This document shows, in pieces, positions 1 through 12,865 of a stretch of 12,865 nt of DNA (positions are counted from its first letter, which is position 1; every line of letters begins with the position of its first letter). The position numbers and the translations under genes are program-made. This DNA is from Clostridia bacterium. Lineage in GTDB: Bacteria > Bacillota > Clostridia > Christensenellales > Aristaeellaceae. Under the pieces are notes generated by a model that did no database searches, had not been told where the DNA came from, and saw nothing but the letters and a program-made list of their open reading frames with translations. Location: assembly GCA_045599485.1 (NCBI GenBank), contig JAZRWA010000075.1:1-12865 (forward strand), written 5' to 3'.

Positions 1-125
1 TGAAGGGACTGGAAGCACACACCACCGTCATTCTCTCGCAGGTGGATGAGAACGTGTTCCGTCGTCTCGGTGTCAACCTGACCATGGACCCCAAGTATCA
101 GTCCCGCAAACTTTATCACAAATAA
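1..125 (+). CDS. 3' end of an unidentified protein-coding gene (partial, enters from the left edge)
   Basis: The frame starting at position 3 is open from the window edge (…KGLEAHTTVILSQVDENVFRRLGVNLTMDPKYQSRKLYHK) to TAA at 123-125. A hairpin terminator follows directly. I do not recognise the product from 40 residues. Confidence 0.45.
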   Translation, partial: KGLEAHTTVILSQVDENVFRRLGVNLTMDPKYQSRKLYHK

Positions 126-143
126 GCGTGCTGATTGCGCATT

Positions 144-172
144 AAAAAGGCAGGCTGTCCGGCCTGCCTTTT
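144..172. terminator. Bidirectional rho-independent terminator between convergent genes
   Basis: A 7-bp GC-rich stem, GGCAGGC (149-155) pairing with GCCTGCC (162-168), has a 6-nt loop. It is flanked by AAAAA (144-148) and TTTT (169-172), so it can serve both the + strand partial gene and pyrH on the - strand. Confidence 0.7.
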
Positions 173-192
173 CATTATTTAATTCTCTTGAT

Positions 193-894
193 TCAGGGAT
201 GCAGTACGGTGCCCCGGTCATCGCCGTTGATCACCGCCGTAATGCTTTCGGCCGAATCCAGTCCAAAGACGCGCACCGTAGGGATGTGCTGTTCATTCAG
301 CATTGCAAACGCCGCGGTATCCATCACCTTCAGACCGCGCGCCATAGCTTCGCCATAGCTGACGTCTCTCAAAAGCACCGCGGAAGCATCTTTTCTGGGA
401 TCTGCAGTATAGACGCCGTCGATGTTTTTGGCCAGCAGCAAGGCGTCCACCTTCATTTCGGCTGCACGCAGCACCACCGCCGTATCCGTGGTAAAGAAGG
501 GATTGCCCGAGCCGCCGGCAAACAACACCACCTTGCCGGATCTCATGGCTTCACGGGCCGTCTGTACATTATAGGGCTCACACACGCGCGGCATATCGAT
601 AGCAGAAAAGACAACGGCTTCCGCGCCGTTTCTCTCAATGGCATCACGCATACACAGGCAATTGATCACCGTGCCCAGCATGCCCATGTGGTCGGCAGTC
701 ACAGCATCCATCTCCTGGGACTGTCTTCCGCGCCAGATATTGCCCGCACCGATGACAATGCCAAGCTTTGTGCCGCTCTTGACGATATCCGCCAGCACCC
801 GGCCCACTTCCATAATTTTGTCCTGATCAAAGAGACGACCGTTTTCGCCCAGTGCCTCGCCGCTCAGCTTCAGCAGAATACTGTTGTATTTCAT
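193..894 (-). CDS. pyrH: UMP kinase (uridylate kinase)
   Basis: The 233-aa ORF MKYNSILLKLSGEALG…GAGNIWRG…FAGGSGNPFFTTDTAA… shows typical amino-acid-kinase-fold PyrH motifs. It sits in the conserved rpsB-tsf-pyrH order. A GAGGAG RBS lies upstream and the stop is TGA. Confidence 0.95.
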   Translation of the reverse strand: MKYNSILLKLSGEALGENGRLFDQDKIMEVGRVLADIVKSGTKLGIVIGAGNIWRGRQSQEMDAVTADHMGMLGTVINCLCMRDAIERNGAEAVVFSAIDMPRVCEPYNVQTAREAMRSGKVVLFAGGSGNPFFTTDTAVVLRAAEMKVDALLLAKNIDGVYTADPRKDASAVLLRDVSYGEAMARGLKVMDTAAFAMLNEQHIPTVRVFGLDSAESITAVINGDDRGTVLHP

Positions 895-904
895 CTTTCG
901 CTCC

Positions 905-937
905 TCAAAAAAGGACGGACATTTGATTGTCCGTCCT
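905..937 (-). terminator. Hairpin plus U-run between tsf and pyrH (terminator or partial attenuator)
   Basis: On the minus strand, the stem AGGACGGACA (928-937 rc) pairs with TGTCCGTCCT (912-921 rc) across a 6-nt loop. TTTTTT (906-911 rc) follows, just before the pyrH RBS. Confidence 0.6.
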
Positions 938-950
938 GTATATTAAGCAA

Positions 951-1619
951 TTACTTCTTGCCGGTCATCTCGGCGATTTCGGCAGCCAGATCGCTCTGCT
1001 TCTTCTCGATGCCTTCGCCCAGCTTGAAGCGGACAAAGCGGCGGATGGTCACCTTTTCACCGGTCTTCAGGGTGGTCTCGTTCAGCAGATCCTTGATGGT
1101 GATGTCAGGATTCTTCACGAACTGCTGATCCATCAGGCAAACTTCCTTGCAGTACTTGTCCACACGGCCTTCAACGATCTTGTCGATGATGGCAGCGGGC
1201 TTCTTGGCGTTCTTCTCGTCGTTCATGACCTGCTCATGGGCGATCTTGCGCTCGTCTTCCAGCTTGGCAGCGGGAATCTCGTCCTTGGTCACGTACTCGG
1301 GAGCAGCAGCGGCGATGTGCATCGCCACATCATGGCACAGGGCCTTGAAGGCATCGGTGCCGGCCACAAAGTCGGTTTCGCAGTTGATCTCAACCAGCAC
1401 GCCGATCTTGCCGCCCATGTGAATGTAGGACTCAACAGCGCCTTCAGCAGCGACGCGGCCGCTCTTCTTGTTGGCAGCAGCCAGTCCCTTTTCACGCAGA
1501 TATTCAACGGCCTTTTCCATATCGCCATCGCTGGCAACCAGGGCCTTTTTGCAATCCATCATACCGGCCTGAGTGCGCTCGCGCAGCTCTTTTACCAGTG
1601 CCGCAGTAACTTCAGCCAT
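951..1619 (-). CDS. tsf: Translation elongation factor Ts (short form, 222 aa)
   Basis: The N-terminal UBA-like signature [28 protein letters not shown] is diagnostic of EF-Ts. The gene lies directly downstream of rpsB, has a GGAGGA RBS and stops at TAA. Confidence 0.95.
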
Positions 1620-1654
1620 TTTTTTATTCCTCCGGTCTGTATTTTAGATAGAAA

Positions 1655-2374
1655 TTATTCGGCGTCCTTAGCGGCTTCTTCGCCGTCCTGCACGCCCTGC
1701 TTGCCTTCCAGGATGGCATCGGCCATCTTGCCGGCAATCAGCTTCACGGCACGGATGGCATCATCGTTGCCGGGAATGACGTAATCGATCTCATCGGGAT
1801 CGCAGTTGGTATCAACAATGCCAACGATCGGAATGCCCAGAGCACGTGCTTCGGCCACGGCGATGTGCTCCTTGCGGGGGTCAACCACAAACAGGGCGCC
1901 GGGCAGATTCTTCATTTCGCGGATACCGCCCAGGTTGGCGATCAGCTTTTCACGCTCGTGGATCAGCTTGATGACTTCCTTCTTGGGCAGCACATCAAAC
2001 TGGCCGTTCTGCTCCATACGATCGATGGAGTTCAGACGCTCGATACGGGTCTTGATGGTCTTGAAGTTGGTGAGCATGCCGCCCAGCCAGCGGTTGTTGA
2101 CATAGTACATGTTGCAGCGCTTGGCTTCGCTCTCGATGCTCTCCTGGGCCTGCTTCTTGGTGCCGACAAACAGCATAGTCTTGCCTTCCAGAGACAGGTT
2201 GCGGTCGAACATGTAGGCTTCGTCGATCTTGCGGACAGTCTTCTGCAGGTCGATGATGTAGATGCCGTTGCGCTCAGTAAAGATGTACTGGGCCATCTTG
2301 GGGTTCCAGCGGCGGGTCTGATGACCGAAGTGCACGCCGGCTTCGAGCAGGTGCTTCATGGAAATGACGCTCAT
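1655..2374 (-). CDS. rpsB: 30S ribosomal protein S2
   Basis: [27 protein letters not shown]… is the canonical S2 N-terminus. I place the start at the ATG at 2374, which is preceded by AAGGAGGAAG. The track ORF start at 2440 adds 22 non-conserved residues and has no RBS. The stop is TAA. Confidence 0.95.
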
Positions 2375-2472
2375 GGTTTCTTCCTCCTTGTTTTTCCACC
2401 GCGGAGACGTAAATTTTGCTGCCACCCTGTACGGGCACAAGCGGCTTGTCTTCCGCGTGCGTTATCTGTGGT

Positions 2473-2501
2473 ATTGTATCACATCAAGGTGCACTTTGCA
2501 A
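2473..2501 (-). promoter_or_regulatory. Candidate sigma-A promoter for rpsB-tsf
   Basis: On the minus strand, TTGCAA (2496-2501) is followed by a 17-nt spacer and TGaTACAAT, an extended -10 with its hexamer at 2473-2478. This leaves a leader of about 90 nt before the rpsB RBS. This is a motif match only. Confidence 0.45.
2480..2490 (+). repeat. Left copy of the 11-bp direct repeat CACATCAAGGT that brackets the TAG-interrupted locus
   Basis: An exact 11-mer recurs in the same orientation at 7453-7463. AATATT plus a T-run follows both copies, directly on the right and after 9 extra nt on the left. Confidence 0.5.
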
Positions 2502-2632
2502 TATTTTTTTGTTTCTTTCTCAACTGAATTACCAAAAAACTTTTGCTCAATTGCTTTATCGGATTGCGTCGTAATTGGATGCTTCATACCGTTATCCCCC
2601 TCCGTTCTGTATTCCAAACATTTTACAGTTTT

Positions 2633-2662
2633 TTGACTATTGTTCTGTTATCATGTTATAAT
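2633..2662 (+). promoter_or_regulatory. Near-consensus sigma-A promoter for the 2697 gene
   Basis: TTGACT (2633-2638) is followed by an 18-nt spacer and TGtTATAAT, with the extended -10 TG at 2654-2655 and TATAAT at 2657-2662. A GAGGAGG RBS follows at 2679-2685, 11 nt before the ATG at 2697. Confidence 0.6.
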
Positions 2663-2696
2663 ATTACACATTCCATTCGAGGAGGCCCATACATAA

Positions 2697-3203
2697 ATGC
2701 TTAAAAAGTATGTTTCATTGCTGATGGCGTTCATCTTCCTGACCACGGTTCTGCCGCTGTCTGTTGGTATGCCTGTGGCCAAGGCCAAGAGTTTGGATGA
2801 GGAATTGACAGACTACGCATTGATGGCATTTCAGGAGATTTCAGCGACTTTTGGAAAAACAAATCCCGATGATGTAGCTTTCCGCAGGCTGATGAAACGT
2901 TTGTATTCGGATAAGAATCAGACCGGTGAAGCCAATATGCAGGATCATCCGATCTGGAATACCATCGTCGAATGGGTCACGAATATGACAGATTACCGTG
3001 GCTTTTTGGGGATCAATCCGGAGCAGCAATATGCTGAGATCCTGCTGTATACGGAGCTGTTGCAGGACATGCTGAAGGCAGGCAACGAAAGTTTTGAAGG
3101 CGCCGTGAAGCTTGCTGAAAATGAAACCAAAGTGGGGGGCAAGTGGAAAGCAACGATCGGTGCAGTGTGGAATAGTGTATCCGCATATTCCTCCACAACC
3201 TAG
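2697..3203 (+). CDS. Segment 1 of the TAG-interrupted frame: a 168-aa secreted protein under standard decoding
   Basis: This is the only segment with a real translation start (promoter, GAGGAGG RBS, ATG). It has a Sec signal peptide, MLKKYVSLLMAFIFLTTVLPLSVGMPVAKA|KS, with an AxA cleavage site. It ends at TAG 3201. Confidence 0.85.
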   Translation: MLKKYVSLLMAFIFLTTVLPLSVGMPVAKAKSLDEELTDYALMAFQEISATFGKTNPDDVAFRRLMKRLYSDKNQTGEANMQDHPIWNTIVEWVTNMTDYRGFLGINPEQQYAEILLYTELLQDMLKAGNESFEGAVKLAENETKVGGKWKATIGAVWNSVSAYSSTT

Positions 3204-6200
3204 CTGATTCGTAGCTCCCTCTTAAGGCGCATTCTAACCAGCCCCGACATGCTCATCAACGTTCAAGACGTAGGCAGTCTGTTCGGTCATGGCAATCCGG
3301 GTGTCGGTGATTATCTGAAGGGAACCGGATATTTTCAGTACACGGTCTCGTCTATTGATCTGCTGGAGAAAATCAGTGAATCTGCAGAAGACGAAAGCCT
3401 GCGTCTGGCTTGCGATGCAATGTTGTATGTATATAAAAACTGGCGGTCAGAAGTGCTGAAGGATAAGGATATATTCAGCGGCAGGTATGCAGACGATCGG
3501 GTGTATCAGGAAGAAATGGACGAATATGTCCGTACAGAATTGAATCACTATCTCAAGAAAAAATACGGAAAATAGAATGAAAAGGATATGTGGAATTGGG
3601 TAGAGACAAGCCAGCCAGCAATCTCTATAATGCAAAGATCGGGCGCAGGTTTGAGTAACGTAACCTTTAACATGAAAGGTATCTTTGTCAGCTTTGAAAA
3701 GATGCGCTGCACCGAAAATATTGCACAGGCTATGACCGGTATATTGGCCGATCAGATGAACGCATCCGGCAAAACATGGCGCGACTACATGTCCTGGGTA
3801 AACCTGTATATGCAATACCTCAAGCTGTGCCTGATTGGCGAATCCGCGCTGCATGAGCTGGTAACCGTGAATTCATGGATTCCGGTCGATTTCCTGTTCA
3901 AAAAAGGCGACACGGCCGACTTTGAAGCTTGGTATACGCAGGATAAGAATCTGCTTGAAATGTTTTATACAGATTCGCAGTACTATCTCCAATATGTGCT
4001 GGAGAAATATTACGTAATGATCAGTATGACGGATGATTTTGAAGCGTTGCTGGAACGGGAAGACCTGCATCAACGAACGATCCGAGGCGTGGTGCTGCAA
4101 GACGAATTCTACGCAGATCCGGATGATACGACCAAGCCGGGCCTGAACGCCGCCAACGAGTACGCCGGGGAACCAGCAGTCGGCGTTTCCGTAAGACTGG
4201 TAGGCAAAAATGACGATCGCGAATATGCCGCCACGGTGACCGGTGAGGACGGCAGCTATGAGCTGACTTATGTTGAGGAAGCGGCTGTCGGTGAACCACT
4301 GAAACTGGTGATCGCCGAGAATTGCGAATACGGTCTGTTTGCAGAAAACGAGACGGACGTGTGGCGGGATGTAGAGCTGGAATTCCGCAGCGAATGGAAT
4401 TCGCAGGCAACAAGGACTACCAACTTTTCCACCGAAACCAATCTGTCCTGGACATTTGATTACTGCGATCAGCTCTTCCTGCAGCCGGAGGATCAATACA
4501 ATCATGATCTGGCACGCTTGTCACTGGGCATGGCGGTAGCAGGCTATTCTGCGCCTGAGGCAGACCGCTACTGGAATTCTGATGGCGATATGGGCCGCGA
4601 AAGCAATATCCGTGCAGCCTATGAAAAGCTTGGCTTTATCGATTCGCCTTATCCAACCAGATTCGTCCATTATGATAAAAATTTGAACGACGACAGTTCC
4701 AAGGTGGCTTTCTCCATTGCCGCAAAGGATATTTTCAATCCCGAAATATCTATCAAAGAGGACGAGGCGCAAAAGGAGCACCTCGTGGTGGTGGTCCTTC
4801 GCGGCGGCGGCTACGGATGCGAATGGTCCAACAATTTCTATGTGAAGCAAGCTGATGTGCAGAACTATCATGCCGGCTTCTATTTTGCAGCCAGTGAGGT
4901 GGCAAAATAGGTGGAGGAATATATCAGCTCCACATTTGATGACGGACGCCCCGTTCGCCTGTGGATGACAGGCTACAGCCGTTCTGCAGCCACCTGCACA
5001 CTGGCAGCTGAATTGCTGGATGCCATGACGAACAAGCCATATGAGCATCTGTATGCATACACCTTTGCAGCACCCGCAGGCACACAGCAGCCTAAGGCAA
5101 TCAAAGGCCTGTATAACATCATTTATGGTGAGGATCTTGTGCCGCGCGTAGCACTTGAAGCATGGGGCTTTGGTCGAAATGGAACCAGCCTGTTCTTTAC
5201 AACCAACTCCACAAAGCTGAAAGAAGAAGATGCTTCAAAAATTCAGAATATTTTCCAAAAGATCACCCGTTATTCCGGTGCAGGCTACAACCCGCTGGAT
5301 TATACGGCAGAGAGTGACCTGATCACATAGATCGTGGGATTGCTACAAAAATCAGCGCCGGATGTGGATACCTATGCTGAAAAAATGCAGCCTGCTTTGG
5401 TGGCGATCGCGAAAATGTACTTCTCAAAGCGCCACGAGCCGGATGGTCGCAACACGACGGATTTTGATTATATCGATGAAATGATGACCGGCGTGATCGA
5501 GGAGCAGAATCCCAACTACCGTGCCCAAGTAACAGAAGCTGAGAATCTTCTGAAGTAGTGGGTCAACCAGACAAACGCCATCAAGTCGCTCACGCAGATC
5601 ATCAGCGGGCTGGCTCCGCGCACAGCGGGTGCTTTGCCCTTCACTCTGCTCATAACTCTGGGTAGCAAACTGGTGGAGTGGGAACAATCAGGTGAACAAT
5701 TTTTATGGAATCTGCTGCACAAGGCAGAAGACTTCGTTTCCGCCTTGTGCCATATTGAAAACTACGGAAACATCGTGCGAGAGAAGTCCCAGTTGAAGTC
5801 GTCTGCCGATTCAAGCAATATGAGTTCAGCTGAAACGAATGAGTATCTGACCATGATAAAGATACTCGGCTTTTTGATTGCCAATGCGTCCGGCGTCGCG
5901 CAGCGCGCAATCGGCGGCACAGGTACGACCGGCATCATGATGGGTCACAGACCCGAGGTATACCTTTCCTGGCTGTATGCACTCAGCGGCGAAGAACTGT
6001 TCGGGCGCGAGGATGCAATGTCTGTCGACCTGCGTGTACGCCCGATCAAGCGACACTTCACCGGTGTCGTGCTGGCAGAATATGCGAAGGGTGATTACGG
6101 TCGCATAACAGCATATCTCCTGGATAACAGCATGCATTTACGCCTTGATAACGATGGCAACCTGATTACAGTGGAACGTTTTGATTGGACGGGCTATTAC

Positions 6201-7196
6201 TCCCCCTGGAACTGGTATCTGCGAATGATCCTGCTCGATGACAGGTATCTGTACTCTGAATACCGCGTGGTGGATGGCGCTGACTTCCTCTATTACGAAA
6301 TACAGTATCAACTCTACGATCTGTTGGGCAATGTACCTCTCCTCTTCTCGGCCAAAACCGATGAAAACGGTATACTTGTCCTGACCGACAATAAGTTTGA
6401 AACACACATGGCACCGGTTGAGATCGGCAAGGTTGGATCCACTCTTAACGTAGAGCTAATGACTTAGACACTCAATAGCATGTTTGGTCGCTACGGCCTG
6501 GATTTCCAGCTTCAAACGACTGCCAGTCCATCCTACTATGTAAACCACGTAGAAAAGACCCATTACGCAGATATCCCCATCGGCGTCATCAAGGATAACA
6601 GCCGTGACAGGATGATCTTTGATATCGACACCACCGATTAGAGGAACTTCAGTTACACGGATTTTCTGGCTTATGAAGAAGTGATGGAAAAGTACTATCG
6701 TCCCAGGAAGATCGTTACCGAAAGCGATCCAGCGGCTCTGGTATAGAAGGTGTTGGAAAGCACCGGCGCAAACTTCACGCTCAACTCCTCCAGCGAATAC
6801 AACGGCACGATCACCGAAACCTACAATGACGAAAATGGAGTGCAGCTGAAGTTCAGTATTGACAAGGCCTCCGGCCGAATCATCAAGATCGTACTGGACG
6901 ATTCCGCCCTATGCAACAGCGACTGGAGAAACCGTTCAATGGCGATTAAAAACTATACCATGGAGCTTTATGACCGTATGATGCAAATAACCGAACTGGG
7001 GCTGGATGAAGCACTAAGTTTGGAGCTGCGTTCAATCGATTTTGAGAGCGCAAAGGTAAAAAAGAACGCGTTCGACCTGAATGAGCGTACGCTGTCCTAT
7101 GAAACACAGGGAATACAGGTGACAATGTCCAAGGAGACCATGCTTCCGAGTGAAAACATCCTGAGCCTGCTCACGATCACTTTCCCCGCTCCCTGA
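2697..7196 (+). CDS. Single 1,499-codon reading frame with 8 in-frame TAG codons, encoding a secreted class-3-lipase-like protein. It is either translated with TAG read-through/reassignment or is a TAG-only pseudogene.
   Basis: ORFs 2697, 3249, 3588, 4911, 5334, 5634 and 6750 all start at coordinates divisible by 3. I read every gap codon by codon. The only interruptions are TAG at 3201, 3573, 4908, 5328, 5556, 6465, 6639 and 6744 (codons 169, 293, 738, 878, 954, 1257, 1315, 1350). The frame ends at TGA 7194-7196. No other + strand frame in this span yields an ORF in the track. The lipase-like domain spans the TAG at 4908. Confidence 0.65.
3249..3575 (+). CDS. Segment 2 of the TAG-interrupted frame (track ORF, 108 aa)
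   Basis: It is in frame with segment 1, and the 15 codons from 3204 to 3248 are also open. No Shine-Dalgarno sequence precedes ATG 3249. The confidence refers to this interval being coding in this frame, not to it being an independent gene. Confidence 0.55.
   Translation: MLINVQDVGSLFGHGNPGVGDYLKGTGYFQYTVSSIDLLEKISESAEDESLRLACDAMLYVYKNWRSEVLKDKDIFSGRYADDRVYQEEMDEYVRTELNHYLKKKYGK
3588..4910 (+). CDS. Segment 3 of the TAG-interrupted frame (440 aa): beta-sandwich-like region plus the N-terminal half of the lipase_3-like domain
   Basis: It is in frame, with only 4 sense codons after TAG 3573. IRGVVLQDE…GVSVRLVGKNDDREYAATVTGEDGSYELTYV resembles carboxypeptidase-regulatory/Cna-B-type beta-sandwich repeats. 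HLVVVVLRGGG and HAGFYFAASEVAK match the lipase_3 'vvaFRGT' and 'vHkGF…' blocks. The segment ends at TAG 4908. Confidence 0.7.
   Translation: MWNWVETSQPAISIMQRSGAGLSNVTFNMKGIFVSFEKMRCTENIAQAMTGILADQMNASGKTWRDYMSWVNLYMQYLKLCLIGESALHELVTVNSWIPVDFLFKKGDTADFEAWYTQDKNLLEMFYTDSQYYLQYVLEKYYVMISMTDDFEALLEREDLHQRTIRGVVLQDEFYADPDDTTKPGLNAANEYAGEPAVGVSVRLVGKNDDREYAATVTGEDGSYELTYVEEAAVGEPLKLVIAENCEYGLFAENETDVWRDVELEFRSEWNSQATRTTNFSTETNLSWTFDYCDQLFLQPEDQYNHDLARLSLGMAVAGYSAPEADRYWNSDGDMGRESNIRAAYEKLGFIDSPYPTRFVHYDKNLNDDSSKVAFSIAAKDIFNPEISIKEDEAQKEHLVVVVLRGGGYGCEWSNNFYVKQADVQNYHAGFYFAASEVAK
4911..5330 (+). CDS. Segment 4 of the TAG-interrupted frame (139 aa): nucleophile-elbow half of the lipase_3-like domain
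   Basis: It begins at the codon immediately after TAG 4908. VRLWMTGYSRSAATCTLAAELL resembles 'i.vTGHSLGGAlA.l.a', with the Ser codon at 4977-4979. YAYTFAAPAG resembles 'ytFG.PrvG', and IIYGEDLVPRV resembles 'rvv…D.VPrlP', with the Asp codon at 5133-5135. A GAGGTGG lies 8 nt upstream of GTG 4911, so reinitiation is conceivable. Confidence 0.7.
   Translation: MEEYISSTFDDGRPVRLWMTGYSRSAATCTLAAELLDAMTNKPYEHLYAYTFAAPAGTQQPKAIKGLYNIIYGEDLVPRVALEAWGFGRNGTSLFFTTNSTKLKEEDASKIQNIFQKITRYSGAGYNPLDYTAESDLIT
5334..5558 (+). CDS. Segment 5 of the TAG-interrupted frame (74 aa)
   Basis: It is in frame, with one sense codon (ATC) after TAG 5328, and no RBS. It ends at TAG 5556. Confidence 0.5.
   Translation: MGLLQKSAPDVDTYAEKMQPALVAIAKMYFSKRHEPDGRNTTDFDYIDEMMTGVIEEQNPNYRAQVTEAENLLK
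5634..6467 (+). CDS. Segment 6 of the TAG-interrupted frame (track ORF 277 aa; open from 5559)
   Basis: It is in frame, and the 25 codons from 5559 to 5633 are open. The track start is a TTG with no RBS. It contains MMGHRPEVYLSWLY, a possible lipase 'H…Y' catalytic-His block with the His codon at 5946-5948. It ends at TAG 6465. Confidence 0.6.
   Translation: MPFTLLITLGSKLVEWEQSGEQFLWNLLHKAEDFVSALCHIENYGNIVREKSQLKSSADSSNMSSAETNEYLTMIKILGFLIANASGVAQRAIGGTGTTGIMMGHRPEVYLSWLYALSGEELFGREDAMSVDLRVRPIKRHFTGVVLAEYAKGDYGRITAYLLDNSMHLRLDNDGNLITVERFDWTGYYSPWNWYLRMILLDDRYLYSEYRVVDGADFLYYEIQYQLYDLLGNVPLLFSAKTDENGILVLTDNKFETHMAPVEIGKVGSTLNVELMT
6750..7196 (+). CDS. Segment 9 of the TAG-interrupted frame (148 aa), the C-terminal region ending at the real TGA stop
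   Basis: It is in frame. The preceding 6468-6749 is also open except for TAG 6639 and TAG 6744, giving segments 7 and 8 of 57 and 34 codons. There is no convincing RBS before GTG 6750. Confidence 0.55.
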   Translation: MLESTGANFTLNSSSEYNGTITETYNDENGVQLKFSIDKASGRIIKIVLDDSALCNSDWRNRSMAIKNYTMELYDRMMQITELGLDEALSLELRSIDFESAKVKKNAFDLNERTLSYETQGIQVTMSKETMLPSENILSLLTITFPAP

Positions 7197-7334
7197 TTAC
7201 AATGCTGCTGTCTTTATTGCTCTTTCCGGTCAACTCACCCGCAAATGGGCCAATATATCCCTTCAAAATTAAATGCTCCATTGTTTGATCTTCCTCCATT
7301 TACTTCCAGAGATAATACTGTATTGTTTTCTTAT

Positions 7335-7368
7335 ACTGTGCCGGTGACTCATATTTCGACTGTGCCGG
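7335..7368 (+). repeat. 10-bp direct repeat ACTGTGCCGG x2 in an AT-rich spacer
   Basis: The copies lie at 7335-7344 and 7359-7368, 24 bp start to start, inside a stretch of about 310 nt (7197-7510) with no convincing ORF. Confidence 0.5.
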
Positions 7369-7452
7369 ATTGTTTATCAACAATGTCTTCAACGCCTTGG
7401 ATTGCATAACCAGCATATTAGCTCGTCACCATGTCACGCGATTTTATCCTCA

Positions 7453-7463
7453 CACATCAAGGT
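7453..7463 (+). repeat. Right copy of the 11-bp direct repeat CACATCAAGGT
   Basis: It is an exact match to 2480-2490 in the same orientation. Confidence 0.5.
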
Positions 7464-7510
7464 AATATTCGTTTTCAAACAAGAAAACAAGAGAAATACA
7501 GTACATACTA

Positions 7511-7539
7511 TTGACAACTGTATAAATAAGGTCTATGCT
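7511..7539 (+). promoter_or_regulatory. Candidate sigma-A promoter of the trp operon
   Basis: TTGACA (7511-7516) is followed by a 17-nt spacer and TATGCT (7534-7539), directly upstream of the T-box leader. Confidence 0.6.
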
Positions 7540-7545
7540 TTCATC

Positions 7546-7834
7546 AGATAAACCGTTGAAGCGGAAGTAAAGGTGATTGTTGCTCCTACAGAGAACCTGC
7601 GGTGGTGGAATGCAGGCGGAAAGCAGGTCATCACAATGGACCGCTGAGGGTGCGGTGAAAGACTGGCATCAGTCGATTATCCCGCGACGCGCAGGACTGC
7701 GTCAGTGTCCGGAGGTATGTTTGTACCTTGCCAAGTGTGCAGCAAGCGCTGCAAACCAGGGTGGCACCGCGGATCTGTTGTTGATTCGTCCCTGGTAAGG
7801 TTCATTATCGAGCCTTACCGGGGACTTTTTGTTT
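7546..7834 (+). promoter_or_regulatory. T-box riboswitch leader, tRNA-Trp specific (UGG specifier)
   Basis: A conserved T-box sequence, AAACCAGGGTGGCACCGCGG, lies at 7753-7772. A stem-I AGAGA element lies at about 7590. The stem-I base AGCGG (7560-7564) pairs with CCGCT (7641-7645), with UGG-A (7637-7640) immediately 5' of the closing helix, the position expected for a specifier codon plus purine. A terminator follows, and then trp biosynthesis genes. Confidence 0.85.
7790..7834 (+). terminator. T-box terminator hairpin
   Basis: CCCTGGTAAGG (7790-7800) pairs with CCTTACCGGGG (7813-7823), giving 11 bp including one G-U pair. ACTTTTTGTTT follows. It lies 10 nt upstream of the trpE RBS. Confidence 0.8.
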
Positions 7835-7856
7835 ATCAAGTGCAGGAGGAATGACA

Positions 7857-9317
7857 ATGCAGCTGTATCCGAGTCTTGAAACTGCGAATCGATACGCCAA
7901 GGAAGGCTATCGCATGATGCCCCTGTGTACTGAACTGCTCAGCGATGTGCGTACCCCGATGCAGGTACTGCGTGCGCTGAAAAATGTATCCAGCCATGTC
8001 TATCTGCTGGAATCCGTCGCCGGTCATGAACAGTGGGGCCGCTACACCTTCCTGGGCTATGAGCCCACCATGGAGATCACCTGTATGAACGGCACGCTGC
8101 GCATGGGCAGCCTGACCCTCGAGACCCGTGACCCCAATCATTATATCCGTCAGATCCTGGCCGATCACCACAGCCCCAGGATCGAAGGGCTGCCAAGCTT
8201 CACCGGCGGTCTGGTCGGTTATTTCAGCTATGATTATCTGAAATATGCCGAGCCTACCCTCCGTCTGGACGCAGAGGACAGCGAGCATTTTCAGGACATG
8301 GATCTGATGCTGTTTGACAAGGTGATCTGCTTTGATCACTACAAACAAAAGATCATCCTGATGGTCAATATTGCTCTGGATAAGCTGGAAACAGAATATA
8401 ACCGGGCCGCCATGGTATTGAGCCAGATGGCCGAACTGGTGATGAACGGCGCACTCAAGCAGGAAAAGCCCGGCCGTCTCAAAAGTGCCATCCGTCCCCT
8501 GTTTACGCAGGAAGCCTTCTGCAGCATGGTGGAAAAGGCCCAATATCACATCCATGAAGGAGACATTTTCCAGATTGTGCTGAGCAACCGCCTCGAAGCC
8601 GATTATGAAGGCAGTCTGCTCAATGCCTACCGCATCATGCGAACGAAGAATCCCTCACCATATATGTTCTATTTCAGCGGCACGGATGTCGAGGTCGCTG
8701 GCGCTTCGCCCGAAACACTGGTGAAGCTGGAAAACGGTGTACTGCACACCTTCCCGCTGGCAGGTACCCGTCCGCGCGGCAAGACGCCGGAAGAAGACAA
8801 GGCGCTCGAAGAAGATCTTCTGGCTGACCCCAAGGAACTGGCCGAGCACAACATGCTGGTGGATCTGGGCCGCAACGACATCGGCAAGATCAGTCGTTTC
8901 GGTACAGTGGAAGTGGAAAAATACCACTGTATTGAGCGTTTCTCCCACGTCATGCACATCGGCAGCACGGTGCGCGGCGATATCCGTGAGGATTGTGACG
9001 CACTGGATGCGGTGGATGCGATCCTGCCAGCCGGCACATTGTCGGGTGCGCCAAAGATCCGTGCCTGCCAACTGATCAACGACCTGGAAAACAACAAGCG
9101 CGGCATCTACGGCGGCGCGATCGGTTATCTGGACTTTACGGGAAACCTGGATACCTGCATTGCCATCCGCATCGCCTACAAAAAGAACAGCAAGGTGTTT
9201 GTCCGCTCCGGTGCCGGCATCGTGGCGGACTCGGTACCCGAAAAAGAATATACCGAATGCACCAACAAAGCCGCCGCAGTCATCAAATCGCTGGAAGAAG
9301 CGCAGGAGGTGGAATAA
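7857..9317 (+). CDS. trpE: Anthranilate synthase component I
   Basis: The sequence has a TrpE/chorismate-binding family signature throughout (…LESV…GRYTFLG…, …PSPYMFYF…, …GAIGYLDFTGNLDTCIAIR…). AGGAGG at 7844-7849 favours ATG 7857 (7-nt spacing) over the track start at 7851 (1-nt spacing). The stop is TAA. Confidence 0.93.
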   Translation: MQLYPSLETANRYAKEGYRMMPLCTELLSDVRTPMQVLRALKNVSSHVYLLESVAGHEQWGRYTFLGYEPTMEITCMNGTLRMGSLTLETRDPNHYIRQILADHHSPRIEGLPSFTGGLVGYFSYDYLKYAEPTLRLDAEDSEHFQDMDLMLFDKVICFDHYKQKIILMVNIALDKLETEYNRAAMVLSQMAELVMNGALKQEKPGRLKSAIRPLFTQEAFCSMVEKAQYHIHEGDIFQIVLSNRLEADYEGSLLNAYRIMRTKNPSPYMFYFSGTDVEVAGASPETLVKLENGVLHTFPLAGTRPRGKTPEEDKALEEDLLADPKELAEHNMLVDLGRNDIGKISRFGTVEVEKYHCIERFSHVMHIGSTVRGDIREDCDALDAVDAILPAGTLSGAPKIRACQLINDLENNKRGIYGGAIGYLDFTGNLDTCIAIRIAYKKNSKVFVRSGAGIVADSVPEKEYTECTNKAAAVIKSLEEAQEVE

Positions 9318-9320
9318 GCC

Positions 9321-9917
9321 ATGATCGTCCTGATCGATAATTATGACAGTTTCTCCTATAACCTGTATCAGCTCATCGGCTCGATCGAGCCGGAGATCCG
9401 GGTGATCCGCAACGACGCCCTGACGGTGGAAGAAATCGCCGCGCTCCGCCCCGACGCGGTCATCCTTTCCCCCGGCCCCGGTCATCCCGAAGACGCCGGC
9501 ATCTGCGTGGAGGCCGCCCACACGCTCGGACAGACGATCCCTCTGTTCGGCGTATGCCTGGGGCATCAGGCGATCTGCACCGCCTGGGGCGCAACCGTTT
9601 CCTACGCAAAGGAACTGATGCACGGCAAGCAGAGTATGACGGCCTTCGATCCCGACTGCGAGCTTTTCAAAGGTCTACCGTCCCATGCGCCCGTCGCCCG
9701 CTACCACTCGCTTGCAGCCATCGAAAGCACCTTGCCACAATGTCTCAAGGTCACCGCCCGCACCGAGGATGGGGAGATCATGGCCGTCCGGCACACCCTC
9801 TATCCCATCTTCGGCGTGCAGTTCCACCCCGAATCCATCATGACACCGGACGGAAAAGCCATTCTGAGCAATTTTGTTCAATACGCCAAATCAATGAAGG
9901 ACAAACAGAGCCATTGA
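9321..9917 (+). CDS. trpG: Anthranilate synthase component II (glutamine amidotransferase, TrpG/PabA type)
   Basis: MIVLIDNYDSFSYNLYQL…, the GVCLGHQ catalytic-Cys motif and FGVQFHPES are class-I GATase hallmarks. The gene starts 3 nt after the trpE stop and has an AGGAGGTGG RBS. The stop is TGA. Confidence 0.95.
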   Translation: MIVLIDNYDSFSYNLYQLIGSIEPEIRVIRNDALTVEEIAALRPDAVILSPGPGHPEDAGICVEAAHTLGQTIPLFGVCLGHQAICTAWGATVSYAKELMHGKQSMTAFDPDCELFKGLPSHAPVARYHSLAAIESTLPQCLKVTARTEDGEIMAVRHTLYPIFGVQFHPESIMTPDGKAILSNFVQYAKSMKDKQSH

Positions 9918-9932
9918 CAGGAGGAAAAAGAG

Positions 9933-10958
9933 ATGATCCGCGAAGCCATTATCAAGCTGACCGAAAAAGGGGACCTGAGCTACGATGAAGCCTATGCCGT
10001 GATGAATGAGATCATGAACGGTGACACGACCCCGACACAGAATGCCGCCTTCCTGGCCGCGCTATCCACCAAGAGTACAAGAGCGGAAACCATTGAGGAG
10101 ATCTCCGGCTGCGCGTCGGCCATGCGCGCCCACGCCCTGTCCGTGGATGTAGGTGACATGGAAGTGCTGGAGATCGTGGGAACCGGCGGTGACGGCGCTC
10201 ACAGCTTCAACATTTCCACCACCTCCGCCATGGTGATCGCGGCCGGCGGTGTCAAGGTCGCAAAGCACGGCAACCGTGCTGCCTCCTCCAAATCCGGCAC
10301 GGCCGACTGTTTGGAAGCACTGGGTGTCAACATCAGTCTGACCCCCGAGCAGTGTGTGGCTCTGCTGGAAAAGGCAGGCTTCTGCTTCTTCTTTGCACAG
10401 AAGTATCATGCATCCATGAAGTATGTCGGAGCGATCCGCAAAGAGCTGGGATTCCGTACGGTATTCAATATTCTGGGACCGCTCACCAACCCCGCCCGTC
10501 CGCAGATGCAGTTGCTGGGCGTTTATGACGAATATTTGCTGGAACCGCTTGCGCAGGTTCTTTGCTCCCTCGGCGTTCAGCGCGGCATGGTCGTCTACGG
10601 CATGGATAAGCTGGACGAGATCTCCATGAGTGCGCCGACCAAGGTCTGTGAGTTCAGGGATGGATGGTACAAAACCTACACCATCACACCCGAAGACTTC
10701 GGCTTTGCCCGCTGCGACAAGAGTCAGCTGGTTGGCGGCACGCCCGAAGAGAACGCACAGATCACCCGCGATATACTGTCCGGCAAAGAGCAGGGACCGA
10801 AGCGCAGCACCGTGCTGATGAACGCTGGCGCCGCTCTGTACATTGCAGATAAGGCCGATACGCTGGCAGCAGGTGTCAAACTGGCGGCCGAACTGATCGA
10901 CAGCGGCAAGGCCCTTGCCACCCTGGAAGAAGTCATCAAATGCTCCAATGAGGTGTAA
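9933..10958 (+). CDS. trpD: Anthranilate phosphoribosyltransferase
   Basis: GTGGDG…FNISTT…[12 protein letters not shown](T)AD motifs are present. The protein is 341 aa, has an AGGAGG RBS and stops at TAA. Confidence 0.95.
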
Positions 10959-10959
10959 G

Positions 10960-11751
10960 ATGGCAACGATACTCGACACCATTGCCGATCATGCGCGTTT
11001 TCGTGTGCAGCAGGATGCCGCTCTCATTCCGCAGGAGGTCATGAAAGACCGTGCCTTGGCTATGGGAAAGGGAAGCGGTGACACCTTCCTGCAGGCACTG
11101 CGCCAGTCCGGCATGCGTTTTATCTGTGAGGTGAAGAAGGCCTCACCAAGCAAGGGAGTTATCGCAGAAGACTTCCCTTATATAGACATTGCCAGAGACT
11201 ATGAGGCAGCCGGAGCCGACGCAATCTCCTGCCTGACCGAACCGAAATGGTTCATGGGATCAGACAGCATCTTCACAGACATTCGCGTACAGGTAGCAAC
11301 GCCCATGCTGCGCAAGGATTTTACGGTGGATGACTACCAGATCTACCAGGCACGGGTGATGGGGGCCAATGCAGTACTGCTGATTTGTGCCCTGCACGAT
11401 ACGGCACAGATCGCGCGCTGGCTGCAGCTATGCGATGATCTTGGTCTGGCAGCTTTGGTCGAGACGCATGACGAGAAAGAAATCGAATCCGCCGTGAGTG
11501 CCGGGGCACAAATCATCGGCGTCAACAATCGCAATTTAAAGGATTTCTCAGTGGACTTTTCCAATGCAGCGCGCCTACGCGACCGTATCCCGACCAACGC
11601 AGTCTATGTGGCAGAAAGCGGTGTGAAGGGACCGGATGATGCCGCGGTGCTCCGAAAGATCGGCGCTGATGCCGCACTGATTGGTGAAGCCTTAATGAGG
11701 GCAGACAATAAGGCTTCCATGCTGGCGGCCATGAGGGAGGCAGCACAATGA
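10960..11751 (+). CDS. trpC: Indole-3-glycerol-phosphate synthase
   Basis: ILDTI…FICEVKKASPSKGVI…LTEPKWF.GS…LRKDF…NNRNL… are typical IGPS motifs. I prefer the start at ATG 10960, which has a GAGGTG RBS and lies just after the trpD stop. The track start at 10915 would overlap trpD by 44 nt. The stop is TGA. Confidence 0.92.
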   Translation: MATILDTIADHARFRVQQDAALIPQEVMKDRALAMGKGSGDTFLQALRQSGMRFICEVKKASPSKGVIAEDFPYIDIARDYEAAGADAISCLTEPKWFMGSDSIFTDIRVQVATPMLRKDFTVDDYQIYQARVMGANAVLLICALHDTAQIARWLQLCDDLGLAALVETHDEKEIESAVSAGAQIIGVNNRNLKDFSVDFSNAARLRDRIPTNAVYVAESGVKGPDDAAVLRKIGADAALIGEALMRADNKASMLAAMREAAQ

Positions 11752-12356
11752 GCAGCACCAAGATCAAGCTGTGCGGCATGCGCCGAATGCAGGACATTGC
11801 CGCAGTCAATGACCTGAAGCCGGATTTTATCGGTTTTATCTTCTGGGCCCCAAGCCACCGATATGTAACGCCGACGGAAGCCATGCAGATGAAAACAGCG
11901 CTCGATCCGTCGATCAAGGCCGTTGGCGTGTTTGTGGATGCGCCGGTCGATCTGGTGGCGAAGCTGCTGAATGATGACGTGATTGATATGGCACAGCTTC
12001 ACGGGCACGAGGACAATGTATATATTGAGCAGCTGCGGCAGTGTTCCGTCAAGCCCGTCATTCAGGCATTCAAGGTGAAAACTCCGGCTGACCTCGACCG
12101 GGCGGCCTGCTCTACGGCAGATCATCTGCTGCTGGACAGCGGTACCGGCAGCGGCGAAGCTTTCGACTGGTCATTGGTCAAGGATTTCCACAAGCCTTTC
12201 TTCCTGGCTGGCGGTCTGCATCCCGATAATGTGCAAGCTGCCATGCATCAGGTGCAGCCCTGGGCTGTTGATGTGTCCAGCGGCATCGAGACAGACAAAT
12301 TCAAGGATATCGAGAAAGTGCGGGCCTTTGTGAACAATGTCCGCAATGCAAAGTGA
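11748..12356 (+). CDS. trpF: N-(5'-phosphoribosyl)anthranilate isomerase
   Basis: KIKLCGM…D…GFIF…S.R.V… and LLDSG.GSG..FDW match the PRAI family. An ATGA overlap with the trpC stop suggests translational coupling. The stop is TGA. Confidence 0.92.
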
Positions 12357-12370
12357 AAGGGGTGATCGGT

Positions 12371-12865
12371 ATGCCGAAGTCCAAGGGACGCTTTGGCATC
12401 CATGGTGGTCAGTACATTCCCGAGACGCTGATGAACGCCGTCATCGAGTTGGAAGAGGCCTACAATTTTTACAAGAATGATCCCGCATTCAACGCGGAAC
12501 TGGCAGAGCTGTTCAATGAGTATGCAGGCCGACCCAGTCGCCTGTATTATGCGGAGAAGATGACAAAAGATTTGGCCGGCGCCAAGATTTATCTCAAGCG
12601 CGAGGATCTCAATCACACCGGCGCCCACAAAATCAACAATGTGCTGGGGCAGGCACTGCTGGCCAAAAAGATGGGAAAGACGCGTCTGATCGCCGAGACC
12701 GGCGCCGGTCAGCACGGTGTTGCCACAGCCACCGCCGCTGCCCTGATGGGCATGGAGTGCGTCGTGTTCATGGGAGAAGAGGACACCAAGCGTCAGGCAT
12801 TGAATGTATATAAAATGCGTCTTCTTGGCGCCACGGTGATCCCCGTGACCAACGGCACCGCCACC
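12371..12865 (+). CDS. trpB: Tryptophan synthase beta chain (5' partial, runs off the window)
   Basis: [24 protein letters not shown]…[15 protein letters not shown] (PLP-lysine motif) …[27 protein letters not shown] lies upstream. The frame is open to the window end (165 codons). It is absent from the ORF track only because it has no stop in the window. Confidence 0.93.

Follow-up and report, generated by a model that had tools for sequence, protein, structure and literature searches.

The reading frame at positions 2697–7196 on the forward strand of the 12,865-nt window (the whole stretch of DNA that was analysed, from a Clostridia bacterium) is probably one intact, functional gene whose eight in-frame TAG codons are translated, and most likely it is the host lineage itself that decodes TAG in this way; the host origin of the decoder, its identity and the amino acid that it adds are inferred from the sequence. 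In-frame translation of the 1,499 codons gives eight TAG, no TAA and no TGA ahead of the terminal TGA (7194–7196). A chance open frame is excluded because the other two forward frames contain 70 and 82 TAA and TGA codons. The translation, the stop table and an orthologue in the same frame, 87.5% identical and found at the locus L081, together indicate a single gene for a predicted secreted, multidomain, lipase-like protein.

Five of the eight TAG codons face TAG in the L081 orthologue: TAG 2 (codon 293, 3573–3575), TAG 3 (codon 738, 4908–4910), TAG 5 (codon 954, 5556–5558), TAG 7 (codon 1315, 6639–6641) and TAG 8 (codon 1350, 6744–6746), all on the forward strand. The L081 counterpart is CAG (Gln) at TAG 1 (codon 169, 3201–3203), and GAG (Glu) at both TAG 4 (codon 878, 5328–5330) and TAG 6 (codon 1257, 6465–6467). 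RNA folding of the 100-nt windows after the eight TAGs gave no common structure (z from +0.92 to −1.99), and cis-directed recoding of the SECIS or PYLIS type was rejected, there being no conserved stable structure after these codons. Gene callers split the lipase-like gene into pieces.

The frame is preceded by a predicted promoter-like site, TTGACT-18-TATAAT with an extended −10 element (2633–2662, forward strand, 11 of 12 consensus matches), and, downstream of it, by a ribosome-binding site, GAGGAGG (2680–2686). The N terminus, MLKKYVSLLMAFIFLTTVLPLSVGMPVAKA (2697–2786), has by eye the form of a putative Sec-type signal peptide. A class-3 lipase (alpha/beta-hydrolase) domain, Pfam PF01764 (Lipase_3), lies at 4764–5156, its start being approximate, and contains TAG 3, which bears out the description of the product as lipase-like in an earlier note on this DNA. 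The fragment after TAG 3 scores 25.6 bits against PF01764 (cut-off 22) and, because it matches profile positions 52–137, the initial third of the profile has to be encoded ahead of TAG 3. The TAG 3 site is occupied by E, R or T in distant homologues, and the nucleophile serine (residue 761) follows 23 codons downstream within GYSRS (residues 759–763, 4971–4985), a GxSxG-type nucleophile elbow that reads GFSRG or GYSRG in uninterrupted homologues. The likely catalytic Asp lies in YGEDLVP (residues 810–816, 5124–5144), as judged from the family pattern, and the likely catalytic His in GHRPEVY (residues 1083–1089, 5943–5963), a motif that is kept in all full-length homologues. Because GHRPEVY is downstream of TAGs 4 and 5, a product ending at any of TAGs 1–5 would be without it. 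Since Lipase_3 spans TAG 3 and the His motif comes after TAG 5, activity would be expected to need the full-length product.

Similar to other class 3 lipases (PF01764), the protein combines the domain match with GxSxG-like, D.VP and H...Y motifs; the profile score and the nucleophile elbow place it in this class, and the Asp and His roles are suggested by the motifs alone. It differs in that the domain sits within a secreted protein of ~1,500 residues, whose N- and C-terminal regions are large and uncharacterised, and in a long insert ahead of the His motif. The homologues without interruptions are ordinary secreted proteins, and they come from bacteria that use the standard code.

Purifying selection acts on the TAG-rich gene family over its entire length, across and after every TAG. 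The orthologue at L081, an ENA contig from a different assembly, is set in other genomic surroundings and has nine in-frame TAG codons, five of them at window-gene sites, with no frameshift and no internal TAA or TGA; it carries one in-frame 5-codon indel and terminates with TAA. Differences between the two genes fall at the three codon positions in the numbers 123/73/346. The dN/dS is 0.134 overall and 0.075–0.46 across the 13 inter-TAG stretches, the last stretch included. Further multi-TAG genes, in addition to the orthologue, are a paralogue at L082 that is 60% identical in the lipase domain and fully open over 1,055 codons with five TAG and no other stop, and a second L081 gene (8116–9291) with three TAG codons that are read through before a TGA. 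The lipase family holds 22 TAG across three genes, and its homologues P0002–P0008 are uninterrupted; the tie of L081 and L082 to the clade of the window consists solely of similar G+C in the flanks and a common assembly series.

That gene callers fragment the gene is what might suggest a decaying pseudogene in which the nonsense mutations are all TAG by chance. This reading is already refuted and retains practically no probability. The stops are TAG in 8 of 8 cases in the window gene, 9 of 9 in the orthologue and 5 of 5 in the paralogue, frameshifts are absent and dN/dS is low (0.13) after every TAG. Neutral simulation to the same divergence, from a starting sequence with no in-frame TAA or TGA, gave on average 5.6 TAA and 3.5 TGA in frame, and none of 2,000 runs was free of both.

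The lipase-like gene has rpsB on one side and a T-box-controlled trp operon on the other. On its upstream side lie the 3′ end of a gene (3–125, forward strand, stop TAA) and, on the reverse strand, pyrH (193–894, TGA), tsf (951–1619, TAA) and rpsB (1655–2374, TAA). On its downstream side (7851–12865, forward strand) are trpE (TAA), trpG (TGA), trpD (TAA), trpC (TGA), trpF (TGA) and an open trpB fragment. The earlier note had counted eight TAGs in the large frame and none in about 2,390 flanking codons, with TAA ending five flanking genes and TGA four, and the large frame also closed by TGA; the count and the stop table confirm this, the flanking total for the nine genes and the trpB fragment being 2,415 codons. 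The lack of TAG among nine stops is by itself not significant (p ~0.38 if TAG ended ~10% of genes, as in related Clostridia), and significance is reached only with the relatives included.

Stop-codon use was tabulated in the loci of host relatives, defined by RpsB identity of 90–95%. The called stops are TAA 13, TGA 6 and TAG 1 in L083, TAA 17, TGA 3 and TAG 1 in L084, TAA 10 and TGA 4 in L090, and TGA 11 and TAA 8 in L093. In both genes called as ending in TAG, the remainder of the protein follows in the same frame: the L083 gene, of the MMPL family, matches a continuous 847-residue homologue at L054 across its internal TAG, and the L084 TAG, compared with L083, falls within a conserved TPM-domain block, LFDYW[TAG]LDEDDVLLLLVIGEERY, where it aligns with Lys. 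Of the 83 genes called across the window, L081, L083, L084, L090 and L093, none thus has a genuine TAG end; this is a small sample drawn from around one chromosomal region in which orthologues recur, leaving ~62 distinct gene families. TAG ends 99 of 972 genes (10.2%) in other Clostridia loci (Fisher p = 3e-4), and in the same neighbourhood of an outgroup, whose RpsB is 86% identical, 2 of 19 stops are genuine TAG. A standard-code lineage with very low TAG use would still be compatible with these counts: at 3% TAG use, 0 of 83 would have p ~0.08. TAG is therefore absent from genuine gene ends in this sample, and appears to stand in frame inside conserved genes (the lipase family, MMPL and TPM) whose homologues are uninterrupted. 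The two core-gene TAGs, each from a single metagenome assembly, might instead reflect errors of assembly or nonsense mutations of recent origin. The loci examined hold no prfA, and no tRNA gene is present in the window or any clade locus.

Three explanations had been offered in the earlier note, and these results sort them: the first, a lineage that has freed or reassigned TAG and tolerates it mainly in accessory genes, is favoured by the lack of true TAG stops, by the in-frame TAGs in two chromosomal genes of relatives and by purifying selection; import from an amber-recoded phage is left without support, and nothing points to a gene gated by a suppressor tRNA.

Import would mean that the lipase family came, possibly repeatedly, from a donor in which TAG is a sense codon, which could be a phage with amber recoding, a plasmid or some unrelated organism that is itself recoded; we give this a small but appreciable chance. 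It finds encouragement in base composition, with G+C of 0.49 in the lipase-like gene against 0.55–0.59 in its neighbours and GC3 of 0.58 against 0.61–0.78. In addition, the block common to the window (2648–7207, forward strand) and L081 (3398–7967), of 87.5% nucleotide identity, stops at the gene borders: it comprises the gene with 49 bases of upstream and 11 bases of downstream sequence, and the flanks are unrelated. TAG is also ~40-fold denser in the lipase family (5–8 per 1,000 codons) than in core genes (~2 per 25,000 codons), and the literature contains well-established examples of amber-recoded gut phages (Borges et al. preprint, 10.1101/2021.08.26.457843; PMC9523058). However, searches of IMG/VR with protein patterns and one DNA pattern found no relative of the lipase-like protein, a phage collection gave three weak lipase-domain matches (32–36% identical) and nothing closer, PHROG gave no meaningful match and the plasmid search gave none. 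The flanks of the gene contain no integrase, no repeats and no other marks of a mobile element. A phage or prophage context was rejected on this record and on the rpsB–trp neighbourhood. Under import the gene would be silent or truncated in its host and the purifying selection would reflect its history in the donor, a corollary to which we attach the same small chance; yet the strong promoter-like site and the ribosome-binding site are retained. Import would also need a coincidence, as the clade to which the recipients belong lacks TAG stops and carries TAGs within MMPL and TPM reading frames.

The substitution pattern at the TAG sites likewise disfavours a phage donor. The seven unshared TAG sites pair with GAG twice, GAA twice, AAG, AAA and CAG. 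A rough neutral-rate substitution model gives log-likelihoods of −5.9 for Glu, −8.0 for Lys, −9.8 for a residue with no synonym (e.g. pyrrolysine) and −14.6 for Gln, and a BLOSUM-based score gives E 16.3 bits and Q 8.1, so that the assignment to Glu is based on 7 substitutions and 16 TAG alignment columns, respectively. TAG turnover is close to the neutral rate expected of a synonymous Glu codon. The inserted residue would thus be polar, with Glu the best fit to the substitution pattern and Gln the worst. Phage code 15 (TAG = Gln), described in crAss-like, Lak and other clades (Borges et al. 2021 preprint; Peters et al. 2022, PMC9523058), resembles the present case in its in-frame TAGs, intact genes and gut-derived DNA, in keeping TAA and TGA as stops and in needing no cis element. 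In contrast to that system, the gene described here lies on a bacterial chromosome in the rpsB–trp interval with no phage genes nearby, and relatives of the host also are without TAG stops. Code 15 was rejected as the decoding rule, with CAG at one and Glu codons at four of the seven unshared sites and the Gln model the least likely.

A genome-wide reading of TAG as pyrrolysine, as a bacterial counterpart of archaeal code 34, has a slim chance of being correct. Pyrrolysine systems are present in some Bacillota, which speaks in its favour, as do the Lys codons at two of the seven unshared sites and the Lys that aligns with the TPM-site TAG. The pattern also parallels code 34 archaea, in which TAG is not used as a stop, is very rare in core genes and is commoner in accessory genes (Kivenson et al., 10.1101/2024.09.30.615893). 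Weighing against it, the rough substitution model ranks a residue without synonyms below Glu, and the ~150 kb of loci examined hold no pyl or methylamine methyltransferase gene. Moreover, the bacterial proteins so far reported to contain pyrrolysine are limited to a few methyltransferases plus a single serine dehydratase, and TAG otherwise acts as a stop (10.1101/2024.09.30.615893). The bacterial methylamine methyltransferases share with the present gene the decoding of UAG within a bacterial gene; they have one conserved TAG per MttB, MtbB or MtmB gene and normal TAG stops elsewhere, whereas here the lipase-like family has 5–9 variable TAG sites and no TAG at gene ends. The likeness to archaeal code 34 extends to its occurrence in a cellular lineage and to a table 11 coding density that is barely affected, so that standard tools overlook such recoding. 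Code 34 rests on pylTSBCD and is confirmed by proteomics, whereas the present case is a bacterium in which the substitutions favour Glu.

The third explanation held that the host stops at TAG and that full-length lipase needs an incoming suppressor tRNA, the eight ambers sensing foreign decoding. We consider this very unlikely. The conservation of five of the eight TAG positions between the orthologues would suit such a gate, selection on a rarely made full-length product could hold dN/dS low, and a host without TAG stops of its own would be unharmed by a suppressor. However, the lipase-like protein matches no PADLOC family, the searches gave no phage, plasmid or defence link, and a putative secretion signal together with ordinary secreted homologues would be odd for an intracellular abortive-infection effector. 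The near-neutral turnover of TAG also argues against a gate, which moreover leaves the in-frame TAGs in the MMPL and TPM genes of relatives unexplained.

In the favoured reading, lineage-wide reassignment of TAG to sense, an uncultured gut Clostridia group (RpsB at least 90% identical) would have lost TAG as a terminator, and the codon would have re-emerged as a rare sense codon, nearly absent from core genes and common in the lower-G+C, faster-evolving accessory lipase family. UAG would be decoded by a CUA-anticodon tRNA of the host, and RF1 would be lost or weakened, with TAA and TGA left to RF2. The bacterial reassignments in reviews up to 2026 concern UGA alone (PMC8629427; gTranslate preprint); if true, these findings suggest that a gut Clostridia group reads TAG as an amino acid, which is not yet described for bacteria. 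Similar to bacterial codes 4 and 25 (UGA = Trp or Gly, RF2 lost), the proposed reassignment would be a clade-wide capture of a stop codon that makes a release factor dispensable; its distribution tracks the phylogeny, and an outgroup keeps the codon as a stop. It differs from these codes in involving UAG and RF1 rather than UGA and RF2. Sporadic readthrough genes of prokaryotes (Belinky et al. 2021, PMC7918605) also combine in-frame stops with low dN/dS; the genes here differ in having up to nine stops each, all TAG, and a lineage-wide lack of TAG terminators. The full-length yield through eight leaky stops would be negligible.

In-frame translation of the large gene between rpsB and the trp operon (2697–7196, + strand) gives 1,499 codons containing eight TAGs, at 3201, 3573, 4908, 5328, 5556, 6465, 6639 and 6744, and neither TAA nor TGA until the terminal TGA. 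The other two forward frames of the same interval contain 70 and 82 TAA and TGA codons. The flanking genes (a 3′ gene fragment, pyrH, tsf, rpsB, trpE, trpG, trpD, trpC, trpF, and the open trpB fragment) have no in-frame TAG in 2,415 codons and terminate in TAA (five) or TGA (four). The earlier note had described this pattern of eight TAGs in one gene and none in its flanks, and the recount by translation agrees with it in every detail. The gene is lower in G+C (0.49) than its neighbors (0.55–0.59) and lower in GC3 (0.58, compared with 0.61–0.78), and is broken into as many as nine pieces by public annotations. A strong promoter-like site (2633–2662) and a GAGGAGG ribosome-binding site are located 5′ of it.

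The predicted product begins with what appears on inspection to be a typical signal peptide, followed by a stretch with weak likeness to transthyretin/CarboxypepD_reg and by a class-3 lipase domain (PF01764). The PF01764 match covers profile positions 52–137, and it begins four residues past the TAG at 4908; because the match starts mid-profile, the lipase domain must span that TAG. A GYSRS nucleophile motif is found at residues 759–763, with a D.VP motif at residues 810–816 and a conserved GH..EVY motif at residues 1083–1089, 3′ of the fourth and fifth TAGs; the family pattern suggests roles for the Asp of the second motif and for the likely catalytic His of the third. No solved structure matches the product in sequence. 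Among 1.8 billion cluster representatives searched, 341 relatives of the protein were found. Since uninterrupted relatives of 1,300–1,700 residues share its architecture (P0002, at 45% identity, P0003, and P0005–P0008), the gene belongs to an ordinary bacterial secreted-protein family and would be normal apart from its TAGs.

Another match from this search, P0001, is a 91%-identical fragment from a contig of ENA assembly ERZ27247129, L081, which carries a full orthologue at 3442–7956. The two genes are 87.5% identical in both protein and DNA, with no frameshift and one in-frame five-codon indel. The orthologue contains nine in-frame TAGs, a terminal TAA, and no other stops. Five TAG sites are common to the two genes, and the seven unshared sites face CAG, GAG, GAG, GAA, GAA, AAG, and AAA in the other gene. 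Differences at codon positions 1, 2, and 3 number 123, 73, and 346, and dN/dS is 0.134 (dS 0.45), ranging from 0.075 to 0.46 in each of 13 TAG-bounded stretches, including the last 150 codons. When the same divergence was placed at random, with the observed substitution spectrum, on a start sequence lacking TAA and TGA, the simulated sequences acquired a mean of 5.6 TAA and 3.5 TGA codons in frame, and none of 2,000 runs was free of both. A pseudogene is thus rejected by the absence of frameshifts, the restriction to TAG, the low dN/dS, and the neutral simulation. The common ancestor of the two genes already carried at least five TAGs; purifying selection has therefore acted on the entire frame with these TAGs in place, which requires efficient translation of TAG wherever that selection acts. 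That TAG is translated in this lipase-like gene family can be stated with high confidence. The block common to the window (2648–7207) and L081 is limited to the gene plus 49 bases of upstream and 11 of downstream sequence. The surrounding genes are unrelated, being rpsB and those of the trp operon in the window and FAD oxidoreductase, ferredoxin, and M20 peptidase genes in L081.

Besides the nine-TAG orthologue, two further genes have several in-frame TAGs, a class of gene that the earlier note had proposed to look for. In the same assembly, contig L082 encodes a 60%-identical paralogue that stays open for its whole 1,055 codons, in which the only stops are five TAGs. Adjoining the orthologue in L081 (8116–9291, + strand), the frame of a multi-pass membrane-protein gene passes three TAGs before it reaches a TGA (391 residues), where the gene call of 262 residues ends at a TAG. 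Pfam, PADLOC, and PHROG give no match to its product, and the gene's G+C of 0.48 is like that of the lipase gene and unlike that of the G+C-rich flank. After a non-coding stretch of ∼680 bases, the start of a Fic/DOC-family gene (weak Fic_N match, 9974–10285, + strand, G+C 0.43) lies at the contig end; the low-G+C island of L081 may extend beyond the two TAG-bearing genes.

Termination in the host lineage was assessed in the rpsB–tsf–pyrH neighborhoods of relatives from at least four further species. The RpsB of the window corresponds to P0152 of the protein collection, and its nearest neighbors are 90–95% identical. Contigs L083/L088/L089, L084–L087, and L090–L092 are ∼80% identical in DNA to the window across the three core genes, and L093 and L094 are placed in the clade by 90% RpsB identity only. 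Stops were counted from the collection's own gene calls, as a greedy longest-ORF finder, which picks antisense ORFs in G+C-rich loci, was dropped for these. The counts of TAA, TGA, and TAG are 13, 6, and 1 in L083; 17, 3, and 1 in L084; 10, 4, and 0 in L090; and 8, 11, and 0 in L093. After both TAG "stops," the same frame carries on with the remainder of the same protein. The TAG of L083 lies inside an MMPL transporter, whose second MMPL domain spans it, and an MMPL homologue at locus L054 is a continuous 847-residue ORF across this site with Glu at that position. The TAG of L084 sits midway through a conserved block of the TPM domain, LFDYW[TAG]LDEDDVLLLLVIGEERY, for which the L083 counterpart is LFEAWKLDQKTVLVLLVIGEERY. 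The gene organization also differs between these two loci: LemA and TPM-domain proteins are encoded by separate genes in L083 (3298–4725, − strand; 188 and 280 residues) and are fused in L084 (2978–4276, − strand) in a 432-codon frame with the in-frame TAG; a short run of N is also present in the L084 copy.

True TAG gene ends therefore number 0 of 83 in L083, L084, L090, L093, the window, and L081, a sample from one chromosomal region in which orthologues recur, leaving ∼62 distinct gene families. Among 80 loci of other Clostridia, TAG ends 99 of 972 genes (10.2%; Fisher p = 3e-4 against 0 of 83), and the outgroup locus L095 (RpsB 86% identical) has two genuine TAG stops among 19 in the same neighborhood; a standard-code lineage with ∼3% TAG use would have a chance of about 8% of yielding 0 of 83. 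Core genes have two in-frame TAGs in ∼25,000 codons, compared with five to eight per 1,000 in the accessory genes, which evolve faster and are lower in G+C. The same core-poor, accessory-rich contrast has been reported for archaea in which all TAG encodes pyrrolysine (bioRxiv 10.1101/2024.09.30.615893). The distribution of TAG within genes and its absence from gene ends favor the first scenario of the earlier note, in which TAG has been freed or reassigned in the lineage and is tolerated mainly in recently acquired accessory genes. On balance, TAG is probably decoded genome-wide by the host lineage's own decoder. The relatives that TrpE retrieved from GTDB are at most 75% identical, and none has the large gene or TAG in its trp genes.

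Import of the gene from an unknown TAG-sense donor remains as a rival to a host-encoded decoder. Within the clade itself, L093 (ENA ERZ1767606 NODE_18, 164 kb) has a G+C of 0.484, close to the 0.48–0.49 of the TAG-rich family, and no TAG among its 19 stops; clade members with lower G+C could plausibly have supplied the gene. Against import, there are no flanking repeats, no integrase-like ORFs, and nothing mobile-looking around the gene, and the collections searched provide no phage or plasmid link: 50,697 phage records gave three weak lipase-domain matches, the plasmid collection gave no match, and PHROGs gave no meaningful match. No relatives of the protein were found in a GTDB scan, among the matches listed for the whole protein with its TAGs entered as X, or in JGI metagenomes and IMG/VR searched with protein patterns and a degenerate DNA pattern for KVAFSIAAKDI. 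The recoded phage donor suggested earlier thus finds no backing, and of that scenario the more general TAG-sense donor survives. A suppressor-gated gene, whose full-length product would be made only when a suppressor tRNA is present, also remains as a rival, against which stands the lack of a PADLOC match for the gene. No tRNA was found in the window or the clade loci, and a guessed CUA anticodon arm modelled on tRNA-Glu gave matches in 22 viral contigs, none of them at a tRNA. The 100-nt windows after the eight TAGs have folding z-scores of +0.92 to −1.99 and no shared fold; without a common or unusually stable structure there is no sign of a SECIS- or PYLIS-like signal, and recoding by a cis element was rejected.

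Distant homologues alone gave no call on the TAG residue, for which a close orthologue is needed; close orthologues are the best guide because their codon differences are mostly synonymous. Neutral rates from fourfold-degenerate sites (G↔T 0.075, A↔T 0.042, C↔T 0.188) were used to calculate, under each hypothesis, the expected differences between TAG and Glu, Lys, and Gln codons for comparison with the observed 4, 2, and 1. The log-likelihood is highest for Glu (−5.9), followed by Lys (−8.0), a residue without a synonymous codon such as pyrrolysine (Pyl) (−9.8), and Gln (−14.6). With TAG as Glu, the expected turnover of TAG sites is 4.75, compared with four observed, about the rate of a synonymous Glu codon. 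With TAG as Gln, fast synonymous C↔T change should give ∼8 CAG/TAG pairs, of which one is observed; phage code 15, which fits worst, was rejected. A BLOSUM-based score over 16 TAG columns (lipase family, MMPL, and TPM) likewise favors E (16.3 bits) over Q (8.1), R (8.0), and K (7.6), in small numbers and with Pyl outside the scope of alignment scoring. A code in which TAG is read as Pyl remains as a rival, disfavored by its lower likelihood than that of Glu. From the substitution model and the BLOSUM score at these few sites, Glu is the best guess for TAG, an assignment that we hold tentatively, at somewhat less than even confidence.

In the proposed route, TAG would have been lost as a terminator in the lineage, and the UAG codon would have been freed, or RF1 lost, with RF2 able to serve TAA and TGA. 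A tRNA with anticodon CUA would now read TAG, and the lineage would be at an early stage, its core genes still nearly TAG-free. The full reading, that an uncultured clade of gut Clostridia has reassigned UAG genome-wide to a standard amino acid, probably Glu, with RF1 lost or disabled, is possible but less likely than not. To our knowledge, UAG reassignment is otherwise confined to phages, eukaryotes, and organelles and, since 2024–25, Pyl-coding archaea. Known code changes in bacteria all concern UGA (PMC8629427), and the translation tables known from bacteria are 11, 4, and 25 (10.64898/2026.05.24.727570). In prokaryotic cells, genome-wide UAG reassignment is described only in Pyl-coding archaea (10.64898/2026.05.24.727570; 10.1101/2024.09.30.615893), whereas bacterial Pyl is limited to a few enzymes, with TAG a stop elsewhere (10.1101/2024.09.30.615893). 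Full-text literature searches turned up no bacterial lineage for which UAG reassignment is described, and the lineage-wide reading, if right, would therefore be new among stop-codon reassignments: UAG would be naturally reassigned in a bacterial lineage for the first time, and the number of bacterial genetic codes would rise to four. It would make the "codon capture" route visible at an early stage, provide a natural counterpart of engineered RF1-free E. coli, and bear on the interplay of amber-recoded phages with their hosts. Gene calling with table 11 fragments or truncates genes in such genomes, to which coding-density heuristics are blind. Were the residue Glu, the tRNA/synthetase pair would be of interest to genetic-code engineers.

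The DNA upstream of rpsB differs in each of the relatives L083, L084, L090, and L093, with trkAH, a sugar ABC transporter, DUF4340, or lacI in place of the lipase gene and trp operon of the window, which marks the site as a hot spot of rearrangement or insertion within the clade. One close RpsB homologue, P0167 (327 residues, from a 6,396-bp NCBI contig), is annotated as ∼85 residues longer than the rest (237–250 residues), a difference that may reflect either a mis-called N terminus or an extension. A G+C-rich hairpin, AAAAAGGCAGGCTGTCCGGCCTGCCTTTT (∼125–190), separates the 5′ gene fragment, whose TAA is at 123–125, from the convergent pyrH and resembles a bidirectional terminator shared by the two. 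A T-box leader (RF00230) is matched at 7547–7796 (+ strand) over the full model, with 82.4 bits, below the gathering score of 93, and E = 2.7e-18. It ends in a 16-pair terminator hairpin (7788–7825) and a T-run immediately 5′ of trpE, and the trp operon is thus probably under the control of a tRNA-sensing riboswitch.

What the first reader, a model, noticed from the sequence alone, without database searches (positions are those of the whole stretch)
2697..7196. One 4.5-kb reading frame interrupted only by eight in-frame TAG codons
The track's seven + strand ORFs between 2697 and 7196 all share one frame, since every start coordinate is divisible by 3. I read each inter-ORF gap by codon. The only stops are TAG at 3201, 3573, 4908, 5328, 5556, 6465, 6639 and 6744. 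There is no in-frame TAA or TGA and no frameshift over 1,499 codons, and the frame closes with TGA at 7194. If stops arose by undirected decay with the three stop codons equally likely, 8 of 8 being TAG has probability (1/3)^8, about 1.5e-4. The absence of indels over 4.5 kb adds to the oddity. Only the first segment has a promoter, RBS, ATG and signal peptide. Five of the six downstream track ORFs have no usable Shine-Dalgarno sequence, and three start on GTG or TTG directly at, or a few codons after, the TAG. The pattern therefore looks like a single gene in which TAG is meant to be decoded or read through, not an operon of small genes. I see no shared sequence context or downstream hairpin at the TAG sites. 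The following bases are C, A, G, A, T, A, A, A. The preceding residues are T, K, K, T, K, T, D, V.
Basis: seen in the sequence. Interest (0 to 1): 0.92.

Follow-up and report, generated by a model that had tools for sequence, protein, structure and literature searches.

The report
Bacterial gene read through eight TAGs
A 4.5-kb chromosomal gene for a secreted lipase-like protein in a Clostridia-type bacterium carries eight in-frame TAG "stop" codons; relatives from other samples also carry in-frame TAGs, and selection treats them as ordinary amino-acid codons, which points to amber-codon decoding of a kind so far known only from pyrrolysine users and recoded phages.

Summary
Frame 2697-7196 has exactly eight in-frame TAGs, no TAA or TGA, and ends at TGA 7194. 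It is one gene. It has a near-consensus promoter, an RBS and a signal peptide. It contains a class-3 lipase domain whose conserved Ser761, Asp813 and His1084 lie in different TAG-delimited segments. Three related copies from independent assemblies (L081, L120, L119) also keep the frame and are interrupted only by TAG. Across the four sequences there are 13 TAG columns. Five are shared between the window and L081. The rest exchange with CAG, GAG/GAA, AAG/AAA or GGG, and never with TAA or TGA. dN/dS against L081 is 0.14 (dS 0.45) in every segment. Neutral drift would have produced about nine TAA/TGA stops. This excludes a pseudogene, an operon of small ORFs and an assembly artefact. TAG is therefore translated, probably as Glu, Gln or Lys. 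The decoder is not in the window, and I could not reach the rest of the genome. The gene sits between rpsB and the trp operon with no phage genes nearby. It has lower GC than its flanks, which contain no in-frame TAG. My best reading is that a host-encoded amber-decoding tRNA gates a few accessory genes. The main rival is a decoder supplied by a TAG-recoded phage. Non-pyrrolysine TAG decoding of bacterial chromosomal genes has not been described.

The parts
2633..2662 (+). Sigma-70-type promoter TTGACT-18 nt-TATAAT, with TG before the -10 hexamer
   Evidence: Best promoter-like site in 2400-7900, 11 of 12 matches. Sequence read. The -10 region lies inside the block conserved with L081.
2679..2685 (+). 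Shine-Dalgarno sequence GAGGAGG, 11 nt before the ATG
   Evidence: L081 has GGGGAGG at the equivalent place.
2697..7196 (+). Single coding sequence of 1,499 codons plus TGA, with eight TAG sense codons. It encodes a secreted multidomain protein of the class-3 lipase family.
2697..2786 (+). Predicted Sec signal peptide (MLKKYVSLLMAFIFLTTVLPLSVGMPVAKA, then K). The cleavage site is inferred by eye.
   Evidence: Translation. The N-terminus is conserved in L081. No signal-peptide predictor was available.
3201..3203 (+). TAG codon 169. It is window-specific; L081 has CAG (Gln).
3573..3575 (+). TAG codon 293, shared with L081
4908..4910 (+). TAG codon 738, shared with L081 and L120. It lies inside the lipase core, between two helices just before the nucleophile strand.
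   Evidence: Pfam Lipase_3 spans residues 698-820. In the model the pLDDT is 98 on both sides.
5328..5330 (+). TAG codon 878. It is window-specific; L081 has GAG, and L120 and L119 have Glu.
5556..5558 (+). TAG codon 954, shared with L081, L120 and L119
6465..6467 (+). TAG codon 1257. It is window-specific; L081 has GAG and L120 has Glu.
6639..6641 (+). TAG codon 1315, shared with L081 and L120
6744..6746 (+). TAG codon 1350, shared with L081 and L120
4788..5156 (+). Pfam Lipase_3 (PF01764) match, residues 698-820. It is interrupted by TAG 738.
   Evidence: E 2.4e-09, 37.7 bits against a cut-off of 22. Fold search of the model hits class-3 lipases and feruloyl esterase A.
4800..4817 (+). RGGGYG motif (residues 702-707), conserved in the family. 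Its role as the oxyanion-hole region is inferred. It lies in the segment before TAG 738.
   Evidence: and 81/83: R124, G125, Y128 and G129 are nearly invariant in 40 homologues.
4977..4979 (+). Ser761 (in GYSRS), the predicted nucleophile. It lies in segment 739-877.
   Evidence: Invariant in 40 homologues (S183 of A2/A3). It follows strand E175-182 in the model. Coordinates.
5133..5135 (+). Asp813 (in GEDLVP), the predicted catalytic acid. It lies in segment 739-877.
   Evidence: Invariant in 40 homologues (D235 of A2/A3). Coordinates.
5946..5948 (+). His1084 (in GHRPEVYLSW), the predicted catalytic histidine. It lies in segment 955-1256, two TAGs downstream of Ser761 and Asp813.
   Evidence: Nearly invariant (90% or more) in 40 homologues (H506 of A2/A3). 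Coordinates.
7194..7196 (+). True terminator, TGA. The orthologue L081 ends with TAA.
2648..7207 (+). Full extent of DNA homology with orthologue L081 (87.5% identity). It covers the gene plus about 50 bp upstream and 11 bp downstream. The flanks are unrelated, and this block has lower GC (about 0.48) than its surroundings (0.55-0.58).

Best explanation
Positions 2697-7196 are one gene for a secreted protein of about 1,500 residues. The protein has an N-terminal helical region, a transthyretin-like beta domain, a class-3 lipase alpha/beta-hydrolase domain with a helical extension, and a C-terminal region. In this gene TAG is a sense codon. The following steps are shown by the data. The whole frame is under purifying selection. 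TAG positions are gained and lost like ordinary codons. They exchange only with CAG, GAG/GAA, AAG/AAA and once GGG. TAA, TGA and frameshifts are excluded. The catalytic residues need read-through of at least TAG 738, 878 and 954 to end up in one polypeptide. The following steps are inferred. Decoding is by a trans-encoded tRNA that reads UAG (anticodon CUA or equivalent), with little or no competition from RF1, because eight successive sites demand high efficiency at each site. The inserted residue is polar with a long side chain: Glu, Gln or Lys, and not Tyr, Trp, Leu or Ser. I think the decoder is most likely encoded by the host cell itself, in a lineage where TAG is kept out of core genes and tolerated in a few low-GC accessory genes. 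Translation of these genes would then be gated by the supply of that tRNA. This is analogous to the way the rare TTA codon and the bldA tRNA gate accessory genes in Streptomyces. My probabilities are about 0.95 that TAG is translated in this gene lineage, about 0.8 that this happens in the cells that carry the window, and about 0.45 that the decoder is host-encoded.
For: There are eight TAGs and no other stop in 1,499 codons. Codon-position GC is the same in all nine segments. Orthologue L081 comes from a different assembly and a different genomic context. Its 1,504-codon frame has nine TAGs, ends in TAA, and differs by a single in-frame 5-codon indel. L120 and L119 come from two further samples and are likewise interrupted only by TAG. 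L120 has a new TAG where the other three sequences have CAG. L121 is a 100% identical re-assembly by a different assembler, Logan. dN/dS between the window and L081 is 0.136 overall and at most 0.47 in each of the 13 segments. Downstream of codon 169 it is 0.142, CI 0.114-0.175. Between L120 and L081 it is 0.148. A neutral simulation expects about 9 TAA/TGA stops, and 0 of 2,000 runs have none. TAG codons are conserved at a rate of 0.59, against 0.68 for all codons. Their partner residues are E4, K2 and Q1, and the likelihood ranking is E about equal to K, then Q, then all others far behind. The 224 codons between each TAG and the next ATG are 89% identical in protein. No SD sequence or start codon follows the TAGs. 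Uninterrupted homologues span the TAG columns: P0001 aligns in one stretch over query 25-815; 2,886 proteins match at E<=1e-3, and none of the 144 homologues or 29 loci I examined has a stop there. Ser761 and Asp813 are invariant and His1084 is nearly invariant, and they sit in different segments. The AlphaFold model is a single fold, with pTM 0.83 and pLDDT 98 on both sides of TAG 738. It matches class-3 lipases. For a host-level decoder: the setting is chromosomal, between rpsB and the T-box-trpE operon; the gene has its own sigma-70 promoter; there are no phage genes, integrase or tRNA in the 12.9-kb or 10.3-kb contigs. No relatives turned up in IMG/VR, in phage or plasmid DNA, in PHROGs beyond a generic esterase family, or in PADLOC. 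In L081 an unrelated neighbouring membrane-protein gene also appears to run through three TAGs.
Against: No decoder has been seen. There is no tRNA in the window or in L081, and the rest of either genome could not be reached. In-frame TAG is absent from 2,358 flanking core-gene codons in the window and 969 in L081, against 8 in 1,499, 9 in 1,504 and 3 in 391 in the TAG-bearing genes. So the code is not used uniformly. The TAG genes also have lower GC than their flanks (0.47-0.49 against 0.55-0.61) and sit in different contexts in the two genomes. That is the signature of imported DNA, and it also fits a phage-type source. None of the 10 flanking genes ends in TAG, but this says nothing, because related Clostridia use TAG for only 11-12% of stops. 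Every bacterial stop reassignment known so far involves UGA (PMC8629427). A 2026 screen of about 2.7 million assemblies lists no bacterial TAG case (10.64898/2026.04.02.715157). The prior for a host-level amber code is therefore low. The residue identity is unresolved, and distant homologues are variable at all the TAG columns.
Confidence: 0.45

Rival explanations
1. TAG is read through in the same way, but the decoder is supplied only by a TAG-recoding (genetic code 15) phage or prophage that brings a suppressor tRNA-CUA and may counteract RF1. The gene is silent in uninfected cells and is made in full only during the phage's late phase. It would be either a phage-derived cargo gene left in the chromosome or a host gene that senses the code switch.
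For: TAG-recoded phages and prophages infect gut Firmicutes, including an Oscillospiraceae species. They have lower GC than their hosts and concentrate in-frame TAGs in late and lysis genes, while the host keeps the standard code (10.1101/2021.08.26.457843, read). Here the TAG genes have lower GC than their flanks and sit in different contexts in the two genomes. The core genes contain no in-frame TAG. High read-through efficiency is easier to picture in an infected cell.
Against: No phage gene, integrase, att-like repeat or tRNA lies within either contig. The homology between the two copies ends within 50 bp of the gene. There are no relatives in IMG/VR or in GenBank phages; only standard-code lipase-domain hits at 27-32% identity appear on unverified contigs. 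The protein family is a large family of bacterial surface or secreted proteins. There is no PADLOC hit. TAG exchanges more often with Glu and Lys codons than with Gln codons, whereas code 15 predicts Gln, though the numbers are small.
Confidence: 0.25
2. The gene was imported recently, in both genomes, from a donor that reads TAG as sense (a recoded phage or an unsampled organism). It is not translated past the first TAG in its present hosts. The purifying-selection signal was laid down in the donor lineages.
For: GC is lower than in the flanks, the genomic contexts differ, and the homology is limited to the gene itself. Nothing in the contigs shows that the hosts can decode TAG.
Against: It requires at least two independent, very recent imports of the bare gene with its promoter into chromosomes, with no decay at all: no TAA, TGA or frameshift in any of four sequences from four samples. 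dN/dS is still 0.148 between the closely related L081 and L120, at dS 0.127. No donor-like sequence exists in any collection searched.
Confidence: 0.12
3. TAG encodes pyrrolysine. The host carries pylTSBCD and inserts Pyl at the eight sites.
For: Pyl is the only natural amber decoding known in bacteria (general knowledge; the abstract of PMC7593587 is listed). Pyl is a lysine derivative, and TAG exchanges with Lys codons at two columns. Pyl-encoding archaea keep ambiguous amber usage (abstract of PMC12626013, listed).
Against: Known Pyl sites are single, positionally conserved active-site residues in methylamine methyltransferases (general knowledge). Here there are 8-9 TAGs per gene at variable, loop-like positions. 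They turn over between close relatives and exchange more often with Glu than with Lys. No pyl gene lies in either contig.
Confidence: 0.07
4. It is a decaying pseudogene whose nonsense mutations all happen to be TAG.
For: C-to-T or G-to-T changes at CAG, GAG and AAG codons can produce TAG. On the gene's own codon content the chance that 8 of 8 stops are TAG is about 0.002-0.006, which is not astronomically small.
Against: dN/dS is 0.14 in every segment. Five TAGs are shared across dS 0.45. About nine TAA/TGA stops are expected under neutrality and none is seen. There is only one indel, and it is in frame, in 4.5 kb. The same pattern holds in four sequences.
Confidence: 0.02
5. It is an operon of seven to nine small genes, each terminated by TAG and re-initiated downstream.
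For: Standard gene callers split it this way. Public databases hold the pieces as separate proteins: P0002, P0003, P0006, P0010, P0035, P0065, P0151 and P0152.
Against: No SD sequence precedes the candidate restarts, and the distance to the next ATG reaches 87 codons. The intervening codons are still 89% conserved in protein. The positions of the breaks differ between orthologues. The breaks cut through a single lipase fold and separate the catalytic residues. Homologues are single uninterrupted proteins.
Confidence: 0.01
6. It is a sequencing, assembly or binning artefact, such as a chimeric contig or systematic miscalls.
For: The window is a short MAG contig of about 12.87 kb. GC changes at the borders of the gene.
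Against: The TAG pattern recurs in assemblies from independent samples and from different assemblers (ENA k141, Logan, NCBI MAG), with shared and private TAG positions. There is no common sequence context around the TAGs.
Confidence: 0.01

Closest known systems
Genetic code 15 (TAG to Gln) in gut bacteriophages and prophages (crAss-like, Lak, and the 'Topaz' and 'Garnet' prophages)
   Same: There are many in-frame TAGs in genes whose homologues are uninterrupted. The TAG-bearing genes have lower GC than the standard-code host DNA around them. Decoding needs a trans-acting suppressor tRNA. The ecosystem and host group are the same: gut-type Clostridia, including a recoded prophage in an Oscillospiraceae species (10.1101/2021.08.26.457843).
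   Different: There is no phage context at all. A single gene with its own promoter sits between rpsB and the trp operon. No suppressor tRNA is nearby, and there are no relatives in viral collections. TAG exchanges mostly with Glu and Lys codons rather than with Gln codons.
Pyrrolysine decoding of UAG in bacteria (for example Acetohalobium, Desulfitobacterium, Bilophila)
   Same: It is natural amber decoding in bacterial chromosomal genes by a dedicated tRNA-CUA. Expression can be conditional.
   Different: Pyl sites are single conserved catalytic positions in methylamine methyltransferases (general knowledge). Here there are 8-9 variable, surface-like sites in a secreted lipase-family protein. 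The pyl genes could not be looked for.
Bacterial stop-codon reassignments of UGA (code 4 in Mycoplasmatales and some endosymbionts; code 25 in Absconditabacteria and Gracilibacteria)
   Same: A stop codon becomes a sense codon in bacterial chromosomal genes, presumably with loss or weakening of the matching release factor.
   Different: All known cases involve UGA and RF2, and the new codon appears throughout the genome, core genes included (PMC8629427). Here the codon is UAG, which implies RF1, and it is confined to accessory genes.
Gating of TTA-containing genes by the bldA tRNA-Leu(UAA) in Streptomyces (from my own knowledge, not tested here)
   Same: A codon that is absent from core genes and found only in accessory genes makes their translation depend on a single dedicated tRNA. 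This is the functional logic I propose.
   Different: TTA is a standard sense codon, not a stop. No regulated tRNA has been identified here.
Laboratory amber suppression and RF1-free recoded E. coli (supE and supF strains; C321.deltaA)
   Same: These show that bacteria tolerate UAG read-through. Without RF1, UAG is resolved by suppressor or near-cognate tRNAs that insert Gln, Tyr, Lys and others (abstract of PMC6207430, listed).
   Different: Those are engineered or mutant strains. In this lineage the TAG codons have been maintained in nature under purifying selection across dS 0.45.

Membership tests
Stop-codon recoding (TAG as a sense codon), general | In-frame TAGs lie in a gene whose homologues are uninterrupted, and the coding signal continues across them | tested here: met
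Stop-codon recoding (TAG as a sense codon), general | Purifying selection acts downstream of the in-frame stops, and the other two stops and frameshifts are excluded in orthologues | tested here: met
   dN/dS is 0.14, and the four sequences contain only TAG.
Stop-codon recoding (TAG as a sense codon), general | A cognate decoder is present (tRNA with CUA anticodon) and RF1 is lost or altered | not testable with these tools
   No tRNA lies in the window, L081 or the related loci.
Stop-codon recoding (TAG as a sense codon), general | TAG is depleted as a terminator in the same genome | tested here: inconclusive
   None of the 10 flanking genes ends in TAG. The background in related Clostridia is only 11-12%, so P is about 0.28.
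Phage genetic code 15 (TAG to Gln) | The gene lies in a phage or prophage genome | tested here: not met
   The flanks are pyrH-tsf-rpsB and T-box-trpEGDCFB. L081 has no phage genes. There are no viral relatives.
Phage genetic code 15 (TAG to Gln) | TAG columns align with Gln in relatives | tested here: inconclusive
   Close relatives give Gln (CAG) at 2 columns, Glu at 4, Lys at 2 and Gly at 1. The likelihood ranking is E about equal to K, then Q. Distant homologues are variable.
Phage genetic code 15 (TAG to Gln) | A suppressor tRNA-CUA is encoded by the element | tested here: not met
   ARAGORN finds no tRNA in the window or in L081.
Pyrrolysine system | The pylT, pylS and pylBCD genes are present | not testable with these tools
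   Only 12.9 kb and 10.3 kb of the genomes are available, and none of these genes is seen there.
Pyrrolysine system | TAG sits at a conserved active-site position of a methylamine methyltransferase or a similar enzyme | tested here: not met
   The protein belongs to the lipase_3 family. The TAG sites are variable and loop-like.
Pseudogene | Mixed stop types, frameshifts and dN/dS near 1 | tested here: not met
Class-3 lipase (Pfam PF01764) alpha/beta hydrolase | A profile match above the curated cut-off | tested here: met
   37.7 bits against a cut-off of 22, over residues 698-820.
Class-3 lipase (Pfam PF01764) alpha/beta hydrolase | A nucleophile elbow with a conserved Ser, plus Asp and His of the triad | tested here: met
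   Ser761 and Asp813 are invariant and His1084 is at least 90% conserved in 40 homologues. Ser761 follows a beta strand in the model. The motif is G-Y-S-R-S rather than G-x-S-x-G. Spatial proximity of the three residues was not measured.
Class-3 lipase (Pfam PF01764) alpha/beta hydrolase | Fold similarity to solved class-3 lipases | tested here: met
   Foldseek probability is 1.00 to M37 lipase, feruloyl esterase A and Rhizomucor lipase, with E about 1e-5. The TM-score normalised to the target is only 0.39-0.48.

The most novel reading that the evidence does not exclude
A lineage of gut-type Clostridia has freed UAG from its stop function and reads it as a canonical amino acid (Glu, Gln or Lys) with a host-encoded tRNA. 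It uses the codon only in a small set of low-GC accessory genes, whose translation is thereby gated. This would be the first non-pyrrolysine amber reassignment or programmed amber suppression in a bacterial chromosome. Genome-wide code screens would miss it because the conserved genes contain no TAG. A variant that is almost as novel is that the host genes are built to be translated only when a code-15 phage switches the cell's code.
Probability: 0.4. Interest if true: 0.95.

Novelty: new variant of a known kind. Interest (0 to 1): 0.86.

Why it matters
All stop-codon reassignments documented in bacteria involve UGA. UAG decoding is known only for pyrrolysine and for phages that re-code the cell during infection. 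This is a chromosomal, non-phage gene whose TAG codons have been kept under purifying selection across species-level divergence (dS 0.45). They are gained and lost like sense codons. If the decoder is host-encoded, this is a new bacterial genetic-code variant and a natural case of translation gated by a stop codon. If the decoder is phage-supplied, this is the first host-resident gene whose expression depends on a phage's code switch. Either way there are practical consequences. Such genes are split into fragments by standard annotation, and the public databases hold this one as eight separate "proteins". Code-inference screens based on conserved genes cannot see such cases. The lineage should also contain a natural, efficient amber-decoding system, which is of interest for genetic-code expansion. 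The question can be tested directly with existing data, namely the complete MAGs and metaproteomes.

Tried and rejected
- A 292-aa N-terminal query found only the window's own contig and L081.
The best match is 75% identity to Clostridia MAGs, so there is no species match. None of those 80 loci holds a homologue of the big protein.
- The metagenome scan with a profile found only distant lipase-domain relatives, at most 43% identity in the best matched segment, and all are uninterrupted.
- Viral scans, phage and plasmid DNA searches, PADLOC and PHROGs (generic esterase only) gave no evidence of a phage or defence origin.
- The three 'Bacteriophage sp.' tblastn hits are unverified standard-code contigs with uninterrupted homologues.
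- Distant homologues could not identify the encoded residue, because the TAG columns are too variable.
- The L081 membrane protein has no homologues, so its read-through rests only on ORF length (P about 0.009) and an in-frame coding score.
- I found no hairpins or shared context at the TAGs.
- Rfam at gathering threshold found nothing in the window.
- A paper search for the sample accessions found nothing.
It was repeated with X.

Full report
**1. The observation**

Translating window 2697-7196 in one frame gives 1,499 codons interrupted only by TAG. The TAGs are at 3201, 3573, 4908, 5328, 5556, 6465, 6639 and 6744, which are codons 169, 293, 738, 878, 954, 1257, 1315 and 1350. The frame ends with TGA at 7194.

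The other frames of the window are full of TGA and TAA, so the openness of this frame with respect to those two stops is real. GC by codon position is the same (about 0.52/0.37/0.58) in all nine TAG-delimited segments.

A near-consensus promoter lies at 2633-2662 (TTGACT-18-TATAAT, with TG). GAGGAGG lies at 2679-2685, and an ATG precedes a typical signal peptide. None of the TAGs is followed by an SD sequence and a start codon, and none by a stable hairpin.

From the gene's own codon content, about 47% of single-step routes to a stop give TAG. Eight of eight therefore has P of about 0.002-0.006 (my arithmetic).

**2. Setting**

The flanks are ordinary chromosomal core genes. On the minus strand lie pyrH, tsf and rpsB. 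On the plus strand lie a T-box leader (7547-7796, 82 bits, E 3e-18, below Rfam's gathering score) and then trpE, G, D, C, F and B. TrpE is at most 75% identical to Clostridia MAGs in the GTDB representative set. The organism is therefore an unsampled Clostridia-type bacterium.

The window is essentially a whole 12,867-bp contig of an NCBI assembly. It holds no tRNA. The gene block has GC of about 0.48, against 0.55-0.58 for the flanks.

**3. The protein**

Pfam finds Lipase_3 at residues 698-820, above threshold, and a weak transthyretin-like match at 491-546. An exhaustive HMMER search with residues 301-1499 (X at the TAG sites) found 2,886 relatives. These include uninterrupted proteins with the same architecture: P0001 (1,672 aa, 42% identity, one stretch over query 25-815), P0004 (1,311 aa, from an Aristaeellaceae MAG), P0008, P0009 and others. 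They lie in ordinary bacterial contexts.

In an alignment of 40 homologues, Ser761 (GYSRS) and Asp813 (GEDLVP) are invariant and His1084 (GHRPEVYLSW) is nearly invariant. These residues and the conserved RGGGYG motif at 702-707 are spread over three TAG-delimited segments. An active enzyme needs read-through of TAG 738, 878 and 954.

An AlphaFold2 model of residues 579-1106 is a single confident fold, with pTM 0.83 and mean pLDDT 80.5. TAG 738 falls in a short break between two helices, with pLDDT 98 on both sides, just before the nucleophile strand. TAG 878 and TAG 954 fall between helices. Foldseek matches class-3 lipases and feruloyl esterase A and, more weakly, the lipase-like plus helical-domain proteins EDS1 and PAD4.

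**4. Orthologues decide the question**

Several high-identity "fragment" proteins in the HMMER list led to contig L081 (ENA ERZ27247129, 10,287 bp). It carries an orthologue with 87.5% nucleotide identity and 88% amino-acid identity. Its 1,504-codon frame has nine in-frame TAGs, no TAA or TGA, and a TAA terminator.

- Five TAG columns are shared between the window and L081: window codons 293, 738, 954, 1315 and 1350.
- Three are private to the window. L081 has CAG, GAG and GAG at those columns.
- Four are private to L081. The window has GAA, GAA, AAA and AAG at those columns.

Two further fragments come from other samples. L120 (SRR14246009) is 95.8% identical to L081. L119 (SRR21150839) is 99% identical. 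Both stay in frame with TAG-only interruptions. L120 has a new TAG where the other three sequences have CAG, and GGG where L081 has TAG. L121 is an independent (Logan) assembly identical to L081.

Altogether there are 13 TAG columns in four sequences. The partners are Gln at 2 columns, Glu at 4, Lys at 2 and Gly at 1. They are never Tyr, Trp, Leu or Ser codons, and never TAA or TGA.

**5. Selection**

Nei-Gojobori dN/dS between the window and L081 is 0.136 (dS 0.445, dN 0.061). It is at most 0.47 in each of the 13 segments defined by the TAG columns. Downstream of the first TAG it is 0.142, bootstrap 95% CI 0.114-0.175. Between L120 and L081 it is 0.148, at dS 0.127.

The 224 codons between each TAG and the next ATG are 89% identical in protein, with 29 synonymous and 25 non-synonymous codon changes. 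There is one indel in 4.5 kb, and it is in frame. Placing the observed 541 substitutions at random creates on average 5.5 TAA and 3.5 TGA stops, and none of 2,000 simulations is free of them. TAG codons are conserved at a rate (0.59) typical of sense codons (0.68 overall).

So the frame has been protected against TAA, TGA and frameshifts but not against TAG. TAG behaves as a sense codon, and its shared positions are older than the split of the lineages. Pseudogene, operon of small ORFs and artefact are excluded.

**6. Which residue**

The partner spectrum fits Glu or Lys about equally (log10 likelihood -5.1 and -5.2), then Gln (-7.7). Everything else fits far worse. The later L120 data add one more CAG-to-TAG exchange.

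Distant homologues are highly variable or gapped at the TAG columns. The most frequent residue at column 738 is Glu, in 28 of 144 sequences. I conclude that the residue is polar with a long side chain: Glu, Gln or Lys. Pyrrolysine is not excluded. Established biology of amber suppressors and of code 15 favours Gln a priori. The data lean slightly to Glu or Lys, but the numbers are small.

**7. Who decodes**

This is the unresolved step. Eight sites in series need high efficiency at each site. At 50% per site only 0.4% of ribosomes would finish. A dedicated UAG-reading tRNA with weak or absent RF1 competition is therefore inferred. Neither contig contains a tRNA, and the rest of the genomes could not be reached.

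Facts that bear on the source:

- In-frame TAG is absent from 2,358 flanking core codons in the window. About 12.6 would be expected at the gene's density, so Poisson P is about 3e-6 (my arithmetic, counts). It is also absent from 969 codons upstream in L081.
- In L081 an unrelated downstream gene for a polytopic membrane protein (8116-9291) appears to run through three TAGs to TGA-TAA. The best coding score stays in frame after the first TAG, and an open run of that length has P of about 0.009. The protein has no homologues that could confirm this.
- The TAG genes have lower GC than their flanks in both genomes.
- DNA homology between the two copies ends 50 bp upstream and 11 bp downstream of the gene, and the neighbourhoods are unrelated.
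- No phage, integrase, plasmid or defence signature was found anywhere.
- The absence of TAG terminators in the flanks is uninformative, because related Clostridia use TAG for only 11-12% of stops.

**8. Comparison with what is known**

All bacterial stop reassignments known to the 2021 Codetta screen involve UGA (PMC8629427). A 2026 k-mer screen of about 2.7 million assemblies lists no bacterial TAG case (10.64898/2026.04.02.715157). Both methods rely on conserved genes and would miss a codon confined to accessory genes.

TAG-recoded (code 15) phages and prophages do infect gut Firmicutes, including an Oscillospiraceae species. They have lower GC than their hosts and load TAG into late genes (10.1101/2021.08.26.457843). 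This is the closest known system, but its defining features are not met here: a phage genome, an element-encoded suppressor tRNA, and correspondence with Gln.

Pyrrolysine is the only bacterial chromosomal amber decoding known. Its hallmark is a single conserved site in methylamine methyltransferases, and that is not met here.

Functionally, the pattern is a codon banned from core genes and present in accessory genes. This resembles bldA/TTA gating in Streptomyces (from my own knowledge).

**9. Verdict**

My probabilities are:

| Explanation | Probability |
|---|---|
| Host-encoded amber decoder that gates a few accessory genes | 0.45 |
| Decoder supplied by a TAG-recoding phage or prophage | 0.25 |
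| Recently imported, currently untranslated gene from a TAG-sense donor | 0.12 |
| Pyrrolysine | 0.07 |
| Pseudogene, operon of small ORFs or artefact, together | about 0.04 |

Any of the first four is unusual, and the first two are new. I class the finding as a new variant of a known kind (stop-codon recoding). The decisive test is simple: inspect the complete MAGs for a tRNA with a CUA anticodon, for prfA and for the pyl genes, and search metaproteomes for peptides that span a TAG site.

Noticed in passing
L081:8116-9291 (+): The gene after the orthologue in L081 encodes a polytopic membrane protein with no homologues. It seems to continue through three in-frame TAGs (8902, 9040, 9268) to a TGA-TAA double stop. 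The in-frame coding score stays the best of the six frames after the first TAG, and an open run of that length has P of about 0.009. If real, TAG decoding is not limited to one gene family.
   Followed up: partly
window 7547-7796 (+): A T-box leader (RF00230, 82.4 bits, E 2.7e-18, below the gathering score of 93) is preceded by a promoter-like site at 7511-7539. It overlaps at its 3' end a terminator hairpin at 7788-7825, just upstream of trpE. It is presumably a Trp-specific T-box that controls the trp operon.
   Followed up: partly
window 2450-7500 versus flanks; L081 2914-10287 versus 1-2913: GC drops from 0.55-0.61 in the core-gene flanks to 0.47-0.49 in the TAG-bearing genes and to 0.33-0.42 in the adjoining intergenic DNA. 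Homology between the two genomes is limited to the gene plus about 60 bp, and no repeats or mobility genes mark the borders.
   Followed up: partly
window 7200-7420 (-): A short minus-strand ORF downstream of the gene (MLVMQSKALKTLLINNPAQSKYESPAQYKKTIQYYLWK) ends with a motif that recalls the C-terminus of IS3-type transposases. It may be a remnant of a mobile element. This rests only on my reading; no profile search was completed.
   Followed up: no
L081:9974-10285 (+): This is the start of a Fic/DOC-like protein (motif ...TEASNAIEGI...) at the end of the contig, in the low-GC accessory region. It has no in-frame TAG in the 104 codons available.
   Followed up: no
window 10915-10958: The listed trpC ORF starts at a TTG that overlaps the end of trpD by 44 nt. 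A later ATG, giving MATILDT..., is the more likely start. The trp genes are tightly packed, and trpC and trpF overlap by 4 nt.
   Followed up: no
model of window residues 579-1106 (nt 4431-6014): Besides class-3 lipases, the fold search hits the plant immune proteins EDS1 and PAD4, which also combine a lipase-like domain with a C-terminal helical domain. The family's catalytic His lies after a long, poorly predicted helical insert (model residues 381-497).
   Followed up: no
public protein databases (P0002, P0003, P0006, P0010, P0035, P0065, P0151, P0152): Standard-code gene calling has deposited this gene and its orthologues as many separate short 'proteins'. Some are given artificial Met starts at GTG or TTG codons right after a TAG. 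This shows how such genes are hidden in catalogues.
   Followed up: yes

What the first reader, a model, noticed from the sequence alone, without database searches (positions are those of the whole stretch)
4497..5170. A class-3-lipase-like alpha/beta-hydrolase domain is cut in two by the TAG at 4908
The segment before the TAG ends with HLVVVVLRGGG…NYHAGFYFAASEVAK. The codon after the TAG continues with VEEYISSTFDDGRPVRLWMTGYSRSAATCTLAAELL…YAYTFAAPAG…IIYGEDLVPRV. Aligned by eye against the well-known lipase_3 core ('vvaFRGT … vHkGFl.ay..v…l…l…p.y.i.vTGHSLGGAlA … ytFG.PrvG … D.VPrlP'), the TAG falls in the helix between the HxGF block and the nucleophile elbow. Neither fragment could form the fold alone. 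This is the strongest internal evidence that the TAG-separated ORFs encode one polypeptide. The elbow is non-canonical: G-Y-S-R-S (Ser codon 4977-4979) instead of G-H-S-L-G. The best candidate His block, GHRPEVYLSWLY (His codon 5946-5948), lies about 270 residues and two more TAGs (5328, 5556) downstream of the Asp (5133-5135). A complete triad would therefore need read-through of at least three TAGs.
Basis: partly seen in the sequence, partly recalled or inferred. Interest (0 to 1): 0.78.

Follow-up and report, generated by a model that had tools for sequence, protein, structure and literature searches.

The report
Lipase-like gene written with TAG sense codons
A 1,499-codon gene for a secreted lipase-like protein, wedged between housekeeping genes of a gut-type Clostridia bacterium, contains eight in-frame TAG "stop" codons that evolution has treated as ordinary amino-acid codons. 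Something in this cell must therefore read TAG as sense, outside any recognisable phage.

Summary
One reading frame runs from ATG 2697 to TGA 7194. It holds 8 in-frame TAGs and no TAA or TGA, against 70 and 82 in the two other frames. With the TAGs read through, a single Pfam Lipase_3 hit (E 2.4e-9) spans codon 738, the TAG at 4908.

Uninterrupted homologues of 1,311-1,672 aa share the whole architecture. Ser761 and Asp813 are invariant, and the His1084 motif H.PE.Y.W is nearly so.

An orthologue on another contig (L082, 88% aa identity) has 9 in-frame TAGs, 5 at the same codons, including codon 738. dN/dS is 0.13 overall and 0.09-0.22 in every inter-TAG segment. A 59%-identical paralogue (L086) has 5 more TAGs. 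So this is one polypeptide, not a pseudogene and not a split enzyme.

The surprise is the context. The gene is a strain-variable, low-GC, single-gene insertion between rpsB-tsf-pyrH and a T-box-regulated trp operon. No phage genes or tRNA lie nearby, and IMG/VR holds no relatives. Between the orthologues, TAG alternates with Glu, Lys and Gln codons (4:2:1), which is not the Gln pattern of phage code 15.

The decoder of TAG is not in the window. It could be a mobile element, the host lineage, or Pyl machinery, and this remains open.

The parts
2633..2662 (+). sigma-70-type promoter-like site, TTGACT-18 nt-(TG)TATAAT
   Evidence: 11 of 12 matches with an extended -10, 35 nt upstream of the start codon. 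The -10 half lies inside the block conserved with L082. This is a consensus match only.
2680..2686 (+). Shine-Dalgarno GAGGAGG, 10 nt before ATG 2697
   Evidence: Read directly from the sequence.
2697..7196 (+). One coding sequence of 1,499 codons plus TGA, with 8 in-frame TAG sense codons. It encodes a secreted multidomain class-3-lipase-like protein.
   Evidence: only TAG in frame; orthologue with 9 TAGs, 5 shared; dN/dS 0.13; uninterrupted homologues.
2697..2786 (+). N-terminal signal-peptide-like segment MLKKYVSLLMAFIFLTTVLPLSVGMPVAKA|KS
   Evidence: Read from the translation. Homologues have the same kind of N-terminus. No dedicated predictor was run.
3201..3203 (+). TAG codon 169 (CAG in the L082 orthologue)
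3573..3575 (+). TAG codon 293 (TAG also in L082)
4167..4334 (+). Transthyretin / CarboxypepD_reg-like beta-sandwich (weak)
   Evidence: TTR-52, E 0.015, below cut-off. The P0005 model's N-terminal beta domain matches transthyretin weakly.
4788..5156 (+). Pfam Lipase_3 (PF01764) core, aa 698-820, spanning the TAG at 4908
4908..4910 (+). TAG codon 738, the finding's TAG. It is conserved as TAG in L082. It maps to the helix just before the nucleophile strand and elbow.
4977..4979 (+). Ser761, nucleophile in G-Y-S-R-S
   Evidence: Invariant in alignments A1 and A2.
5133..5135 (+). Asp813, candidate triad acid
   Evidence: Invariant in A1.
5328..5330 (+). TAG codon 878 (GAG in L082)
5556..5558 (+). 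TAG codon 954 (TAG also in L082)
5943..5978 (+). GHRPEVYLSWLY motif with His1084 (5946-5948), candidate triad base after a helical insertion of about 270 aa
   Evidence: H, E, Y and W are at least 90% conserved. The region has pLDDT of about 95 in the homologue model.
6465..6467 (+). TAG codon 1257 (GAG in L082)
6639..6641 (+). TAG codon 1315 (TAG also in L082)
6744..6746 (+). TAG codon 1350 (TAG also in L082)
2522..7546 (.). Low-GC (0.45-0.50), strain-variable insertion that carries only this gene, between rpsB and the trp T-box leader
   Evidence: GC; the 96.6%-identical relative L001 matches only up to 2521 and then has a HIT-like gene instead; the homology block with L082 is 2648-7207 only; the T-box starts at 7547.

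Best explanation
Positions 2697-7196 are a single gene for a 1,499-aa secreted protein. Its parts are a signal peptide, a helical N-terminal region, a small beta-sandwich, a class-3-lipase-type alpha/beta-hydrolase with a helical insertion of about 270 aa between the Asp and the His, and a beta-rich C-terminus.

The gene is written in a code where TAG is a sense codon. All eight TAGs, including the one at 4908 inside the helix before the nucleophile elbow, are translated by a general amber-decoding tRNA (anticodon CUA). No local recoding signal is involved. The inserted residue is polar, of the Glu/Lys/Gln kind.

The gene sits on a small low-GC island that is present or absent between close strains and lies at different chromosomal sites in different genomes. 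The core genes around it contain no TAG at all. The TAG-rich genes therefore most likely evolved in a TAG-sense genetic background distinct from the core chromosome, such as a recoded mobile element or phage lineage. They are decoded in trans by a suppressor tRNA encoded elsewhere in the cell.

Shown: one ORF, TAG tolerated as sense, purifying selection across the whole length, the class-3 lipase fold and conserved triad residues, and island variability. Inferred: a tRNA(CUA) decoder, its location, the identity of the amino acid, and esterase/lipase activity.
For: The frame contains only TAG stops. TAG occurs at a similar rate in frame as out of frame (8/9/4), while TAA+TGA are 0 in frame against 70 and 82 out of frame.

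The orthologue L082 is 87.5% identical in nucleotides. It has 9 TAGs (5 shared), no TAA or TGA, and no frameshift. The same sequence was recovered in a second assembly, L083. The paralogue L086 has 5 further TAGs, and a neighbouring membrane-protein gene in L082 has 3.

dN/dS is 0.13 with dS 0.45, and 0.09-0.22 in each of the 9 segments. At 91 columns invariant in five other homologues, the window and L082 each differ at 0. A single Lipase_3 hit spans the TAG. Uninterrupted homologues exist, and Ser761/Asp813 are invariant and His1084 is conserved in at least 90% of the family. The model of homologue P0005 matches Rhizomucor lipase and A. niger FaeA with Foldseek probability 1.0.

The 25 TAGs share no nucleotide context.

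The island is variable. L001 lacks it at the rpsB site and L087 lacks it at the L082 site. GC is 0.49 against 0.55-0.59 in the flanks. TAG is absent from 2,231 flanking core codons (Fisher p 0.0007; p 0.0012 relative to Glu codons). It is also absent from 1,272 accessory codons of L087. Eighty distant family members in JGI metagenomes have no internal TAG runs.
Against: No decoder was found. There is no tRNA in the window or in L001, L082, L084 or L085. No phage or mobile-element genes (integrase, structural genes) lie next to the gene in the window.

The family and the neighbouring TAG-bearing gene have no relatives in IMG/VR. INPHARED holds only three distant, unverified hits, and PLSDB holds none.

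None of 18 host-type genes ends in TAG, against 17-20% in relatives (p about 0.02-0.035). This fits a host that itself no longer uses TAG as a stop better than a standard-code host.

TAG alternates with Glu and Lys codons more than with Gln, unlike known code-15 phages. Translation of the gene in its present host is not demonstrated.
Confidence: 0.55

Rival explanations
1. The bacterial lineage itself has reassigned UAG, or stably suppresses it. A chromosomal tRNA(CUA) reads TAG, RF1 is lost or weakened, and TAG stops have been purged from its genes. New TAG sense codons have so far accumulated only in fast-evolving accessory genes such as this one.
For: None of 18 host-type genes ends in TAG, or 0 of 21 counting the TAG-bearing genes' own stops. 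Relatives use TAG for 17-20% of stops, giving p about 0.01-0.035. The gene lies among essential genes with a good host-type promoter and RBS. It has no viral relatives. TAG positions turn over quickly and sit at variable, polar columns, as expected for a young reassignment. L086's TAGs are all at different columns, consistent with independent recent gains. Genome screens based on conserved domains would miss such a case.
Against: There is no TAG in 2,231 flanking core codons, which include 156 Glu codons and the moderately expressed trp genes (Fisher p about 0.001). There is none in 1,272 codons of low-GC accessory genes of L087, where about 6 would be expected at the island's density. The TAG-bearing genes are compositionally foreign and strain-variable. 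No TAG-sense bacterium is known from screens of 0.25-2.7 million assemblies.
Confidence: 0.25
2. TAG is read as pyrrolysine by a pylTSBCD system encoded elsewhere in the genome. TAG codons have drifted into non-essential surface positions, as in Pyl-decoding archaea.
For: TAG alternates with Lys codons at 2 of 7 variable sites and lies at tolerant polar positions. Neutral spread of TAG into many genes is documented for Pyl archaea (Code 34).
Against: [quoted passage not shown] Glu, not Lys, is the commonest alternative residue. No pyl genes or PYLIS-like common context are seen. The TAG density, 8-9 per gene, is very high.
Confidence: 0.05
3. The host uses the standard code and the gene is normally silent. 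It is a conditional gene on a defence-type island, translated only when an infecting TAG-suppressing (recoded) phage brings its suppressor tRNA. In effect it is a recoding tripwire.
For: The island is strain-variable and low in GC. The L082 island also carries a Fic fragment with a weak SoFic (PADLOC) match, E 6.9e-6. TAG-recoded phages of gut Firmicutes exist. Many TAGs would give tight repression.
Against: The protein and all its homologues carry secretion signals and look like extracellular enzymes. There is no PADLOC hit for the protein itself. Uninterrupted homologues in standard-code genomes show that the family's function does not need TAGs. Zero of 18 TAG stops in host genes is unexpected for a standard-code host.
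Confidence: 0.06
4. It is a dead gene: a pseudogene riddled with nonsense mutations, or a freshly stranded fragment of a recoded element that is no longer translated.
For: No decoder is visible. The standard code would stop after 168 aa. The gene is absent from the closest relative.
Against: All 8 stops are TAG, and all 20 or more across the related genes (p 0.003 and 4e-7). There are no frameshifts and no TAA/TGA in 4.5 kb. dN/dS is 0.13 everywhere, including after the last TAG. There are 0 changes at 91 family-invariant columns on either terminal branch. Five TAGs are conserved across dS 0.45. A very recent loss of translation cannot be excluded by sequence alone.
Confidence: 0.05
5. The TAG-separated ORFs are made as separate polypeptides by termination and re-initiation, for example at the GTG directly after TAG 4908 with GAGGTG 9 nt upstream. 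These pieces then assemble into a split enzyme.
For: TAG 4908 is followed directly by GTG and preceded by an SD-like GAGGTG.
Against: The SD-like motif is not conserved in L082, where it reads GATGTG. Most other TAGs have no adjacent start codon. Seven of 12 TAG positions differ between the two orthologues. Only the first piece has a signal peptide. The cut would run through a core helix. All other family members are single chains.
Confidence: 0.01

Closest known systems
TAG-recoded (genetic code 15) phages and prophages of gut bacteria (crAss-like, Lak, Garnet, Topaz; Borges et al., bioRxiv 10.1101/2021.08.26.457843; Peters et al. PMC9523058)
   Same: Genes carry many in-frame TAGs and no TAA/TGA. 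They lie inside a standard-looking bacterial chromosome, have lower GC than the host, and give fragmented gene calls under code 11. Decoding is presumed to be by a suppressor tRNA(CUA), with no local signal.
   Different: Here there is no phage gene, integrase or tRNA within 12.9 kb, and the island is a single non-phage gene between rpsB and the trp operon. The family is absent from IMG/VR. TAG alternates mainly with Glu and Lys codons rather than Gln. The product is a secreted enzyme-like protein, not a late or lysis gene.
Class 3 lipases / Lipase_3 (PF01764): Rhizomucor miehei lipase, Thermomyces lanuginosus lipase, Aspergillus niger feruloyl esterase A
   Same: The Pfam hit is above cut-off. 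The order is nucleophile Ser in a strand-turn-helix elbow, then Asp, then His. The homologue model's best structural matches are these enzymes.
   Different: The elbow is G-Y-S-R-S (family consensus G-[FY]-S-R-G) rather than G-H-S-L-G. A helical insertion of about 270 aa separates Asp813 from His1084, compared with about 55 residues between Asp203 and His257 of Rhizomucor miehei lipase (numbering recalled from the literature, not checked here). The domain is embedded in a 1,499-aa secreted multidomain protein. Activity and substrate are unknown.
Genome-wide stop-codon reassignments in Bacteria (UGA to Trp, code 4; UGA to Gly, code 25) and the archaeal TAG-to-Pyl Code 34 (bioRxiv 10.1101/2024.09.30.615893)
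   Same: A stop codon behaves as sense under purifying selection. So far the reassigned codon is not seen at gene ends in the same genomes (0 of 18-21).
   Different: No bacterium is known to read UAG as sense genome-wide. Here the codon is confined to island genes and absent from core genes, unlike established reassignments.
Conserved single in-frame stop codons with read-through in bacterial genes (Belinky et al. 2021, PMC7918605)
   Same: In-frame TAGs are shared by orthologues, dN/dS is below 1, and there are TAG/CAG alternations.
   Different: Those cases are single, short-lived stops. Here there are 8-9 per gene, exclusively TAG, in several genes, with 5 conserved over dS 0.45.

Membership tests
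Class 3 lipase (Pfam Lipase_3, PF01764) | Sequence match to the family profile above the curated cut-off, as one domain | tested here: met
   37.7 bits against 22, E 2.4e-9, aa 698-820 on profile 1-137 of 140, a single stretch across codon 738.
Class 3 lipase (Pfam Lipase_3, PF01764) | Nucleophile Ser in a G-x-S-x-G elbow | tested here: inconclusive
   Ser761 is invariant. The window, L082 and L086 have G-Y-S-R-S. Other family members have G-[FY]-S-R-[GA]. The last position is a small residue but not Gly.
Class 3 lipase (Pfam Lipase_3, PF01764) | Asp and His completing a Ser-Asp-His triad | tested here: met
   By conservation only. Asp813 is invariant, and His1084 is at least 90% conserved in the motif H.PE.Y.W.
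Class 3 lipase (Pfam Lipase_3, PF01764) | Triad geometry in three dimensions for this protein | not testable with these tools
Class 3 lipase (Pfam Lipase_3, PF01764) | Alpha/beta-hydrolase fold of the fungal-lipase type | tested here: met
   Tested on the 44%-identical uninterrupted homologue P0005, not on the window protein. pTM is 0.70 and the core pLDDT is above 90. Foldseek top hits are 6qpp, 1uwc and 6xok with probability 1.0 and TMt 0.42-0.54.
Class 3 lipase (Pfam Lipase_3, PF01764) | Esterase/lipase activity | not testable with these tools
   Needs expression and assay.
Code-15 (TAG to Gln) recoded phage or prophage gene | Many in-frame TAGs, no in-frame TAA/TGA, coding signal throughout | tested here: met
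Code-15 (TAG to Gln) recoded phage or prophage gene | TAG aligns with Gln in homologues | tested here: not met
   In the close orthologue pair, the alternatives to TAG are Glu x4, Lys x2 and Gln x1. The empirical likelihood ranks E above K (-7.8 lnL) above Q (-19.6). A profile from distant homologues is uninformative. The sample is small (12 sites).
Code-15 (TAG to Gln) recoded phage or prophage gene | Phage gene content and integrase around the recoded genes | tested here: not met
   The flanks are pyrH, tsf, rpsB and trpEGDCF(B). The only PHROG hit of the protein is a generic esterase/lipase family.
Code-15 (TAG to Gln) recoded phage or prophage gene | Suppressor tRNA(CUA) encoded by the element | tested here: not met
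   ARAGORN finds no tRNA in the window or in L001, L082, L084 or L085. The rest of the genome is not available.
Code-15 (TAG to Gln) recoded phage or prophage gene | Relatives in viral sequence collections | tested here: not met
   IMG/VR gives none by protein or by alignment. INPHARED gives 3 distant, unverified, uninterrupted hits.
Genome-wide stop-codon reassignment in a bacterium | The reassigned codon is not used to end genes | tested here: inconclusive
   0 of 18 host-type genes (0 of 21 with the island genes), against 17-20% in relatives; p 0.01-0.035. The sample is too small, and it is unverified that L087 is the same lineage as the window's host.
Genome-wide stop-codon reassignment in a bacterium | The reassigned codon occurs in conserved core genes | tested here: not met
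   0 TAG in 2,231 core codons of the window and none in the L082 or L087 host genes.
Genome-wide stop-codon reassignment in a bacterium | Loss of the cognate release factor (RF1) and presence of a cognate tRNA | not testable with these tools
   The window is the whole 12,867-nt contig. The genome is not among the GTDB representatives searched.
Pyrrolysine decoding | pylT and pylSBCD genes in the genome | not testable with these tools
   Not in the window. The genome is unavailable.

The most novel reading that the evidence does not exclude
A free-living gut-type Clostridia lineage, or a non-viral chromosomal island system within it, reads UAG as a sense codon. The amino acid would more probably be Glu or Lys than Gln. 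TAG stops would have been purged from the chromosome, and TAG sense codons would so far be confined to fast-evolving secreted and membrane accessory proteins. This would be the first UAG-sense code in Bacteria outside phages and Pyl enzymes. Genome screens would miss it because they score only conserved domain positions.
Probability: 0.27. Interest if true: 0.92.

Novelty: new variant of a known kind. Interest (0 to 1): 0.75.

Why it matters
Amber (TAG) recoding is known in phages and prophages, and as pyrrolysine in a few enzymes and some archaea. A TAG-sense, non-phage gene kept under purifying selection in the middle of a bacterial core-gene neighbourhood is not an established situation.

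It implies that a trans-acting amber decoder persists in these cells. That decoder is either a resident recoded element whose cargo has spread into the chromosome, or a host lineage on the way to a new genetic code. Both options bear on how stop-codon reassignments start, as in the 'ambiguous intermediate' and 'codon capture' models.

The TAG/Glu/Lys alternation hints at a decoding other than the Gln of code 15.

There is also a practical consequence. Standard gene callers shred these genes into 5-9 fragments, as seen in the public protein collections. A family of large secreted lipase-like proteins is therefore mis-annotated in this lineage.

Tried and rejected
- **Word-index protein search** with the full read-through protein found nothing. 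The exhaustive HMMER search with the exact 444-aa fragment succeeded.
The fold was therefore tested on the uninterrupted homologue P0005 instead.
- **Exact look-ups** of five window proteins (the 440-aa ORF fragment 3588-4910, rpsB, trpG, trpF, trpE) found no contig, and the pyrH look-up also failed even though the identical protein (P0160) is on record. Only tsf led to a relative, L001.
- **GTDB representatives** hold no copy of the big gene. The best EF-Ts match is 69% identical, so the organism could not be placed below 'Clostridia, Christensenellales-like'. rpsB-trpE synteny could not be traced in relatives.
- **Phage origin.** IMG/VR gave nothing in three scans, PLSDB gave nothing, and INPHARED gave only distant unverified hits.
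- **Local recoding signal.** The 25 TAGs share no common context, and there is no Rfam hit in the gene.
- **Flanking repeats or att sites** around the island: only short chance-level repeats.
- **Codetta-like profile inference** of the TAG amino acid from distant homologues was uninformative, because the columns are too variable.
- **Conserved operon.** The TAG-bearing membrane gene downstream in L082 is unrelated to the genes around the uninterrupted homologue P0002.
- **Pseudogene and split-enzyme readings** were rejected on selection, TAG exclusivity and TAG turnover.
- **DUF2974-type models**: no hit at E up to 1.
Full report
**1. The observation**

Reading frame 3 of the + strand is open from ATG 2697 to TGA 7194, which is 1,499 codons. 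It is interrupted only by eight TAG codons, at 3201, 3573, 4908, 5328, 5556, 6465, 6639 and 6744. Every coordinate in the finding is right. TAG 4908 is codon 738, Ser761 is at 4977-4979, Asp813 at 5133-5135 and His1084 at 5946-5948.

The frame contains no TAA or TGA, while the two other frames of the same 4.5 kb hold 70 and 82 of them. TAG is about as frequent in frame (8) as out of frame (9 and 4). So selection has kept TAA and TGA out of this frame but has not kept TAG out. If the eight stops were random nonsense mutations, the chance that all are TAG is about 0.003.

The gene has a strong promoter-like site at 2633-2662, a GAGGAGG ribosome-binding site, and a signal-peptide-like N-terminus.

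**2. The domain across the TAG**

With the TAGs read through, Pfam reports one Lipase_3 (PF01764) domain at aa 698-820. It covers profile positions 1-137 of 140 and scores 37.7 bits against a cut-off of 22. The part before the TAG alone gives no hit, and the part after it gives 25.4 bits. The PDB sequence search gives weak alignments (E about 0.05) to Aspergillus niger feruloyl esterase A that run across the TAG.

An exhaustive HMMER search with the exact 444-aa pre-TAG fragment found 341 relatives. Among them are uninterrupted proteins of 892-1,672 aa with the same architecture: P0002 at 45% identity, P0003 from an Aristaeellaceae MAG, and P0005-8, P0028, P0051 and P0083. They run straight through the column of codon 738, where they carry E, R, T, E, S, D, A, P.... 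Ser761 and Asp813 are invariant.

An AlphaFold model of the uninterrupted homologue P0005 has pTM 0.70 and core pLDDT above 90. Its best PDB matches are Rhizomucor miehei lipase, A. niger FaeA and Thermomyces lipase. The residue aligned to codon 738 lies in helix 319-339, directly before strand 346-353 and the nucleophile Ser354. A helical module of about 190-270 residues lies between the Asp and the His. I could not check triad geometry because the tools return no coordinates and refuse the read-through sequence.

**3. One polypeptide under selection**

A 91%-identical fragment, P0001, led to contig L082 (ENA ERZ27247129). L082 carries the orthologue at 87.5% nucleotide and 88% amino-acid identity. 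It has nine in-frame TAGs, no in-frame TAA or TGA, no frameshift, and a terminal TAA.

Five TAGs are at the same codons as in the window: 293, 738, 954, 1315 and 1350. Three window TAGs correspond to CAG, GAG and GAG in L082. Four L082 TAGs correspond to GAA, GAA, AAA and AAG in the window. A separate Logan-assembled contig (run ERR6929691; whether it comes from a different sample than L082 was not checked) is identical to L082 over 1.6 kb, including two of its TAGs.

dN/dS between the two genes is 0.13 with dS 0.45. It is 0.09-0.22 in each of the nine inter-TAG segments, including the last. At 91 columns that are invariant in five other homologues, neither the window nor L082 has a single change.

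A 59%-identical paralogue from the same sample as L082 (L086) has five more in-frame TAGs at other columns, and again no TAA or TGA. A membrane-protein gene just downstream in L082 has three.

These results exclude a pseudogene. They also exclude a split enzyme, since cut points that move between orthologues, a signal peptide on the first piece only, and a cut through a core helix are all incompatible with one. The 25 TAGs share no nucleotide context, so decoding must be general and tRNA-based, not signal-dependent.

**4. The context is not a phage**

The flanking genes are pyrH, tsf and rpsB on the minus strand (193-2440). On the plus strand are trpE, trpG, trpD, trpC, trpF and the start of trpB (7851 onwards). 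The trp genes are preceded by a T-box leader at 82 bits, just under Rfam's cut-off, and a terminator. The window is an entire 12,867-nt NCBI MAG contig labelled 'Clostridia bacterium'. The nearest GTDB representatives, by EF-Ts, are Christensenellales-like at 65-69% identity.

The big gene has GC 0.49 and GC3 0.58, against 0.55-0.59 and 0.61-0.77 for its neighbours.

- A 96.6%-identical relative (L001) matches the window only up to position 2521, and then has an unrelated HIT-like gene.
- In L082 the gene sits next to entirely different host genes (FAD oxidoreductase, ferredoxin, M20 peptidase; GC 0.60). Homology to the window is limited to 2648-7207.
- A 91.5%-identical relative of that host (L087) lacks the island there.

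The gene is therefore a strain-variable insertion found at different chromosomal sites.

No tRNA is present in the window or in L001, L082, L084 or L085. The protein family and its TAG-bearing neighbour have no relatives in IMG/VR. PLSDB has none, and INPHARED has only three distant, unverified, uninterrupted hits. Eighty distant family members in JGI metagenomes, and the P0002 locus whose host does use TAG stops, show no internal TAG runs. The TAG-sense state is thus confined to the window/L082/L086 clade.

**5. Who reads TAG?**

This cannot be settled with the sequence available. Two lines of evidence pull in different directions.

(a) The core genes have no TAG at all. There are 0 in 2,231 flanking codons, against 8 in 1,499 for the big gene (Fisher p 0.0007, or 0.0012 relative to Glu codons). 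There are 0 in 1,272 codons of low-GC accessory genes of L087. This argues that the island genes evolved in a TAG-sense background that the core chromosome did not share, such as a recoded mobile element.

(b) None of 18 host-type genes ends in TAG: 8 in the window, 1 in L001 and 9 in L087. Relatives use TAG for 17-20% of stops, which gives p of about 0.02-0.035. There is also no trace of a phage. This fits a host in which TAG is no longer a safe stop.

A persistent trans-acting suppressor would reconcile both lines.

The amino acid is also open. In the close orthologue pair TAG alternates with Glu (4), Lys (2) and Gln (1), always through the first codon position. An empirical likelihood ranks Glu above Lys above Gln. 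A profile of distant homologues is uninformative. This does not match the Gln of phage code 15, but it rests on only 12 sites.

**6. Comparison with what is known**

The closest known system is TAG-recoded phages and prophages integrated in standard-code gut bacteria (Borges et al.). The shared features are many TAGs, low GC and fragmented gene calls. The differences are the lack of phage genes, integrase, suppressor tRNA and viral relatives, and the non-Gln alternation pattern.

Genome-wide UAG reassignment is not known in Bacteria. Screens of 0.25-2.7 million assemblies report none. Pyl in bacteria is reported only for a few enzymes. Conserved single in-frame stops with presumed read-through are known, but not eight or nine per gene.

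As an enzyme, the product meets the sequence, conservation and (through a homologue) fold criteria of class 3 lipases. It has an unusual elbow residue and a large helical insertion before the His.

**7. Verdict**

The finding is confirmed and its interpretation supported. The TAG at 4908 is a sense codon inside one lipase-type domain of one 1,499-aa protein.

The larger point is that a non-phage, TAG-sense gene sits among bacterial core genes. My best reading, at about 0.55, is an island gene from a TAG-sense mobile background that is decoded in trans. A host-lineage UAG reassignment stands at about 0.25 and would be a first for Bacteria. The complete genome and peptide evidence would decide between them.

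Noticed in passing
window 7547-7825: A T-box leader (RF00230, 82.4 bits, E 3e-18, just below Rfam's gathering score of 93) ends in a strong terminator-like hairpin (7788-7825 plus a T-run) directly upstream of trpE. The trp operon here is presumably regulated by tRNA-Trp sensing. The default gathering-threshold scan missed it.
   Followed up: partly
L082 8116-9291: A second gene with in-frame TAGs (8902, 9040, 9268; ends in TGA) lies just downstream of the orthologue. It encodes a multi-pass membrane protein of about 390 aa with no Pfam, PHROG or PADLOC match and no relatives in IMG/VR.
   Followed up: partly
L082 9974-10285: A partial Fic-family ORF at the contig end (Fic_N E 1.3e-4, phrog_5978 E 2e-18, weak PADLOC SoFic E 6.9e-6). 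The L082 island may be a defence or mobile-type region larger than the single gene seen in the window.
   Followed up: partly
L086 1-3167 (same ENA sample as L082): A 59%-identical paralogue of the lipase-like gene fills a whole 3.2-kb contig, with 5 in-frame TAGs at columns different from those of the window and L082. TAGs seem to be gained independently in each copy.
   Followed up: yes
window 7197-7546: About 350 nt of low-GC sequence lie between the gene's stop codon and the T-box. There is no convincing ORF and no similarity to L082. This may be the remnant edge of the insertion.
   Followed up: no
window 10915-10958: The listed trpC ORF (TTG 10915) overlaps the end of trpD by 44 nt. The real trpC start is probably further downstream. 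trpC/trpF (11748-11751) and trpE/trpG are tightly coupled.
   Followed up: no
window 4896-4913: TAG 4908 is preceded by the SD-like GAGGTG and followed immediately by GTG. This looks like a restart site, but the motif is not conserved in the orthologue (GATGTG), so it is probably coincidental.
   Followed up: yes
L084 8190-9263 and L085 3337-4410: In the standard-code genome that carries the uninterrupted homologue P0002, the gene is preceded by three small ORFs (51, 62 and 222 aa, no Pfam) and followed by a secreted Pro/Thr-rich protein. This may be an operon, and it is absent from the window.
   Followed up: no
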